Positions 1 through 64,000 of a DNA stretch of 64,000 nucleotides are shown in pieces. The number at the start of each line of letters is the position of its first letter. Within the stretch, counting starts at the first letter, position 1. The notes beneath the pieces are model-generated. The model ran no database searches, was not told the origin of the DNA, and was given only the letters and a program-made list of their open reading frames with translations. The translations under genes were made by a program, and so were the position numbers. Source of the stretch: a virus; the IMG/VR virus record IMGVR_UViG_3300025030_000051, positions 1-64,000 of that record; one strand, 5' to 3'.

Positions 1-79
1 GTTCAGCTCGGCTCTCTTCGTGGGTCAGTAGATATAATATTGAATAACCAGACTTAATATAAGATGATAAATTTACCAT
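1..79 (-). CDS. N-terminus of a probable Ycf46-like AAA ATPase (runs off window start)
   Basis: Manual translation MVNLSSYIKSGYSILYLLTHEESRAE resembles the Ycf46-family N-terminus; promoter motif directly upstream. Confidence 0.55.
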   Translation of the reverse strand, partial: MVNLSSYIKSGYSILYLLTHEESRAE

Positions 80-115
80 ATTGTAACCTTTATTTCAAAT
101 TATTTTTATTAGTCT

Positions 116-144
116 AATATAAATAATATATAAGTAAAAGTAAA
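116..144 (-). promoter_or_regulatory. sigma70-like early promoter TTTACT-N17-TATATT
   Basis: Same motif and 17-nt spacing recur at 3480-3508, 3592-3620, 5977-6005 and 18814-18842. Confidence 0.65.
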
Positions 145-268
145 TTATATAAAAAAATTAAAAAGAGAAAAAGAAAGCCAAAAACGAAAGAAATTTATTT
201 TTATTACTTATTATCGGTTCTGATCATTCTTACATCTTCTGTTATCAATGTTCTGTAATCTTCACAAA

Positions 269-580
269 TCAATATTTTAATAATACCTCTATTTCTTCAA
301 TTTCTTTTTCAATACTTTTATAAGTAGCTGGGGTTTCATTTCTATCACATTGCAGTAAAAATTTCTTTTTATAGTCACGTAAGAATATTAGTCCCTGGAT
401 TATATACCTATTTCCGCCAGTTACCATTCCGTTAGGGATAACTTTTGTCTGCACCTGATTGCTAATTTTGTCAATCAGTTCAAAAGGGCTATCTAAGTTT
501 TTTATTGGTAAATCTACTTCATAGCTATCAATAAAAATTTGCTTTAGTTGTTCTAATTCTTCTGTCATTATTTTCTCCAA
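269..580 (-). CDS. hypothetical protein containing an attC-like arm
   Basis: ORF track; internal + strand GGATAAC-TTTTG-TCTGCACC at 436-455. Confidence 0.65.
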   Translation of the reverse strand: MEKIMTEELEQLKQIFIDSYEVDLPIKNLDSPFELIDKISNQVQTKVIPNGMVTGGNRYIIQGLIFLRDYKKKFLLQCDRNETPATYKSIEKEIEEIEVLLKY

Positions 581-623
581 ATAAATTTTTTAAATATCTT
601 CCACAACAGGTAAAGCGTTGTGC
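436..623 (+). mobile_element. degenerate attC-like site
   Basis: R'' GGATAAC, 5 nt, TCTGCACCTG ... CAGGTAAAG-C-GTTGTGC R' (spacer shortened). Confidence 0.4.
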
Positions 624-659
624 AATAGTTTTCCAATCACTTATTAGGAAAAATTGCTC

Positions 660-965
660 TCAGATTTTAAGTTTTGATATCGACAATCGGCTTGCATTGT
701 TTATAAACCAATTCCACAATGTTTCAGTAGCTTTGTCTCCATCCATCATCCATTCGTGGTTATCTACCCAACCAAATTCATCAGAAAATATTATCTTTCT
801 AAGTTCTTCTTTCAAGTTGCCGCTTGCTGGTATAACTGACGGTTCAATTTGACCGTTAATATCTTCGTTTCTAATCAAAGAATAATCGAATTGATTATTT
901 AAAATCCATTCTATGGCTTGGTCTCCACTCATATTTGTTAAATCTGTTAAAGGTTTTGATTCCAT
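660..965 (-). CDS. hypothetical protein containing an attC-like arm
   Basis: ORF track; AAGGT RBS-like sequence upstream; NGQIEPSVIP segment encoded by the arm. Confidence 0.7.
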   Translation of the reverse strand: MESKPLTDLTNMSGDQAIEWILNNQFDYSLIRNEDINGQIEPSVIPASGNLKEELRKIIFSDEFGWVDNHEWMMDGDKATETLWNWFINNASRLSISKLKI

Positions 966-1061
966 TTGTTTACCTTATTAATTCTTTTTGTAATCTGGTT
1001 CAGCTATTTCATATAAAATTATTAAATTGACGGTGGCAAGTTAAGCTGTATCACGTTATGC
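830..1061 (+). mobile_element. long attC-like site
   Basis: GTATAAC-TGACG-GTTCAATTTGACCGT ... ACGGTGGCAAGTTAAGCTGTATCAC-GTTATGC; arms are complementary; R' contains the stop codon of the upstream minus-strand gene. Confidence 0.6.
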
Positions 1062-1364
1062 AGAAAAATTGCTTTTAATGTTTTGCATAGCTTCGTTGGC
1101 TTTTTTAATATCGTTTTCTATAAACATAAATTTTTTATCTATTATGTTATTTATTTCTTCTTTTAATTTATCTTTGCCAATAACCATAAATGTAGTAACC
1201 GTTCTAAGGTAGTCATCTGTTTCCGCAATTTTCTGCATAACTTGGGCTTCAACGGGCAAGTTTATAATTTTACTTAGGATAGCTTGTTGGATAGTAAGTC
1301 CGCCGTTTGCAATCCCAACTTGCGGTTCAAGCTGACTGCTGATATGTTTGGCATAATCACTCAT
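1056..1364 (-). CDS. hypothetical protein (start likely ATG 1364, MSDYAKH...) with attC-like arm at 1313-1336
   Basis: Trimming the ORF removes the long overlap with 1357..1659; + strand TCCCAAC-TTGCG-GTTCAAGC-TGAC. Confidence 0.6.
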   Translation of the reverse strand: MSDYAKHISSQLEPQVGIANGGLTIQQAILSKIINLPVEAQVMQKIAETDDYLRTVTTFMVIGKDKLKEEINNIIDKKFMFIENDIKKANEAMQNIKSNFSA

Positions 1365-1659
1365 AAGAGATAAACATTCTTCTGTAAGAACTTGTGGTCT
1401 TGTTTCTATATTCCATAACATACTTTTTTGCTTCTTCTTTAGTGACATTCTTCTCATCCCAATCAAGATAAATTGTCTCCACATTACATTCATCTATCAT
1501 TTGACAAATAATTTCTTTTTGTTCCAGCGTATCGTGTTTTGTCATAGCAGATTTGTATTTTTTAAGCAACTCTACCACTTTGGGTGTGTGCAAGTCCCAT
1601 GCTTTTAACGTCCCCCATTTTAGGATAATAGTATCGTGTTGTTTTGTATTTTCTTCCAT
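1357..1659 (-). CDS. conserved phage hypothetical protein
   Basis: LKWGTLKAW motif; GGAG RBS. Confidence 0.7.
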   Translation of the reverse strand: MEENTKQHDTIILKWGTLKAWDLHTPKVVELLKKYKSAMTKHDTLEQKEIICQMIDECNVETIYLDWDEKNVTKEEAKKYVMEYRNKTTSSYRRMFISYE

Positions 1660-1735
1660 TTACAAATTCTCCTTTCTAAGTATCGCTTAATTATACATAA
1701 TTTTTAACTTTAATTAATATTTCATTTATCTGACA

Positions 1736-2035
1736 CTATCCGTTAATTCTTCTTTGTCTGGTATAATAATTATTCATTATTCTTTTTTTATTTTTATAAT
1801 TTATAAAATTTTGGTTTACTCTTATATACGATTCTTCATCTGTAATGATTTCATTAATTATTTCTGACCTGATATTTATATATATTCCAAAATACAATGA
1901 TTCTAAGCCTTCAATCATTTCATTAATTTCTTTACCCTCTTCTTTCCAAGGATAGGTTTTATTGTTTCTGACCGTAGCAAACAAGATTTTTTTAAGAAAC
2001 AACTTATAATAATTCTCGTTATTAAGCGATTTCAT
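1736..2035 (-). CDS. hypothetical protein
   Basis: ORF track. Confidence 0.55.
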   Translation of the reverse strand: MKSLNNENYYKLFLKKILFATVRNNKTYPWKEEGKEINEMIEGLESLYFGIYINIRSEIINEIITDEESYIRVNQNFINYKNKKRIMNNYYTRQRRING

Positions 2036-2493
2036 AATTATAAAATAAATATTTATTAATAAACAAACAATTTAGTTTTTGGTATAATAATATCATGACA
2101 ATACAACATTTTATACATAACTTTTTAATAACTCTAAGATTTAAATAATAATATTCTAATTTTTTAACTTTATTTAACTGTTTTAATATATATAATTTTT
2201 GCATAAAATGAAAATTTTGCAGAAATATATATAGGAACCGAGTCCCTCTTCATCAAAATTTTCTTTTTTATATTAACAAAGTATTAATTTCTGTTCACTT
2301 TCATTTAACAAGTTTTAGTTATTAAATTAATCCAGAGTCCCTTTTCATAAAAAAACATTTTTTCAAATTACATTTTTTAGTTATTAGAGTTTAAAAAATA
2401 TAAAAACATAAAAAATTGTATATCTTAACCCATATTACATTGACAGTGAAATAAAAATCCCTCAGTTCTTTTAAGATGTCATTTTGTGCCACG

Positions 2494-2700
2494 TTATATA
2501 TCAAATGATTCATCTAATAGATGACTCGGCTCTTCATCATTAAGACCGAGTTCGGTTAGCAGAATAGAAAAAGGCTTAAATATTAAATCATTATATTCTC
2601 TTACAAGAACAACAACATTTTCAAACTGACAGTTCACGGGAAAACTACGAATATATTTATCGTAATTTTCAAGATTCTCTTTTAGTTCTTCAAGTTTCAT
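2494..2700 (-). CDS. hypothetical protein
   Basis: ORF track with ATG and upstream GGGA. Confidence 0.55.
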   Translation of the reverse strand: MKLEELKENLENYDKYIRSFPVNCQFENVVVLVREYNDLIFKPFSILLTELGLNDEEPSHLLDESFDI

Positions 2701-3002
2701 ATTTTTTCCCAGTATAATTAAAATTTAAGTATAAAATTAATAATATTTTCCAGCATAAAGACACTTAACTTGAGATATTTCTATTCATTAGATGACTTCA
2801 GATGCATTTTATAATACAGATGTAGGAATTTAATATATTTCAAAACTAATGTCACCAGTATCATCCAAATAAGCAACTGATGTTCAGTACAAGGCATTCC
2901 TTGATTAAGAATTCTGTATCGTCCATCTATCCTGTAAAATTATTTCTGTTATACTTTGTATTTAAGTAAGTTAACAGTTTAATAAATTTTCCTTCATTAT
3001 TT

Positions 3003-3066
3003 AAAAAGAGGCCCAAAAACTTATTAACAGAAATAGCCGTTTCTATTAATCTAATCGAGCCCCTTT
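3003..3066 (-). terminator. long hairpin followed by U-run (terminator or ncRNA 3' end)
   Basis: AAAGGGGCTCGA/TTGGGCCTCTTT outer stem, ATTAATAGAAA/TTTCTGTTAAT inner stem. Confidence 0.55.
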
Positions 3067-3243
3067 GAGGTTACTCTTCCAAGGAATTTTTTTAATGGAC
3101 ACAGTGATTTCATAGTTATTTTCCAATCTTTTGTTTTTGACTTAACAAACACGTACTTTTTACTTCTTCAAGTAATTTATCAGTAATTATTTAAGTAAAA
3201 GATGGAATAAGAGTACTGTAAAAAGTAGAATAATAATGAATCT

Positions 3244-3447
3244 TCAAGGTTCTGTTATTTTAACTATTTCTGGAGAAGAATTGTGATACCAACAATCAAT
3301 CTTCTCAGTTAAAATATAATCAGCTATTAAACTATCATTATCTTCGTATTTAAACTTATTATCTTCTTCCCATTTTTTAGCTGATTCTATAAGTTCTGAA
3401 TAACTTTTTGTTAATATTAAATTTAATTTCAATATTAATTTTGTCAT
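3244..3447 (-). CDS. hypothetical early protein
   Basis: ORF just downstream of promoter 3480-3508; GGGTGA RBS. Confidence 0.65.
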   Translation of the reverse strand: MTKLILKLNLILTKSYSELIESAKKWEEDNKFKYEDNDSLIADYILTEKIDCWYHNSSPEIVKITEP

Positions 3448-3479
3448 TTCTTCACCCTTTCTATTTTTATGATAGTCTA

Positions 3480-3508
3480 AATATATATAATTTAAGTGTT
3501 AAAGTAAA
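3480..3508 (-). promoter_or_regulatory. sigma70-like early promoter
   Basis: TTTACT-N17-TATATT. Confidence 0.65.
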
Positions 3509-3893
3509 TTGTTATACATCTTCAAAATAATCACGAAAATTTGATAATGATTTAAGTTGCATTAATATTTGATCACTGAATGTCTCATATAATAATAAAT
3601 ACATTTTGTAAAAAAGTAAATAGTTTTTAAAAATATTGTTTTTGTGTATAACAATATCATTGTTTTCACAATCTTGCTCTAGAACATATCTAGTTATTCA
3701 CCAGATGACACTAGTAACATTATTAATGAAAATATGTATAAAATTATATTCCTTTAACACTTGAAGTTCTGGGATGTTTTAACTTTAAAAAAAGAGCATC
3801 TAAGAATAAAGTTCTTTTTTTTAGGGGTATCAAAAAAAATATTCAAAAATGCTCTTACGACAGTTCTGCTGTAACATTAAACTTCTTATCCCT

Positions 3894-4274
3894 TTAGTCA
3901 ATGACCTTCTGCCAGACCTTAGAAAATGGTTTCTTTCTCCTTTGGATGCCTATATAGTATAGGCCCTTAGTAAAAGTTGTCGGTTTGTGATCAATGTAAG
4001 GAAACACTGTATTCTTATCCCAGTATTCAGGAGTCAATTCTTGTAAACCAGTGTGGTTTAAAGTTGCTCCATCTGTACCAACTTCTACAACAAATGAATT
4101 TGTTTCAGGAACCTCATACATTTCATAATCACCGCACAATGCATGTACGTTTCCTGTTTTTTCACTCTTGGCAATAAAACCCTTCTTTATCTTCTTTGCT
4201 CCCTTTGGAAGCTCATCAATTGAAAAGATTTGAACGTCTCCTTGATGTCCTTGCCATTTACCGGTAAATTTCAT
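3894..4274 (-). CDS. conserved phage protein (QGDV...TG.xH family, usual neighbour of DUF6745 genes)
   Basis: GHQGDVQI, SEKTGNVH, DHKP...GLY motifs; GGAG RBS. Confidence 0.7.
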   Translation of the reverse strand: MKFTGKWQGHQGDVQIFSIDELPKGAKKIKKGFIAKSEKTGNVHALCGDYEMYEVPETNSFVVEVGTDGATLNHTGLQELTPEYWDKNTVFPYIDHKPTTFTKGLYYIGIQRRKKPFSKVWQKVID

Positions 4275-4445
4275 TACTTACTCCTTTTTTTAATAACTCA
4301 TGAAATTTTGTTAATTAACTAAAAAGATCTTATTAATAAATATATATATAATTTCTAATAATAAAAAATATTTTTATAAATTTGTTTCTATTTTTAAAAT
4401 TTTCTTTTACGAAGAAATTTGGATTCCTTTTCGGAATAAACAGTA

Positions 4446-4600
4446 GTTATGCAGAAAAATTGCTTTTAATGTTTTGCATAGCTTCGATTATGTTATTTAT
4501 TTCTTCTTTTAATTTGTCTATGTAGTAACAGTTCTAAGATAGTCATCTATTTCCACAATTTTCTGCATAACTTGGGCTTCAACGGGCAAGTTTATAATTT
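4446..4600 (-). pseudogene. degraded duplicate of the 3' part of gene 1056..1364
   Basis: Near identity to 1055-1270 with a 45-nt deletion, an approximately 16-nt deletion and a few substitutions. Confidence 0.85.
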
Positions 4601-4627
4601 CTACTATTGCTTTGGTAAAATTAGATT

Positions 4628-4975
4628 TACTTGATTCCATACTTGATTTCTTACTTGATTTCTTACTTGATTACTTACTTGATTCACTACTTGATTACTT
4701 ACTTGATTCCTTACTTGATTCCATACTTGATTTCTTACTTGATTACTTACTTGATTCACTACTTGATTACTTACTTGATTACTTACTTGATTCACTACTT
4801 GATTACTTACTTGATTCCATACTTGATTTCTTACTTGATTTCTTACTTGATTACTTACTTGATTACTTACTTGATTCCATACTTGATTTCTTACTTGATT
4901 CACTACTTGATTCACTACTTGATTCACTGCTTGATTCCTTGCTTGATTCCATACTTGATTCATTACTTGGCTCAA
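4628..4975 (-). repeat. 12-bp tandem repeat nnnAATCAAGTA x29 encoding (S/R/W/V/M)NQV (ORF 4604..4975)
   Basis: Directly visible; 116 of 123 aa are tetrapeptide units. Confidence 0.95.
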
Positions 4976-4987
4976 ATTTTCTTTACT

Positions 4988-5923
4988 TTAATTTCTTGAA
5001 TGCCACACGTATTTTAATGATTCAGGAACTCCTTCTGGTCTATGATATTTCAGTGCATCCAATACATTAGTAAACGAACTATCACTTGGAATAAGATATC
5101 TAGTCCCAGAAGTTGGACATGTCAGTTTAACCCATGCAAGCGGAACGTTTGATTTTCCAGTAAGATCTGTTTCACCAGGAAAGCTATTTTCTGATTTATA
5201 TAATATACATTCTTCAGTTGAACCATTCTTATGAACAATAGTTTGTTTATCGACTTCCTTGGCGTCCAAGAATTTCATCATAGAACCCTCACCACTGCCT
5301 TCTACGACTTCGTAAATTCCAGCTCGAACATCTTCATTTGTCTCATTTAAAAAATCTTCCTTTGTAAGAGTTTTATTATTAAATTTCTTGAATATCCATT
5401 CTGGCATCGGTCTGCCGTGAATGTAGTATTGTCCATAACCATCTTTCCACTTGATTGCAGGTCCGGTAACACAATGCATTACAGTACCATCACGGTGAAT
5501 CTCAACTGGTCTTTCAATTAAAATGATATCTGTATCGAATTCAATGTCTAAGAAAATGTTAGTGTCTACAGTTTCCCTTAGTTTAAAGTACTTCGGAAAC
5601 TCTTTTTCGGTCAATATACCAAATTCTACAAAAGTATCATAAAACGCATAAAATGATGCCCATCCTACGGTGAGGAATGTTCCGAAATCATAGAATACGT
5701 TTTTCGTCTTAGAAAGCTTGTTGGCCAGTATCTGACCAGATCTTGGACTAATAGTATAGTGAATCTTCGGCATCGGCTTTTTGATTAAGTTGTAGACAAA
5801 TCTTACAACTTTTCTTGCAGCAACTTTGTTTATGGGTTTATATGTGAGATACTTGATGATGTATTCATCCTTTATCACGTCAAGTCGAGCTTTTTGCTCT
5901 TCAGTTAGAGATTGTAGTTTCAT
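4988..5923 (-). CDS. DUF6745-like phage protein (start likely MKLQSL)
   Basis: LTEEQKA..., SP, GWASFYAF, ERP...MHCVTGPAIKWKDGYGQYYIHG, CPTSG.RY motifs. Confidence 0.75.
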   Translation of the reverse strand: MKLQSLTEEQKARLDVIKDEYIIKYLTYKPINKVAARKVVRFVYNLIKKPMPKIHYTISPRSGQILANKLSKTKNVFYDFGTFLTVGWASFYAFYDTFVEFGILTEKEFPKYFKLRETVDTNIFLDIEFDTDIILIERPVEIHRDGTVMHCVTGPAIKWKDGYGQYYIHGRPMPEWIFKKFNNKTLTKEDFLNETNEDVRAGIYEVVEGSGEGSMMKFLDAKEVDKQTIVHKNGSTEECILYKSENSFPGETDLTGKSNVPLAWVKLTCPTSGTRYLIPSDSSFTNVLDALKYHRPEGVPESLKYVWHSRN

Positions 5924-5976
5924 GTTTTTATTCCTTTTTTTATCATCCAAAAATAAAATAAAAAAATAGATAAAAA

Positions 5977-6005
5977 AATATATACAATATATTTGTAAAA
6001 GTAAA
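5977..6005 (-). promoter_or_regulatory. sigma70-like early promoter
   Basis: TTTACT-N17-TATATT upstream of DUF6745-like gene. Confidence 0.65.
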
Positions 6006-6558
6006 TAAAATAAAATAAAATATTTGAATCAGTATAACTTTTTAAACTAAAAAATCACTTATATATAGATAAAAATTCTTGTTTAACCTTTTTAATTACT
6101 ACCTAAATTTTTTGTTAAAAATTTCTTGAATAAAAAACAACTTTAGGTACATATAAATAATTATATGTATACAACGGGTACATATCATTAGCAGAACAAA
6201 ATTATTTAATTTTTAACTAAAAAGATATTTTATTTCTATTATAAATCAAATATGATTCATTATAGAAATGAAATGTAGTTTTTAAAGTTTGGGTGACGAA
6301 AAACTTTGTTTCAAATATTTAAATTTTTCTTTTAGTTTTAAATAATATTTTTGTTTCACATAATTTTGTTGAAAAATTATATGGGGGCGCTAATTATCGT
6401 TTTTTAGTCTAATTTATTAAACTTTAATTACTACTTTTAATATATGCCGTCCATTTTTATTAAATTTAGAAAAATATTTAAATGAAATAATAAAAGTCTA
6501 CCACCGTACTACAACTACGACAACAACATTTTTCCTTCTTTGAAGTGGAAAGCAAGAG

Positions 6559-6747
6559 TTAAAAAACTGATGAATTGGAATCAGGTACTTTTAATAATAC
6601 TCCTTCAGATAATTTATCAGCAATATCATCTAAGTTTTCAGATGATGCTATTACTTTTTTACTATCCTCTAATAGAATAACCCACTTATTATCAAAACCT
6701 TCTAACAATTTAGAAAAGTCAGAGTTCACACTTTTTTCTTCTTTCAT
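6559..6747 (-). CDS. DUF5678-like small protein
   Basis: KWVIL..D..KVIASS...LLKVP pattern. Confidence 0.5.
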   Translation of the reverse strand: MKEEKSVNSDFSKLLEGFDNKWVILLEDSKKVIASSENLDDIADKLSEGVLLKVPDSNSSVF

Positions 6748-7090
6748 TTTAAGTTAGCTCCCTGTCTCGTTATTATTAAAATACAACTTTATGACTATTA
6801 ATAAAAGAAAACTAAATAAACAAATATTGATATTTTTTCTCAAGTTATGATATATCTTTAACTTTATTTAGTTCTCTTTTATTAATAGTACAGTATAAAG
6901 ACCGATATATAAATTCTGCTATGATATTTACTTCAATATGACCCTTTAATTATTTCAACTGTATTATCATAGTTATGTTCTGGTTGTTGTATTCCCCCTG
7001 ACAATATAGTCATAACTTTATTTAATTTCTTTCTTAAAAGTTTACCATTTTCTGGATTCATTATTAACATTTTTACCTTATTTTATTATT

Positions 7091-7987
7091 TTATATAACT
7101 TTTTGATTTATATGAAACGAACAATAGTCTTCAGGACCTTTAATAAAGCTACCACATAAGAATCCGTGTCTGTTGATCCCTTTGCATCTCTTTCCCTTTA
7201 TCTTCTTAATGGTCCACTTAAGCTCTAGACCGCTACTTTCAACGTCACCACCAGCATTTAAAAAGTAACAATTGTAACACAGTAACCTTAGATTGTTCAA
7301 TTGTCTATTTTTGTTATTGCCATCTATGAAGTCTAACAATAGCGGAACCTTATAATCCAGCACTCTTCTTTCTTCAAAACCACAGCGTTCACATCTTTCA
7401 TCAATGTAACCATTTTTAATCAACCTACATTTTAATTTCTTATTAGGATAGTCTAAAGGACCTTCATTATTGAGAATTTTACTTAGAAAGATGTTTTCAT
7501 ATTTTTTATTTTTAGTTGGAACACCTTTCCTACCCCTATTCTTATGTTTTTCAAAGAATGTTACGCCTCTTTCATCTTTGTATAATAAAGCATATTTCTT
7601 AAATGTCTGATAGCCTATATTTAGATACCTCGCGGCTTCTGCGTTTGATTTGGAGTTGTTTAATGCTTCCTTGAGCCTTTGGAGAGTAACTACTTTATAG
7701 CCAGATTTTAAACCAACACTTTTAATCATCTTTTTTTGATGATAGGCATCAATTGGTTCCTTTATTAACTGAAGGACCAAATCAATGTAGTCAACCCTAT
7801 CTTTTAAAAATTCGAATTCTTTTTCAAATAGTGTAGGGTTGAATTCATTGATTTTGATGCCATCACAATAGATATTGACTCTTGTATCAGATATGACACC
7901 GATTGAAATGTTGTACTGTGGAAATATATCCCTTAATTTTTCGAGAATTTTATTTATGTTCTCAGATAAAATTAGATTCTTTCTCAA
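7091..7987 (-). CDS. HTH plus HNH-like endonuclease domain protein
   Basis: SNAEAARYLNIGYQTFKKYA HTH; CERC...LDFIDGNNKN...NLRLLCYNC. Confidence 0.75.
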   Translation of the reverse strand: MRKNLILSENINKILEKLRDIFPQYNISIGVISDTRVNIYCDGIKINEFNPTLFEKEFEFLKDRVDYIDLVLQLIKEPIDAYHQKKMIKSVGLKSGYKVVTLQRLKEALNNSKSNAEAARYLNIGYQTFKKYALLYKDERGVTFFEKHKNRGRKGVPTKNKKYENIFLSKILNNEGPLDYPNKKLKCRLIKNGYIDERCERCGFEERRVLDYKVPLLLDFIDGNNKNRQLNNLRLLCYNCYFLNAGGDVESSGLELKWTIKKIKGKRCKGINRHGFLCGSFIKGPEDYCSFHINQKVI

Positions 7988-8217
7988 GATAATGCTTCGT
8001 TATTTAATAAATAATCTTTAATGGAAGTAACTATGTTAATAATTGATTCAAAATTTAATTTATTAAACTCAATTAATTCTTTAGGAATTATAAATTCTAA
8101 TACCTTTATTTGCTTTTGTCTATAAACTAAGGAATAATACCTCCAATCAAGTTCGACGTCTAAATAATCTTTAATTGAATTCTGAATAGAAATATTCGTT
8201 TTTATACACATCTCCAA
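7984..8217 (-). CDS. hypothetical micro-protein
   Basis: ORF track; 4-nt overlap with next gene. Confidence 0.45.
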   Translation of the reverse strand: MEMCIKTNISIQNSIKDYLDVELDWRYYSLVYRQKQIKVLEFIIPKELIEFNKLNFESIINIVTSIKDYLLNNEALS

Positions 8218-8283
8218 AATCTATTTTTTTGAAATTTTAATTGAAATGTTATTTGCAATATTTTCTTTTATATATTTCTTATT

Positions 8284-8736
8284 TCAACCATACTTCTTAT
8301 CTTTTTCATCTTTTTCATAATCTTTCTTAATTATATCTGCTGTCTCATCAAGCCACTTTGCAAAATCTTTTGTTGTTTTATATCCAAATACACCTTCAAT
8401 TGGATCTGAATTTATATCAATAGAACTCCTACAAGGTATGAAAAAACCCTCTGTTTTTATAATTCCAGTGAATAAAATTTTGAATGCGTGTTTGATTCTC
8501 CAAGCCACCCTCTTAAAGAATTTGCTTCTCAAATCATAATCATAATCTGCTAAATATGTTTCAAAGATTATTATTAGCTCTCTATAAATAAACTCATCTT
8601 TTCGATAGTCACTTATAGAATATTCTGCTCTAATGAGGTCGTCTTTTGAATAACAATCGCAGTCAAAAAATTCTTTATGTCTATAATCACTCTCATTCAT
8701 TGTTTTATTTTCCAAAAACTTAAATTTTTTATTCAC
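8284..8736 (-). CDS. conserved phage hypothetical protein
   Basis: FFDCDC...FFKRV...IK.AFK pattern. Confidence 0.6.
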   Translation of the reverse strand: MNKKFKFLENKTMNESDYRHKEFFDCDCYSKDDLIRAEYSISDYRKDEFIYRELIIIFETYLADYDYDLRSKFFKRVAWRIKHAFKILFTGIIKTEGFFIPCRSSIDINSDPIEGVFGYKTTKDFAKWLDETADIIKKDYEKDEKDKKYG

Positions 8737-8884
8737 TAAAAATATGAATTACTGGGAATAGATATTGGGTTTGCAATGCTTGCAAAGAAACGGTTCCTCC
8801 TCTTGTAATGTGTTTAGACATAAAATTGATAATAAAGATATTAAGATTCAACCACATGAATATATATTTACAATTGGGAAACAT

Positions 8885-9880
8885 TTATTTTATAGTTTGA
8901 ATAGGTATGTTAAAAATTATTCTGCTTCCCCTTTCTTCAATTCTGAATGGAAACTCAAAATAGCCGTTCAGTGATTTTCTTAACTGATCCTGTAGTTTCT
9001 TGCGGCAGTAAAGAATACAAAAACCACCACCACCTGCACCACTGATCTTACCTCCAGACGCTCCATTTTCAATTGCCAATTTATACAATTTATCAATTTC
9101 ATTATTAGTAATAGTAGAAGCAAATTGCTTTTTAATATACCAGTTTTTATCTAACGTTTTACCAATATTATCAATATTTTTATTCATTTCTAAATCGTCA
9201 TACAAGTTCAGCGTCAATTCTCTCAAATCATTTAATATTTTAACGTTCTTATTTATGTTTTCTCTTTGTTCAGTTAGAATGAAACCAGCCTTCCTTGAAA
9301 CATTAGTAAAGTATAAAAGTAAATTTTCCTCCAGTTGTCTTATTTCATTCGATTTAAGATTTATTTTTTTAACTTCAACTGAGCCATCTGAATTAAATCT
9401 TATAAAATTAACGTTGCCATAAGCACATTGAAACTGATCTTGTTTTCCAATAGGCTTTTTAAGTATGTCAATTTCTATTTTGCAAGCATATTCTGCAAGT
9501 TGTTGAGTAGATATCGAATTTCCAAGATAAGTATAAAAAGCATTCAATAATCCTACTGTCATTGAAGAACTAGTTCCCAATCCTACTCCCTCGTGCGGTG
9601 CATCAGATAAAATACTTACATCAAATCCATTTTTTAATCCTGAAAATATAGCAGTTTCTCTAATCAAATCGTGTCTAATTTCATTTATATTATTAACAAT
9701 TTCTGAATTATGATAATAACATCCTATTTTATTATCAAATCTTTCTTTGATAATTACATAAACATATTTGTTTATAGTTGTAGATATTACACAACCAAAA
9801 TCATTATATTTATAATAATTGAAGAAATCTGTCCCTCCTCCACAAACACTTATTCTCATTGGTGTTTGACTGATAATCAA
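8885..9880 (-). CDS. hddA: GHMP kinase, D-glycero-alpha-D-manno-heptose-7-phosphate kinase-like
   Basis: TPMRIS..GGGTD, P..GVGLGTSS, GKQDQ, GGKISGAGGGGF. Confidence 0.85.
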   Translation of the reverse strand: MIISQTPMRISVCGGGTDFFNYYKYNDFGCVISTTINKYVYVIIKERFDNKIGCYYHNSEIVNNINEIRHDLIRETAIFSGLKNGFDVSILSDAPHEGVGLGTSSSMTVGLLNAFYTYLGNSISTQQLAEYACKIEIDILKKPIGKQDQFQCAYGNVNFIRFNSDGSVEVKKINLKSNEIRQLEENLLLYFTNVSRKAGFILTEQRENINKNVKILNDLRELTLNLYDDLEMNKNIDNIGKTLDKNWYIKKQFASTITNNEIDKLYKLAIENGASGGKISGAGGGGFCILYCRKKLQDQLRKSLNGYFEFPFRIEERGSRIIFNIPIQTIK

Positions 9881-10833
9881 GCTATCTTCTCCAATATCAA
9901 ATTATTTTTATCAAATGCATTTATTCTTATAAATTCACAATTTAGATATTTGATAATTTCTTGTTCTCTATTTAATTCTTTTTGTTTTAAATTACCAAAT
10001 TTATCATAATGATGTTTTTCATAAAATTCAATAACTGTGTTCTGTTTTTCATCATAAGCGTCTAAAAAATAACCCAATTTTGTAATTGCAAATTTACCAT
10101 TATATAAAGCGTGCTGAAAATTAAAATTATAATACATATTAATCCAATTAAAAATTTCACAAGCAGATTCATTATAACTTTGCCAAAACCAAGTTCCATT
10201 TCTTTTACGTTTATTAATTAAGTCTATTCTTTTTTGTTTACAAAATTCTTGATATTTTTTATCAGCAATTTCTTTTCCATATTTTTCTAACCATTTGTCA
10301 TAAACAGATATTCCATACATTGGATTATTTGTTCCTGAATTACTTTTTGAGTTTTTTTCATTCATTTCTTTTTGTAAATCATTAGCTTTTTCTAATCCAT
10401 GTTTATTTATCCATACATCTTTAACAGATTTTCTATACATACCATTTTTATCACCTTTTAATAAATAACCTTTTCCATACATTGGATTATTTTTGCCAGA
10501 TGTTGCTTTTCTTAATTTATTTTTAATATTTTTTCCTTTTTCTTCGCCATATAATTCCTCGACAGTTTTTCCTTTACGTAGCTTACTAAAATATTTTTTT
10601 AAAATCATCCCTTCTTTAGATTGATAAAAAATTTTTAAACTTTTAGAACCTTTTTCTCCAATTTGTTTATATAATTCTTTAGATCTATTTTTATTATTTT
10701 GACTTGTTACGCAACTTTTACATAATGCATTTTTATTTATTCCATTTTTATAAGTATATTCATTCTTATAAACTATTTCCTTTTTACATTTAAGATTATT
10801 ATTTGGATTTGAGCACATTCTTTTGTAAATCAT
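9877..10833 (-). CDS. zinc-ribbon / NUMOD3-like / Vsr-DUF559-type putative homing endonuclease (paralog 1)
   Basis: CSNPNNNLKC...CKSC, SGKNNPMYG repeats, C-terminal QHAL..G...GYFLDAYD...IEFYEKHH. Confidence 0.7.
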   Translation of the reverse strand: MIYKRMCSNPNNNLKCKKEIVYKNEYTYKNGINKNALCKSCVTSQNNKNRSKELYKQIGEKGSKSLKIFYQSKEGMILKKYFSKLRKGKTVEELYGEEKGKNIKNKLRKATSGKNNPMYGKGYLLKGDKNGMYRKSVKDVWINKHGLEKANDLQKEMNEKNSKSNSGTNNPMYGISVYDKWLEKYGKEIADKKYQEFCKQKRIDLINKRKRNGTWFWQSYNESACEIFNWINMYYNFNFQHALYNGKFAITKLGYFLDAYDEKQNTVIEFYEKHHYDKFGNLKQKELNREQEIIKYLNCEFIRINAFDKNNLILEKIA

Positions 10834-10963
10834 TTAATTTCTCCATTAAAATTATACTCACCCATTTAGAAATTTTTAATGAATTTTCATTACAATATTT
10901 CTTTACTTTTAAATAGATTTCTTCATCTATTCTTGTGGGTCTTGATTTATATTTAGCTTTCAT
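10799..10963 (-). CDS. small ribbon-helix-helix-like DNA-binding protein (54 aa, not in ORF track)
   Basis: MKAKYKSRPTRIDEEIYLKVKKYCNENSLKISKWVSIILMEKL...; TATATTTATAT motif 2 nt upstream of ATG. Confidence 0.65.
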   Translation of the reverse strand: MKAKYKSRPTRIDEEIYLKVKKYCNENSLKISKWVSIILMEKLNDLQKNVLKSK

Positions 10964-11088
10964 ACATATAAATATAAAATTTTATAAAATGTAATCAAAA
11001 AATTACTTTATGATTTAAAAAATAAATGCTCTCAAAATTATAAACCAAAATTATAAAATTAAGAGCATCTTTGATAACTGGACTTGAA

Positions 11089-11283
11089 TTATTGGTTAAT
11101 CCACTGTTTTCCAAGCTTCGTAATCATGTAGTCTCCAGGATTGACTCTTTCTAAAAGACCTTGGTTTTCTAATCTTCTTGCTGTTCTCATAACAGTTCCA
11201 TGAAGATCATTAACTGATTTGTTGAAAACAACATCATTTTTAGCTAAGTAATTAAGGATTCTCTCAGAATAGGTGAGTTTCAT
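11089..11283 (-). CDS. small winged-helix-like protein
   Basis: ILNYL...TVMRTARRLENQGLLER...YMITKLG. Confidence 0.55.
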   Translation of the reverse strand: MKLTYSERILNYLAKNDVVFNKSVNDLHGTVMRTARRLENQGLLERVNPGDYMITKLGKQWINQ

Positions 11284-11335
11284 ATATGACCTTTATTATT
11301 TATTTATAATTATGTTAGTTATTAATAAATATTAT

Positions 11336-11542
11336 TTAAAATTCATTAAATTCATTTTTTATTTTACCTACTACTTGAATTTTCATATTATTACACAGTT
11401 CTTCAATATAATTAAACGTTTTAAAAATAATATGTTTGTAACTATAATCTAAAAACGGAGCTCCAAATGCAACTCCATATGGAACAAAAAACTGATCAAT
11501 AGAATAAATAAATTTTTCAGTATTAATTTCTAATAATTTCAA
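11336..11542 (-). CDS. hypothetical micro-protein
   Basis: ORF track. Confidence 0.4.
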   Translation of the reverse strand: MKLLEINTEKFIYSIDQFFVPYGVAFGAPFLDYSYKHIIFKTFNYIEELCNNMKIQVVGKIKNEFNEF

Positions 11543-11688
11543 GTTTACTCATTTTTAAATTATTACAAAAGTGCAAATTCAAACTCTGATTGACTTTTAA
11601 ACCCACTAGTATCCATTCTGAATACATTTCCCAAATAAAATGTTACTAAAATAAGTAGCTTTTATAAATCACTTAAAGTCCTATTATT

Positions 11689-12444
11689 TTAGTTTATTAA
11701 AAATTTTACTTTATGTTTTTCTGATAAATTATTAAACGTTCCATATTGAGTAATGTCACTAACATTTTCGCCCGTTATAATTGTATTTATTGGCAAATCA
11801 AAATCCCAAATTATGCCCATCATATTAAACAAAAAGTTATTAGTACTAGTTAGTCTAAATCTTCCAACTTTTTTAACAACTGTGGTAATAGTTTCACTTA
11901 GTGCTGATGCTGTTGCAAATGTAAGTTCTCCATTAGTAACACCTATCCCAGCAGCCGGAACATTAATAAGTTCACTTGAATTAGCAATATAAATAAATGA
12001 TAATGTACCAGTAATTCCAGTACCTGTATTGAAAATACACTGATAAGCTGTCATCATAAAAGATCCAGAATTGGCTGATATATTAACATCAAATTCAAAA
12101 TTTTTTGAATCTATAAACTCACTATTTACTATTTTCATTGTATAAGCAACACTTGTTGTGTAATCAAAAGAAAATGTACGAGGCATAGTTACTATATGAA
12201 TTCTTGGATTATCTGTACCACTAAAATCACCAGCCCATTTATCAAAAACATATGGTGAATTTATGATAGCTCTAAACGTAACAGTATCTCCTAACTGAAA
12301 TGTAGCAGTTACTGGAACGTCATATATATTTTCGATTCCTGAATTTATTTTTATTCCAATTTTTCTTTGAACCTGCGGTTCTGACGAACATTGGAATAGT
12401 ATAAAAATAAATAAAAAAATAAATATGTTAAATATCTTTTTCAT
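11689..12444 (-). CDS. lipoprotein with beta-rich extracellular domains
   Basis: MKK, hydrophobic stretch, LFQC lipobox; YVFDKWAGD InlB-B-like segment; GGAG RBS. Confidence 0.65.
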   Translation of the reverse strand: MKKIFNIFIFLFIFILFQCSSEPQVQRKIGIKINSGIENIYDVPVTATFQLGDTVTFRAIINSPYVFDKWAGDFSGTDNPRIHIVTMPRTFSFDYTTSVAYTMKIVNSEFIDSKNFEFDVNISANSGSFMMTAYQCIFNTGTGITGTLSFIYIANSSELINVPAAGIGVTNGELTFATASALSETITTVVKKVGRFRLTSTNNFLFNMMGIIWDFDLPINTIITGENVSDITQYGTFNNLSEKHKVKFLIN

Positions 12445-12468
12445 TATTTCAACTCCTATTATTTATTA

Positions 12469-12966
12469 TTAAATTCCATAAAATCCTCTATAATACTGCT
12501 TAAACATTGGTTCTGCATATATTTTTTCTAAAGAAAGCACATTATAAATTATATCTTTAAATTTTTCTTCATCTATTCCATAATATTCTATTTTTTTAAT
12601 TAAAATTTCTATTATATCTTTTGGCGTCATTTTATTTTTATTTTCTAAAAGAATTTGTTTTATAGAATTTCTTAAAATATCTCTACTTTTACCTTTTCTA
12701 TATATGAGTTTTTCACTATTCTTAATCATTTTTTTTGCGTAAAGTTTTTCAAGCATTAAAACTTGACCAAAAATAATAAAATTAATAAATGGTTTTAAAT
12801 TAGAAATATCTCCATTAGAAAGAATAGAATATATATCTTTAATATCTATATTGCATCCAAATGTAGTAACAAAACTAAGAAGCTTTTTAACATCGTTAGA
12901 AATAATATCGCTGTTTTCTTTTTCAATATTATTAAGAGAAATATTTAATTCAAATATATTTTTCAT
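12469..12966 (-). CDS. hypothetical protein with possible C-terminal winged helix
   Basis: Likely start MKNIFEL; IKQILLENKNKMTPKDIIEIL. Confidence 0.5.
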   Translation of the reverse strand: MKNIFELNISLNNIEKENSDIISNDVKKLLSFVTTFGCNIDIKDIYSILSNGDISNLKPFINFIIFGQVLMLEKLYAKKMIKNSEKLIYRKGKSRDILRNSIKQILLENKNKMTPKDIIEILIKKIEYYGIDEEKFKDIIYNVLSLEKIYAEPMFKQYYRGFYGI

Positions 12967-12997
12967 ATAAAATAACCTTAAAAGAAGAGTATGAAAA

Positions 12998-13333
12998 TTA
13001 ACCAACTAGTTCTTTTGTAGCCTTAGATTGATTATTCTGAACAGATTGTTTCAATTGTTTAAGTGCCTCATTAACAAAAACACTTAGTAATCCTAATCCA
13101 AAAAGTAACCAAAAACTTAATCCCGAATTTAATAATAATCCTGTCAACCATGCAACCGAAGCAGATAGTAGAGGTACAATTACTCCTACTATAATGAATC
13201 CACTGATACCAGAAGCCTTTAATTTATTTACTGCCCATGTAGCTAACCAAACAACTACAGGTGTTAATATAACGACTAATTCTTGTGGTAAAATAATTAT
13301 TGCTGCTAAAATTAACAAAAATAATGTAATCAC
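12998..13333 (-). CDS. multi-TM membrane protein (holin-like)
   Basis: 3-4 hydrophobic segments, charged C-tail, GGAG RBS. Confidence 0.55.
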   Translation of the reverse strand: MITLFLLILAAIIILPQELVVILTPVVVWLATWAVNKLKASGISGFIIVGVIVPLLSASVAWLTGLLLNSGLSFWLLFGLGLLSVFVNEALKQLKQSVQNNQSKATKELVG

Positions 13334-13466
13334 TTTATTTTCTCCTTTTTTATTTATAGTTATTTATTGTTTTTATAGTCATAAAAAGTAAAATTTATTT
13401 TTTATAAAATGTTTTTATTTTTTTTAATACATTTGCAAAAATACTGTTATAAATTGTATTTTATTG

Positions 13467-13739
13467 CTAATCATATAATTTTATTCCTAAAAATGTTCCA
13501 AGCCAAAAGCCTAAAATAGCTGCTAACAATAAGATGTTGTTTATTTCTATTATTCCTAAAATTGTTATTGAACTACATAAAAATATCATAACTGAATAGT
13601 TTGCAGCTTTAATTGCGTTTCGATCTACTGTCTTTCTTACCCAAAAAACATAAAAAATATCTACAAAAAAAGATATAATAAATATAACAAAAAATTGAAC
13701 AACAAATGGTAAACTATATAAAAAATTTCTTAAAAACAT
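13467..13739 (-). CDS. small membrane protein
   Basis: Three hydrophobic segments, G.WLGT. Confidence 0.6.
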   Translation of the reverse strand: MFLRNFLYSLPFVVQFFVIFIISFFVDIFYVFWVRKTVDRNAIKAANYSVMIFLCSSITILGIIEINNILLLAAILGFWLGTFLGIKLYD

Positions 13740-13824
13740 TTTAATATTTATGATTTGAAAAATTATTTTTTTAATGTAAAGCTGTTAATCAAATAATTCT
13801 AATAGTAAATAAAAATCATCATTT

Positions 13825-14085
13825 TTACTTTTTTAATTTCAGATGTTGTATTAATAATTCTTCAAAATATTTTTTAGTTACTTCAATTTTAAGATCTTTG
13901 ATATCACATTTACTACACTTTCTATCCTCTACAATATAGTCATCATTAATTTTATATTTAGAATTACCCAATATATTACTGTATTTCTTAATCAAAAATA
14001 TTAAATTAGATGCTTTTATAGACTTAATTCTCCTCCAGTGATGAATTCCTACAAGACAAAATATACTTTTCATTAGGTTCTTCAA
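13825..14085 (-). CDS. hypothetical protein (C..G.H.W / CxxC)
   Basis: ORF track. Confidence 0.55.
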   Translation of the reverse strand: MKNLMKSIFCLVGIHHWRRIKSIKASNLIFLIKKYSNILGNSKYKINDDYIVEDRKCSKCDIKDLKIEVTKKYFEELLIQHLKLKK

Positions 14086-14147
14086 TATTCGTTTTATTGA
14101 TTATTGTATAACCATAAGTACTCCAAATGATGTTCTCATTAAAACTA

Positions 14148-14651
14148 CTACATTTCATTTAATCTATTTTTATAATCTTTTGCGCATGCCTGTAAATGCT
14201 TACATAAAAATGTTTTCATTTTTGGATTCATAACAACAGGTTCTGCACCATTTGAATTAATAATTCTACTTGCATCTTCTTTATTTAATGAGACTTCAAG
14301 AGTATACAAAAAGTTTTTACAGTCACACCACACTAAAACTGAACTATTAATATTTGGATTCAAATTAAAAATCTTTCCACTTTTATCAGTAAGTGGATTT
14401 AACGGAATTATATATGGTCTATGAATATTTCCATTGCTATTGGTAAAAGTACTATACTGGTATTTTCCCTTGTTGCTGATTGTTTCTAATTTTACAGTAA
14501 TATCATTATTGGCTCTTTTTTTAATTTTTCTTGGAGTAAAGTTATATAACTGAATTATAGACTTTCTCTCATTTAAAATCTTGCGTATTTCCTCATAAAT
14601 AATTTTTCTAATGTCTATCATAATTGAGAAATTATTTTTTATCATAATCAT
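14148..14651 (-). CDS. SWIM zinc-finger protein
   Basis: VWCDCKNF...LCKHL. Confidence 0.65.
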   Translation of the reverse strand: MIMIKNNFSIMIDIRKIIYEEIRKILNERKSIIQLYNFTPRKIKKRANNDITVKLETISNKGKYQYSTFTNSNGNIHRPYIIPLNPLTDKSGKIFNLNPNINSSVLVWCDCKNFLYTLEVSLNKEDASRIINSNGAEPVVMNPKMKTFLCKHLQACAKDYKNRLNEM

Positions 14652-15104
14652 TTTTCATATAATTTTTAATTAATAACTGAATATTAAAATATAAATTATT
14701 ATATAATAGATATGGAGACATTATTCTTGTTTTTTCTAATAATTTTAAATAAACTTCATCTTTAATTTTAATACGAATTGTTTCAGATATTTTCATTAAA
14801 CATTCTTATTAAATATACTGTATGCCATCATCTATTATTGTCATTATAATATAAACTCTTAATATTTTTTTGTTTCATATATGTTAAAGAATTAACATAA
14901 ATATTTCTATATAAATCATTTTTTAATCTATTCCAAATATTCATACATTCGCTATATAAAATTTTTTCATAAAAAGTTTCACTTAATTTTTTATGAAATT
15001 TTTTCAAATTTTTATATAATATTTTTATTTTTTATCATATATATTCTTAGTAAGAATCTAGCTTATATTCTAAAATCTTAGTTTTATTCATTACACAATA
15101 AGAA

Positions 15105-15218
15105 TAAAATTGCCCAGTCATTTTATTGCTATAACCGATAGAACTATCTAATTGACTGGGCATGAACTTGAATCTAAGTTCCATTTATTTTTAGCTTTGC
15201 CTATCGGGAACGACTATT
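15105..15218 (-). ncRNA. candidate structured (pseudoknotted) ncRNA or attenuator
   Basis: Preceded by TATATTTATAT (15221-15231); CCGATAG/CTATCGG and TGCCCAGTCA/TGACTGGGCA pairings interleave; ends in U-run. Confidence 0.5.
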
Positions 15219-15317
15219 ATATATAAATATAAGGAAATTTTCTAATTATTTAAATCATTTTTCACAAATAAAACAGAAAGAGAAATTCATTTGTTTCTTG
15301 TTTTCTATATTTTATCA

Positions 15318-16058
15318 TCATTTTATTCTTAAAATATTGTTATACAAAATTATCATATTTTCATCTAATTTTTCATCAATGTGAAAATGTCCACATAGCC
15401 ATTTTTTATAACTACCTCTTATTCTTTCAAAGATAGTATCTAAATATTTAGACACTGGACAGTTTGCCTTTTCAACGAATCTTGTAAAACGATCTATCAT
15501 CAGTTTTGGCATTGTATGAGTAATGATATAATCAACTTCATAATTATATTTCTCTAACTCATCTAATCCAAATTGCATTTCTTTGTAAGAAGGAACCTCT
15601 TCTGACCACCAAGATATACCAATTCTTCTTTGTAGTTTATCAATAGACTCAGCGCCACCAAACATCCAAAATTTAAGATGATCAAAATCATAAACATAAC
15701 CATTCTTCAGATAAAAGACTTTATTAGAAATTTGAGCGGCTTTTCCATTACAAAAATCTATTAATGGATATTGTTCTAATCTATTATAATTTTCATGATT
15801 TCCAGCTATGAATAAAGTATAAAATGGTTTTTTGTCTAACCATTCTAACCAATATCTTTCAGTTTTATTTTTTTCATTATTGTCCCATATTAAACCAAAG
15901 TCTCCAACTTGAATTAAAATATTATTTCCTTTTAAATCTTTTTGATCTGGAAAATTATTTCCATTTAATTTAGAAATTTCCATTTCTCCATGCAGATCTC
16001 CACAAACAAAAATTTTATTTATATTTTTTATTATTATTTGATTTTTTTGCAATAGCAC
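15318..16058 (-). CDS. calcineurin-like metallophosphoesterase
   Basis: GDLHG, GDFG, GNHEN, THT, GHFH. Confidence 0.9.
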   Translation of the reverse strand: MLLQKNQIIIKNINKIFVCGDLHGEMEISKLNGNNFPDQKDLKGNNILIQVGDFGLIWDNNEKNKTERYWLEWLDKKPFYTLFIAGNHENYNRLEQYPLIDFCNGKAAQISNKVFYLKNGYVYDFDHLKFWMFGGAESIDKLQRRIGISWWSEEVPSYKEMQFGLDELEKYNYEVDYIITHTMPKLMIDRFTRFVEKANCPVSKYLDTIFERIRGSYKKWLCGHFHIDEKLDENMIILYNNILRIK

Positions 16059-16079
16059 GCTTTACAATTAATAAAAATT

Positions 16080-16346
16080 TTATAATAACTTATTTTGAAT
16101 TAACATTTTCTTTGGAGCTTCTTTCCAGCCACCATTATTATTTTCTCTATTAATAACAGATTTTTTAACTAAAATACATTGTGGCATGTCAAAATAAAAT
16201 ATTTCACTTGGTTTTCCTTCTAAAAGTTTATCACTTTGAATGCCAATTCTGTTACAGCCATTTAAATATTCTGTATTAGAAGTAACTATTCCAGAAAATC
16301 CAGTAACTGAATCTTTAACTTTATCGCCAAGATTTATTTTTTCCAT
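16080..16346 (-). CDS. conserved phage protein
   Basis: LGDKVKD.VTGFSGIVT...YLNGC motif; GAGG RBS. Confidence 0.7.
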   Translation of the reverse strand: MEKINLGDKVKDSVTGFSGIVTSNTEYLNGCNRIGIQSDKLLEGKPSEIFYFDMPQCILVKKSVINRENNNGGWKEAPKKMLIQNKLL

Positions 16347-16929
16347 ATTATATCCTCTTTATTTTTAAATTTTATATGAAAGATGAATATTTTTAGTAAT
16401 AGTATTGTCTACAATAACTCTATTCATATACTTTCTAGCTAAAAATTCACCTAAAAAGAAATTTTGAATCTTTATAAACATTTTTTCTTCAACTTCAGAC
16501 AGTTCTTTTCTTATATCACTTGTTTTTGATTTCATAAATAATGAACATCGGTTATATGATGATGAAAAATAATAACGACGAACTTTATAAAGCCAATCTT
16601 TCGTAAATCATTATTAACACAGCCCGTAATCTTCTTCTGATCTATATAAGTCATCTATTTTTTTTAATGAGTGTGTAAATTTATAATATAAAAAAGCTAT
16701 TGAAACTGATGCTATTATAAATCCAGACAATAGAATAAATTTATGTTTCATTGACTATACCATATTGTAAATATAGTAAATATAGCCCATCCGGCTATCC
16801 CAGGAAATTACTTTTCCCATTCTTTTTTCTTCTTTCATTATTTTTCTCCTTTCAAGTTAAGTATTAGTTCTTAAGAAAAATTGCTTTCAGATTTTGGCTC
16901 GAATCCCAAGTTATCAGTTTGACTTTTGG

Positions 16930-17340
16930 TTATCGTCTTATTAACATATAAGTAATGTTGTTTGCTGTTCCAACTTTCTCTATCCTGTTCGGCACAAGTC
17001 CACTATTCGCAAAATATTGGTTGTCGTTTTCTTCTCTATAAACGATTAACATATATTTGCTGCTCATTTCCATACTAAAATAATTTATATGGTCTGTTAT
17101 TTTTTCATCAACCATTTTAGCGTTAATGTATGCCTGCACCTCTGCTCTACTATCCCAATCTTTACTATCTGTTAAATATTGATCATAGCCCGCCAAAAGC
17201 AAACTAACTTGCGCATCAAGCGGAATACTTTCTTGAGCGGCTAATTCTTTTAGTTTAACAAATGATTCATTGTTAATCAATAATCCAGCTTCACATTCAT
17301 AATTACAAAGTTCAAGTTGTTTAACTATTTCTCGTAACAT
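16930..17340 (-). CDS. hypothetical protein containing an attC-like arm
   Basis: ORF track; SIPLDAQVS encoded by the arm; stop lies in + strand GTTATCG. Confidence 0.65.
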   Translation of the reverse strand: MLREIVKQLELCNYECEAGLLINNESFVKLKELAAQESIPLDAQVSLLLAGYDQYLTDSKDWDSRAEVQAYINAKMVDEKITDHINYFSMEMSSKYMLIVYREENDNQYFANSGLVPNRIEKVGTANNITYMLIRR

Positions 17341-17397
17341 TATTTTACTCTTTTAGTTTATTTAATAAATTTCCGCATCTCAATTTTAGAGTTATCC
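17202..17397 (+). mobile_element. long attC-like site
   Basis: AACTAAC-TTGCG-CATCAAGCGGAA ... TTCCGCATCTCAAT-TTTAGA-GTTATCC. Confidence 0.55.
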
Positions 17398-17496
17398 TTT
17401 GTTCTCCACTTAATCTTTCTTCTTCCTATTTTAATTTTCATATGAAATAATAACAGCGGATTTAAAGTCACATATATTTTATAAACTTCATTCATT

Positions 17497-17703
17497 CTAT
17501 TCATTCTTTAATTTTTCTAAATAAAACTGAATTCTAACTATTTCGTCGTTTGTTGTTTCAAGATATTTTTTTCCGTTTTGGTTAAAACATTCAAGATCGT
17601 TCATCAAGTAATCGTATAAGTCTTTTATCCTATTTATTTGGTTTATCTTACAGTCAATAAATGATTCTCTTGTTTCTCCAAAAGGAATTTTGATAATTTT
17701 CAT
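17497..17703 (-). CDS. hypothetical protein
   Basis: ORF track; AGGA RBS. Confidence 0.6.
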   Translation of the reverse strand: MKIIKIPFGETRESFIDCKINQINRIKDLYDYLMNDLECFNQNGKKYLETTNDEIVRIQFYLEKLKNE

Positions 17704-18221
17704 TTTATAATTCCTTTTTTCTTAGCCCACTCTACTGTATCAGTATACAAATAGAATGGTGTTTTTCCAGAAAATTTTGGATTTAGCATCTGAACATCTC
17801 TGATATCAAATTTTTTATTTTTAATGATGCTTGGTTTTTCAAATTCTCTGTATTTTTTATTCATCTCTTTTTATTCTTTCTGGATTATAGTTATATGACT
17901 TCTGTTTTTAATGGACGTTTACATTCAAGAATTATTTTTTTTATTTCTTCTGTTTTCCACCAATCAGCTTTGTTCATCTCAACTGTAGTCTCTATACATC
18001 TTAGTGCCGTATATAATTGCGATTGATCATTTGGGAACGACATATAATCAGCATTTCCAGCCGACAGTCCTTGTTGTTCAGCTTTTTAAGTTCCTCCTTT
18101 CTTTCCTTTTCTTCCTGCTTTTCTTGTAAAGTTGAAACTAATCCGTTAAATCCCATTCCATCTTCTATTTCAGTTCTCATTTAAGTTTTACTCCTATGTC
18201 AAATTTCTAAATTTCTTCCTG

Positions 18222-18243
18222 ACTGCGGCTGAAACGCCGCAGT
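18222..18243. terminator. GC-rich hairpin
   Basis: ACTGCGGC-TGAAAC-GCCGCAGT perfect 8-bp stem; no clear U-tract. Confidence 0.45.
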
Positions 18244-18288
18244 GTCTCTATTCACAATATCGTGTTTTACATATAGCATTTAACATTA

Positions 18289-18558
18289 TTAATCATATGT
18301 CTTAAACATTTTACCGTAGACAAAAACATTATCGATAACCATTTCACTTCCTTGATGGAATGAAAACTTTTTAGCATCATTACTGAGATTATATTTTACA
18401 TCATCAATTGTTCTTCCATCAAGTCTTCTTGCAACATATTCTTTATTTTGAATTCTTTCAATTATAAAAAATACTGTATCTCCATTATTAAATTTAAAAA
18501 CGTCTCCCTCGCTTAACTGATCGGGTTCGTTTACGTGTTTTACTTCAATTCTTATCAT
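18289..18558 (-). CDS. hypothetical protein
   Basis: ORF track; AGGA RBS. Confidence 0.6.
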   Translation of the reverse strand: MIRIEVKHVNEPDQLSEGDVFKFNNGDTVFFIIERIQNKEYVARRLDGRTIDDVKYNLSNDAKKFSFHQGSEMVIDNVFVYGKMFKTYD

Positions 18559-18583
18559 AATTGTTCCTTTTTTTATTTGTTTT

Positions 18584-18775
18584 TTATAATGATACTTTAA
18601 TTTCTTCTAGTTCAATTTTTGATATATCAACTTCATACCGACAAAATCTTAGAGATTCATTATAAGTATCAATAGAAATTAATCCTTTGTCATAAAGTTC
18701 TTTTAATAAATCAATTCGACTCACATTCTTAGAAACTTTTTCCTGCCACAGTTCTAATTTTTTAAATTTATTCAT
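18584..18775 (-). CDS. hypothetical protein
   Basis: ORF downstream of promoter 18814-18842. Confidence 0.55.
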   Translation of the reverse strand: MNKFKKLELWQEKVSKNVSRIDLLKELYDKGLISIDTYNESLRFCRYEVDISKIELEEIKVSL

Positions 18776-18896
18776 TTTTAATCATTTTGTATTATATTAT
18801 TATTAATTTTGTAAAAATAAACAAAAAAAACATAAAAGTAAATAAGTTTTAAAAATATTTTTTAAACATAGAAGCATAAAAAACCTGTAATTTTAG

Positions 18897-18970
18897 TTCT
18901 CTCAGAAAGAATCCGAACTTTCACTTTAAATTTTAGGAAATTTAGATGCAATCTATTATACCATGAGAGA
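18897..18970 (-). tRNA. degenerate tRNA-Arg(CCT)
   Basis: Acceptor TCTCTCA/TGAGAGA; T-arm GAAAG-TTCGGATT-CTTTC; anticodon and T loops each 8 nt. Confidence 0.55.
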
Positions 18971-19777
18971 AAAGAAACCTATTTTAAGAACTTGTTAACA
19001 AAAATTCTTAATTCAGATGAAATGCTTATAGTTAGAAAATTTTTAATTTTCTTAACTATTTTTTTAGCCTTGTTTTTAATCCAACATTTTTCACCTAAAT
19101 ATCTTTGAGCAGAGAGTTATCTTTCATTCGACCGTGTTTACGGTCTTTCTTACTGCTTTACTCTGTTCTTCCATTTCCTTTTTTAACAGTACTCTATTCC
19201 ATCTTTTACTTAAATGTTTTAGAAATTCTTTTAATTCATTACCATTTTTACTTATTCTATTATTCCAAAAAATAAATTTTATATAATCCTTCCTTTCCTT
19301 CAACTAGTTCTTTTGTTATTTTACTTTCCTTATCCATTTTAAACCTCCTTAATTCTTTTACTTCCACAAATAAGAGTTTCTGTTAGTACTTTATTGTCAT
19401 TTAATTTAAACTACATAATTTATTTTCTAAGTCTCTTCTTCAGATAAAGAAATTTTTATCAAGAATGTAGTTTTCAATCTAATATTATTAGCACACACGA
19501 ACTCTTATTTTCCTATCTGCCACGCGTACATTATATTGTAGTCCGTAATGGAGTTGAACCATTCTCTACTTCTCGCTGGGTAGCTGGCGGATTGAAAAGA
19601 ATTTAATTTTATTCTTAATTTGAAAGTACATTCTCCAAAAAAAATACAGAACTTATAAAATGTCTTATACGATGAATATTCATATATTCTTTTAAATTAT
19701 ATGGTCTATAATTTTCTAATATAGCAAATTCATCATTTAATTTATCTAATATATTTTTTCTTATTTTTATCATTTTG

Positions 19778-19850
19778 TACTTCTGTAAGGTAACGATCCT
19801 TCTTCTCTATCTTAAGAAAATAGTGCTCATCCACTAAAGCTTTCGGAAGC
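19778..19850 (-). tRNA. tRNA-Lys(CTT), probably degenerate
   Basis: GCTTCCG/CAGAAGT acceptor with a mismatch; CTATT-TTCTTAA-GATAG anticodon arm; atypical T loop. Confidence 0.6.
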
Positions 19851-20131
19851 ATTTTTTTAGAGACCCGAATCGGATTCAAACCATTATTTTTCCAATTAAC
19901 AACTGACTTAATTCGTCGTATCTCTTTCTATCTTCAACAGATAAATTTTCTATTTTTTTGAATAAAAATTTTCCAAGTTCTATTTTATATTCAAATAGAT
20001 AATCTTTTTTTTTAATTTTTTGATATATTCTTTAAATCTTTTTTCATCAATTTCTTCAATCATTTTTATCCCTTAAATTAAAAATTATAAGTCACAGAAT
20101 TTTAAAAAAACTTTGATGTTCAAAATCTCAG

Positions 20132-20203
20132 TTGAGGGTGCGGGATTTGAACCCAGCCTCAAATAGGCTTATGAGACCCATTGGATCACCAGATCTACCC
20201 TCA
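20132..20203 (-). tRNA. tRNA-Met(CAT) with short D-arm
   Basis: TGAGGGT/ACCCTCA acceptor, TGGGT-CTCATAA-GCCTA, GGTTCAAATCC. Confidence 0.75.
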
Positions 20204-20659
20204 TATAAATTTAATAAATTTATCAAATTCATTTTTAACAAATTCTTTTATTTTTCCATATCTTTTATAATATGTGGAATTTACCATCTTCTTTTACTTT
20301 TAATTATTATAGAATACTTACCATCGCTTCCTTTCTTGTGATGGTTTCCACTTTCGTGGTTTTTGCTCCTTATTCTAAAGCCACAATCTTTACATTTTTC
20401 TTTTTTATCTCTCATTTTTCTTTCTATTATTTTTTCGCTTATTTCATCAAAAAAAATTATATCTATCCACGTTCTTTACTTCATTATAAATATTATTTGT
20501 AAAAATAATTTCTATCTCACGAGCAATTCTTACAATGTAACGTTCATAATATAAATACCATGGATATCCTAATAAATCTAATTTTTTGAATTCTAAAATA
20601 TCTTCAAAAATATAAGGATTAATTATTTCCAACATATATGCTCACTTGAGTGAATCTTT

Positions 20660-20977
20660 CTAATAGATTTCATAATGTTTTCTGATCCTATTTATCATAT
20701 CCTCTTTTGATGTCGTCCCGACAATTCTATCTACCAAATTGCCATTCTTAAAAAACAATATCGTTGGTATTGCTTTGACATCTAATTTTCTTGATGCATC
20801 TGGACACTCATCAACGTTTACTTTTGCAAATGAAATACTAGTATTCTCTTCAGCGACCTCTTTAAATATAGGATCAAATGCTTTACAAGGACCACACCAT
20901 TCCGCCCAGCAGTCTATTATTAAGTTGTTATTTTGTTGAAGAATTTGAATTAATGTATAATCGGATATTTCTATCAT
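20660..20977 (-). CDS. trxA: thioredoxin
   Basis: WAEWCGPCK, KVNVDE, IPT. Confidence 0.92.
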   Translation of the reverse strand: MIEISDYTLIQILQQNNNLIIDCWAEWCGPCKAFDPIFKEVAEENTSISFAKVNVDECPDASRKLDVKAIPTILFFKNGNLVDRIVGTTSKEDMINRIRKHYEIY

Positions 20978-21017
20978 TTTAATTTTTCCTTATTAATTTG
21001 TTCTAATTATAGCTTAT

Positions 21018-21215
21018 TTATATTATTATTTTATGTGACCTATTTTTAACAAACTTTGATTCTAATCTTGTTCCTACTTCTACTATCTACCAACCTTTTA
21101 TCCATTTTTCATCTTTTTTTAATCCTACAAAGTTTCCCTTAATAGCAAGTTTTGATGGAATCCAGCTTACAGTAGATATGTCTTTTCTTTTTAAAATACG
21201 CTGATTATGATACAT
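21018..21215 (-). pseudogene. small phage gene with in-frame TAG (21087-21089)
   Basis: MYHNQRILKRKDISTVSWIPSKLAIKG...KGW*IVEVGTRLESKFVKNRSH. Confidence 0.55.
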
Positions 21216-21654
21216 TAATTCTCTTTTCTTTAAAATAACCAGCTATTATATTATACTCATCTAAAATTTCATCTGATAATTTAAGATAATTAATGTCTTT
21301 ATTTCTAATTTCTATAACTTTTGGTTTATCTATATACTTTTTATACTTTTTTTTATATCTAAATTCAGTAAAATCTTTTTTAATAATTATTGGAACCTTA
21401 TTTTCAAAATAAATATCAGATATTTTATGAGCCTCATTATTATTAAATACTACTCCATTATTTAAGATATGAAACACTGATTGTGTAATATTAATTTTAT
21501 ATATTTTAAAATAATTTTCAATACGATCTGAAAGATATAAATCTTTTTTTATTACATTTGATTCACCAATTGTTTTATAAAAAAACTGATAACGATAACC
21601 AATTGAAATAACTCTGATTTTTATTTCAAACTTTTTAAATAGTTTCATAATCAA
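21205..21654 (-). CDS. hypothetical protein
   Basis: ORF track. Confidence 0.5.
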   Translation of the reverse strand: MIMKLFKKFEIKIRVISIGYRYQFFYKTIGESNVIKKDLYLSDRIENYFKIYKINITQSVFHILNNGVVFNNNEAHKISDIYFENKVPIIIKKDFTEFRYKKKYKKYIDKPKVIEIRNKDINYLKLSDEILDEYNIIAGYFKEKRINVS

Positions 21655-21914
21655 CTTCCATTTTTCTTTTTTTAATATTCTCCAGTTATCTCTTGGTTAA
21701 TCAGTGTTTCTTTATTATTTAATTTCTGTTCTTTCATAACTGAATTGTTTAATAGTCTATACAAATTCCAACAAAAAAAATCCTTATAAGTACCCGGAAA
21801 ATTGTCCTCTATTGGATAAACAATTTTGAAACAAATTTTATTAAAAATTTCTTTCATTGTTATGTGTGGTATTGAACTATGTAAATTTTCCATTGTTTAA
21901 TAATATAAAACTTT

Positions 21915-22712
21915 CTATTTAAACAAGTTTAAAATATCATTTATACTTGGATTTACTCCAAATACTAAATACTTGACGTAGCTATCATTTACTTGATAGT
22001 ATCTATATCCCAACATAAATGGTTGATAATATATTCCAATATCAGAAGATTTTGCTATTGGAATGGTCGTATTTGTGTATATTCCAAACTTATCCCAAAA
22101 TGATAAACTTTTATCATATACATAATCAGAATTTATTACTACAGAGTCTGATGTTATATTTATTCCAGGTGTAAAATTTTCAATAATGTGACTAAAATTT
22201 CCATCAACATCTTGGTATAGAATAAACTTAAATTTAATATCTGGATTCCAAATATCTATTTTATGTCTTCCCAATCTTTTTAATGGATCTACCCAAACAG
22301 AAGCTCTATATTTATTAAACTTAGAAGAATCGCCAAAGACATATAAAAACATAGATGAATCTATTTGAGTTAATCCACCAGATCCGGTATCTTTTACAGC
22401 ATCTATTTTTGCTGAAATTTCAGTGACTGATTGGATAGTCTTAGCCTGAATTTTTAACATCTTATTTAATGAGTTTTTTACTTCATCAAAATCATCAGTC
22501 ATGTAAGAGTATCTTTGATAGATTTGCTTCAAAGAATCTTCATATATTTTTTTTAACTTATCTTTACTAGCTAATTCATTTTGATATTTTACTTTTAATT
22601 CTTTGTATACTTTATCTGAATTACAGGATTTAAAAAATAAAATAAAAATAACAAATAATACTATAATTACACCAGTAATAGTTAATGATTTAACTAATAT
22701 TTCTTTTATCAT
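21915..22712 (-). CDS. N-terminally membrane-anchored coiled-coil protein
   Basis: TM helix followed by coiled coil. Confidence 0.6.
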   Translation of the reverse strand: MIKEILVKSLTITGVIIVLFVIFILFFKSCNSDKVYKELKVKYQNELASKDKLKKIYEDSLKQIYQRYSYMTDDFDEVKNSLNKMLKIQAKTIQSVTEISAKIDAVKDTGSGGLTQIDSSMFLYVFGDSSKFNKYRASVWVDPLKRLGRHKIDIWNPDIKFKFILYQDVDGNFSHIIENFTPGINITSDSVVINSDYVYDKSLSFWDKFGIYTNTTIPIAKSSDIGIYYQPFMLGYRYYQVNDSYVKYLVFGVNPSINDILNLFK

Positions 22713-23070
22713 AAAATACTCTTTTTTTAATTTAATTTAAGAAGACATCTGTATATTGTATACATTTAAAGGGAATATCTTTCTTTTCCATATTTTTTTA
22801 TCCATTTTCCAAAACATCCATTTGACGATTTACAAATTGGTTTTATGTCTAGTTTTGGATAAAAGATGGTATACCAGGAAGATTTGTTTTTGATTCTGTA
22901 TCCATGTTCTTTACAAAATCCAGCATCTATTATTTGTTTGTTATTGTGTAGATGTCCGGTAAAAGTATATGCATCATTATTACAATTATTAATAATGCAC
23001 TTTTTTACTTGTAAGTTCATTTTTTATTCCTTTCATATAAATTATTGTCCAAATAACTTTTTTTAATTCT

Positions 23071-24345
23071 TCATTTTATTATTTTTAAATTAAGATTTTT
23101 TGAAATTTCATATTTTGAATTATCACAATAAATTAAATTTTGCTCGTAAGTTTTCATTGATTTAATATTAAATTTAAATATATCATATTCCATTTTACCA
23201 ACTTGTCCAGAATCAGTTAATATTTCAGATAGTTTAAACAAAAATTGGATATTATTATTATTTAATTTTTGAGCGTCAAACTGAATCGTTATATCGTTGT
23301 CTAATCCTATAATTTCATCTTCAAAATACATAGAAGCTATTTTAGTACTTAAATCAAAAAAAGTATTATTTTGTTCTTGTTTAATATAATCATTTTTTAA
23401 TTCATTTGTTTCAATTAATATATTACTACACCATGGTTCTAAGATGTTCAATATATCTATATTGCAATTGAATATAATAAAGCCAATATCATATTTATGT
23501 TTTACAACTGGACATAACCATTCATCTGTAGAAATGAATTGTTGCCATTCGCGAATAAACTCTCTCTCAGCTTTTTTATTTTGTTTTATCCACTCACTGG
23601 AGTCTTGCATAATACCAGTTAAATTTGGATTTCTTCTCGACCCCCTCATTGTTAGATGATACACAAAAGCATCTCTAGACTGGATAAGATTAAAATTATC
23701 TAAAATAAAGCGATTTCCTATTTGTGAATCTTCTCTACTTTGTGGAAAGTATAGCCTGGAATGTCCTCCAATTCTTAAAAATTCTTTTTTATTACAAAGC
23801 CATGGAGCAAAAAAAGATTTTGTAGTTTTATTTTTCCAAACTGTTTTTTGTTCTTTACAAAAATTGTTAAATTTTTCTTCATTAAATTCTTCTGGTTCTA
23901 ATCCAAAATCAGCTTGTATTTTTTCGTTTCCTTGAATATGTATTGGAGGTTCTATTCTTGTAGCAGTTATAACGTCTTTTTCTGAATTAATATGTTTTAA
24001 TAAATTATTTATACAATCTTTTTCTAAAAACATATCACTGTGATATATAAAGAACCAGTCTGTAGTAACTAATTGTTTTATGATTTCATCATAAAGTATA
24101 CAGTGACCGTATCTATTACTGCTATTATTTATAAGCAATTTTATTTTATCATCGCGCTTTTTTAAATCAACTATATATTCTTTAGTTCCATCATTCGAAG
24201 CATCATCAGCAATGCATATATAATGCTCGTTTGGATGAACTTTCCTTATTGATTCAATAGCCCATTTTAAGTATTTTATATTTTTCCTTGCAGGAATTAC
24301 AAAACTTATTTCTGAATTTTTCACACTAATATTTTTCAAAACCAA
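23071..24345 (-). CDS. glycosyltransferase family 2
   Basis: SFVIP, DDASNDGT, HSDM, REDS. Confidence 0.88.
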   Translation of the reverse strand: MVLKNISVKNSEISFVIPARKNIKYLKWAIESIRKVHPNEHYICIADDASNDGTKEYIVDLKKRDDKIKLLINNSSNRYGHCILYDEIIKQLVTTDWFFIYHSDMFLEKDCINNLLKHINSEKDVITATRIEPPIHIQGNEKIQADFGLEPEEFNEEKFNNFCKEQKTVWKNKTTKSFFAPWLCNKKEFLRIGGHSRLYFPQSREDSQIGNRFILDNFNLIQSRDAFVYHLTMRGSRRNPNLTGIMQDSSEWIKQNKKAEREFIREWQQFISTDEWLCPVVKHKYDIGFIIFNCNIDILNILEPWCSNILIETNELKNDYIKQEQNNTFFDLSTKIASMYFEDEIIGLDNDITIQFDAQKLNNNNIQFLFKLSEILTDSGQVGKMEYDIFKFNIKSMKTYEQNLIYCDNSKYEISKNLNLKIIK

Positions 24346-24451
24346 ATTTATTGTACCTTGTTATTATATTCTTAATTTCATAAATTGATATGTTAAAAAT
24401 ATTTGCTATATCTTTTATAGTATATTTGTTTTCATTATTTATAAAAAAGTA

Positions 24452-25111
24452 TCACAATTTTCCGTGTATTAAAGTAATAAAATGAAAATAATCACCATTA
24501 TCTCCAATATTTGACATATCTATTTTATCAAGTCTTGCTTTCCATAATACATTGTAATTATTTTTTTCAAATGTATCCCAGTTGTAGTGAGAAATATGCT
24601 CTCCAAAACACGAATCTTTAGTCGTTGGAACTGAAATAATTAAATATTCACAGTGATCTAACATATTATCTAAAATTTTAAAATTTTGTCCTTCTTCTAT
24701 ATGTTCTAAAACTTCAAAAACACAAATTATTCCATAATCTTTTTGAATTGGATTTTCTAAAATATCTACACATTGAAAATTAACACAATCTAAACCAGCC
24801 CTATTGTTTGCAGCCTCTATTGCTGAATGTGAAAAATCTTCACCAATACATTCAAATTCTGGGGCAATTAACGTTTTTACATAAAATAGAAAATTTCCTC
24901 CTGCGCAGCCAATTTCCAATATTTTCTTAATTTTAATTTCATCTTTATTTTCTCTTATAATTTCTCCAGCAACAAAGTGATAACTATTCTTGCTATTTAA
25001 AATAGCATTATTATCATATGGTTTATCTAAATCATATTCTCTTTTATGTTTTTCGTTCCAATAACTTTGGATGTTTGTCCCTTTATTTATTACATTCACA
25101 CTCCCTCCCAC
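24452..25111 (-). CDS. class I SAM-dependent methyltransferase
   Basis: ILEIGCAGG, FEVLEHI. Confidence 0.85.
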   Translation of the reverse strand: MGGSVNVINKGTNIQSYWNEKHKREYDLDKPYDNNAILNSKNSYHFVAGEIIRENKDEIKIKKILEIGCAGGNFLFYVKTLIAPEFECIGEDFSHSAIEAANNRAGLDCVNFQCVDILENPIQKDYGIICVFEVLEHIEEGQNFKILDNMLDHCEYLIISVPTTKDSCFGEHISHYNWDTFEKNNYNVLWKARLDKIDMSNIGDNGDYFHFITLIHGKL

Positions 25112-25373
25112 AGTTACAATGATTGTCTATAATTCTATTATTAACATCTAATTTTTCGTATTGATTTTCTTTAATAAGTGGATTATTAGAAAATCTCTCA
25201 TAAACATTCCACTTTTCTTCTTGACTACTGTGATTTTCTTTAATAACTAAATTAACATCTCTTTTACATTGTTCCCAAAGATTTTTAGCCTTCAACCAAA
25301 CAATTATTTCAGACAATAATCTTTCTTTTTTGTTTAAAAACAATAAAGTGTTCAATCTATTATCTTCGTTCAT
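25083..25373 (-). CDS. hypothetical protein
   Basis: ORF track. Confidence 0.5.
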   Translation of the reverse strand: MNEDNRLNTLLFLNKKERLLSEIIVWLKAKNLWEQCKRDVNLVIKENHSSQEEKWNVYERFSNNPLIKENQYEKLDVNNRIIDNHCNCGRECECNK

Positions 25374-25529
25374 TCTTATTTATTCCTTTCATTTATTAAA
25401 TATTTTTTAATAAACTCATTTTTTAACCTTTGTTCAAACATATACTGATTAATAAAAAATATATCATCCTTAAATGAAATTACTTTTTTTAATTTTTTAA
25501 CTTCACCATAAAGAAAATATGTTAAAATT

Positions 25530-26513
25530 TTATAATTTATTTCTTTCATAATATTTCATCCACATGTCAATCATTTCTTGAATCATTTGATCAAATGATA
25601 TTTTTGGTTCCCATCTTAAAATTTTTCTTATCTTAGAACTATCTCCCTTTAAATATTTTAATTCTTCTGGTCTGAAAAATTTTTCATTTTGAATAACATA
25701 ATCTTTATAATTTAAATTTAATTTATTGAATATTATTTCACATAATTCTCTTATTGAATGATTAAAACCAGTAGCAATTACAAAATCATCTGGTTCTGAA
25801 TGATTAATTATTTTATACATAGCATCACAATAGTCTCTACTGTCACCAAAGTCGCGGTATGAATCTAAATTTCCAAGTTCTAATTTATTTTGTAATCCTA
25901 ATTTTATTCTTACTGCTGTTTTTACTATTTTATTTTCAACGAAATTAGAACCTCTTCTTGGTCCAGAATGATTGAAGCAAATAGAATTACAAGCAAATAA
26001 TTTATATGCTCTTCTATAGTGTTGCACTAAATTAAATGCTGCTAATTTTGCAATTCCATAAGGAGAAACTGGATGCATTACTGTTGTTTCTCTTTCAAAT
26101 CCATCTGGATCAATTGAGTTACCAAACTGTTCAGAGCTTGATGTTTGTAAAAATCTTGAATTTGGAACTATCATTTTAAAAGCATTTAACATATTTAATA
26201 CACCAAGCAAATTAGTTTTTATAGTAAATTCAGGAATGTCAAATGATATTCGCACGTGAGATTGAGCTGCTGTATTAAAAATATAATCAGGCTTTACTAA
26301 AGAAAATATTTTTTGTATTGATGTCGAATCTAATAAGTCTCCATAAAATGTAGTTATTTTATCTTCTAAGTGAGATATTCTTGACTCCTGATGCTCCGGC
26401 ACGCTATTCCTACGTATTATACCATAGACTTCATAATCTTTAAATAATAAAAGTTCTGCTAAATTTGAGCCATCCATTCCAGAAATTCCAGATAGAAGAC
26501 AGCGTTTACCCAT
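25530..26513 (-). CDS. gmd: GDP-mannose 4,6-dehydratase
   Basis: GISGMDGS, AAQSHV, TSSSEQFG, SPYGIAK, FNHSGPRRG, LGNLDSYRD. Confidence 0.95.
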   Translation of the reverse strand: MGKRCLLSGISGMDGSNLAELLLFKDYEVYGIIRRNSVPEHQESRISHLEDKITTFYGDLLDSTSIQKIFSLVKPDYIFNTAAQSHVRISFDIPEFTIKTNLLGVLNMLNAFKMIVPNSRFLQTSSSEQFGNSIDPDGFERETTVMHPVSPYGIAKLAAFNLVQHYRRAYKLFACNSICFNHSGPRRGSNFVENKIVKTAVRIKLGLQNKLELGNLDSYRDFGDSRDYCDAMYKIINHSEPDDFVIATGFNHSIRELCEIIFNKLNLNYKDYVIQNEKFFRPEELKYLKGDSSKIRKILRWEPKISFDQMIQEMIDMWMKYYERNKL

Positions 26514-26748
26514 TTATTTCACTTTCATAATATATTCTTTTAATTCTTTTTTAGCAGTTAAATAATGTCTTTTTAATAAGTGAAATTTCTTATCTTTAAT
26601 TTCATCCCAAGTAGAATAATGCTCAAAACAATAATCAAATCCCTCAGAATTTATCTTTGATAATAAAAATTCTATTTCTTTTTTATAATTCTTCATTTAA
26701 AATTAAAATTGACTTTTTCTTAATATTCTACTAAAATCAAATATACCA

Positions 26749-27339
26749 TTATAATATACTATCAGAAATTCCTTGTTCTATTGCTTCTTCTGCACTAAAC
26801 CATAAGTCGTGTTTTAATATTTCTTCTATTTTTTTCATTGGAATTTTAGTGTGTTTTTTATAAACTTCTTTTAGAGTTTTCATAAACTTATCAAAATTAG
26901 AAACGTCATCTTTAATTTGCATGTAATTTCCCCATGCCATTCCCGATAGTTGATGTATTAAAATAAAAGAATTTGGTTTTATGTACCTTTTAGTTCCGAC
27001 TATCGACATCAGCGATGCTCCAGAGGCAACATAACCATCAACAACTGTGTATACTGGGATGTTTTCTTTTACTTTTATTATGGTGTCCATTGCTGAAAAT
27101 GATGATAAAATATCACCACCAGGACTTTGAATATATAAATATATTGGTGTTACAGTATGGTTAGTAACTATTGACCTATAAAGTAAATCATTTCTTAAAT
27201 TTAAAATATCTTTATTAAATTTTAATATATTTTCAGTATTAATTTCTGCATAGAAATATAAATTATTATTTATGACTTCTGTTACAGAAGTTGTTTCTTT
27301 TTCAATATTTTTATTTTGATTAATATCTTCAATGTTTCT
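26749..27339 (-). CDS. clpP: ClpP-like serine protease
   Basis: IQSPGG, VASGAS (Ser), IHQ (His), HDLW (Asp). Confidence 0.8.
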   Translation of the reverse strand, partial: RNIEDINQNKNIEKETTSVTEVINNNLYFYAEINTENILKFNKDILNLRNDLLYRSIVTNHTVTPIYLYIQSPGGDILSSFSAMDTIIKVKENIPVYTVVDGYVASGASLMSIVGTKRYIKPNSFILIHQLSGMAWGNYMQIKDDVSNFDKFMKTLKEVYKKHTKIPMKKIEEILKHDLWFSAEEAIEQGISDSIL

Positions 27340-27343
27340 CATT

Positions 27344-28450
27344 TTATAAAGCATTAGTACTTTCCGTATTTTTTATTATAGAACATATTCGTTTAACATC
27401 TTTCTTCCTCAATGTTAAAGAACTTGGTAAATATATTAAAGTATCATAAATTTTTTCAGCGACGGGAAAATTATTTTTTGTTTTATAAGGTATATTGTGA
27501 TTAATTGGTCTATAATATCTTACAGTCTCTATATCATTTTCTTCTAAGGTTTTTATAATCTCATTAGCAATAGTTTTATTTTTAGCTCTATATGTAAACA
27601 TCCAAGAATAAGCATCTCCAGATAAATTTAATCCATTATTTTTATAATATAAATAAATATAGATTTTATTTCTAATAATATTACCAATGTTGTTTAATTG
27701 AGCAAGACCTAAAGAAGCTAAAATATCATTAAACTTAAAATTAACTCCAAGATAGTTGTGAATCTTATCTTTTTTCCAATTATACCCATGATCTCTTATT
27801 TGTAATAGTCTAAAATATAAATTAGGATTTAAAAGATTATCAGCTTTTATTATTGAATCTTTTTCATGAATAACAACGGCTCCACCTTGACCAGTAGTAA
27901 TCAATTTAGGAACAGAAAATGATAAAGTCATCAAATCTCCAAAAAATGGTGGCATGCATCCAATACACTGAGCAGCATCTTGTATTAATTTTATCTTATT
28001 TTCATTACAAATTTTTGCTATTTTACTGCAATTTTCTTCATCTTTTACATTATATCCATTGTGATGAACATAAATTATAGCACTAATATTCTTATGCAAC
28101 TTTATTTTTTTATAGTTCATCGTTAAAGTATTTTCATTAATATCAATTAATTCTACTTTATATCCTAAAAATCTTGCAGCATTTGCGCCTGCTAAGAATG
28201 TATATGCAGGAAATAATATAGTAGAATCTTTTTGCAAATTTAAGGCTTTGATTGCCATCATTAAAGCAACTGTTCCACTTGTTGTAGAAATTACTTCTAC
28301 ATCTGTAAAAATTATGTTACTAAAAAGTGTTTTTAATTTAGATTCAAAATTAATAATAGCATTACCATTACCTATAAACCCAGATAACAATTGTTTTACA
28401 ACAGAATATATATATTTTAATTTTATTTTGGGTTCAAATTGTTTTATCAT
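27344..28450 (-). CDS. DegT/DnrJ/EryC1/StrS aminotransferase
   Basis: TSGT.AL, DAAQ, SFSVPKLITTGQGG. Confidence 0.9.
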   Translation of the reverse strand: MIKQFEPKIKLKYIYSVVKQLLSGFIGNGNAIINFESKLKTLFSNIIFTDVEVISTTSGTVALMMAIKALNLQKDSTILFPAYTFLAGANAARFLGYKVELIDINENTLTMNYKKIKLHKNISAIIYVHHNGYNVKDEENCSKIAKICNENKIKLIQDAAQCIGCMPPFFGDLMTLSFSVPKLITTGQGGAVVIHEKDSIIKADNLLNPNLYFRLLQIRDHGYNWKKDKIHNYLGVNFKFNDILASLGLAQLNNIGNIIRNKIYIYLYYKNNGLNLSGDAYSWMFTYRAKNKTIANEIIKTLEENDIETVRYYRPINHNIPYKTKNNFPVAEKIYDTLIYLPSSLTLRKKDVKRICSIIKNTESTNAL

Positions 28451-29652
28451 TAAAATCCGGCTTTCTTTAAAGTTGTACTAAAATTAGCCTTTATTAAATC
28501 AACAGACTTTTTAAAGACGTCTTTAATATCCCTATTTTGTTTCAAAGATAAAATTGTAGCTGTTCTTTTTATTTCTTTAATGTGAGACCCTGTAAATTTA
28601 TTATTATAACATATACTTGAAAATTCATTCTTTATATTTTTATCAAAATATAATTCCAATAAACCATCAATTTCTTCATTATTTGGATATTTAAATTCAA
28701 ATTTTCTGTTAAACCTCATTGGTCGTTCTTTTATTGCATTATCTAAATGATCTAAAAAGTTTGTTGTGGCCACAAAAACTATTTGATCCTTACTTTCTGA
28801 CAATCCATTGATAAACTGTAAAAATGAAGAAAGTCCTATATTAATAACATCCTGTCTATTCTGTCCAAGTGAATCAATGTCTTCAAAAATTATTATACAA
28901 GGAAGCAAGAATTCTTTTACAAAATTATCTAATTCTTCAAAATTTACTCTTTCACATAAGTAACAAGTATTAAAACCCTTATTTATAGCATCATTTATAA
29001 TTGCCATTGAAATTAGACTCTTACCCGTTCCGGGTGGACCGAATAAAATAATTCCATTATTCTCTTTGATATTTTGAAGATGGAATATTGTATTATCTTT
29101 AATATCTTGTTTTAATTCATCATTTAAAATAACTTTATCAAATGTTATTTCAGGAAATTTCTTAATACTTCCATTAATAGATTCTCCGTGCGGAAATAAA
29201 TGTAAGTGTTTTTTTCTTAAAGGATTTTTATTTTTTATGTGATCTTTAATATTAATAATAATTTTACTTACATCATTGTTGGAAATAATTCTATTAATGT
29301 ATTCTCTATAATCAACATAGTATACAAATAACTGTTTATTAAAATAAAAAAATATAGATCCTTTAGTAATCAGTTGTTTGTATTTATTATAATCATAATT
29401 ATACTCTGCACGCATTTCATCAGATAAAATCATATATTTACATCTATTAGAAAATATAAAATCTTGAATTATATATGATATAGTAGTAAAAGTAAAATAA
29501 GATTTTGAAGTAAACGAATATGAATTCTTATCATCTATGTCTATATTATTTTTTTCTTCTGAAGAATCTTTTATTGCATGATCTGGAGATAAATTTATAC
29601 CGTGTATTTTTTTTAATTCTCTAACAATATCTTTATTATATTTACTTTTCAT
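28450..29652 (-). CDS. AAA+ ATPase (start likely MKSKYN)
   Basis: GPPGTGKS, IIFEDID, ATTN...RPMRF. Confidence 0.9.
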   Translation of the reverse strand: MKSKYNKDIVRELKKIHGINLSPDHAIKDSSEEKNNIDIDDKNSYSFTSKSYFTFTTISYIIQDFIFSNRCKYMILSDEMRAEYNYDYNKYKQLITKGSIFFYFNKQLFVYYVDYREYINRIISNNDVSKIIINIKDHIKNKNPLRKKHLHLFPHGESINGSIKKFPEITFDKVILNDELKQDIKDNTIFHLQNIKENNGIILFGPPGTGKSLISMAIINDAINKGFNTCYLCERVNFEELDNFVKEFLLPCIIIFEDIDSLGQNRQDVINIGLSSFLQFINGLSESKDQIVFVATTNFLDHLDNAIKERPMRFNRKFEFKYPNNEEIDGLLELYFDKNIKNEFSSICYNNKFTGSHIKEIKRTATILSLKQNRDIKDVFKKSVDLIKANFSTTLKKAGF

Positions 29653-29797
29653 TTTTCCCTTGCACATTTAACGAAATTAAAGTTTTTCCCTCAAAATTTT
29701 GTGTCTTTATGCTTTCTTCAGAATGGGGAAAATAAGCCTTTGAATGATCGTCAAGTCTTCCATGCTCTACTTTATCAAAAGTCCATTTTTCCACATT
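29642..29797 (-). pseudogene. orphan alternative C-terminus of the upstream methyltransferase
   Basis: NVEKWTFDKVEHGRLDDHSKAYFP...KTLISLNVQGK aligns with DIHRYNWRRTEHSQFDDCSQAYLLP...ILISLNVQCTK of 29896..30909. Confidence 0.75.
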
Positions 29798-29895
29798 CTA
29801 TATTTAATGAAATTGATATTCTGATACTATTAAAGCGTCATTTTTATATTTTTAAATTCAATTTAATAATAATTTTGTCAACTTTCTTAAATATT

Positions 29896-30909
29896 TTATT
29901 TTTTAAAAAGTTCACCTAAATAATAGTCATTAATGATTTCATTTTTTGTTTTAGGTTTAATGCATTTTTCCAATTCTAATATTAAGCATTTATTATATCT
30001 TTTTTGTAAAATAGTATAAGGAATATTCAAATATTTTGACCATTGTTTTAAAGATTTTTTTATCCCATTATATTCTATTAAAATAGTATTTCTTCTATTA
30101 TTTGATTGTTCTTCTATATTTTCCCAACGACAATTATTAGAGTTATATCCCAAATTATTATTAATTCTGCCCAAAGATCCCCATTGTGGACATTCACTCA
30201 TATCATTATAAAATTTATAAAATTCTAGCCAATTTTCATTTACTTTTATTCCTCTCCCGCCCCAATCTTTATATCTAAAATAATTAGTATTATTACATCT
30301 TTGAATCATTTCCCACCAAGCCTTGTATGTTCGTCTATCAGCTAGATGTTTTATTAAACCAAATTTTTCTTTAGTACACTGAACGTTTAAACTAATTAAT
30401 ATGCCTTTATTTTTATTCATTTTTGGTAATAAATATGCTTGAGAACAATCATCAAATTGTGAATGTTCTGTTCTTCGCCAATTATATCTATGAATATCAT
30501 AAAAATCACATGATTCTAATATTTTTTTTAAAGTATCAAAATCATAAGTTATTTTGTGATAGATATATTTGTTATTAACCAACATTCGTCCATATAATGG
30601 ACCAACAATAGAGTTTAAATCAATTTTTTTATCTATAACTAATCTAGACATTATTTTAAAATCAGGAACTGCTAATCTTAAATATCCTTTTGGTTTTAAA
30701 ACTCTTCTCCATTCTTGTAAAATTGGTATTATTTCATATTGGTCAAAATAAGAAATTCCATGACTACAATATATTAAATCAATAGAATTATTTTTAAATT
30801 GACTAAGATTTGTTACATCATTATAATTTACATGAGGATAATTTTGACCATCTATATTGATCCAATCATTACCAAAATTTCTATTACCACAACACATGTG
30901 AATTTTCAT
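29896..30909 (-). CDS. methyltransferase (type 11-like) fused in frame to an HNH-type endonuclease domain
   Basis: MCCG..., EWRRVLKPKG; then TYKAWWEMIQRC...WGGRGIKV...LGRINN..GY...NCRW. Confidence 0.82.
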   Translation of the reverse strand: MKIHMCCGNRNFGNDWINIDGQNYPHVNYNDVTNLSQFKNNSIDLIYCSHGISYFDQYEIIPILQEWRRVLKPKGYLRLAVPDFKIMSRLVIDKKIDLNSIVGPLYGRMLVNNKYIYHKITYDFDTLKKILESCDFYDIHRYNWRRTEHSQFDDCSQAYLLPKMNKNKGILISLNVQCTKEKFGLIKHLADRRTYKAWWEMIQRCNNTNYFRYKDWGGRGIKVNENWLEFYKFYNDMSECPQWGSLGRINNNLGYNSNNCRWENIEEQSNNRRNTILIEYNGIKKSLKQWSKYLNIPYTILQKRYNKCLILELEKCIKPKTKNEIINDYYLGELFKK

Positions 30910-31520
30910 TATTTTCTCTTAAGAATTCTTATTAGTTTATTATTTAAGATAACATTAAATCCCAATTTTTCTATTTCATTTTTAGCTTTATACATAGAAT
31001 CATCAAAAATATATTTTAAATTATTAAATTTTGAAAAATCAAGTTCATTCCATATTCCTGAAGAGCTAGTAGAAAACCATATATTCGATTTTTCATAAAC
31101 TTCATCAATACTTACTAATTTATTTTCTAAATTATTATAATTTTTTAAAAAATTTATAGAATCATCTTTATTTAAGAAAAAACTCCAATTATCATATCCA
31201 TAACAGTCAATTCCTAAACTATTTAAATAAACCATTAACATTCCCAATCCACAGCCAAAATCTAACCAAGTTTTGCTTCTAAATTTATCAATATTTTTTA
31301 ATACATAATCTAAAATTATAACATTAGTTGGATATAAATCTAAAAAATTAACAAACTGTGCATCTTCAGTTCTACCTGCATAGTTCGATAAATTATAGTA
31401 AAATCTTTTATTTATTTCTTTATTTTCAGATAATTCTATAGCTTTAACTTTATTGTTGTGTACATTATCTAAAAATTCTTTAGAAAAATTTTGATAAAAT
31501 ATATTTTTGTCTATATCCAA
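30909..31520 (-). CDS. SAM-dependent methyltransferase
   Basis: WLDFGCGLG, YGYD. Confidence 0.75.
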   Translation of the reverse strand: MDIDKNIFYQNFSKEFLDNVHNNKVKAIELSENKEINKRFYYNLSNYAGRTEDAQFVNFLDLYPTNVIILDYVLKNIDKFRSKTWLDFGCGLGMLMVYLNSLGIDCYGYDNWSFFLNKDDSINFLKNYNNLENKLVSIDEVYEKSNIWFSTSSSGIWNELDFSKFNNLKYIFDDSMYKAKNEIEKLGFNVILNNKLIRILKRK

Positions 31521-31522
31521 TA

Positions 31523-33430
31523 CTATTTTCTATTAGCTTCGTTTTCTGTAAATATAATAGAATTGTTTTTATCAACACCAGAGAATGAAGAGGAAAATAT
31601 CATACCATTGTTTATAATAAAATCTCTAAATTTATCAACGTAACGTTTTTTCCTGTTATAGAAATATTCTTTTATTGTATATGTTTTCAATATTTCTTCT
31701 ATAAGTTCTATATTATCTTTTTTGCTTATTAAAAATTTATCTAAAACAAGATAGTCTATTTTTGAAAAAACAAAACACAAAAAAGATTCAATTTCACTGT
31801 TAACTATACTCTCACCAGCAATATTGAACGAAGTATTTAATAAAATAGGTAGTCCAGATAGTTTTTTATATTCTTTTAATAAATTGTACATATTAATATT
31901 TTGTTCTTTATTAACAGTTTGTATTCTTGAAGTACCGTCTATATGTGAAATAGCCTTGATTTTATCTATTTTATCTTTTAAAATATTGTATACCTTTAAC
32001 ATATATGGAGATTCATTTTCATTTAATTTAAAATATAATTTAGCATATTCTTCCATAACTATAGGAGCATATGGTCTGAACCACTCTCTATTCTTTATTT
32101 CTTTATTTAAATAATCAACTGTTTCTTTCTTTATAGGAGAAGCTAAAATACTTCTATTTCCTAATGCTCTTGGTCCAATTTCTGCTTTACCTTTTGACCA
32201 GCCAACTATAGCGCCATTATTTAATAATTTTGCAACTTCTTTGAATATATTTTCTGGAATTGTATAATTTATTTTGTATAGATCGAATATTTTATTTGAA
32301 ATATTTACATTTATGTCGTAACCATGATAGGCATTTTTAAATATTGTTTTTTTAGATGATTTTAATATATTATGTTTTGTATATAATGCTGCTCCTAAAG
32401 CATTTCCACCATCGTGAGATGCTGGATTTATGTATATATTTTTAAATTTAGTATTCTCAATAATTTTATTATTCACCACACTATTTAAAAAAGATCCGCC
32501 TCCAACACAAATATTTTCTAATTTAGTCTCATTATATAAATCATTAGTTAATGAAATTATAACTTCCTCAAAGAAATATTGTAAACTTGCTGCTATATCA
32601 TAATGTATTTCATTTATTTTTTCATCTTTATTTCTAAACTTAGTATTAAATAATTCAGAATATGTTTTTTCATTTTTAAAAGATGGTGGACCTCCGTTTA
32701 CATTAAATATTAAATAATTTTCATTGAAGCTAAAACTAAACGGTGATGATTTTTTATATATCTTTTTAAAAGAATTTAAAAACTTAGGCTTGCCAAATGA
32801 TGCTAATGCCATTACTTTACCCTCTGGGTTTGGACCGAAAAATCCCAAAGAATTACAGAATAAAGTATACATGAATCCTAAGCTATCAGGATATGTTATG
32901 AAATTAATTCTGGTTATTTTATTTGACGAACCCTTGCTAAAAGTCATAGATTCAAATTCACCCAATCCATCAGATGTAAATATCGCAGCTTCATTAAAAT
33001 TAGAACAATAAAATGCTAATGCAGAATGAGTATCATGATGGTTTACATTAAAAACATACGCATTTGGAAATATTTGTTTTATAAGTTTTTTTATTATAGA
33101 CAAATTATAAGAGACATTAAAACAAGATTCTTTTACTGATAAGAATGTATGTTTTCCTTGTTTTTCATAATAATTAAAAAAGTCCCAATATTCAGATAAT
33201 ACAAGACTGTCATCATTTCCTATAGAAACATATTCTATATCACTTAAGTTAACATTAAGATTATTTTTAATGTAATCAATAGATGCTATTGGAAAACAAT
33301 CAGTGTGTTTCTCACCGTTGAATCTTTCTTCTTCTCCGACAAAAATTATTCCATCTTTGTTTGAATCAATTAGTGCAACAGAAGAATTGTGCAGACCTTT
33401 GCCACCCTTAATTCCTAAGATTAGTGCCAC
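31523..33430 (-). CDS. carbamoyltransferase (NodU/CmcH family)
   Basis: EEERF, HHDTH, DGLGE, EGKVMALA, GPRALGNRS, LNTSFN. Confidence 0.93.
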   Translation of the reverse strand: MALILGIKGGKGLHNSSVALIDSNKDGIIFVGEEERFNGEKHTDCFPIASIDYIKNNLNVNLSDIEYVSIGNDDSLVLSEYWDFFNYYEKQGKHTFLSVKESCFNVSYNLSIIKKLIKQIFPNAYVFNVNHHDTHSALAFYCSNFNEAAIFTSDGLGEFESMTFSKGSSNKITRINFITYPDSLGFMYTLFCNSLGFFGPNPEGKVMALASFGKPKFLNSFKKIYKKSSPFSFSFNENYLIFNVNGGPPSFKNEKTYSELFNTKFRNKDEKINEIHYDIAASLQYFFEEVIISLTNDLYNETKLENICVGGGSFLNSVVNNKIIENTKFKNIYINPASHDGGNALGAALYTKHNILKSSKKTIFKNAYHGYDINVNISNKIFDLYKINYTIPENIFKEVAKLLNNGAIVGWSKGKAEIGPRALGNRSILASPIKKETVDYLNKEIKNREWFRPYAPIVMEEYAKLYFKLNENESPYMLKVYNILKDKIDKIKAISHIDGTSRIQTVNKEQNINMYNLLKEYKKLSGLPILLNTSFNIAGESIVNSEIESFLCFVFSKIDYLVLDKFLISKKDNIELIEEILKTYTIKEYFYNRKKRYVDKFRDFIINNGMIFSSSFSGVDKNNSIIFTENEANRK

Positions 33431-33696
33431 TTTATAGTTTTTCTCTATTATTATAATCTAGAAATTTTCTTTTATATATTGTTTTACCACCATCTGGTGA
33501 TTCAAATATATTTTCTTTTCCAATTACTATAGGATTTTGCTTATTAAGAATTATTACACAAAGATTTTCTAATTTATATTGTTTCACAAATTCATTATAA
33601 ACTTCAAAGAAATTTTCACTTCTTGTTATCAATGAAAATGGCATTGGTTCATCTGATTCTGTTAATTGTTTTATATCCCAAAGTTCATATATCATG

Positions 33697-34152
33697 CTAA
33701 TCCCACCATCCTTTTAAATCACTTTTTAATATATCAAATAACTCGTTCCATTCTTTTTCTTCTAATTTATAAGAATTTTTAAATATTTTATTTTCATCAT
33801 AATCTTTAAATCCAAGTTGTTTTTTTCTCACCATCTCATATAATTCTTTATTTGGTAACTTTACAAAATTTATTTTATAAGCCTTGCAGTTATAGCCGCA
33901 TCTTTCGGAATAATCATCTTTTAAAAAATTATCTAATAATTCTATTACTTTCTCCATTCTTTCTACTTTTTGAAGTCTTGTTTTATCGATTTCTATCCCA
34001 TATTTTTCTATATATTCTTTCAATAACTTTAATTGAAATTGAAACATTTCTAATAAATAATTAAAGTCCCAAGGTCGCATTCTTGAAACTATTCTAAAAT
34101 ATTTGAAAAAATTTTCTATTGACCATTTTAATTTATAGTATAAATCTGACAT
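33697..34152 (-). CDS. conserved phage hypothetical protein
   Basis: RPWDF.YLL ... GWWD. Confidence 0.6.
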   Translation of the reverse strand: MSDLYYKLKWSIENFFKYFRIVSRMRPWDFNYLLEMFQFQLKLLKEYIEKYGIEIDKTRLQKVERMEKVIELLDNFLKDDYSERCGYNCKAYKINFVKLPNKELYEMVRKKQLGFKDYDENKIFKNSYKLEEKEWNELFDILKSDLKGWWD

Positions 34153-34156
34153 TGTA

Positions 34157-34900
34157 TTAATTTATTTTTTCTAAAATTAAATCATTTTTATAGAATGCAT
34201 TTATTCTTACAAATTCACAATTTAAATATTCTATAATTTCTTGTTCTCTTTCAATATCTCTTTCTTTTAATTCACCATTTAACTTATAATGCCTTCTTTC
34301 ATAAAATTCTATCACTATGTTTTTCTTTTTATCATAACCGTCTACCCAATAACCAAGCTCTTTAATACGAAATTCTCCGCCATTCATTGCGTGTTGAAAA
34401 TTATAATTATAAAACTTATTAATCCAATAAATTACGTCACACGCAATAATATTAAAACCTGGATGTATTTGTCCGCCATTAAATTTAATTTCTTCAATTC
34501 TTTTTATCATAGTTAATCTATGCTTTCTTTTAGTTTCTCTAGTTCTTTTAGTTCCAGAAGATGGGCTTCCATTTTTTAAATATAAATCAGATATGTGTTT
34601 TCTATATTTTAATGTGTGCTTGTGACCCTTAAATCTACCACGTCTATTTAATTCTTTAAATCTATCACCATATAATTTATCTTTATAAGATTTTAATTTT
34701 TTATCAGCCTCTTCTTTTCCGTATTTTTCTAACCATATATTGTAATGATTTTTTCCATACATACCATTATTTTCTTTTGAAGTATTACAAAATCTACACA
34801 ATGTATTATTTTTTATACCTCTTTTCAAATTATATTCATTTTTATAAAAAATTTCTTTATTACATTTTGGACAATTTCTTTTAAACTGACTTTTTTTCAT
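34157..34900 (-). CDS. zinc-ribbon putative homing endonuclease (paralog 2)
   Basis: RNCPKC...CRFC; QHAMNGGE..I.ELGYWVDGYD...IEFYE. Confidence 0.7.
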   Translation of the reverse strand: MKKSQFKRNCPKCNKEIFYKNEYNLKRGIKNNTLCRFCNTSKENNGMYGKNHYNIWLEKYGKEEADKKLKSYKDKLYGDRFKELNRRGRFKGHKHTLKYRKHISDLYLKNGSPSSGTKRTRETKRKHRLTMIKRIEEIKFNGGQIHPGFNIIACDVIYWINKFYNYNFQHAMNGGEFRIKELGYWVDGYDKKKNIVIEFYERRHYKLNGELKERDIEREQEIIEYLNCEFVRINAFYKNDLILEKIN

Positions 34901-35769
34901 TCAATTATATTTTTTTCATTTAAAATTTTTGAATATATATTATCAGCTATAAAATCCTCATATCTTTTATATTTCTGACATCTATTAAAGTTCTCTTTTA
35001 TAAATGGCATCATAATCTCATAATTATTTGGTTCAGATATAGTTTCAAATATTCCTGCTAAATCTTCCAATTTTTCAAATTGCAAGATTCCTTTTTCGTC
35101 AAAATAATTTCCAATATTTTTACACCCCCAATAAATCGGTACTGTTCCTGTCGCAAAACAATCTAGTAATTTTTCCGTATAATAGTATTTAGCTCTTGAA
35201 TTTTCTATAGTTATAGAATACTGATAATCCTTAAGCCCTTCTTCTTTAAATTTAATGGGATTTACTGAACCATCACCATATAAATCTAAATTTTCTATGT
35301 TCATATCAGCAACCCGATGTCTTAGTATATGGCCTTCTGTCCAATTCTTAAAAGAATATATCATTGAGATTAATTTTGTCTTATCGTGTATTTTTATTTC
35401 ATCATCACTAACCCATATACCATTATCTGGAGTAAAAATACATTTTTCTGGATAAGTGTCTAAAAGTTTTTCATCATACGTCATTATATAATCAAATTTA
35501 CTTATATGCTTTTTTTCTAAATTATTTAATCTTTGATTTTGTAAATCACTTATAGCCCTTGGGTCATGAATCCAAGCTAATTTTATTTTACTGTGAACTT
35601 GATCTATGATTTCTTCTTGGTCTAGATCAAAGCAGCGATCTATGAATACTGAAATTCCGTAATATACAAAATGGCCTGTGGTATATTTTATTTTAGTAGG
35701 TATTTTATTTGGTTCAAAACTTAAAACTCTACTCATATTTTTATCTGTTATTATATTTATTTCTAACAT
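34897..35769 (-). CDS. glycosyltransferase family 10-like
   Basis: YQYSITIENS...YYTEKLLDCF.TGTVPIYWG. Confidence 0.8.
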   Translation of the reverse strand: MLEINIITDKNMSRVLSFEPNKIPTKIKYTTGHFVYYGISVFIDRCFDLDQEEIIDQVHSKIKLAWIHDPRAISDLQNQRLNNLEKKHISKFDYIMTYDEKLLDTYPEKCIFTPDNGIWVSDDEIKIHDKTKLISMIYSFKNWTEGHILRHRVADMNIENLDLYGDGSVNPIKFKEEGLKDYQYSITIENSRAKYYYTEKLLDCFATGTVPIYWGCKNIGNYFDEKGILQFEKLEDLAGIFETISEPNNYEIMMPFIKENFNRCQKYKRYEDFIADNIYSKILNEKNIIE

Positions 35770-36755
35770 AATTTTACTCTAATAAATTCATATCCTAAAT
35801 TTTCTAAATTTTTTTGTCTCTTAATGTCATTTTGTTTTAAATTTCCGTTATTATCAAAATGATGTCTTTCATCTACTTCTATAATTAATTTTCTTTCTTC
35901 ATCTATACCATCTGGAAAATATCTACCAACTCTAATTTCTCCACCATTTAATGCATGTCGAAAATTTAAATCATAATACATATTAAACCAATCTATTATT
36001 TCACAAGCAATTATACTATAAGATGGCCAAGAAAAATTATTGTTTTTTATTTTCTTTTCAATAATACTAATTCTTTGTTTTTCAATAGATTCTTCATTTC
36101 TAACCTTTCCTATTTGTTTAAATTTAATTTTATTTCTAGTTTCTATAGGAGTAACATACCCAAATTTTACACAACTTTGACATATTGAATCATTTTTTAT
36201 TGCATTTACATAACTTCCTTTATTTTTATAATAAATTATGTGATGACATTTAGGATTATTTAATGGATTAGAACATATTCTTTCATATTTTTCTTTACGT
36301 ATGATTTTTATTGAAGCACAACTTAAACATAAACGATTATTTTTTATAGAATTTTTATAAGCTTTATAACTCCTATATTTCATTACTTTTAAGCAATCAG
36401 AATTATTTAATGGATTTATACAAATTTTTTCATAAATTTTTTTAGAAGTTGTATATAAACCAGATTTATAATTTGAATTATTTTCACCAGATTTAGAACA
36501 ACTTTTACATTTTCTATTATTCTTTAAAGCAGTCAAATATGAAAATTTAGATTTATATTTAATTTCTTTTTTACATTTAGGGCAAATTCTTTTATTAGAT
36601 TCAATAAAATATTTTATATGATTGCACTTTAAACAAGTAGCATTATTCTTTATAGCTCTACAATAAGACTTTTTATTTTTATAATAAATAATCTTATTAC
36701 ATTTAGAATTATTTTTTGGATTTGGACATTTTCTTTGATACAATTTTTCTTTCAA
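35763..36755 (-). CDS. multi-zinc-ribbon putative endonuclease (paralog 3)
   Basis: Four C..C...YK...AIKNN..C..C units; HALNGGE...YFPDG...IEVDERHH. Confidence 0.7.
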   Translation of the reverse strand: MKEKLYQRKCPNPKNNSKCNKIIYYKNKKSYCRAIKNNATCLKCNHIKYFIESNKRICPKCKKEIKYKSKFSYLTALKNNRKCKSCSKSGENNSNYKSGLYTTSKKIYEKICINPLNNSDCLKVMKYRSYKAYKNSIKNNRLCLSCASIKIIRKEKYERICSNPLNNPKCHHIIYYKNKGSYVNAIKNDSICQSCVKFGYVTPIETRNKIKFKQIGKVRNEESIEKQRISIIEKKIKNNNFSWPSYSIIACEIIDWFNMYYDLNFRHALNGGEIRVGRYFPDGIDEERKLIIEVDERHHFDNNGNLKQNDIKRQKNLENLGYEFIRVKLC

Positions 36756-36793
36756 TGCTCTTTTTAATGTTTTGTCTAAGAAAATTTCTTTTA

Positions 36794-37012
36794 CTATTTC
36801 AACATATTTAAATTTAAGTCATAGTCTGACAGCTTATCTTGAATAATCTCTAAAAATTTTTTTGATGTTAGATTATTTTCATATTTTAAATCTTGTCTTA
36901 CTTCTTGTTCTATATCACACAAACAAAAATACAAATCAATTGCTTTAACATACACTTTATATTTTTCTTCTTCATCTGACTCATTTAAATCAAATTCTAA
37001 TATTGCTTTCAT
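36794..37012 (-). CDS. conserved phage protein
   Basis: MKAILEFDL motif. Confidence 0.6.
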   Translation of the reverse strand: MKAILEFDLNESDEEEKYKVYVKAIDLYFCLCDIEQEVRQDLKYENNLTSKKFLEIIQDKLSDYDLNLNMLK

Positions 37013-37069
37013 ATAAACACTCTTTTATTTTTATTAAAATTTTTTCAGAATTAATTTACAATATTCATA

Positions 37070-37789
37070 TCACATTTCAATCCTTTCTCCATGCCCCCAA
37101 AATTTTGAATAACCAAATTTCATATTTTTATCTCTTGAAAACTTATGAAGAAAACAAATTCCATCATAAAAATGTATTGAAAATAAATCTTTTTCAAATT
37201 CGTCAAATATTGTCTTATTTTTATCAGTATAACAGTGTAGTTTATCTGCCATAGATTTCAAATATTCCATTGCTGAAAATGAATTATCACCATGAATTAT
37301 ATTTGTATTATTTCCATATGTATCTTTGTCTCTGTCAGAATCCCAATTTTTATCATAACAGCAAAATGTATCTTCTACAATGTATACTCCATTGTTTGAA
37401 AGAAGTGGAAACAAAGTTTTTAATGACGTAATTATTTGATGATTCTCATGTCCAGAATCATCTATACATATATCTATAGGTCCATATTTTTCATTTATCT
37501 TTATAAGAAAATTTATGTCACATTGGTCTCCAATTTCTACAAAAACATTTTTTGATTTATCTTCAAATTGTTTACAATATGGATCGATATCCACTGACAC
37601 TATATTTTTTGCATTTTTAAAATATTCTCTTAAAGTATATGTAAAACCAGCATTGTAACAACCTAATTCCAATATATTTATATTTTCATTTTTTAAAAAT
37701 GAAAGTTCACTATCATATATCTGCCAAAAGTGTGTTTCTTTTATTGCTGCACCCTGAATTCTATTATTAAATGCTTCTATAAAATTCAT
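37070..37789 (-). CDS. class I SAM-dependent (sugar O-)methyltransferase
   Basis: ILELG, GDQ, DICIDDSGH, GVYIVED. Confidence 0.85.
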   Translation of the reverse strand: MNFIEAFNNRIQGAAIKETHFWQIYDSELSFLKNENINILELGCYNAGFTYTLREYFKNAKNIVSVDIDPYCKQFEDKSKNVFVEIGDQCDINFLIKINEKYGPIDICIDDSGHENHQIITSLKTLFPLLSNNGVYIVEDTFCCYDKNWDSDRDKDTYGNNTNIIHGDNSFSAMEYLKSMADKLHCYTDKNKTIFDEFEKDLFSIHFYDGICFLHKFSRDKNMKFGYSKFWGHGERIEM

Positions 37790-38328
37790 TTTAAATTCTA
37801 AAATTAACCATTTTTATATTCATAAAATTCTATAGAATGAAATATTATATAAAAAATGTTTTGATAAAAATTAAAGTCAAAATCGTTATCTCTATATTGT
37901 TTAAAAATTTCAATAATACAACCGTGTATCTTAATACTAGTATCCATTTTTGCTACAGATAAGTACATACTTTATTCAGGAAAAAATTGAGATGATACTA
38001 CCCATCTAAGTGATGTAACTTCATCAATTTTAGTTTTATTTTCAATAATTCTTATTGTTTTATAAAAAAAATTATTTTTTATTTTATTTTTTACAGATTC
38101 CATTTCATGATTCATGCAAAACATTATTTGATTAATTATTTGGTTCATTATTTTCTTTTATACTTTTTTCTATTTTCAAATTTCTTTTTAATCTTCTTTT
38201 TTCTATTCTCCCAATATTGTGTCTCAAAAACAGGAGTTCTATTGATTATTTCAGTTTGAGTTCTCATTCTTCTTGCTAATCTTTGTTTTTGTCTATGATT
38301 CATAATCTTTCATTCTCAATTTATTACA

Positions 38329-38913
38329 TTATTTTTTGTTTGAGACTTCTACTTTCTGTCTGTTAGATATTTGCTTAGCGGTAATATTAGATTTATGACC
38401 TTCTATTTTAGAAGATACTATTACAGTTCTTAATATTTTTTGAGAAGTAGATTTTGTTTTTTGCATAAATGGTATAGACTTTTCTTCTATTAACTCCTTA
38501 TCTCTTAACTGTCCCAGATAAGGACCTTGTTTGCATTCATAAACTACACTATTATCTTCTTCTACAGTATAATTGTGTCCACCAAAATACGTAATTGAAA
38601 CATCACCTTCGTTCAATATTATATCTTCTAAAAAAGATTTGTCTAAGTCGTAAAATGATACCTTAATTCTGCCTTTAATAACAGCCCAACATTCCTGCGT
38701 AGTAGTTATCTTCCTTATCTGTCTGTTATGTTGATGTGCTTTAAACTTATGTCCCTTCTTAGGCAAATAAAGATAAGCAACTTGTAAAAATTCTGATTCT
38801 GGACTAAGATCAAATCTCTTAATTTCTCCATTAAAATCAAACGGGTTAAAAAATACTGAATGAAGTAATTTATCTTTTTCTATTTTTGAATATACTTTAT
38901 GTAAATTTTTCAT
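38329..38913 (-). CDS. WbuC-like cupin
   Basis: FKAHQH...TQE...GGH...ECKQGPY. Confidence 0.7.
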   Translation of the reverse strand: MKNLHKVYSKIEKDKLLHSVFFNPFDFNGEIKRFDLSPESEFLQVAYLYLPKKGHKFKAHQHNRQIRKITTTQECWAVIKGRIKVSFYDLDKSFLEDIILNEGDVSITYFGGHNYTVEEDNSVVYECKQGPYLGQLRDKELIEEKSIPFMQKTKSTSQKILRTVIVSSKIEGHKSNITAKQISNRQKVEVSNKK

Positions 38914-38950
38914 TTTGAATCTTTTCTTTTATGTTTAATTGTTTCATAAT

Positions 38951-39160
38951 TTAATCTTTTTCTAGTTTCTTAATAAGTTTCCTTAAGGCTTTATATTGTC
39001 CCCATGTTAATTGAAAATTAAAATTACCAAAAGAATTTATTGTAACATCAAACCCTTCTCCATTATACCATTCTGTTATTTCAATAAAATCATCTTCTTT
39101 AGATAAATAGTCAAATTCTTTTAATTCAGTAAAAATTGCATTTCTAGTATATTTTTTCAT
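38951..39160 (-). CDS. conserved phage protein
   Basis: FIEITEWYNGEGFD. Confidence 0.6.
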   Translation of the reverse strand: MKKYTRNAIFTELKEFDYLSKEDDFIEITEWYNGEGFDVTINSFGNFNFQLTWGQYKALRKLIKKLEKD

Positions 39161-39161
39161 T

Positions 39162-39506
39162 TTAATTTCTATAATCTAATTTTACTATTTTTCCATTATA
39201 TTTGTCATAGTTATCAAATTTATCGTCACCACCAAATTCTTCAAACAATTATAAATTAATTTTTTTATATTGCTCTTCAGTCAGCGCTTCTGCTTTTTTC
39301 ATTATCAAAATTAAACCACTTCTAATACTAAATATTACTGGACATAAAAGTTCTTTTCTTTGATAAGTTTTCCAAATTTCTCTTTCATTTATATTTGCAA
39401 TTAATTCTTGTAAAAAATATTTCCATTCATATTTAAAAGTTGGTATTTTTATTACGAAATTTTGGAATATAAAAACTCTTCTTAAAATGCCAGAATCAGT
39501 TTTCAT
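39162..39506 (-). pseudogene. minimal kinase-like phage gene interrupted by TAA (39249-39251)
   Basis: VIKIP...NE...LCPV...LIM, then in frame after the stop LFEEFGGDDKFDNY...KIVKLDY. Confidence 0.6.
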
Positions 39507-39900
39507 TTATTTTTTAGAAATGAATTCAAAAAAGTAAAAAATCTCTTAATTTTAATTTGAAACTTTAATAATAAAATTAAAAAATTTATATATTGTTTTA
39601 TAAACCAAAATATAGTACTATTTAAATATAGTAAGTCAAATAATAATATTTTTTCTTTAATTTTTTTCAATTGACATAGAATCATTTTTTAAAAAATATT
39701 TTATAGTAAATTCATTTTTATCAACATTTTGTCTAACAAAATTAAATACATTATTCATTATTTTATAAACGTTAATCACTTTGAAAAAATAGAAAAAATT
39801 CCAAATAAGACCAAACATTTCACCATTATCTATATAAATAATATTTCTTTTTTTACCAATTTTTTCTATTCTAACATAAAATAGAATAAATTCTACTTTT

Positions 39901-40854
39901 TTAAAAAATTTCATTTTTAATCTCATAATTTTCTTTTAATAATTTATTTACATCAATTTGTTTATAATCTTCATCAATTTCTGACATTATTCTATTCCAC
40001 TGATGAAAGCACGTATTTTGATTCCATAACTTTCTTTTACCATTTTCTTTAATTTTGTTGTATTCCTTTTGATTATTGTCTAAATACTTCATTTTTTCTA
40101 TTGCTTCATCTATTGAATTAAATACAACAATATCATTTTCTATGTCGTAATATTGTTCCATATCTGGAAATGGTTCTGTAACTAAAACACACCAGTTTGG
40201 AATTTCAACAACCCTTCCTTTTAATTCTTTCCCAGTATTTAATGAATTGTTTGTAAAACATAAAGAATATTTTGAGTTAGCCCAAATATTTTTAGTTTCA
40301 TCATATGTATTAGTTCTCTTATTATATACATCAATTCCTTTGTTATTAAATTCACTTATTAACTGTTGTCTATTTCCATGCATTCCACCAGTGTGAGAAA
40401 TATTGTAATAAAACTTTGTTGGATTTTCTATTTTCGACATCATTGTTGGATTAAATGCCCATCTCATTTTGTGAAAATTTTTGGCTTGCAATCCATCTGA
40501 AATGTAGTTACTTAATTCACCTTCAAATGTTATTACTCCATCAACGAAGCTAATCCAAAATTTTGAAAAATTAGCATATCGCCATCGATCATCCGACTGA
40601 AGAACGTAAATCTTTGAAAATTCTCTTAATCTAATTAATTCTGTGTGAAGTTTATCATATGCTAAGACGACAACATAATCTGGTTTATTATCTTTAACTA
40701 ATAAATATAAATCTTCAATATTATATTCAGAATAATCGTAATAATAAGTTTCATATCCAAGTTGCTCTGTAATATTATAGAACCAAACTATACCTGGGCT
40801 TATATCTGTTTTAGTTGAATTATACTGATTCATTACCAATAAAATCTTTTTCAA
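39901..40854 (-). CDS. glycosyltransferase (CgeB / Glyco_trans_1_2-like)
   Basis: DDRWR, KGRVVEIP...LVTE...Y.IENDIVVFNS. Confidence 0.75.
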   Translation of the reverse strand: MKKILLVMNQYNSTKTDISPGIVWFYNITEQLGYETYYYDYSEYNIEDLYLLVKDNKPDYVVVLAYDKLHTELIRLREFSKIYVLQSDDRWRYANFSKFWISFVDGVITFEGELSNYISDGLQAKNFHKMRWAFNPTMMSKIENPTKFYYNISHTGGMHGNRQQLISEFNNKGIDVYNKRTNTYDETKNIWANSKYSLCFTNNSLNTGKELKGRVVEIPNWCVLVTEPFPDMEQYYDIENDIVVFNSIDEAIEKMKYLDNNQKEYNKIKENGKRKLWNQNTCFHQWNRIMSEIDEDYKQIDVNKLLKENYEIKNEIF

Positions 40855-41164
40855 TTAATTTCTATTGTTTAATTTAACATAAAATTAGATTCATATAAAT
40901 GCATTATTTCCCAATAAATAATATTTGTTAATCCCCATCCATTTAAAAGTCCACAAGATTTTTCTTTTTATGAATTTCAACATATAAACTTGTAGATATT
41001 TTATCACTTATATTATATTTTGTAGCCATGATGATTTATTAATATAGAAAATTTCACAGAATGACAACTCATCCATTTATAAAAATCTTTTAATTTAAGC
41101 TTCTTTTTACTTTTTATTTTTTCTTTTTTAATCAAAATATGTTGTTTTTTAACTTCTTCTTTTT

Positions 41165-41404
41165 TCATCCTATAAATCTTGAACTTTCTTTTTTGAAATT
41201 GATAAACTTAAATTTTTCATCTACACAGCTTTCACATACTTGTGCTGTCCAAGTCTCTAAATCATATTTACTACCAAAACCCCAACTGTTTGATAAAGTC
41301 ATATATTCAAAATTATTCTTATTCCAGCAACTGTTGTCACAAGAATCACATATAACGTCTTCTACCTGTAATTCTATTTTTTGAATCTGCTTATATTTTA
41401 TCAT
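41165..41404 (-). CDS. conserved phage zinc-binding protein
   Basis: ICDSC...WGFGSKYD...CESC. Confidence 0.6.
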   Translation of the reverse strand: MIKYKQIQKIELQVEDVICDSCDNSCWNKNNFEYMTLSNSWGFGSKYDLETWTAQVCESCVDEKFKFINFKKESSRFIG

Positions 41405-41578
41405 TTAATATTGTTTCATAAATAGAAAACCAAATATTATTAAAAATAGGTATGAAATCTTTTACCTTCCAATATATTGTTTTATTTTTAAAAATATTAT
41501 CTTCACATATTACTTTTTTAAAAGATTCCTATCTCATGTATTTCAGAAAATAAATAAAAAATATTAAAGAATATTCGA

Positions 41579-42487
41579 TTATTCATTTGGTTCATATTTC
41601 ATGAATCTATATTTTATATTCCTGCAAAACCACTTATTAAATCTGTCATACTTATAATTTTTTACTACTTCATCATATTTTTCTACATAATCATTTATCA
41701 GTAATTCTTTAAAGAAACTTGCTTGTTCTGGATTAAAATTATAAATGACCTTTATATTTCCCCAAATTTTACTTTCTTTAAATTTTAATTGCATGAACCC
41801 ATTGTTTATTAATAAATTATACAAAGAGCTTTCTGTAAAATAAGTTAGATGTTCTGGAGTAAATACTGACTTTATTCTATATTTTGCATTAAAAAATGAT
41901 GGAACTTCTATATATAATATTCCATCTTTAGAAATTAACTTAGATATTTTATTTAATACTTTTACTGGATTTATAAAATGTTCTAATGTATGTGACATTA
42001 TAATAAAATCAAATTTACTATCTGTTTTTAAATCTTCATTTTCAAAATCTAATTTTTGTATATCTATATTTTCTTTAATAACATTTGATATTTTATTTTC
42101 TAATGTTATACCAATACAACTATTAATTTCTTTTTTATATTTTAATTGAACATTTATTGCCATTAATACACCACCTTTACCTGCTCCAATATCTAAAATA
42201 TTAATATTGTCAAACCATTCTAAATAAGAATTACAAAAATTTAGTATGTATTTAGCCCTTCTGACCGAATGTTCTTTATAGTCCTTTGGATAGCTACACG
42301 GTAAATTGCGATAATGACTTTCATTGTAAATTGGATTTGAGTATACCGTTCCGCAATTATAACAGATAACTACTTCGTACAATATGAAATTTTTTATGAA
42401 CAAACTGAAACTTTTAAAATATAATTTATCACACACAGGACAGTTTCTGTACCTTGCCTGTTTTAAAAAATCAATATTAAATATCAT
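41579..42487 (-). CDS. SAM-dependent methyltransferase with N-terminal Zn ribbon
   Basis: CPVC..CYNCG; ILDIGAGKG; HTLEH; IEVP. Confidence 0.85.
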   Translation of the reverse strand: MIFNIDFLKQARYRNCPVCDKLYFKSFSLFIKNFILYEVVICYNCGTVYSNPIYNESHYRNLPCSYPKDYKEHSVRRAKYILNFCNSYLEWFDNINILDIGAGKGGVLMAINVQLKYKKEINSCIGITLENKISNVIKENIDIQKLDFENEDLKTDSKFDFIIMSHTLEHFINPVKVLNKISKLISKDGILYIEVPSFFNAKYRIKSVFTPEHLTYFTESSLYNLLINNGFMQLKFKESKIWGNIKVIYNFNPEQASFFKELLINDYVEKYDEVVKNYKYDRFNKWFCRNIKYRFMKYEPNE

Positions 42488-43669
42488 TTATATAGTTGAA
42501 TTAAAGACTTTTAAAATTTCTTCAAGTGAATCAATAACATAATCCTGTTCTTCTTTTGTTATTTCAGCGAAAAATGGCAACCATAAACCCGATGAACTAA
42601 ATTTATCTGTATTAGGTAAATTTGAACCATTATATTTTCCACAAAATACAGGTTCGAGATGTGTGCTGCCAATATCCCATTTGCATCCGATACCTTCGTT
42701 TTTTAATAGTCTTAAAACATCATTCCTTAAATACTGCTGTCTATCTAAAAGTATGTGATAGTTTTGCCAATTATATCTCGTACAATAATCAGGGACTTGG
42801 TTTCCTATAAAAATACCACCATATCTCAAGTTTAAATCTTTTATTTTCTCATTATAATATTTAGCAGCTTTTGTTCTTAATTCTATCTCTTCATCAATAT
42901 ATTGTAAGTGAGCTAAACCTACTGCAGCATTAATATCTGACATCTTATAGTTCCCACCCAACTTATCGAATGATTCTATTAACACCTTATTAGAATTATC
43001 TCTAGCATATGGGAGATTATTTGTGCCAAATGCCCTATATGATCTTAACCATTCTTCAGTTTCTTTATCTCTAACAACAATCATACCACCCTCTCCAGTT
43101 GTCAGAACTTTTCTTGCTTGAAAAGAATATGTGACAATGTTATCTGAAATACCAATCTTTTTATTCTTATATTCCGAACCAATTGCACATGCACCATCTT
43201 CGATAATTGGAATATCGTATTTTTTACCCAATTCATTTATCTTATCGATATCACAGGGTATTCCCATTTGGTGAACTATTATTATTGCTTTTGTCTTATT
43301 AGTAATTCTTTCTTCGATATCTTTGGTATAAGGCACACCAAAAGAATTAATATCACACCAAACAAGGGTCGCTCCGACTCTTGGAACTGAGAATGATGAT
43401 GCGACCCAGCTCCAACTTGGAGCTATTATTTCATCATCTTCATTAAAAAATTTTCCCCCATTTATATATAAAAGAGATACTTCAATAGCAACTGTCCCAT
43501 TAGAAACGGCAATATAATACCCTCCTTTATCATTATTATATTCTTTAATGGCATTTTCAAAAATAGAAATGGTTGGTCCATTTGATATCCACTTAGAATC
43601 AAGCACTTTTTCAATTTCTTTTAATATTATTTCTTTTTTTAAAAATGGACGCCCTAAAGTAATTTTCAT
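42488..43669 (-). CDS. DegT/DnrJ/EryC1/StrS aminotransferase
   Basis: SNGT, EDGACAIG, SFQARKVLTTGEGG. Confidence 0.92.
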   Translation of the reverse strand: MKITLGRPFLKKEIILKEIEKVLDSKWISNGPTISIFENAIKEYNNDKGGYYIAVSNGTVAIEVSLLYINGGKFFNEDDEIIAPSWSWVASSFSVPRVGATLVWCDINSFGVPYTKDIEERITNKTKAIIIVHQMGIPCDIDKINELGKKYDIPIIEDGACAIGSEYKNKKIGISDNIVTYSFQARKVLTTGEGGMIVVRDKETEEWLRSYRAFGTNNLPYARDNSNKVLIESFDKLGGNYKMSDINAAVGLAHLQYIDEEIELRTKAAKYYNEKIKDLNLRYGGIFIGNQVPDYCTRYNWQNYHILLDRQQYLRNDVLRLLKNEGIGCKWDIGSTHLEPVFCGKYNGSNLPNTDKFSSSGLWLPFFAEITKEEQDYVIDSLEEILKVFNSTI

Positions 43670-43671
43670 TT

Positions 43672-44094
43672 TTATTCTAACTTTTGTTTATTATTTTTAA
43701 TATCATATTCATCCATACATTTTACACAAAGATTTTTTATCCATCCCTTTGTAGATTTAATATTTTCAAGTGAACCACACTTTTCACATATATCTTCTGA
43801 TAAATGTTCTGCAAAACTTATAAACCCATCTATATATTCATTTCCACCATTGACATAAAATCTCAATCCACCAAACTTCTCTTTTACTTGAACTGCAACA
43901 ACTTGTTGTATTTTAAGATGAGGGTTTGCATCAATGTATCCTTGTATGTAATTACACAATCTGTCTATTAACCAAAACCATCCATCTCCACATTCAAACC
44001 CCCAGCACATTGCTGTTGATTTCATATCAGAATATCTATCTTTAAAAATATTAGGATATTTTTTTACTAATTGTTCATCCAATTCATTATTCAT
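43672..44094 (-). CDS. conserved phage protein
   Basis: ECGDGW...QVKEKFGGLRFY...CEKCG. Confidence 0.7.
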   Translation of the reverse strand: MNNELDEQLVKKYPNIFKDRYSDMKSTAMCWGFECGDGWFWLIDRLCNYIQGYIDANPHLKIQQVVAVQVKEKFGGLRFYVNGGNEYIDGFISFAEHLSEDICEKCGSLENIKSTKGWIKNLCVKCMDEYDIKNNKQKLE

Positions 44095-44342
44095 AATATT
44101 TACTTTTTATTTATTAAATTCCAGAATAGGTATCTTATAAACCTATATTGTATATTCATTGGTTTTATTTAAAGTTTCTTCATATCTACTTCTATTAATA
44201 AATATACTATTATTTTCATATAATATTGTGCTTTAATTTATTTAGATAATTTACAATTTTCATTATGAAACCTAATTATATTAGTTTTACTATATTCTTT
44301 TCCGCAATAAATATATTTTTCTGTTGGTTGTTTCTTTGTAAA

Positions 44343-45245
44343 TTATTTTTTAATTTTTTTTATCATATTCCAAATATCTTCTATAGAAATATTTATTTTT
44401 TTATTATTAATAAAATTGTCTAATTCTAATTCAAGATTAGTTTTTGATTTATCTATATATATATTATTATTTAAACATTCTATAAGCTCATATCCTATAT
44501 TACCATACTTATCTATCTTATTATTATTTTCATTATAATGAGAGGCATTAAAAAATAATTTATCACCATCCCAAAAAAATGATCCTCTTGATCCAGTTAT
44601 ATTAATAATTCTTGTTTTTTGACAATATATCCATGATGAAAACATTTCAATTATAGCATTTTTATATTTACATAAAACAAAAATACTATCACTTTTTATT
44701 GGAAATTTAAAATTATTTAATATTTTACTGTATAAAATTTCAATATTGTTTCCAAAAATATATAAAAGTATAGAAATATCATGTATAAGATAATCTTCAA
44801 TTATTGAAACATCATCTCTTATACGCGGACCCATGGATGTTCTTTGAATTTTTATAGTTAATATATCTCCTATAATATCAATATTATTTTTTATATATTT
44901 TACAGTAGGATCTATTAACCACACAAATCCATGAAAACAATCTTTCATTTCATAAGCTTCTTCATAACTAATTCCAACTGGCTTTTCTACTAATATATTT
45001 TGATCTTGAATTCCTTGTTCTTTTAATTCATTGTAAATTTGTAAATGAGTTGATGCTGGTGTACATATAATTGCATGAGTATATTCTTTTGGGACATCTT
45101 TTATTTTAGTCCAGAACGGAATATTTTCTTGTTTTTTATTAGGATCTAAATCAACTGTACCATACAAACCGTATTTAGAATCTTTTATAGTTTTAATCCA
45201 ATTTTTTGACCAATATCCACAACCAATAATTATTATTTTAAACAT
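44343..45245 (-). CDS. Gfo/Idh/MocA family oxidoreductase
   Basis: IIGCGYW, TP..TH, LVEKP, DYLIHD. Confidence 0.85.
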   Translation of the reverse strand: MFKIIIIGCGYWSKNWIKTIKDSKYGLYGTVDLDPNKKQENIPFWTKIKDVPKEYTHAIICTPASTHLQIYNELKEQGIQDQNILVEKPVGISYEEAYEMKDCFHGFVWLIDPTVKYIKNNIDIIGDILTIKIQRTSMGPRIRDDVSIIEDYLIHDISILLYIFGNNIEILYSKILNNFKFPIKSDSIFVLCKYKNAIIEMFSSWIYCQKTRIINITGSRGSFFWDGDKLFFNASHYNENNNKIDKYGNIGYELIECLNNNIYIDKSKTNLELELDNFINNKKINISIEDIWNMIKKIKK

Positions 45246-46047
45246 TATAATATAAGACTTCGTTTCTAACATTATTATTTTTTCTATTAGGTGAAATGTT
45301 AATTATATCTTTTGTTTTTACATTTTTAAAATTATTTTCTAATAACCTGTTTGAAATTTCATTTTCTAAATCTGAATAAAATATTTTATTATGTTTGCTT
45401 AGCTTAATTATTTTATCTATGAGTATTTGTTGATCATTATTTTTAAATTCTTGTTTATAAGACACGTCAGTATTTGAATAAGGAGGATCTAAATACATTA
45501 CGCAATCTTTAAAATTATCTATTATTTCTTTATAATCTACATTTTTTATTTGACTTTTACGTAATTTATTTTTTATGATATTATAATCTAATTCTTTAAG
45601 AAAATATAATCTATTACCAAACGATTGATTCATTCCCATTTCAGAAAATCTTAATAAAGAATTTATACAGGAGTTTGCTAAAAAATACAAGAATAGACCT
45701 TTTTCTTTTTTATTAGTAAAGTGTAAATTATCATTATAGCTATTTCTAAAATTGTAATATGATTCTTTATTAGTTTTTATATCACCAAACTTATCATAAA
45801 TGTAATTCTTAACATCAACGAAGTCTTTATATGAAAAATCTAAAACTGATTTCCAAATATAAATAACATTTTCATCAATATCGTTTATTATATACAAATC
45901 AAAGTTATCAACAACATTTACAAATATCGCTCCTGAACCAATGAATGGTTCAACATAGATTTTTTTATCAGTGTCTTTTATTAATTCATTAAAAATATTA
46001 ACAATATGTAACTTAGAACCCCTATACTTAAAAAATCTAACTTTCAT
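45238..46047 (-). CDS. dam: DNA adenine methyltransferase (D12 class)
   Basis: KYRGSK, EPFIGSGAI, INDID, YLDPPY. Confidence 0.85.
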   Translation of the reverse strand: MKVRFFKYRGSKLHIVNIFNELIKDTDKKIYVEPFIGSGAIFVNVVDNFDLYIINDIDENVIYIWKSVLDFSYKDFVDVKNYIYDKFGDIKTNKESYYNFRNSYNDNLHFTNKKEKGLFLYFLANSCINSLLRFSEMGMNQSFGNRLYFLKELDYNIIKNKLRKSQIKNVDYKEIIDNFKDCVMYLDPPYSNTDVSYKQEFKNNDQQILIDKIIKLSKHNKIFYSDLENEISNRLLENNFKNVKTKDIINISPNRKNNNVRNEVLYYNV

Positions 46048-46270
46048 TACTCTTATCGTAATAATCTACACAGTTATCAGTATTATCCGCATATATAACC
46101 TTAAGCTCGTTATTCACAGTTCTTAATATAGTAATCAGTGAACATCCCTCACACAATACGTGATGAGCCCAACCAGGTTCTAATTTATAAAATTCTTCAA
46201 ATACATCAATTTCTGGTTTAGCGTTTCCACCAAAAATTCTTTCTGAACAGTAGTTACAAAAATCAGCCAT
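46037..46270 (-). CDS. conserved phage protein
   Basis: MADFCNYC...LCEGC. Confidence 0.6.
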   Translation of the reverse strand: MADFCNYCSERIFGGNAKPEIDVFEEFYKLEPGWAHHVLCEGCSLITILRTVNNELKVIYADNTDNCVDYYDKSNES

Positions 46271-46430
46271 ACTTTCACCCTTTAATGGAATTTTAGTTTA
46301 TTAAATTCATCACGAAAACTTTCTAAATAATTAGAAACTTGACCATAAATATTGATTCTAAAAAGCACATACATTATAGTATAGTTATTTGCTTGGTAAT
46401 TTATGTTTTCTACATTCATATATTAGTTTA

Positions 46431-46913
46431 TCAACAACAGGTATTAAAATAATTTTTAACATTTTTTATTTTTGCTGGTATCCCATAGGCAATACAATTA
46501 TTTGGAATATTTTTATTTACAAGTGAAAGAGCACCAATTATTACGTTTGAACCAATTGTGACGCCTGGTAAAACAACTGAGTTTGCACCTATTTGTACAT
46601 TGTTTCCTATAACTACTGGAGCTCTCTTTACATGAGTTCCGTTTATTGGATCTTTTTTTAAATTATATTTTCTATAGTCAGAAGAATCATGGGAATAAAT
46701 ATGACAACCAGAACTAATAGTAACATTATCTCCTATTTCAAGTCCAGATGATGCATCTAAAATACAAAAATAACCAAGCCAAAAATTTTTTCCTATCTTT
46801 AAATTTTGTTTTCCTCTGATAATATTAAATTGATTATACTCTATTCCAACTTCATTTTTTAATTCTCGCCACAGAGGATATTGTGATATTAATTCAATTT
46901 CTTTATCGATCAT
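46431..46913 (-). CDS. hexapeptide-repeat acyltransferase
   Basis: IGNNVQIGANSVVLPGVTIG...GIPAK. Confidence 0.88.
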   Translation of the reverse strand: MIDKEIELISQYPLWRELKNEVGIEYNQFNIIRGKQNLKIGKNFWLGYFCILDASSGLEIGDNVTISSGCHIYSHDSSDYRKYNLKKDPINGTHVKRAPVVIGNNVQIGANSVVLPGVTIGSNVIIGALSLVNKNIPNNCIAYGIPAKIKNVKNYFNTCC

Positions 46914-47806
46914 ATTATTTTTTCCAGTATAAGATTATTTTTATCAAAAGCATTTATTCTTATAAATTCACATTTCAATAATTTAATAATTTCTTGTTCT
47001 CTTTCTAATTCTTTTTGTTTTAAATTTCCATTTTTGTCATAGTGTCTTTTTTCGTAAAATTCAATTATTATATTTCTTTTAATATCGTATGCATCTAAAA
47101 AATATCCAAGTTTATTTAAATAAACTTCACCGCCATTTAATGCATGCTGAAAATTTAAATCATAATACATATTAATCCAATCTATAATATCACAGACATT
47201 TTTATTATAATTGGGCCAGCCAAAATTTCCATTATTGATTTTTCTATTAATAGTAATTAATTTTTGTTTTTTACAATATTCTTTCCACATTTCTTTTGCT
47301 CTTTCTTTACCATATCTTTTTATCCAAATATCTTTAATAGATTTATTATACATTCCATTATATTTACCTTCTAACAAATATCCTCTCTTATACATTGGAT
47401 TATTTTTGCCAGATGTTCTTTTAGACTGTTTTTGTCTTTCTTCTAAATTTTTCCATCTCTTTATTTGTGATATTTTCATTTTTTCTATAGTTTTTCTAAA
47501 AATTGTTTTACAACGTTGCGAACAACTTCTACATTTTTTATTTTTTCTTAAAGAATTTCTATAACTTTTAATATTATTGTAAATAATTTCTTTACCACAA
47601 GATGGACAAGTTCTTTTAAATATTCTAATTTTTATATATTTATGATTCTTTTCATGATACTCACAACAACTTTTACACAATGTATTTTTCTTTATAGCAT
47701 CATCTAATATTTTTTTATTTTTATAAAAAATTTCTTTTTTACACTTAGGATTATTATTTGAATTTTGACAAATTCTCATCCAATTTTTTTGTTCTTCTTT
47801 TTTCAA
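46910..47806 (-). CDS. zinc-ribbon putative homing endonuclease (paralog 4)
   Basis: Two Zn-ribbon units, SGKNNPMY, C-terminus nearly identical to 9877..10833. Confidence 0.7.
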   Translation of the reverse strand: MKKEEQKNWMRICQNSNNNPKCKKEIFYKNKKILDDAIKKNTLCKSCCEYHEKNHKYIKIRIFKRTCPSCGKEIIYNNIKSYRNSLRKNKKCRSCSQRCKTIFRKTIEKMKISQIKRWKNLEERQKQSKRTSGKNNPMYKRGYLLEGKYNGMYNKSIKDIWIKRYGKERAKEMWKEYCKKQKLITINRKINNGNFGWPNYNKNVCDIIDWINMYYDLNFQHALNGGEVYLNKLGYFLDAYDIKRNIIIEFYEKRHYDKNGNLKQKELEREQEIIKLLKCEFIRINAFDKNNLILEKII

Positions 47807-47933
47807 TACTTTTCTCCCAATATTCTTTTAATATTTTATCAATGAAAACATTGAGTTTTAATCCATTTGTTTTACAGTATTCTCTATACTTTGAATGAAT
47901 TCCTTCTGTTATTTTAAGACTTTTTGTTTTCAT
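47754..47933 (-). CDS. small RHH-like protein (59 aa, not in ORF track)
   Basis: MKTKSLKITEGIHSKYREYCKTNGLKLNVFIDKILKEY... Confidence 0.65.
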   Translation of the reverse strand: MKTKSLKITEGIHSKYREYCKTNGLKLNVFIDKILKEYWEKSIEKRRTKKLDENLSKFK

Positions 47934-48154
47934 AGTTTTATATAATTAGAAAAAATAAAAAAATATAATTTTTTATAAAATTTTAATTTTATTTTTCATT
48001 TTCATCACCAAACTCGTTTTTCATCTCTTTTAAGTCTATGTCCATTTTCAACAAATTATACCAATACCAAAAATGGTTCCACATATTATCATCTTTAATC
48101 AAGTCTTTTAACTCACAGCATATTTCATAAATTTCTGATAGCAATTCTTTTTCT

Positions 48155-48691
48155 CTAGATTTCATTTGATAACCTATAATTTAACCAAGATTTATTATTA
48201 AAAACTTGCTTACAAGATAAATTTCTTAATATAGACTTATATAATTTTTCACTTGCTTTTTGCTTGTGTAATTTAGGAGCATTTTTAATTATATCAACAT
48301 CATATCCAAGAAATGAATCTGAATATTTAACATAAATTAAACCAACATATTCTGGAATATCTTTTAATAAAATTAAATTTTCCATCGTTACATAATAAAA
48401 ATAATTTGGTTTATCTTTTTTTAAAATCACAGATTTATTTGATAAACTTCTATGTTTATATCTTTTTTTAAAATCATTTTTAAAATCTCTTTTTGATGTT
48501 TTTATTTCATATTCATACATATATTCAGATTTAGTAATACCAAAAACATCTGCTGCTTGTATACCTCTGCCTGAAAATTCATAACATACAACATTATAAT
48601 TTTTTTTAAGTAAATAACGACCTAAAATTTCTCTTATTTCTTTAGAACTACTTATTTCTTTTATCATCATTAGTTTCTTTTTCAATTTCAA
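48155..48691 (-). CDS. MmcB-like PD-(D/E)XK nuclease
   Basis: ADV...YEYEIKTSKRDFKNDFKK, PNYFYY, IPEYVGLI. Confidence 0.65.
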   Translation of the reverse strand: MKLKKKLMMIKEISSSKEIREILGRYLLKKNYNVVCYEFSGRGIQAADVFGITKSEYMYEYEIKTSKRDFKNDFKKRYKHRSLSNKSVILKKDKPNYFYYVTMENLILLKDIPEYVGLIYVKYSDSFLGYDVDIIKNAPKLHKQKASEKLYKSILRNLSCKQVFNNKSWLNYRLSNEI

Positions 48692-48815
48692 AAAGCAATC
48701 TTAATTTTTCACTTTGAGAATATTCTAATCTTTTCTTTTCAGAATCTAACTTTATATAGTCTTAGAAATTTTAATTTTTCTTTGATTTAACATTTTTTCT
48801 TTCAGTTTGACTATT

Positions 48816-49766
48816 TTATAAATTTTTGATCCACTGCCAGGTCTTTTCCAATCCCTCTTTTAACGAAATTTTATACTCCCATCCAAGTTTCCTTAATTTA
48901 GAAACATCACCGATTCTTTTTAGTTCAATATCTTTTCTCTCTTCATTCAAAATAATTCTATTTAATTTAGTATCAGTTATTTCTTCCATTAGATCTACTA
49001 AATTAGTAAGAGTAATTCCAGTTTGAGTTGAAACATTAAAAATATCATTTTTAGAATTTTTCATCGTTAACAATACTGCATCGACAACATCATCTACGTA
49101 AACTAAGTCTAATACCTTTTCATCTGGATTACCGTATAAAAATATATCTTTTTTACCCTTTTTTATTTGATTGAAAAAATTCCACAAGATTTCCGTATAT
49201 GGTCCCGATGAATCCATTCTAATACCATAAATTGAGAAAAATCTATTTATAACATATTCTAAACCAAATAGTTCATGATAGCTTCTCAGAATATTTTCGC
49301 AATACAGTTTTCCCGACCCATAAATTGTGTGAGGTAAACAATTTATCGACTCCTTAATAGGAAGCTCTTTAGGCTTTTGATAGACACTTGCACTGCTTGC
49401 AAAGAAAAATTTAATATTATACTTACTAACCCAGTCAATCAGTTTTACACCACCATCAGCAATATATTTGTGTCCCTCAAGAGGCTTGTCATTGCATCTA
49501 TTAATACGAGTAGCAGCAAGGTGGAAAACCCACAATACTGTAAATGGATCTACAAAATCTTCAAAATTACATGTTGAAATATCAGTGTGGTGGAATTTCA
49601 ATTTTGGATTAGACAATAAATGTTCTATATTTTTAAGTGAATTAGTTCTAACTAAATTGTCTAATATTATTACATTATAATTTTTATATTCTTCATTATT
49701 TATAATTCTTTCAGCAAGATGAGAGCCTAGAAAGCCTGCGCCACCTGTTATCAAAACACTATTCAT
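48816..49766 (-). CDS. NAD-dependent epimerase/dehydratase
   Basis: TGGAGFLGS, FHLAA, SSASVY, YGSGK. Confidence 0.92.
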   Translation of the reverse strand: MNSVLITGGAGFLGSHLAERIINNEEYKNYNVIILDNLVRTNSLKNIEHLLSNPKLKFHHTDISTCNFEDFVDPFTVLWVFHLAATRINRCNDKPLEGHKYIADGGVKLIDWVSKYNIKFFFASSASVYQKPKELPIKESINCLPHTIYGSGKLYCENILRSYHELFGLEYVINRFFSIYGIRMDSSGPYTEILWNFFNQIKKGKKDIFLYGNPDEKVLDLVYVDDVVDAVLLTMKNSKNDIFNVSTQTGITLTNLVDLMEEITDTKLNRIILNEERKDIELKRIGDVSKLRKLGWEYKISLKEGLEKTWQWIKNL

Positions 49767-49935
49767 TTAAAAAAACTCCATTTTAAAATAAAATTATTTT
49801 TAATTGGAACATAAATTGTTCTTTGTAATTCATAAAAATCATAATATAAATCTTCATTATATTGTAAAAAATCTTTAGTATTTTTCCAATCAATAAATTG
49901 ATAAATTTTAGAAATTATTTGTACACTTATTGCAT

Positions 49936-50427
49936 TCATTTTAACTCAAATGGAGTATAATTATGAATCTCAACACAAGCATTTATAATATTTCCAATAA
50001 AATTGAAAGCATTCCAATATTTATTATGAGTGTGCCCATGGAGAATCTTTGTAGATCTATAATATAGATGTTTATACTTTGTTAGAAATTCTTTTGGATT
50101 ATGAACACACAACATTCCATTTTCAGACCAATAATCAACTACTTCAGCAAACTTCATTTTTTTCATTCGCGATTTTGACATATCGTTGTCCCCTTTGACC
50201 AAGATAACCTGTCCATTTAACCTTTCAGCAAAAGAAGGAATAAGTTTTTTTGGCCCCATTGCAAAATCACCAAGATGAATCACTATATCATTTTTATCAA
50301 CTACACTGTTCCAATTATTTATCATAGTTTCATTCATTTCTTCAACAGATTGAAAGGGACGATTGCAATATTTAATAATATTTTCGTGATTAAAATGAGT
50401 ATCAGATATAAAAAAAGTTTTTACCAT
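49936..50427 (-). CDS. metallophosphoesterase
   Basis: SDTHF.H, HLGDF, HGHTH (GDND in place of GNHD). Confidence 0.85.
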   Translation of the reverse strand: MVKTFFISDTHFNHENIIKYCNRPFQSVEEMNETMINNWNSVVDKNDIVIHLGDFAMGPKKLIPSFAERLNGQVILVKGDNDMSKSRMKKMKFAEVVDYWSENGMLCVHNPKEFLTKYKHLYYRSTKILHGHTHNKYWNAFNFIGNIINACVEIHNYTPFELK

Positions 50428-50517
50428 TGTTTTAATTTGAAACTTTATTTTCATTCAAAATTTATTTTTAAACTAGTAAAGTCATTTGTTTCAACATCAC
50501 AAATAAAATGTAACATT

Positions 50518-50811
50518 TTATATTTTTACCAATTTAAATGCACTGAATTCTTTAAAATCTTCTATTCTTGTCATTATACAGCTTCCACACAATAAATTCT
50601 GACTTTGTCTTATTTTATCCCAAATATCATCTGTAACTGTGATATCTACTTTATATTTTAAACCACAGGACTGACAAGTCCAGCCATAATTTTCGTTTTT
50701 AAAAAAAGTACCACACTCATTGCATAGAATTACTTTTGCTTCTAAAACTTTTTTACTCCAATCATAGTTATAATGAAAGTTATCTATATTATTACAACTT
50801 GGACATTTCAT
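50518..50811 (-). CDS. Cys-rich zinc-binding protein
   Basis: Four CxxC pairs. Confidence 0.55.
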   Translation of the reverse strand: MKCPSCNNIDNFHYNYDWSKKVLEAKVILCNECGTFFKNENYGWTCQSCGLKYKVDITVTDDIWDKIRQSQNLLCGSCIMTRIEDFKEFSAFKLVKI

Positions 50812-51618
50812 TTATTTAAACCTTTCATCATTTTTTACTAGTTGTGTATATTTATCTTTAATGCGTTGAATTGCGAATTGTTGGTAACCTGGATTTTGTT
50901 TGGTTCCTCTATTTATTAAACCATTAATTATTTCACTCCCAGCAGAATATTTAGATTGGCGATAGTACCAACAGGGATTTTGTATATATGTTCCCTTATA
51001 TTCATTAAAAAGTATTCTTGACCAAAATTCCATATCTGCAGCGCCTTCATATTCTAAATCAGGTTCTCCTATTAAACTGTGTAATTCTCTTTTATACACG
51101 GTTCCACTTGCCAACATGTTATTGTTTGCTCTTGTAACCTTATTATTAGTTACTCCAAACCATTGTTTAAACTGTTTTAACGATTCTCTATATTCAATAT
51201 AATATTCTGGATGTATTAATATAGATTGCAGGGATAAATCTTCTGAAACTTTAAAACCATTTGCTGTAACAAAATATAAATCTTTTTCTTTTTCAAACCA
51301 ATATTTAACTTGTTCATAAAACATAGAAGTCATTACATCATCTTGACCAGAAATTTGAACATATTCTCCTTCTAAATATGGAATTACACCGACATATGAA
51401 CCAGCACACATTTTATTACCATAATTAATTTTTGAATAAATATATTTAACATCATTTGAAACTTCTTTAATATCATCTTTTATTATCTCATCACCACAAT
51501 CATTAAAAATAATGTACGTAAAATCTATTCCAGATTTTATTAAAGACATTAAATTTAATTTAATGGTTTCTAAAATAAATTCATTTCTTTTATATACACT
51601 TTGTACTATACTTATCAT
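50812..51618 (-). CDS. glycosyltransferase family 2-like
   Basis: ISIV, FND, QDD, ADMEFW.R, YYR. Confidence 0.75.
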   Translation of the reverse strand: MISIVQSVYKRNEFILETIKLNLMSLIKSGIDFTYIIFNDCGDEIIKDDIKEVSNDVKYIYSKINYGNKMCAGSYVGVIPYLEGEYVQISGQDDVMTSMFYEQVKYWFEKEKDLYFVTANGFKVSEDLSLQSILIHPEYYIEYRESLKQFKQWFGVTNNKVTRANNNMLASGTVYKRELHSLIGEPDLEYEGAADMEFWSRILFNEYKGTYIQNPCWYYRQSKYSAGSEIINGLINRGTKQNPGYQQFAIQRIKDKYTQLVKNDERFK

Positions 51619-51969
51619 GTATTATTGTTGTCATAATTCTTTTTTATTAATTCTATGAGCTTTGGATTTCTATACTCAAAATTATCTGGAATATTTAAAC
51701 AAATTATTTTTTTATTAGTCATTTCAAAAAGAATATTTTTTTGATTTTTATCCATGCATACAACTTCATCTGCCCATTCTAAAACAACATCGTCTATTGG
51801 TATTAAAGCAAACTCTTTAGAAAGTCCAACTGATCTTGTATTATAATTGTATGGTTCTTGTGATAATACAAGTGCTGTTGTTGGTGATCTAAGTAAACCG
51901 GCAGAACAAACACATAATACTTTTTTATATTTTCCTTGATTTATTATTAATATTTGCCATTCTATTCAT
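51615..51969 (-). pseudogene. LMW protein-tyrosine-phosphatase-like gene with frameshift near 51939 (missed by ORF track)
   Basis: MNRMANINNK / QGKYKKVLCVCSAGLLRSPT...WADEVVCM...LNIPD; 355 nt = 3n+1. Confidence 0.8.
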
Positions 51970-52282
51970 TTTGAATTCTGTCATAATTCTATAACTCTTT
52001 TACCAATTTGTGCAAAATTACTTTCTGCTTTTTTATTATCTTTTTCTTTTAAAAATTCAATTATTTCAATATTTTTTAACTCCTTCAATTCAGCCTTATC
52101 AAATTCATGTTGTATTTCATTTAATATTTTATTAATATAAAGTGATTGTGAATATAAAAGTTCTTCAGTAATAAAAAAAAGTAAAGATTTTATCATTTTT
52201 TTTAATATAAAATCTATGAACACCATTATCATAGTAACTTTTGACTTTACATTCAAATTTTGTTTCTATTAAATTCTTTAAT

Positions 52283-52777
52283 TCATATAAAATCTGCATT
52301 TTTAATATATTCATCAAAATCTTCTTGACTGTAAGTTTCTTTAATATCTTTTTTATATATAATTTTAGCAGGATTACCATAAGCAATTGCATTATTAGGG
52401 ACATCTTTAGTAACAACTGAACCGGCGCCTATTATTGCACTATTACCAATGTTTACAGGCAATAAAGTTACTCCACTTCCAATTCTTACATTATTACCAA
52501 CTTTTGTTTTTCTCAATATCCAATTTTCTTTATTTTCTTTAAATAAATCATTAGTAAATGCACACAAATGTGAAATAAAACAGTCATCACCAATTTCTAC
52601 ACCCTCACAAATGAAAGTATGAGAACTTATTCTTGTTCTGTTTCCTATTTTTACATTTTTCTGAATTTCAACAAAGGGACCTATTAAGCAATTTTCTCCT
52701 ATTTCACAGTCATATAAATTAACTTGATCTAAATTTATTATTTTAGTATTTTTGCCTATTTTACAATTAGTTATCAT
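52283..52777 (-). CDS. sugar N-acetyltransferase (WbpD/WlbB-like, hexapeptide repeat)
   Basis: IGPFVEIQKNVKIG, FTND, GAGSVVTKDVP, GNPA. Confidence 0.85.
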   Translation of the reverse strand: MITNCKIGKNTKIINLDQVNLYDCEIGENCLIGPFVEIQKNVKIGNRTRISSHTFICEGVEIGDDCFISHLCAFTNDLFKENKENWILRKTKVGNNVRIGSGVTLLPVNIGNSAIIGAGSVVTKDVPNNAIAYGNPAKIIYKKDIKETYSQEDFDEYIKNADFI

Positions 52778-52780
52778 TTT

Positions 52781-53224
52781 TTATTTTCTCTTTAGAGTTA
52801 AACTTTCTGAATCGTATTCAAATTCTTGTGACAATGAAATTGTAGATGATTCTTTTTTCTCTATTTTTTCTATTTGTTTTATATTTTCTTTTCTAATCAT
52901 TTGAAAGTTAGCTTCATAACGTCTTTCGCTTGCAAAATCGAATGTTGATTTAAGATATCTATATGCATCTCTACTTATTTTTCCTTTTAATGGAATGCAA
53001 TAGCCTACACAAGTCTGATAGTGTAATTCACCATCTATGTCTCTTGTCAAATAATACAAATCGTCATCACCAATATTAAATCCCTCTAATATTTCAAGCT
53101 TATCATACAGTGTGTAAACAATAGTATTAAGATATTTCTTAACGAATCTTCTACAAAGCTTAGTGTTTGTTTGACGAAAAACTTTATAGATTAAAAAGTG
53201 TCTTACTATATAATATAGTTTCAT
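52781..53224 (-). CDS. hypothetical protein
   Basis: ORF track. Confidence 0.55.
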   Translation of the reverse strand: MKLYYIVRHFLIYKVFRQTNTKLCRRFVKKYLNTIVYTLYDKLEILEGFNIGDDDLYYLTRDIDGELHYQTCVGYCIPLKGKISRDAYRYLKSTFDFASERRYEANFQMIRKENIKQIEKIEKKESSTISLSQEFEYDSESLTLKRK

Positions 53225-53455
53225 TTCAATATTTTTTTCACTAATTTAACTATTTTAGGATCTTCAAAGTTTTTAATACCATACAATTTTATATTAGATA
53301 ACTTAAGCTTAATATTAGTTTTATCTTTTATTTTTTTTGCTAAATCTATAATATTTTTATTATCTTTTTCCTTCCAGTCAGTTGTAATATCAACACAACT
53401 AGAAAATATTAAAGATTCTAAAATATACTGTAGATCTTCTTCATTTATGTCTATC

Positions 53456-54436
53456 TTATATGTTTTCATATTCTAATATCTCATTAAATTTTTCAATAAA
53501 TTTTTCTTCTGTATATAATTTTTCATAATTATAACGAGTCAATACAGAACACTCGTCATAAAAATCTTTATCATTTACTAATTCATAAGCAACACATCTA
53601 GCTGAATCTAAATCACCCTCTTTTAATGATAAAGAACTGTGGTGTAGTTTTCTTTGAGTATCACAATTTTCATAACCAATACAAGGTAATGATAGAAATG
53701 AACAGTTAAGAGCAAATGTGCCTGCTGCATATACTCTCATCAAATGAATTCCATAAGACATTTTTCTTAAACTCATCATCCAATCATACCAAGGCACGTA
53801 TTGAAGATATTTGATGTCCATAATATTATCTTCACCTAATTTCTTCCTTCCCATTGATGGAGCAAAAATTTGAATGTTCATTTCTTTAGCAATTACATAA
53901 CTGTCTATTCCTGAATACCACTGACAAATCGTACCACCGAGCATCACAGCTTCTTGTCTTGTAAAAATATCATCTGAATTTATTAAATCAGTTATCATTA
54001 AGCTTTGTAGAACATAAACATTTTTTCCAGTTAAACCATAAAAATATGAAACATCACAATCATTATGACAAAATAAGAAATCAGCATCCATTAAAATTTT
54101 TATATATTCAAATTGATGTTGTATTGATGAATCTTGAAAATATTCTTGATTAGCTTCTTGCATAATAGCTATTTTTTTACAGTATTTTCTAATATTTTCA
54201 TTTATGTGTTTTCTTAATATAGGTATTGCATTAAAATTTAATACAAACCATTTTTTTGGAATTATAATTATTCCTAAATCAAAGTTTTCTTGTATTTTTT
54301 CTTCATATAATGGAATGTGTACAGCATTTAAAGCACATATCCATGCACAGTCCGTCCTCATATTGGAAAAATTTCTTGGTATTTTACTATAATAATTACC
54401 TTCGGTAAAAAATGCTATTTTTTTATTTTGTAACAA
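53456..54436 (-). CDS. putative GT-B glycosyltransferase
   Basis: IAFFTE, NMRTD.AW, AAGTFALNC...PCIGY; cluster context. Confidence 0.55.
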   Translation of the reverse strand: MLQNKKIAFFTEGNYYSKIPRNFSNMRTDCAWICALNAVHIPLYEEKIQENFDLGIIIIPKKWFVLNFNAIPILRKHINENIRKYCKKIAIMQEANQEYFQDSSIQHQFEYIKILMDADFLFCHNDCDVSYFYGLTGKNVYVLQSLMITDLINSDDIFTRQEAVMLGGTICQWYSGIDSYVIAKEMNIQIFAPSMGRKKLGEDNIMDIKYLQYVPWYDWMMSLRKMSYGIHLMRVYAAGTFALNCSFLSLPCIGYENCDTQRKLHHSSLSLKEGDLDSARCVAYELVNDKDFYDECSVLTRYNYEKLYTEEKFIEKFNEILEYENI

Positions 54437-54576
54437 AATTTATAATCCTATTTGTGATGAATATTTTTTTAACATCGTACAAATCTATTTTTATTTTTTC
54501 TAAAGAAGATTTGATTAAGTCAAAATTCCATTCGTGACTATAATTATTTTTTATTATAACTTCTATTATTTCTTCT

Positions 54577-55068
54577 TTATTTTTCATTCAATTTTTTTTC
54601 TAAATATTCAAAGGATTTCATAAAAGCTTCTTGTTCTGCCTCGAATCTAGACTTAATATTTTCTCTTTCTATTCCCAAATAACCGCTTTCATTTTGTAAT
54701 TTATAATTCCAAGTATTTAAATATTTTCTTTCTTCGACATCACGAATTAATTCGTAATCTTTATCAATTATTATAAAAATATTATTATCATCAAAGAAAC
54801 TGTAGTTAAAAGCCGAATAAGAAAATTCACACATAGTTTCTTTAGATATATTTACTCCTGTTCTTTTCCACCAATTTAAACAACGTTCAAATGATTTTGG
54901 ATATTTTTGTTTTATTATATCAAAATTTAACTTAATTGTTTTATTTTTCTTTATCTCATTTAATTTTTCTAATGTTGACATTTCAACGTCACTAAGTTCA
55001 CAATCATAATTTTCAAGCAAATCGGCTTTTAACTTATAAAAATCAATGTAATATTGTTTTTCTTTCAT
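54577..55068 (-). CDS. hypothetical protein
   Basis: ORF track. Confidence 0.55.
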   Translation of the reverse strand: MKEKQYYIDFYKLKADLLENYDCELSDVEMSTLEKLNEIKKNKTIKLNFDIIKQKYPKSFERCLNWWKRTGVNISKETMCEFSYSAFNYSFFDDNNIFIIIDKDYELIRDVEERKYLNTWNYKLQNESGYLGIERENIKSRFEAEQEAFMKSFEYLEKKLNEK

Positions 55069-55242
55069 ATCATTTTAATATTTAAAATTAAAGAACTAAC
55101 TTTTACATAATTGTTTATTTCTGGTAAAAATATTTCTATACTAGCACCATCAAGAGGCTTTTTAGAAATATAGCAAATATTTTTTTCCTTACAATATTTA
55201 GCTCTTTCAATTATTTCTTTAGCTGTTAATGCTTTTTTCAAG

Positions 55243-55893
55243 TTATCTCACTATTTTTGAATACATTTCATTCTGTTTTATCTGTTTCTCAAGACTTTTT
55301 TCATGATATAAAGCAAATTCTAATTTGAATGGTAAATTAGTTTCAGTTTCATGACCTAATATTATTTCATGTACTGAGCCGTACCAACATATTCTTTTAG
55401 TATTTTTAAAAATTCTGCCTTGTTTGTCTGGCCAATTATTTACTAAATCATTATAACCATCTAATTTTGTCATTCTCCACCCCCATTTTTTAATCCATTC
55501 ACTTGTAATTCCCTTGACAATATTTGTTCTTGGAATCCAGAATAGTTCTATATCTTTATTTGCTTCTAATATTGTCTTTAAATTTTCTAATAAGTAAGAT
55601 GATGGAATTTCGTCACAATCTATTTGAAAAATCCAATCTTTTGTACATTTATTCTTGCCAAAATTTTTAAATGAAGCAAAATCATTATTAAGAGAATAGT
55701 TATAATATAACAATTTTTTTGTATTAAGTAAACCATATTTATATACTTCATCATCTTTTATTTTATCAGACTCTATATCTTGAAGCACAATTATTTCATC
55801 TTCTTCATCTTTTTTAGACAATAGATAAGAAATTAATTTCTTAATTTCTTGTAGTTCATCATGCACTGTAACTAAAAAACTAACTGTCACCAT
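55243..55893 (-). CDS. glycosyltransferase family 2
   Basis: DFASFKN, IDCDE, PD.Q.R, VHE. Confidence 0.85.
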   Translation of the reverse strand: MVTVSFLVTVHDELQEIKKLISYLLSKKDEEDEIIVLQDIESDKIKDDEVYKYGLLNTKKLLYYNYSLNNDFASFKNFGKNKCTKDWIFQIDCDEIPSSYLLENLKTILEANKDIELFWIPRTNIVKGITSEWIKKWGWRMTKLDGYNDLVNNWPDKQGRIFKNTKRICWYGSVHEIILGHETETNLPFKLEFALYHEKSLEKQIKQNEMYSKIVR

Positions 55894-56071
55894 CTATATC
55901 TATTAAATTCGTCATTTATTAAATAATTTTTTATTGATATGTTAAAAGTAAAATTAAAATTTCTAAGTGAACCATCACTAAATCCATCAATTTTATTATT
56001 TAAATCGTAAAATATTTTAACCCAAATCTTACTACAGATATTAAAAAAAGTTAAATCAATGTTGTTTTTTT

Positions 56072-56515
56072 TCATTTCACAAAGAAATTATAAGCAACCA
56101 ATCTCAAGCTATGGATGTCTTCATATTTATATGTTCTGTAATGTATGTTTTTATGAGTATCTAAATAATGACGCATTCTTATTCTGTAAAACGACTCTGG
56201 CGTCTGGGATTCAGTAGACAGCTTTCTTAACGCAGGAACAAATTTATCTGGTTCGTCTGTTTCCACTTCTTTTACTTCTTGTATGACAAATTTCCTGAAA
56301 GTATTTACATCTTCTAACGTCATATAGTCTAATACTATTGAATGTAGTAGATTATTAAATCTTGGATTTAATACTATTAATGTTGGATGTTTATTGTTCT
56401 CTGATTTTGGATAGTAAAAAGTTATAATCTGGCCTATTTTTATTGATGCCCTTCTAATAGGAATGTAGCCCGTTATTCTTTTTTCTATGTGTGTTAAAAT
56501 ATAATTACGAGGCAT
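56072..56515 (-). CDS. conserved phage protein
   Basis: GQII.FYY...YRTY pattern. Confidence 0.55.
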   Translation of the reverse strand: MPRNYILTHIEKRITGYIPIRRASIKIGQIITFYYPKSENNKHPTLIVLNPRFNNLLHSIVLDYMTLEDVNTFRKFVIQEVKEVETDEPDKFVPALRKLSTESQTPESFYRIRMRHYLDTHKNIHYRTYKYEDIHSLRLVAYNFFVK

Positions 56516-56891
56516 AAATAATTTTTCAAAAGTTATATTTTTTTAATAAATTTAGACTCAATTAATTTTTTAAATAATTTTTTAGCATCTTTAAGTGCTA
56601 ATTTTACATTCCTATGTGGTTGTTTACAAGATATATTTCCTTGAATAATTCCTATCCACTTTTGTTGTTTTGAATAGTCAAAAGTATTTAAGTTAATTGC
56701 TGCATAACCCTTTATAATATTTATCATATCTTCACTTTAAGACTTTTAAATTTGATTTCAAATAATTGTATTGCTCTCCACATTACTATTTCCAAATTTG
56801 TAATTTTTATAGAAGAAAAATCTGTTATTTCTATGTTGAGTAGTTTTTGATAAAGAGTCCACTTAATTTCTTTCATAATGTAAGTTATTAA

Positions 56892-57152
56892 TCAGTCTTT
56901 CATAATCTTTCTGTCTATATAAATAATTAAATCATCTAACTCTTCTTTTCTTTTTACAATCTTATTCTTATAAATTTTTAGTTGTTTTTTATTCATTCTA
57001 TCTATAAACATAAAATTTAATGAATTTTTCTTAAATCTTTTTTGTTTTTTTAATTCTGATTGTTCAAATTCATTCCAAGTATTTTTTAAATTAGAAAAAT
57101 CAAAAATTTTATTTTCAATATTTATATTAGGATCAATAATGCCTTTTTTCAT
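56892..57152 (-). CDS. hypothetical protein with degenerate paralog at 63745-63864
   Basis: FIDRMNKKQLK.YK.KIV.RKEEL.DLI.Y vs FIDNMSKKELK.YR.KIV.RKEDL.DLI.Y. Confidence 0.55.
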   Translation of the reverse strand: MKKGIIDPNINIENKIFDFSNLKNTWNEFEQSELKKQKRFKKNSLNFMFIDRMNKKQLKIYKNKIVKRKEELDDLIIYIDRKIMKD

Positions 57153-57156
57153 GTAA

Positions 57157-57612
57157 TTACTCTATTTCCAAATCTTGAGATACATTTCCCATTTTTTTAC
57201 ATGCATCTATAAACCTATACTTATCAAATTTTTCACTTAAGTCAACTGCAAACCTTTGAGTGTATTCATCTCCATAATTGTTTTTTTCACTTTCATTTAT
57301 TTCAATAATAGGGGTGTATACCCATTTCCAGTCTTCCTTTATCCCTTCTGGATAGATAGATCCCCTTGTGCTTATTAACACAATTGGAAACCAGTGCAAC
57401 CCCCTGTCTTCATCATATAAACTCAAATCTAAAATCAACTGTGAAACGTTGTTCATTGATTTAATCAACTCACCAGTCTTAAAATTACTGTTTGTAGTAA
57501 AGCCACATTTTAAGCACAAATATGAATATATGTTATCACCAAGATCTTTTGAAAGTTCTGTTTTAATTACGTTTTTAGTATTACAATTTATACAAATTTC
57601 TTTTTGTTCCAC
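57157..57612 (-). CDS. conserved phage zinc-ribbon protein
   Basis: CINC, CLKCGFTTN, WFP, YPEG..W.W. Confidence 0.65.
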   Translation of the reverse strand: MEQKEICINCNTKNVIKTELSKDLGDNIYSYLCLKCGFTTNSNFKTGELIKSMNNVSQLILDLSLYDEDRGLHWFPIVLISTRGSIYPEGIKEDWKWVYTPIIEINESEKNNYGDEYTQRFAVDLSEKFDKYRFIDACKKMGNVSQDLEIE

Positions 57613-57774
57613 TATTCATTCCTATTATAAAATCTTTTTGCTTCATTATAGCCTTCTAAAAGAAAGACAGAAAATGCAGCTATAGATAAACTTGGATAAA
57701 ATAAAAATAAAATGATTATTGATCTATATATTATCAACAAATATTTTTTTATTTTTAAATATATTTTTAATCTT

Positions 57775-58002
57775 TTATCCATGGAGTATCTCTTTATATC
57801 GTTCAAATTGAGATTTAAACAACTCATCTGTATATAATAATTGTTCTCCGTCTTCATCTATTACTATCCAATCGTTTTTATTTGCTTTTACTTCAGTCAG
57901 AGTTTTACCGCCTTCTGTAAGTAAGATAACCTTTCTATCAGAAATAACTTGATTGGCTATTACTAGATTATTACTTAATTTTTTTTTATATTTTTCGTTC
58001 AT
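57775..58002 (-). CDS. hypothetical protein
   Basis: ORF track; ATGA overlap with upstream gene. Confidence 0.5.
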   Translation of the reverse strand: MNEKYKKKLSNNLVIANQVISDRKVILLTEGGKTLTEVKANKNDWIVIDEDGEQLLYTDELFKSQFERYKEILHG

Positions 58003-59336
58003 TTATCTTCTCCAATCTTTTTCAATTTAGGCAAAACTGGTAAGGCAATATTTTCATTAGTACGTTTTAATTTTGGTAATGGAGGAAGTACTATATCTTT
58101 AGTTTCTGGAAACTTAGGGACGTTTTCTTCCATTATTTTATCTAATTCTTCTATCATTTTATCGAATGAAAACTTTTCTTTGTTTTGTTGAGCTAACAAC
58201 CTTGCGTTTGGTAAAAATGTTTGATATCTTTTCCAAACGTCTACCATAACTTGAGAGGCAAATGAATAGTTTATATTGAACCAACTAGAGTTTGGTTCAA
58301 TTACTCCATTCCAAACAGCAGAAGGATGAACCTGCTTAATTTCACCAGGTAACAATAATACTAATTCTTTCGGCAAAAAATCAACATGTCCAGACCATCC
58401 ACTGACCATAATAGGCTTTTCGCTTAAACTTGCTTCAAGCAGAGGCCTACCAAAGCCCTCTCCTTTTGTAAAGCTAACGTGTATTTTTATCTTAGAATGA
58501 TTATATAGTCCATTCATATCTTCAGAAGACAGATCGCCAAATAATAAATAAATATTTGGCAAATCACCCTTTATATCCTTTTTTATTGCTTCAATTTTTC
58601 TAATAGTATCAAGTCTGTCAATATAAGAAAATGTATTTCCAGTTTTTAATAATAAAGCAGGTTTATTAGGCTTATTTTTAAACGTTTCTAAAAATGTCTT
58701 AATCAACATTCCCACATCTTTTCTATCAGCTCCAAGTCCTCCTTGTAGCCAATGGCCTACAAATAAGAAAACAAAATCTTCTTTTATTTTATTTAATTCG
58801 TGCCTAATTTTAGTCTGAATATTTTCAGTTTTATAAAAAATAGAAGTATCAACACCCTCAAATAAAACATGAATTGGTTTAGTACAACTCAAATTACCAA
58901 TAACCTGCTTTGTAACATTATCTTGCTGAGTATATTTTGTATTAACAAAAACGTTCTTAGCAAAAATAGAAGGAACAATATTGAAGTTCATTCTGTTCAG
59001 TCCTTCAATCCAAGCTGGGGAACATATTGTCGTCTCAATACCGGCTGTAATGCCTATATTAAACATTGCTATTTGTTGAAACTCATTTGGAACTGATAGT
59101 TGTATAGAAATTTCTGGTTTTTTTGGTAAATTAGGAGTTGGAATTATTTTAGATATAATTTCATCATCAATGCCCTTTTTTAAAGCAGACCTGGGGAGTG
59201 TTCCCCAACGAATAGATAAAATTTTAATATCATATTTATCTATTTTTAAAAGAGAATTAACTATTGATTTAGAATGTTCGCCATAACCTGAACGGGAATC
59301 AACAGGACCAATAAACAATAAAGTTGGTTTACTCAT
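57999..59336 (-). CDS. glycosyltransferase family 4
   Basis: SRSGYG, FLFVGHW, RKDV, KGEGFGRPLLEA. Confidence 0.9.
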   Translation of the reverse strand: MSKPTLLFIGPVDSRSGYGEHSKSIVNSLLKIDKYDIKILSIRWGTLPRSALKKGIDDEIISKIIPTPNLPKKPEISIQLSVPNEFQQIAMFNIGITAGIETTICSPAWIEGLNRMNFNIVPSIFAKNVFVNTKYTQQDNVTKQVIGNLSCTKPIHVLFEGVDTSIFYKTENIQTKIRHELNKIKEDFVFLFVGHWLQGGLGADRKDVGMLIKTFLETFKNKPNKPALLLKTGNTFSYIDRLDTIRKIEAIKKDIKGDLPNIYLLFGDLSSEDMNGLYNHSKIKIHVSFTKGEGFGRPLLEASLSEKPIMVSGWSGHVDFLPKELVLLLPGEIKQVHPSAVWNGVIEPNSSWFNINYSFASQVMVDVWKRYQTFLPNARLLAQQNKEKFSFDKMIEELDKIMEENVPKFPETKDIVLPPLPKLKRTNENIALPVLPKLKKIGEDK

Positions 59337-59666
59337 TATTAATTCCAGTCAAGAAAAATTTTTGTCTAATTCGCAAAAAATCACATTTTAAAAATTTTTT
59401 TATTTCATTTTGTCGCCTAACATCTAATATTTTCATTTTAATCTCTAACTAAAATTGACTGTTTTTCATACAATTTTAATAATGTATTGTCAAAAATATT
59501 TCTATTCATTAGACTCCATTATTTATCATATACTGCATTATAAATGAATATATTCTATTCTTAAAAATAATACTTTTATATTCTTCAAGAAATAATTTAG
59601 CAATAAAATTTAATTTAAAAGAAATGTTTTCATTTATACTATTTAATAATTGTTTTCTTAGTAACA

Positions 59667-61145
59667 TCATATATGTATCAACTCATATCTTTCTCTCGGT
59701 TTAAATTCTTCAAAGCACCTTTCCATATCCTGAATAAATCTTCTGCACATTTCAGATGCCTCCATACCTACTTCTTTTTTGAGCATAAATTCCCTTCCCA
59801 ATAAACCGTATTCCTTTCTCTTTTCATATCCTAAATTATACAGATATAATAGTCCTTCAGCTGCATCTTCCCATTTTGCCCTATCGTCAAAAATATATGG
59901 AGTTGGTGGTGAACCAACTAAACCCCTTGCTGCTGGGAATAATGGAAAAGCCCACTTACCACATTTTTTGAATCTACCATCATGATTACTACCCCATTTC
60001 TTGTCAAACTTAATTGGATTCCCTTCATCATCTACAAATCCCATCTGATCTTGAAGTCCACCAGTAACTGTTGCTAAAATAGGAGTTCCACTCATTAATG
60101 ATTCCGCTGTTGCTAGACCAAACCCTTCAGCACTTGCTAAGTTTATCGTAACATCAGAAATGTTATATAAATAGTTCAATTGAAACGATGGTAATCTTGC
60201 ATCATAATAAATAATATCATAATCCTTACACAATTCATTACCGACCTCTGGTAAATCTGTTCCGTTAGGATCAACTAATTGAGTATGCATTATCAACACG
60301 CATTTTTTTGCATTTTCTTTTGATAATTGATCACAAAACAATTTAAATGCCAAAATTACATCACCTGGAGATTTTCTTTTAATATTTCTATTATTATATA
60401 AAATTATAAAATTATAATCTTTATCACCAAAAATATCTTTCCTATATTTAATCATCCCTTCGTAATCATTCTTTAATTCCTTAACTCCATTGTTATCAAA
60501 TTCACGAACAATTCCTTGCTCTAATTCTGTAATTGGAAAATGGTTTTTTGAATTAATACCGTGTGGGATATAAGTAATTATTCTTTTGTCTGAACCTAAA
60601 ACATTATTAACAATATTTTCAGTCTGTTTACTGATACACATTAATAGATCACATCCCTGATAATAGGAACGATTATAAGTTGGATTGGGAACGTTATCCC
60701 AAACTGTATAAAAAAACAATGGTATTTTTTGTCTTATTTCGTGTTCCATATTAAACATCCAAATAAACTGTCGCGGATCTGTATACATCATTACTGCATC
60801 AATATTTAATTCTTCAATTAACGAACGAATTAAATCTGGATCTCCATAACCATCATTTGGTTGAATGACAACCTTTGCATCTGTTATTCCTAATGTAGCA
60901 TTTACATCTTGAGAAACATCTATACGTTTACCTTTATCTGGATGATTTATGGCAGCGCCAATTTGAAAAAAATTAAACCTATGAGCTGTACCCATTACAA
61001 TTTCTTTTGATACTACACCTACACCTGATGATAATCTTAGCTATAGGTCATCTGATAATAGAAGAATATTTTTACGATCTTTTTGTTGAACGTATTCATA
61101 TTCATTTATTATCAAACGACCTATAGTACCTCCATTCTCTATCAT
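59667..61145 (-). CDS. glycosyltransferase family 4; full gene interrupted by in-frame CTA-TAG-CTA (61038-61046)
   Basis: GGAG RBS + ATG 61145; RKNILLLSDDL*LRLSSGVGVVSKEIV in frame with ORF 59667..60995; NRNIKRK, EGFGLA..E. Confidence 0.88.
61041..61126 (-). other. long mRNA hairpin ending exactly on the UAG; candidate bypass stimulator
   Basis: CUAUAGGUCGUUUGAUAAUAAAUGAAUAU pairs with AUAUUCUUCUAUUAUCAGAUGACCUAUAG: 27 of 29 positions, first 20 contiguous (2 G-U). Confidence 0.85.
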
Positions 61146-61293
61146 TTTTTACTCCAATATAAATTGTTATAAACACTTTTTTGATTATCAAAAATCATCG
61201 AATAGTTATAACCATTATTTATTACACCTTATTTTTTAAGTAATAAATTTTTTTCATTTTTATTAAAAGTCCACATTGATTTGACTTCTACAA

Positions 61294-61494
61294 TTAAATC
61301 ATATTATTTAATGCATCATCTATCAGTTTTTCCAACATATCATCATAAGTAAAAAAAATATCATGTGGTCCAGTTCCATGTAAGTTAGATATTAATTGAC
61401 AAAGTCTGATATCATATTGTTTTTCATATAATTTTAAAAGTTTTTCAATTAAACGTTTTTTATCTTCTGGATCTCTATAATTTATATATTTCAT
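61294..61494 (-). CDS. conserved phage protein
   Basis: RDPE..KRLI...DIRLCQL...DIFF. Confidence 0.6.
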   Translation of the reverse strand: MKYINYRDPEDKKRLIEKLLKLYEKQYDIRLCQLISNLHGTGPHDIFFTYDDMLEKLIDDALNNMI

Positions 61495-61676
61495 AATAAA
61501 CTTCCGCTTATTTGTAAATAATTTATTTTATTAACAATTTTATCCCTAAATTGAGATTCACTTAGAAAAAATTTTATACAAGTATCAACAAAATTTGTCA
61601 AATTAATCTTATTATTAAAACAATCAACTTTAAATTCTTTGTATTGACTTTCTTCTAAATTTATAGATGTAAGCAA
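61491..61676 (-). CDS. RHH-like small DNA-binding protein
   Basis: LTSINL...YKEFKVDC...LTNFVD.CI. Confidence 0.55.
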   Translation of the reverse strand: MLTSINLEESQYKEFKVDCFNNKINLTNFVDTCIKFFLSESQFRDKIVNKINYLQISGSLL

Positions 61677-61850
61677 AATAGACCCATTATTTCTTTAATG
61701 AATTAAGAAGTTCTTTTTTAACATATATGACTATAGAAGAATAAATATTTCCCCCAAGCCCAAGCGCATAATCAAAACCTTCAATTTCAGAACAAAGATT
61801 GAAAATTTTCTTGTAAATGTACCAGGTAATTTGTTTTTTATTCACTTATG

Positions 61851-61861
61851 ATATAAATATA
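61851..61861 (-). promoter_or_regulatory. TATATTTATAT putative phage-specific promoter
   Basis: Identical 11-mer at 10966-10976 and 15221-15231, each at the 5' end of an ORF or structured RNA. Confidence 0.5.
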
Positions 61862-61913
61862 ATGAAAATTTCATTTAATTTTTTGTTACTCAATTTTTCA
61901 ACTTTGACACTTT

Positions 61914-62303
61914 TTAACATATAATAATTTCTTTATTCAACTTATTAGCCATTTCTATTAAAATATGTTTCTTGTCTTCATTGTTTTCTATAAAGAATAC
62001 TATCTTCTCACAGTACTTTATATAGTTGTTATAAGTAGCGAATATATGTTTTTTACTGAATTTTTTACCAAATTTATATCTTTCTTCGGCACAATAACTG
62101 TTCCAGTGTTTATAATATGGAATAAATTCTTTATAATTTAATTCAAAATTCAAAGAAAATTTTTTGACAAACTTATCTGTTCCGTTTTCATTATCTAAAC
62201 CTACTATTTCAGTTTCTGGATGTTCCTTTTTTATCTTCCACAATAGATCCTGTATCTTTAGCTTTTGAGTGAAAAATTTGCTTCCTGTAATTCCTATTTT
62301 CAT
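61914..62303 (-). CDS. SLOG / DUF2493-like protein
   Basis: IGITGS, IVG...GTD, N.YIKYC...VFF. Confidence 0.55.
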   Translation of the reverse strand: MKIGITGSKFFTQKLKIQDLLWKIKKEHPETEIVGLDNENGTDKFVKKFSLNFELNYKEFIPYYKHWNSYCAEERYKFGKKFSKKHIFATYNNYIKYCEKIVFFIENNEDKKHILIEMANKLNKEIIIC

Positions 62304-62661
62304 CCTTTTCCAAGCTTGATTTAATTAAATTGTAAAATTGAAATACTGAATTAATAAATGAATTTGAGTCATCATAATATATTTTAAACCTGCACGGATT
62401 ATTATAATTCTTTATCGATATGTCAGCAAAAAAATGGATGTTTAATAATGGCTTATCGTGTAAGGTTATATTTCTTTTTTTACACATGTTTAAAATTTCT
62501 TCAATTTTAACCTTATCTTTTATATCATGCCATAAAAAGAATTCTAATACAATATTCTTATGCAAATTTGAAAAATACTCTATGGAATTAAAAAAAGTGT
62601 CTAAATCAGGCAGTGTATATTCTGACAACTGTATTCTAACATTAAAATGGTTTTTTTTCAA
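62209..62661 (-). CDS. hypothetical protein
   Basis: ORF track. Confidence 0.5.
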   Translation of the reverse strand: MKKNHFNVRIQLSEYTLPDLDTFFNSIEYFSNLHKNIVLEFFLWHDIKDKVKIEEILNMCKKRNITLHDKPLLNIHFFADISIKNYNNPCRFKIYYDDSNSFINSVFQFYNLIKSSLEKDENRNYRKQIFHSKAKDTGSIVEDKKGTSRN

Positions 62662-62818
62662 AATTATTTAAAAAATCTTTTAATTATTAATTCAACTAAT
62701 TCTAATTTTTGTTTTGTTATTAACATAATTGTACTATTTTTAGCACTTTCTTTCACATCAAAGAATTTTTTGTTTAAATGTTCAAGCGCTTTGTTTAATA
62801 TTATTCTATCTTTTTTAA

Positions 62819-63685
62819 TCATATTTCATTCATACCAACACTACACAAATCTTTTTTATTTTTAAATGGACAATAAAAACAATTACGTTTTGATGGATTA
62901 GCTTTATAATCAAAATTTAAGTTATAGTTTCCATTACTATCAAACACGTTATCAACAAAATCAATTAATTCTTTACCAACTTTATTTATTATTCTATCTC
63001 CAGATGGTGGCACAAATCTTTGAACCCTTTTAACTTCATAATCTTGACTTTTGAAAATTTTCTGCTTGAATATCAAAAATTCAACTTTTATTTTGTCTAA
63101 ATCAATATTATTTTGCTCAGCATAGAATTTCTTATATAGTTGCAATTGGGCTCTTTTCATCAAGTCTTTCTTGGCATTTTCTTTCCAGCCTCTATAAGAT
63201 TTCTTAAAATCGTATAAAACATAAGTATTAGAATCAATATGCTTTACAGCACAATCTATTCTTCCTATAAAATTTATATTTGATTTTATTGGTATAGATA
63301 TTTCTATTTCACAACCCAAGAACTCATAGCCCTTTTTTAAGAAATAATCACTTCTTTTTTTCTTAAACCATTCTAAAATTTTAATTCCATCTTTATAGAA
63401 TTCCATCATCTGATCTTTTGATGTAAAATCACCGTACTCAGAATATTGATTAAATATCTCTGACATTTTGTTTAATAAAATTTCGTTAAGATTTAGCTCG
63501 TTAGCAGTCTTTTCACTTTTTTCATAAAAATCAATTAAATATGTTTGTAGTGTATCATTTAATGCTGAGCCAAACAGTGAATGAATATTTACATCTTTTA
63601 CTTTATGTCTATCTATATATAATAACTTCCACTGTAATTGACAGTTTGTAAATACACTAAACTGTGAAAATGAAACGTGCTTCAT
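62819..63685 (-). CDS. PD-(D/E)XK (Cas4/RecB-like) exonuclease
   Basis: SFSQ...C..QW, FGSA, E...G.ID...YDFK, QL..Y, C.YCPF...C. Confidence 0.85.
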   Translation of the reverse strand: MKHVSFSQFSVFTNCQLQWKLLYIDRHKVKDVNIHSLFGSALNDTLQTYLIDFYEKSEKTANELNLNEILLNKMSEIFNQYSEYGDFTSKDQMMEFYKDGIKILEWFKKKRSDYFLKKGYEFLGCEIEISIPIKSNINFIGRIDCAVKHIDSNTYVLYDFKKSYRGWKENAKKDLMKRAQLQLYKKFYAEQNNIDLDKIKVEFLIFKQKIFKSQDYEVKRVQRFVPPSGDRIINKVGKELIDFVDNVFDSNGNYNLNFDYKANPSKRNCFYCPFKNKKDLCSVGMNEI

Positions 63686-64000
63686 TGTATTAATGCCCCA
63701 TTAAAAAATATTCATTTCTAGTTATATATCTGATTTATATATTGTCATAATTTACTGTTAACATATAAAATTAAATCTTCTAAATCTTCTTTTCTTTCAA
63801 CTATCTTTTTTCTATATGATTTTAATTCTTTTTTACTCATATTGTCTATAAAATTAAAGTTTGTCTAATAGATTTGTTCCATAACAATTCCAATTTTCTT
63901 TAGAACAGTCTTCTTTTAATTTTTCTATTCTTTTTAAACTTATTAGTTTTTTTCCATTAAAACTTCAACTTAAATATCTTCTTCTTTATAAATTACAAGT

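What the first reader, a model, noticed from the sequence alone, without database searches (positions are those of the whole stretch)
436..1336. Integron attC-like sites overprinted on phage genes, with the genes antisense and starting inside the attC loop
Seen: four small minus-strand genes (269-580, 660-965, 1056-1364, 16930-17340) each carry mid-CDS a + strand R''-5nt-L''-like arm: GGATAAC-TTTTG-TCTGCACC, GTATAAC-TGACG-GTTCAATT, TCCCAAC-TTGCG-GTTCAAGC, AACTAAC-TTGCG-CATCAAGC. Three have a complementary L'-R' arm about 190-230 nt away (GTTGTGC 617, GTTATGC 1055, GTTATCC 17391), upstream of the gene's own start, and the R' at 1055 contains the previous gene's stop. Established: attC architecture is RYYYAAC-5-L''...L'-GTTRRRY, but usually under about 150 nt and mostly outside the CDS. 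Inference: an integrase-less cassette array in a phage, where crossover at R' moves whole genes and crossover at the intragenic R'' would swap N- and C-terminal halves, giving a combinatorial accessory-protein generator. No integrase is in this window.
Basis: partly seen in the sequence, partly recalled or inferred. Interest (0 to 1): 0.75.

Follow-up and report, generated by a model that had tools for sequence, protein, structure and literature searches.

The report
Stem-closed coding cassettes in phage genes
The "attC-like" strings are not integron sites; they are one end of a conserved, co-varying inverted repeat that brackets a roughly 150-base, highly variable, in-frame coding segment in small phage genes, and N- and C-terminal protein modules have repeatedly been swapped at that boundary.

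Summary
The heptamers fit the consensus at 5-6 of 7 positions. The claimed partner arms pair no better than chance. No fold pairs them. The 112.8-kb record, about 63% complete, has no integrase.

The motif is the antisense of a coding junction block, "J" (..SCAA|GTTA..). Its real partner is the gene's own 3' end, "T", which carries the stop codon (..TAAC).

In 11 cassettes from 7 contigs, J's 3' arm and T form a 13-18 nt inverted repeat closing a whole element of 174-187 nt (281 in one). The 11 are g3 and a degraded copy here, plus L116 (two), L040, L129, L001 (two), L114 and L044/L081. Over eight cassettes, 96 of 104 positions pair in register and 12 carry compensatory changes.

J and T are 95-100% identical between contigs whose flanking N-modules and interiors are unalignable. 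Several copies are out of frame or untranslated.

Homologues of all four window genes start or stop matching within about 5 residues of J (13 of 18).

How the element works (recombination handle, RNA stem, or unknown enzyme) is unresolved.

This scan had not noted the architecture on other DNA.

The parts
1056..1364 (-). Gene g3 (102 aa). It carries two junction cores and an intact cassette: short N-part, J left arm + core, 72-nt insert, second core + right arm, payload, then T with the stop.
   Evidence: ORF. Alignment A4 with P0012/P0013. blastn-short against L116/L040.
1317..1340 (-). J left arm + core (coding strand AGCAGTCAGCTTGAACCG-CAAGTT).
   Evidence: 100% identical over 24 nt to L040, 100% over 22 nt to L116b and 96% over 26 nt to L116a, with unrelated flanks.
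1245..1316 (-). 72-nt in-frame insert (GIANGG...PVEA) that splits the J block, which is contiguous in L116, L040 and L129. It is bounded by direct repeats of CAAGTT.
   Evidence: In L116a/b, L040 and L129 the two halves abut.
1224..1241 (-). 5' arm of the inverted repeat (coding strand GTTATGCAGAAAATTGC), the start of the payload (V-M-Q-K-I-A).
   Evidence: the repeat finder pairs 1052-1067 with 1229-1244 at 94% complementarity, 161 nt apart. Register table.
1055..1072 (-). 3' arm, the T element (coding strand GCAATTTTTCTGCATAAC), encoding ..SNFSA plus the TAA stop.
   Evidence: (D14, D17). 100% identical over 20 nt to L116a.
4446..4640 (-). Degraded second copy of the g3 cassette. It has two deletions, one of them frame-breaking, and the same arms at 4554-4571 and 4446-4463. 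It abuts the 12-nt tandem array.
   Evidence: D10, D17; arms 4445-4458 / 4559-4572, 100% complementary.
16930..17340 (-). Gene g4 (136 aa). N-module 1-36 matches phrog_31702, and Bacillus phage proteins share this mini-domain. J lies at residues 37-45, followed by a conserved 91-aa payload.
   Evidence: AF2 model.
17203..17223 (-). J block of g4 (coding strand CCGCTTGATGCGCAAGTTAGT).
   Evidence: PWM score 36.6. 18 of 18 nt identical to the J of an unrelated ORF in L001. Mosaic edges of P0007-P0010 fall here.
16862..16901 (-). T element after g4. It lies 30-70 nt past the stop and is untranslated.
   Evidence: nhmmer E = 1e-7. The 21-mer is shared with 648-668. Frames.
660..965 (-). Gene g2 (101 aa). 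N-module 1-51 contains a diverged J (831-851). Core residues 52-87 are shared with P0015/P0016. The 3' end is replaced by an out-of-frame T.
   Evidence: PWM score 23.7.
634..672 (-). T element at the end of g2. It overlaps the TGA stop and is read in another frame than in g3.
   Evidence: E = 2e-7.
269..568 (-). Gene g1 (99 aa from the ATG at 568). N-module residues 1-44 are shared with at least 7 metagenomic proteins that carry other payloads. It has a weak J (QVQTKV, about 430-460), no T and no closing repeat.
   Evidence: AF2 model.

Best explanation
The motifs mark the boundary of a sub-genic coding cassette. Small accessory genes of this AT-rich large phage, and of several unrelated uncultivated phages, are built in four parts: a variable N-terminal module; a junction block J (..SCAA|GTTA-arm); a variable payload; and a tail element T (arm-TAAC) that contains the stop codon.

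J's 3' arm and T are inverted repeats, so the payload is closed by a 13-18 bp stem in single-stranded DNA or in the mRNA. The whole element is 174-187 nt.

I think the conserved arms act at the nucleic-acid level as handles for homology-driven exchange, that is double crossover, gene conversion or copy-choice. This would replace payloads and re-pair them with different N-modules, with CAAGTT as the usual joint, and no integrase would be needed.

Shown: the architecture, its recurrence, the covariation, the near-identity of the arms beside unalignable interiors, the out-of-frame copies, and the protein mosaic edges.

Inferred: that exchange proceeds by general recombination, and why the arms must be complementary.
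For: (1) Mosaic edges. 13 of 18 partial homologues of g1-g4 begin or end their match within 5 aa of J (alignments). P0005 and P0007 have identical payloads from ESIPLD to the end behind different N-modules.

(2) DNA identity limited to the handles. g3 shares with L116a, L116b and L040 only the J segments (22-26 nt, 96-100%) and T (20-25 nt, 96-100%). The neighbouring genes L116a and L116b share only a 47-nt J block (95.7%) and a 20-nt T (listing).

(3) J and T co-occur. T has 4 copies in 112.8 kb, all within about 320 nt downstream (coding direction) of a J core. A scan with the J core alone recovered T in L116 and L040. A scan with T alone recovered a gene with J in L129.

(4) Inverted repeat closing the payload. 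It is found in every canonical cassette, in L001b and L001c, and in L114 and L044/L081. 96 of 104 positions pair in register, against 32-43 when the partner is slid. Twelve cells carry double-sided changes. At least five arm sequences differ, but all run GTTA..TTGC / GCAA..TAAC.

(5) Internal control. None of the 104 J-core hits scoring at most 9 of 13 was a cassette-type gene; these include the large ELEAQVQ|QMQRKEV family.

(6) Nucleic-acid-level conservation. T is out of frame, untranslated or cut by an earlier stop in g2, g4, L116a and L040. J is read in another frame in L001:3211-3231.

(7) The predicted RNA minimum-energy fold contains the terminal stem, 16-21 long-range pairs, in 5 of 5 canonical cassettes.

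(8) g3 has the 47-nt block split by an insert flanked by CAAGTT repeats, as expected from crossover at that core.
Against: - No recombination event was observed directly.
- All relatives are metagenomic. Short-read assemblers can mis-join at 40-47 nt repeats, so some protein mosaics could be chimeric assemblies.
- Homologous exchange needs direct homology, not complementarity between the two ends. The co-varying inverted repeat therefore points to a structure or to a symmetric protein site that this explanation does not require.
- g1 and g2 have no closing repeat, and g4 has only a weak one (76% over 17 nt).
- Breakpoints would also cluster at a domain boundary through selection alone. In the AF2 models J lies at a helix end next to a linker.
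- The number of independent cassettes is small, about 11.
Confidence: 0.5

Rival explanations
1. Long-range RNA stem. J's 3' arm and T pair in the mRNA, holding the in-frame AUG of the payload and the stop codon in one helix. This could control translation, mRNA stability or RNase III processing. The mosaicism would then be a by-product of having conserved sequences at both ends.
For: The stem co-varies, with 12 compensatory cells. It is in the predicted minimum-energy fold in 5 of 5 cassettes. Element length is constant at 174-187 nt. The arms are kept where they are not translated. The stem covers ATG and TAA.
Against: No Rfam family matches at E up to 1. No expression data are available. 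An RNA stem does not by itself explain 95-100% identity of the left half of J, which lies outside the stem, across unrelated phages. It also does not explain the edges of protein homology.
Confidence: 0.2
2. Sites for an unidentified site-specific enzyme (invertase, transposase, or hairpin- or structure-specific nuclease). The inverted arms would be terminal repeats recognised at both ends, as at the Mu G segment, shufflons or MITEs, with the crossover at CAA|GTT.
For: Inverted repeats sit exactly at the joint between constant and variable parts. Hybrid half-sites in g3 (left arm-core-other, then other-core-right arm) look like attL/attR products. The flanks are invariant: SCAA before GTT and mostly G after AAC.
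Against: No tyrosine or serine recombinase and no reverse transcriptase in the record, though it is only about 63% complete. No shared enzyme gene lies next to the cassettes in L116, L129 or L040; only NinG, Mom-like and DUF5131 genes were found. Inverting g3's payload would give a stop after 7 codons (read). The interiors are unrelated, unlike MITEs, and I saw no target-site duplication.
Confidence: 0.15
3. Peptide-level motif only. J would be a linker, helix cap or protease site, and T a C-terminal tag. Breakpoints would cluster there because only chimeras joined at a domain boundary survive.
For: J lies at a helix end or start beside a low-confidence loop in both AF2 models. The [KE]S[NK][FL]S tail and Q[VL]..V recur in diverged homologues.
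Against: Some T and J copies are out of frame or untranslated. The two 'peptides' (VMQKIA and SNFSA-stop) are reverse complements of each other. Synonymous sites are almost invariant across phages of 25-37% GC. The motif is absent from the other 166 ORFs, including the large ones.
Confidence: 0.08
4. Integron-type attC sites (a CALIN) overprinted on phage genes.
For: Clusters of attC sites without an integrase do occur in virulent phages (PMC9892861). Both arm ends carry GTT/AAC heptamers, and the stop codon sits in the ..TAAC box, as in many cassettes (the last point from my own knowledge).
Against: Consensus fit is 5-6 of 7. The L boxes are not complementary and the claimed arms are weaker than the chance median. 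No fold pairs them. There is no GTTRRRY and no hairpin within 190 nt after any T. The real repeat has the opposite polarity to attC and spans 174-187 nt. No IntI is present.
Confidence: 0.03

Closest known systems
Integron gene cassettes / attC sites, including integrase-less attC clusters (CALINs) in phages (Qi et al. 2023, PMC9892861)
   Same: Unrelated coding payloads are bounded by short imperfect inverted repeats whose ends carry GTT / AAC. Structure is conserved more than sequence. The stop codon lies in the ..TAAC box. Arrays occur in phage accessory regions.
   Different: The polarity is reversed (5'-GTTA...TAAC-3' around the ORF). There are no L boxes and no extrahelical-base geometry. 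The element is 174-187 nt and lies inside an ORF, in frame, fusing the payload to an N-terminal module. No IntI is present.
PeSL mobile regulatory cassettes of T4-type phages (Arbiol et al. 2010, PMC2839356; Comeau et al. 2014, PMC4122927)
   Same: Short conserved sequences with a stem-loop recur among small non-essential ORFs in plastic regions. Insertions, deletions and replacements are bounded by them. Exchange is thought to use general recombination.
   Different: PeSLs are intergenic promoter-terminator units that move whole genes. Here the handles are inside coding sequence and move half-genes. Promoter-like sites in 1-5200 are no more frequent than in shuffles.
Invertible segments and shufflons (Mu G / P1 C with Gin/Cin; R64 shufflon with Rci). 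From my own knowledge.
   Same: Inverted repeats placed at the joint between a constant N-terminal part and a variable C-terminal part of a protein.
   Different: Those segments carry alternative C-termini on the opposite strand and lie next to the recombinase gene. Neither feature is seen here (g3 antisense read).
Conserved-motif recombination in T-even adhesins (gp38 glycine-rich motifs, gp37 His boxes; Trojet et al. 2011, PMC3157838)
   Same: Short conserved segments separate hypervariable segments within one gene, so segments are easily interchanged.
   Different: Those motifs are structural parts of one fold in one gene family. Here the same nucleotide block joins unrelated N-modules and payloads, and its two ends are complementary.
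T4 internal proteins with a capsid targeting sequence (PMC3012670)
   Same: A diverse set of small accessory proteins share only a short conserved element next to a variable effector part.
   Different: In T4 the N-terminal peptide is the conserved part and is removed by the head protease. Here the N-modules vary, the conserved element works at the DNA/RNA level, and the motif is absent from other proteins.

Membership tests
Integron attC site | R'' = RYYYAAC at the 5' end and R' = GTTRRRY at the 3' end | tested here: not met
The real inverted repeat reads 5'-GTTA..TAAC-3', the opposite order.
Integron attC site | L''/L' boxes, 5 nt from the R boxes, complementary to each other | tested here: not met
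   The claimed arms give -5.5, -5.2 and -4.2 kcal/mol, from R-box pairs only. This is weaker than the median best-of-window background of -6.05.
Integron attC site | A single strand folds into a hairpin of about 57-141 nt | tested here: not met
   Six DNA folds never pair the claimed arms, and four of six score within one standard deviation of shuffled controls. No hairpin or GTTRRRY lies within 190 nt after any T.
Integron attC site | IntI-type tyrosine recombinase in the element or genome | tested here: not met
   PF00589 gave no match at E up to 1 in the 112.8-kb record, while all 14 control genomes matched. The record is about 63% complete and the host is unknown.
Integron attC site | Recombination with attI by IntI at G|TT | not testable with these tools
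   This is a bench assay.
PeSL-type regulatory cassette | Intergenic sigma-70 promoter plus terminator stem-loop | tested here: not met
   32 promoter-like sites against 32.4 in shuffles, and 2 terminator-like sites against 1.2. J and T lie in or at the end of coding sequence.
PeSL-type regulatory cassette | Conserved short repeats at the edges of replaced segments | tested here: met
Invertible segment / shufflon | Inverted repeats at the junction between constant and variable coding parts | tested here: met
Invertible segment / shufflon | Adjacent invertase (serine or tyrosine recombinase) and an alternative C-terminus on the other strand | tested here: not met
   No PF00239 or PF00589 match. 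No recombinase among the neighbours tested in L116, L129 and L040. The inverted g3 payload stops after 7 codons (read).
MITE / IS-type element | Terminal inverted repeats with a conserved interior and a target-site duplication | tested here: not met
   Terminal repeats are present, but the interiors are unalignable. I saw no duplication in the flanks.
Known structured RNA (Rfam) | Match to a curated covariance model | tested here: not met
   No matches at gathering threshold over 64 kb. None at E up to 1 in window 1-5200 or in L129, L116 and L001. I doubt Rfam holds an attC model, so this does not test attC.

The most novel reading that the evidence does not exclude
A previously undescribed kind of mobile coding unit. 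It would be an element of about 180 nt, in frame and closed by a stem, with boundaries SCAA|GTTA..TTGC ... GCAA..TAAC that supply the stop codon. It would be exchanged between unrelated small genes and between unrelated phages by a structure- or sequence-specific process, acting like an attC-type hairpin with the payload as its variable centre. The result would be a combinatorial generator of two-module accessory proteins.
Probability: 0.3. Interest if true: 0.85.

Novelty: new variant of a known kind. Interest (0 to 1): 0.66.

Why it matters
Phage accessory genes, including many anti-defence genes, evolve mainly by mosaicism, but the sequence features that direct where the joints fall are known for only a few systems.

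This is a compact, recognisable signature. It lets one find exchangeable half-genes directly in sequence, across phages of different GC content and lifestyle.

It also makes a specific question testable: do co-varying inverted repeats inside ORFs promote cassette exchange, or do they regulate expression?

The signature could also be used to harvest a library of about 50-60-residue payload domains, and of the N-modules they are coupled to, for functional screens.

Tried and rejected
- Protein-seeded scans of viral contigs with g2, g3, g4, P0009, P0010 and the N-module alignment found no relatives. P0013 gave only a contig-end fragment.
- GenBank phages: no DNA match to window 1-6000 and no protein match to g1 or g3. 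g4 matched only through its N-terminal mini-domain in Bacillus phages.
- Pfam, PHROGs and Rfam give no function.
- Prohead-protease site idea: rejected, because the motif occurs in no other ORF.
- DGR idea: rejected, because there is no reverse transcriptase.
- An inverted J-like copy beside g4's T scores 11.5 with the PWM, which is within the range of shuffles. It is kept only as a weak closure.
- A resemblance of g1's payload to IPT/TIG repeats in large proteins was judged to be a low-complexity or chance match.
- A possible kinship between the T core (GARAGCAAT) and the 5' part of some J blocks: the 9-mer is not exclusive to these elements, so this is left open.
- A search for a downstream attC-like partner after each T found none.
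- The J block in prokaryote genomes gave no hits. The T 21-mer gave 3 hits, of which only L129 is a cassette gene.
Full report
**Context.** The window is the first 64 kb of a 112.8-kb IMG/VR virus record that CheckV rates about 63% complete. It has about 25% GC, essentially all genes lie on the minus strand, and there is one tRNA. It encodes glycan-synthesis genes, HNH endonucleases and many small ORFs of unknown function. The finding lies in small-ORF clusters at 269-1364 and 16930-17340.

**Checking the observation.**
- The shared + strand core AACTNNNGNNTCAA occurs six times in the record, always on the + strand: at 834, 1239, 1317, 4569, 17206 and 80284. My own base-composition estimate gives about one expected.
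- Read on the coding strand, it encodes [LIV][ED][PA][QS]V. That peptide occurs four times against 0.3 expected among 170 ORFs, and only in these genes.
- The four proteins are otherwise not detectable paralogues.

**The attC test.**
- The heptamers fit RYYYAAC/GTTRRRY at 5-6 of 7 positions.
With DNA parameters, the claimed arm pairs give -5.5, -5.2 and -4.2 kcal/mol. That is weaker than the median best partner (-6.05) found for random AAC-anchored arms.
- Six single-strand DNA folds never pair the claimed arms.
- The record has no tyrosine recombinase, serine recombinase or reverse transcriptase.
- Rfam gives nothing, but I doubt it holds an attC model, so that result says little about attC.
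- Clusters of attC sites without an integrase are already known in virulent phages (PMC9892861). That part of the idea would therefore not have been new in any case.

**A second repeated element.** Repeat finding and profile search showed a 25-40 nt element, T, at the 3' ends of g2 (634-672), g3 (1051-1090), a degraded g3 copy (4440-4481) and g4 (16862-16901). There are no further copies in 112.8 kb.
- In g3, T encodes ..KSNFSA plus the stop.
- In g2, T overlaps the stop in another frame.
- After g4, T is untranslated.

**Homology breaks at the motif.** Searches of large protein collections found partial homologues for all four genes. BLASTP edges fall within 5 residues of the junction in 13 of 18 cases.
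- The 44-residue N-module of g1 is joined to at least seven unrelated C-terminal parts right after Q[VL]..V. Its payload occurs behind other N-termini.
- The payload of g4 occurs behind three different N-termini, and its N-module occurs in front of a different C-terminus. All of these share ESIPLD(A/L)(Q/L)V.
- P0005 and P0007 have identical payloads behind different N-modules.
- g3 relatives have three different N-termini joined at (L/V)E..V-MQKIAE.
- g2 shares only residues 52-87 with its relatives.
- Many of these proteins end in [KE]S[NK][FL]S, which is the T tail.
- The g4 N-module is an independent mini-domain. It is also found in Bacillus phage proteins, at either end of the protein.

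**DNA-level evidence from other contigs.** A metagenome scan gave g4 relatives (L001-L004). In L001 an unrelated ORF (1855-2142) carries the same J core, identical to g4 over 18 nt, and a T-like tail. A position-weight matrix of J found a further copy at L001:3211-3231, read in a different frame (encoding SGGNASY) and lying at a module joint.

The last viral-contig scan used the 16-nt core. Most of its 119 loci were unrelated, but it recovered cassette-type genes in L116 (two), L040, L114, L044/L081 and L111. The T profile then hit only L116 (twice) and L040 among 1.05 Mb. Conversely, a scan of prokaryote genomes with T alone found L129, whose gene has J about 160 nt upstream.

Between g3 and L116a, L116b or L040, and between the neighbours L116a and L116b, blastn-short detects only two things: the J block (up to 47 nt, 95-100%) and T (20-25 nt, 95-100%). 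N-modules and interiors are unalignable (listing). In g3 the block is split by a 72-nt in-frame insert bounded by CAAGTT repeats. This gives left arm-core-other and other-core-right arm.

**The key structural result.** J's 3' arm and T are inverted repeats.
- In g3, the degraded copy, L116a, L116b and L129, GTTATGCAGAAAA pairs with TTTTCTGCATAAC. L040 has a variant of it. With one bulge, the pairing extends through TTGC/GCAA.
- L001b, L001c, L114 and L044/L081 have different arm sequences that are again complementary. All have the form GTTA..TTGC / GCAA..TAAC.
- In register, 96 of 104 positions are Watson-Crick paired, against 32-43 when the partner is slid by 1-3 nt. Twelve cells carry double-sided changes.
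- The whole element measures 174-187 nt in seven intact cassettes and 281 nt in L044/L081.
- The arm contains the payload's in-frame ATG and, on the other side, the TAA stop. This explains why VMQKIA and SNFSA-stop are both conserved: they are reverse complements of each other.
- None of the 104 core hits scoring at most 9 of 13 was a cassette-type gene. These include a large, unrelated ELEAQVQ family.
- The predicted RNA minimum-energy structures include the terminal stem in 5 of 5 cassettes.
- g4 has only a weak closure, and g1 and g2 have none.

**Structure models.** The AF2 models are of modest confidence. In g1, J is the end of a helix followed by a disordered loop, before a confidently predicted helical hairpin. 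In g4, J is a loop plus the start of a helix. J is therefore a module boundary but not one conserved structural element.

**Interpretation.** The data show a cassette architecture defined at the nucleic-acid level, with module swapping at its 5' boundary. I favour homology-guided exchange through the conserved handles (0.5). That explanation does not account for the selected complementarity of the ends. An RNA-level role for the stem (0.2) or an unidentified structure- or site-specific enzyme (0.15) therefore remain serious rivals. A peptide-only motif (0.08) and integron attC (0.03) are largely contradicted.

**Caveats.**
- About 11 cassettes support the architecture.
- All relatives are metagenomic.
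- Assembly chimeras at 40-47 nt repeats could inflate the apparent mosaicism.
- No recombination or expression data could be obtained.

**Comparison with known systems.** The nearest systems are integron cassettes, PeSL cassettes (PMC2839356, PMC4122927), invertible segments and shufflons, gp38 motif-mediated swapping (PMC3157838) and T4 internal proteins (PMC3012670). Each shares one or two features and fails at least one defining feature (see Membership tests).

Two other notes from this scan on the same window were relevant.
- One pointed to the duplicated fragment at 4446-4600. I confirmed that its identity with g3 ends at the T boundary, 2-3 nt past the stop. I read this as the cassette's 3' arm, not as an attC R' box.
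- The other described the tandem xNQV array in frame behind the DUF6745-like gene. I confirmed the shared frame and the Pfam match.

Noticed in passing
window 4543-5046 (array), 4604-4975 and 4988-5950 (ORFs, minus strand): A 12-nt tandem array of about 29 units encodes (x-N-Q-V)n. It lies in the same frame as the upstream 320-aa DUF6745-like gene (30.9 bits, cut-off 27), separated from it by a single TAA. The degraded g3-type cassette abuts its 3' end in another frame. The unit SNQV resembles g1's junction (ISNQVQ).
   Followed up: partly
window 17239-17337 (g4 residues 2-34); L006:913-1377; L007:1192-1794: The g4 N-module (L.EIV.QL..C.Y.CE.G.L.NN..F) is a roughly 35-residue mini-domain (phrog_31702). 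It also occurs in Herelleviridae Bacillus phage proteins, at the N-terminus in Goe26 and near the C-terminus in 015DV004. Its function is unknown.
   Followed up: partly
L116:5699-5730 and L040:13049-13080: Just after T, two contigs share G(C/G)CGATAAGCTG, and several contigs have GC-rich sequence there. This may be a further conserved piece downstream of the cassette.
   Followed up: no
L040:11460-12182 and L114:560-1309: A DUF5131 (Gp37/Gp68-like) gene lies close to the cassette gene in two independent contigs. In L114 it is next to a large terminase-like ORF, a reading from its sequence that I did not test with any family search. There is no evidence of a functional link.
   Followed up: no
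L001:619-804 and L004:202-396 / L002:903-1121: Further small ORFs carry J-like joints. One ends right after ..PVDLQVKP. L004 and L002 share a payload (NFLERSI..IGNPP) behind different N-termini, joined at ..RLEAEVI|NFLERS.
   Followed up: partly
It is unrelated to the cassette arms.
   Followed up: partly
window 1-2000 and 16930-17340: The cassette genes are richer in GC (30-33%; GC3 0.24-0.30) than the genome (25%). The J regions of g1, g3 and g4 are each gene's GC maximum and fall in the top 1% of 45-nt windows. This fits sequence shared with phages of higher GC.
   Followed up: partly

Follow-up and report, generated by a model that had tools for sequence, protein, structure and literature searches.

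The window, a stretch of 64,000 nucleotides of viral DNA (positions 1 to 64,000 of the 112.8-kb IMG/VR record IMGVR_UViG_3300025030_000051), carries on its minus strand a GT4 glycosyltransferase (GT) gene whose reading frame is interrupted by an in-frame TAG (Table 1). The source is an uncultured groundwater phage. On direct reading, GGAG is followed by ATG 61145 and by 34 codons ending in ...ILLLSDD-CTA, and the TAG is followed by CTA-AGA-TTA-TCA-TCA-GGT in the same frame as a 442-aa open reading frame, the nine nucleotides CTA-TAG-CTA (61046-61038) being in frame with the GT gene. The coordinates, the ribosome-binding site, the start, the 34 codons, the CTA-TAG-CTA and the frame given in the first-pass annotation all hold. 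The gene callers placed the start of the 442-aa frame at ATG 60995, as does the public call. At this composition, 34 open codons would be expected by chance with a probability of 0.027 for the leader, and the 457 codons lying open 3′ of the TAG with a probability of about 1e-21.

Table 1. Features of the interrupted glycosyltransferase locus in the window (positions of the window; all on the minus strand).
Feature	Position	Strand	Basis or remark
Decayed C-terminal stub of a DUF7487 (PD-(D/E)XK-type) homing endonuclease, two in-frame TAA	61208..61312	-	PF24308
Shine-Dalgarno GGAG	61152..61155	-	6 nt 5′ of leader ATG; read directly from the sequence
Leader frame, 34 codons, MIENGGTIGR + LIINEYEYVQQKDRKNILLLSDDL	61044..61145	-	True N-terminus of the GT including strand beta1; relatives and AF2
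Internal GGAGG	61129..61133	-	2 nt 5′ of the stem; ancestral GT Shine-Dalgarno, equivalent in 5/5 alleles
Hairpin 5′ arm	61088..61126	-	
TTG where relatives have an ATG start	61113..61115	-	Within the 5′ arm; DNA comparison with L004 and L084-L093
Hairpin 3′ arm	61041..61079	-	Spans the ILLLSDDL codons and TAG
Proposed take-off codon CUA (Leu)	61044..61046	-	
In-frame UAG, next base C	61041..61043	-	
Proposed landing codon CUA	61038..61040	-	Resumption at AGA 61037-61035, family-invariant Arg (R37)
Rest of the GT4 (GT-B) glycosyltransferase, 456 codons + TGA stop	59667..61037	-	Pfam PF00534, AF2, invariant residues
First canonical start codon 3′ of TAG (gene callers' start)	60993..60995	-	Product without beta1, the SDDLRxxSG loop and most of alpha1

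The GT matched Pfam PF00534 (Glycos_transf_1; 36 bits against a cut-off of 26.4), and an AF2 model (pLDDT 88.3, pTM 0.89) displayed two Rossmann-like domains, as in a GT4 enzyme of the GT-B fold. This model places beta1 at residues 25-31 and alpha1 at residues 41-53, with ATG 60995 at residue 51, in agreement with the earlier claim that the product called from this start lacks the first beta-strand. Relatives begin MIINGFEYIP..RKNILLLSDDLR. About 350 homologues read SDD(L/I/M)R without an insertion, and the window therefore has a 6-nt gap of exactly two extra codons; the family motif given in the first-pass annotation is correct, SDD[LIM]R..SG being present in all 119 best protein matches and in all intact DNA loci. 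Among the about 350 homologues, none tolerates any insertion in the SDDLR loop and none has the two extra residues, which bears out the description of the break as a 6-nt insertion with matched Leu codons rather than a point nonsense mutation. The 15-codon stretch from TAG to ATG 60995 retains the R, S and G of the invariant motif although it contains no in-frame ATG, GTG or TTG. The window GT retains 101 of 105 family-invariant residues, and the relative evolutionary rate of its codons after the TAG equals that of the intact neighbouring GT. Its branch is about 1.5-2 times longer than those of its sisters, as is also the case for this neighbour. No cassette-bearing relative was found in the GenBank phage collection, and a scan of viral contigs with the window's own protein gave no match; the closest relatives came from a metagenome scan.

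Assembly error was rejected, since contigs from 4 runs of 4 studies agree: the TAG and the 6 nt show zero differences in these Logan contigs, which are assembled sequences in which rare variants are invisible, and two of the four carry no flag as possible sources. A second haplotype diverges at 61306. The allele was identical in samples from 2014 to 2017. Genome-wide reassignment of TAG, which the first-pass annotation had also dismissed because other genes end in TAG, was likewise rejected: if TAG is read as sense, no gene but this one is meaningfully extended and no others are merged, and 8 of the 59 long open reading frames end in TAG. No suppressor tRNA was found in the 112.8 kb, which amount to 63% of the genome, the only tRNA found being a tRNA-Met.

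The stop lies at the end of an inverted repeat with 39-nt arms and 20 contiguous pairs, including two G-U, the 3′ arm of which ends exactly on the TAG. The hairpin has a minimum free energy of -40.3 kcal/mol (z = -6.05), none of 200 shuffled sequences folded as well, and no other 100-nt fold on the coding strand of the 112.8-kb record is as stable (-37.6; mean -11.0, sd 4.5), the tRNA gene included. Homologues lack a comparable structure, the folding energy per nucleotide being -0.13 ± 0.04 in relatives versus -0.28 in the window. The earlier statement that this pairing lies far beyond chance is upheld by the shuffles and by conservation and covariation in four independent alleles of the same break. 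In folding calculations with 11-15 nt shielded and CUA in the P site, the upper part of the hairpin was already in place, and a shift over the length of the gap yielded 2 to 7.5 kcal/mol in 5/5 alleles. Rfam returned only sub-threshold matches to plant miRNA precursors, of the generic kind that long hairpins give. Other roles considered for the hairpin were rejected, namely a repeated or mobile element, because the arms are unique in the genome; an intrinsic terminator, because no U-run follows the stem; and an invertible DNA switch, because the spacer is just 8-28 bp.

Four further alleles of the break, belonging to three further clades, were obtained from a DNA pattern search or among the homologues; with the window, the comparison comprises n = 4 independent lineages only. 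They read CTT-TAG-CTC (L164/L165), TTG-TAA-TTG (L243), TTG-TAA-TG (L242, a frame-changing 5-nt variant of TTG-TAA-TTG) and CGC-TGA plus 7 nt (L221, a frame-changing 10-nt gap without a matched landing codon). The five alleles sit in four separate clades, and closer intact relatives exist for each. A protein search with the 44-aa L221 leader matched only itself. The pattern matches L189, L190 and L244 were discarded as chance occurrences in unrelated GC-rich DNA, and a further allele may be represented by P0056, a 442-aa call beginning MSSGVG. The take-off and landing codons can be read by one tRNA-Leu in 3/4 alleles of the in-frame type, L242 (UUG/AUG) and L221 being unmatched, and the invariant Arg codon lies in frame directly after the landing codon in all four of the same set. 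Each allele has its own hairpin, with the 3′ arm ending at the stop and GGAG(G) at the 5′ foot of the stem, and the pairing is preserved by double changes at -1, -3, -4, -10, -11, -12 and -16 from the stop. The first-pass annotation had proposed looking among homologous genes, at the DNA level, for a stop after SDD, gaps of variable length and covariation in the hairpin, and all three were found, the gaps being of 5, 6 and 10 nt. The flanking DNA of L242 and L243 is 65-75% identical, and their 77-nt core of Shine-Dalgarno, hairpin and stop is the same in both but for a single substitution and the 1-nt indel in the gap, with the GGAGG motif perfectly conserved. In the alignment of L221 with the intact L204, the GGAG(G) motif coincides with the real Shine-Dalgarno of L204. 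The ILLLSDD codons show only synonymous differences among the alleles, and the ancestral basic cluster before ILLLSDD is all that the leaders have in common.

Directly upstream of the GT lies a DUF7487 homing endonuclease gene ('homing endonuclease' in the PHROG annotation), which is intact in L242 (93.8 bits) and L243 (67.9 bits), where the leader is ATGA-coupled to it, and reduced to a stub in the window and in L165/L164. The window stub is a remnant of 35 codons covering profile positions 186-220 (E 4.9e-6; 23 bits, below the 27-bit cut-off), and its translation retains the ..IVEVKS.WTF.. motif of the intact L242/L243 enzymes. It was the sole PF24308 match in a six-frame profile search of the 112.8-kb record and was visible only by this whole-record search, as tblastn with the L242/L243 endonucleases gave no significant match; Pfam and PHROGs searches with the 66-aa upstream open reading frame gave no match either. 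Because the endonuclease has decayed while 457 codons stay open with 101/105 invariant residues, the GT gene after the TAG is, judging from its sequence, very probably still expressed. The suggestion in the first-pass annotation that setting or regulating GT output is the purpose of the device found no support; since the break travels with the DUF7487 endonuclease, intact or as a stub, the gap is better read, by analogy with T4 gene 60, as the scar of a selfish element or an immunity indel that translation must pass. Such a gap would protect the allele from the endonuclease.

Because no start codon lies between the TAG and ATG 60995, and a start at the latter drops beta1 and alpha1, the best reading of the window allele is that the TAG lies within a 6-nt untranslated gap, part of a cassette left by the upstream endonuclease, and that ribosomes would cross it by a +6 hop from CUA to CUA; we regard this reading as having about equal chances of being right or wrong. 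Ribosomes would initiate at ATG 61145, melt the hairpin and arrive at CUA-UAG, where release at UAG-C would be slow and the top of the hairpin would already have re-formed behind them. Zipping of the remaining 20-bp stem would draw the mRNA forward, and the GGAGG at the 5′ foot of the stem may hold the anti-Shine-Dalgarno sequence. The peptidyl-tRNA-Leu would then leave CUA, re-pair with the identical CUA 6 nt on and allow decoding to restart at AGA, giving the normal ...ILLLSDDLRLSSGVG... protein. The hop itself and the roles of the hairpin and GGAGG are what we infer from these features. The occurrence of four other wild versions of the break in distant phages, beside an endonuclease gene or its remains, suggests that ribosomes get past the stop, most likely by a six-base hop. 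More broadly, the alleles may represent a natural family of very short (5-10 nt) bypass sites, including true in-frame stop-hops, spread by PD-(D/E)XK endonucleases into the SDDLR loop of phage GTs and driven by a re-zipping coding hairpin and a Shine-Dalgarno sequence, a proposal that we consider slightly likelier to fail than to hold. Counting against the hop are the L221 allele, in which the landing codon is unmatched, and the inefficiency of stop-hops in E. coli without stimulators. The stop-hop put forward in the first-pass annotation is thus favoured in part, by the gap, the matched codons and the hairpin, and weakened by three sister alleles with a start (AUG/UUG) at or just after the stop.

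Those starts bring in termination and reinitiation, in which the leader peptide carrying beta1 would be released, the ribosome, or a 30S subunit held by the GGAGG after the hairpin has brought this motif close to the stop, would restart just downstream, and the pieces would assemble into a split protein. This explanation, which for the window we consider quite unlikely, fits some of the sister alleles better: L242 has a classical UAAUG overlap, L243 has UAA-UUG, L221 has UGA-N7-AUG with its unmatched landing codon and L165 has an AUG two codons on, with GGAG(G) 4-10 nt 5′ of these starts if the stem is counted as zero length. Gaps that change the frame would then need no special explanation, and in L165, L242, L243 and the cultured phage Mel-JY01 an ATGA overlap already separates the N domain of this GT from its C domain. 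However, the window offers no in-frame start before ATG 60995, its clade having Leu rather than Met at the position of the AUG in other alleles; restart at the AUG in L165 would lose the invariant Arg; the cut would hit the most conserved loop of the protein; and the matched Leu codons in three alleles would have to be coincidence or the leftover of a duplication. Restart may nevertheless be the mechanism of the family, in which case the window allele would be left without a route to protein. Readthrough, by which a near-cognate or suppressor tRNA would decode UAG-C to give SDDL-X-LRLSSG with two extra residues, appears very improbable. In its favour, the window, L165 and L243 all have in-frame gaps, the part of the genome beyond the 63% covered might encode a suppressor tRNA, and termination in E. 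coli is weak at a UAG whose next base is C; but the 5-nt and 10-nt gaps, which readthrough cannot rescue, rule it out as a general mechanism. It would moreover insert residues into a loop in which no homologue tolerates them, leaves the matched flanking codons unexplained, and finds neither another gene with an in-frame TAG nor a suppressor tRNA in the 112.8 kb, and in the AF2 model of the readthrough form the confidence drops exactly at this loop (pLDDT 66 for residues 31-40).

It is also conceivable, if unlikely, that the allele is dead or dying, the cassette or a hairpin-templated insertion having knocked out a GT whose loss the phage tolerates. An in-frame stop in a phage gene from a metagenome is most often a lesion, the window lies on a long branch and has no restart codon, and the pairing of the inserted bases with the 5′ arm, seen in L221 and the window, is what a template-switch mutation at a quasi-palindrome would produce. 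Against this, the same codon is broken in four clades with the downstream frame open in each, the L242/L243 core is ultraconserved, the endonuclease has decayed beside a GT that keeps its frame and invariant residues, the rate shift is shared by the intact neighbouring GT, the leader frame, its Shine-Dalgarno and its ATG are intact, and the allele is unchanged across the 2014 to 2017 samples. The stop in L165 and L243 is not templated by the 5′ arm, and a single hairpin-templated insertion was rejected as the whole story, as it fits the window and L221 but not these two alleles and leaves unexplained the new upstream start, the change from ATG to TTG and the conservation.

Nearly all that is known of efficient bypassing in bacteria and phages comes from a single example, T4 gene 60 with its homologues. 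If the +6 hop is true, homing endonucleases would repeatedly protect their own allele from cleavage via untranslated inserts. The cassette, about 100 nt from the GGAGG at the stem foot to the resume codon, would be far simpler than gene 60 for studying how structure in the exiting mRNA moves the ribosome, and natural variants in gap length, stop codon and codon match are available. Such genes are also a warning for annotation, as they are called N-terminally truncated or broken, the public start at ATG 60995 being an example. Should the mechanism be restart instead, the locus would present a striking split of a Rossmann domain after its first strand.

Among known systems, stop-start coupling (ATGA, TAATG) is resembled by L242 (TAATG) and L221 (TGA-N7-ATG), whereas the window has no start at or after its stop and is cut inside an invariant loop, 30 residues into the Rossmann domain. 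The hungry-UUA phage bypass case shares with the window a short gap in a phage gene (an essential one in the UUA case) that homologues do not have, together with a 5′ stem-loop and, beside it, a Shine-Dalgarno as proposed stimulators, but differs in its sense-codon trigger, its proposed regulatory role and the lack of a linked endonuclease. In E. coli constructs, ribosomes can hop a stop that is flanked by matched codons; according to a 2016 review, none of these events is known from nature (PMC5009743). The synthetic sites (Weiss et al. 1987, as reviewed in PMC5009743), in which 9 nt yield one amino acid, have in common with the window the codon-stop-codon arrangement and the matched flanks, and the hop product, synthetic or predicted here, is two residues shorter than that of readthrough; they are engineered, of low efficiency and without dedicated stimulators, whereas the window site is natural and recurrent, with a conserved hairpin and GGAGG.

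The translational bypass of T4 gene 60 was reportedly described by Huang in 1988. The cassette of the window and that of gene 60 showed no homology in sequence, and we propose that the window site works like the MobA/gene 60 element rather than being a member of it. The gap is of 5-10 nt here (6 nt and in frame in the window) versus 50 nt in gene 60; the gene encodes a GT4 glycosyltransferase versus a topoisomerase (the Topo II large subunit); the endonuclease is a DUF7487 PD-(D/E)XK enzyme upstream of the gene versus the HNH enzyme MobA between split halves; the structure is a single long hairpin, with a 3′ arm made up of the codons that lead to the stop, versus a take-off stem-loop inside the gap; and the window hop is predicted from sequence, unlike the gene 60 bypass. 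For gene 60, pairing of the mRNA leaving the ribosome has been proposed as the driver of bypassing (Wills et al., bioRxiv 10.1101/2024.12.09.627546), and its cassettes outlast their endonuclease (Manning & Atkins, bioRxiv 10.1101/2022.08.31.505936). In both systems an untranslated insert, patchily distributed among relatives, interrupts a phage gene at a strongly conserved part of its coding sequence, with a stop right after the take-off codon, matching take-off and landing codons, mRNA structure 5′ of and around the take-off site and a Shine-Dalgarno-like element, and in both the insert lies beside a homing endonuclease gene, which in many cases decays or disappears although the cassette persists. 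If true, the hop in the window would give stop-hopping its first natural example, and the gene 60 solution would have been invented a second time, independently.

The first-pass annotation had described a 34-codon leader, a TAG and an in-frame continuation into a GT4 glycosyltransferase (GT), with a 5' hairpin reaching up to the UAG, and both features were confirmed by sequence (Table). The stop is followed by CTA-AGA-TTA-TCA-TCA-GGT in the frame of the 442-aa GT open reading frame (ORF), for which gene callers take ATG 60995 as the start. The hairpin has an MFE of -40.3 kcal/mol (z = -6.05); no other 100-nt segment on the same strand of the entire 112.8-kb record, the tRNA gene included, folds as stably, and no further copies of the hairpin arms were found elsewhere in the genome. 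The TAG is authentic, being spanned unchanged, with zero differences, by contigs from four runs in four studies. The phage, which comes from metagenomes sampled in groundwater and soil between 2014 and 2017, has a G+C content of 25% and tRNA-Met as the sole tRNA of the record. Its genetic code is standard, as the annotation had held: TAG terminates 8 of 59 long ORFs; when it is read as sense, no other fusion of note results, and the remaining in-frame TAGs are ordinary gene junctions.

Features of the break region in the window and GT domain-split junctions in related loci
Feature	Position	Strand	Remarks
Shine-Dalgarno GGAG	61155-61152	minus	precedes ATG 61145
Leader	from ATG 61145	minus	34 codons, MIENGGTIGRLIINEYEYVQQKDRKNILLLSDDL; read from the sequence
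TAG stop	61043-61041	minus	directly 3' of leader
Hairpin arms	61126-61088 and 61079-61041	minus	final pair is the G of TAG
DUF7487 remnant	61208-61312		immediately upstream of leader; last 35 profile positions, two stops
GT domain-split junction, L165	5660-5663
GT domain-split junction, L242	1153-1157
GT domain-split junction, L243	about 6471-6479	reverse
GT domain-split junction, L002	2004-2015

The motif SDD(L/I/M)R..SG, as given in the first reading, was present without additional residues in 119/119 best protein hits and in every intact DNA locus (80 viral, 80 metagenomic and 66 from two additional viral-contig searches), with D32, D33, R37, S40 and G41 invariant. On this comparison, the window break is a 6-nt insertion within the invariant loop. 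In an AF2 model of the GT (pLDDT 88.3), β1 comprises residues 25-31, the loop 32-40 and α1 41-53. ATG 60995 corresponds to residue 51, so a product started there would miss the first β-α unit, in keeping with the earlier claim that it lacks the first β-strand. The nearest relatives (60-73% identity) start with ATG-ATA-ATA-AAT, have a Shine-Dalgarno (SD) sequence 6-8 nt upstream and show no stable fold; the position of their ATG is TTG 61115 in the window, within the 5' arm, with the ancestral SD persisting as GGAGG at 61133-61129 and the new SD and ATG lying ten codons upstream.

The same break occurs in other phages. A degenerate DNA pattern for DD-Leu-TAG-Leu-Arg..SG led to loci L164 and L165, a single phage from two metagenomes, which read ...ILLLSDD CTT TAG CTC AGA... 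and form an 18-bp hairpin whose 5' arm has GGTCGTTTG in common with the window. A pattern in which the DD and SG codons could lie 14-25 nt apart yielded L243 (TTG TAA TTG AGA) and L242 (TTG TAA TG AGA, a 5-nt gap that changes frame). Pattern hits in L189, L190 and L244 were chance matches. Locus L221, which surfaced in a search begun from the truncated public gene call P0056, reads ...SDD ATG CGC TGA, 7 nt, ATG ACT TCA GGC, a frame-changing gap of 10 nt, and the 5' arm of its hairpin is exactly complementary to CGACATGCGCTGA. Compared with the intact, 86%-identical locus L204, the 10-nt insert of L221 separates the Arg and Met codons, and the ancestral SD is kept whereas the ancestral GTG start is lost. 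The five alleles fall into four clades of the GT tree (inter-clade identity 42-58%), each with nearer intact relatives at 62-86% identity. P0056 (32-kb ENA contig) is a 442-aa call starting MSSGVG, 26 residues below its 468-aa relatives, and may hide another break at this site. Contigs of three Logan runs end within the window hairpin (61060, 61069/61087 and 61133/61138), whose inverted repeat fragments k-mer assemblies; such cassettes may be hidden in public data through assembly breaks of this kind.

All five alleles share a leader with a new upstream ATG, a hairpin that is preceded at its 5' foot by GGAG(G), has the ILLLSDD(L) codons as its 3' arm and ends at the stop, a stop immediately after the final leader codon, and a GT frame open past the gap. 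The ILLLSDD codons differ only synonymously, and in L221, with its stop one codon further on, the stem has shifted along with the stop. The alignment of homologues proposed at the outset revealed stop gaps of variable length (5, 6 and 10 nt) and, when anchored on the stop, pairing preserved by two-sided changes at seven positions. L242 and L243 are 65-75% identical in endonuclease and GT DNA, whereas the 77 nt from GGAGG to just beyond the gap differ by one substitution and a single-base gap indel, a contrast that indicates selection on the RNA element itself.

In L243 and L242, the ORF directly upstream, ATGA-coupled to the leader, matches Pfam DUF7487 (67.9 and 93.8 bits, respectively) and PHROG homing-endonuclease families. 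The window remnant, the single hit in a six-frame profile search of the entire record, retains the ..(I/V)EVKS.. nuclease motif; L165/L164 carry an equivalent stub, and none was found in L221. Because only this remnant with two stops adjoins the leader, the window holds a cassette with a decayed endonuclease. The regulatory role for GT output first suggested is superseded by this link, which points to a selfish-element origin.

A dead allele is unlikely. The decay of the endonuclease gives a time scale over which the leader and downstream frame remained open, for which the chance probabilities are 0.027 (leader) and about 1e-21 (457 codons past the TAG). Of the 105 positions with a family conservation of 97% or more, the window GT retains 101, a figure in the range seen for intact relatives, and the invariant R, S and G are all present in the 15 codons from the TAG to ATG 60995. 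Tajima tests (p mostly 0.002-0.05) place the window GT on a long branch; this rate excess is lineage-wide, because the intact neighbouring GT, likewise 69% identical to its orthologue, shows a near-equal excess. The GTs at 57999-59336 and 59667-61040 carry 1.5-2x the lineage-specific substitutions of the orthologues in sister phage L084. Judged on these features, expression of the gene very probably continues across the break. Decoding of the UAG is a highly improbable route, since it would put two additional residues into a never-varying loop and cannot rescue the 5-nt and 10-nt alleles.

Termination followed by reinitiation, giving a split protein, is rather improbable, although across the family it must be taken seriously: candidate starts occur as UAAUG in L242, UAA-UUG in L243, UGA-N7-AUG in L221 and an AUG two codons on in L165, with GGAG(G) 4-10 nt ahead when counted through the stem. 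The window, however, lacks a start codon at this point, its clade having Leu where others have Met; restarting in L165 would cost the invariant Arg; and in three alleles the take-off and landing codons are for one tRNA-Leu. Within the window, a +6 hop between the two CUA codons is the only predicted route to a protein with β1 and the loop, and matched-codon stop-hop geometry is known to function, at low efficiency, in E. coli constructs (PMC5009743). The hop originally proposed thus stands as the best available reading for the window allele, held with about even confidence, with restart its rival in the sister alleles. Folding calculations placed the top of the hairpin as already formed with CUA in the P site and gave a yield of 2-7.5 kcal/mol in every allele upon a shift by the gap length; on this basis, the hairpin re-forming behind the ribosome would drive the forward shift.

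The DUF7487 match of L243 (record G004:C1:55758-56283) occupies two frames in separate ORFs (profile positions 33-162 and 167-220), and L242 has a like frame shift near the C-terminus, pointing either to a frameshift in the gene or to a further recoding site. In three cassette alleles and the cultured Microcystis phage Mel-JY01, the GT is in addition encoded by two ORFs, one for the N-terminal and one for the C-terminal Rossmann domain. The L165 junction carries AAGGAG and an overlapping ATGA, and the division resembles a clean separation into two genes rather than decay. Upstream of the two GTs, all relatives have a conserved gene order (window 61491-63685, minus strand; L084, L089, L093 and L165) that includes a PD-(D/E)XK nuclease of 288 aa, proteins of 150 aa and 129 aa (the latter SLOG-like) and a small RHH-like protein. 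A 66-aa ORF (61294-61494, minus strand) with zero Pfam or PHROG matches is flanked by the RHH-like gene and the endonuclease stub. Contigs of three runs match window positions 61306-61478 with 15-17 differences and are unlike it below 61306, 6 nt from the stub edge. There seems to be a second haplotype in the same samples, with about 90% conservation of the 66-aa ORF and different content between it and the GT; this haplotype may have an intact endonuclease there, or may lack the cassette.

No paper linking a glycosyltransferase, bypassing and a homing endonuclease was found in the literature collection searched; relative to the literature, the cassette is new as a variant, bypass itself being already known. 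The endonuclease has decayed in T4 and other gene 60 elements (bioRxiv 10.1101/2022.08.31.505936), which the window resembles in that the cassette remains. The calculated folding gain agrees with the exiting-mRNA 'driver' idea put forward for gene 60 (bioRxiv 10.1101/2024.12.09.627546).
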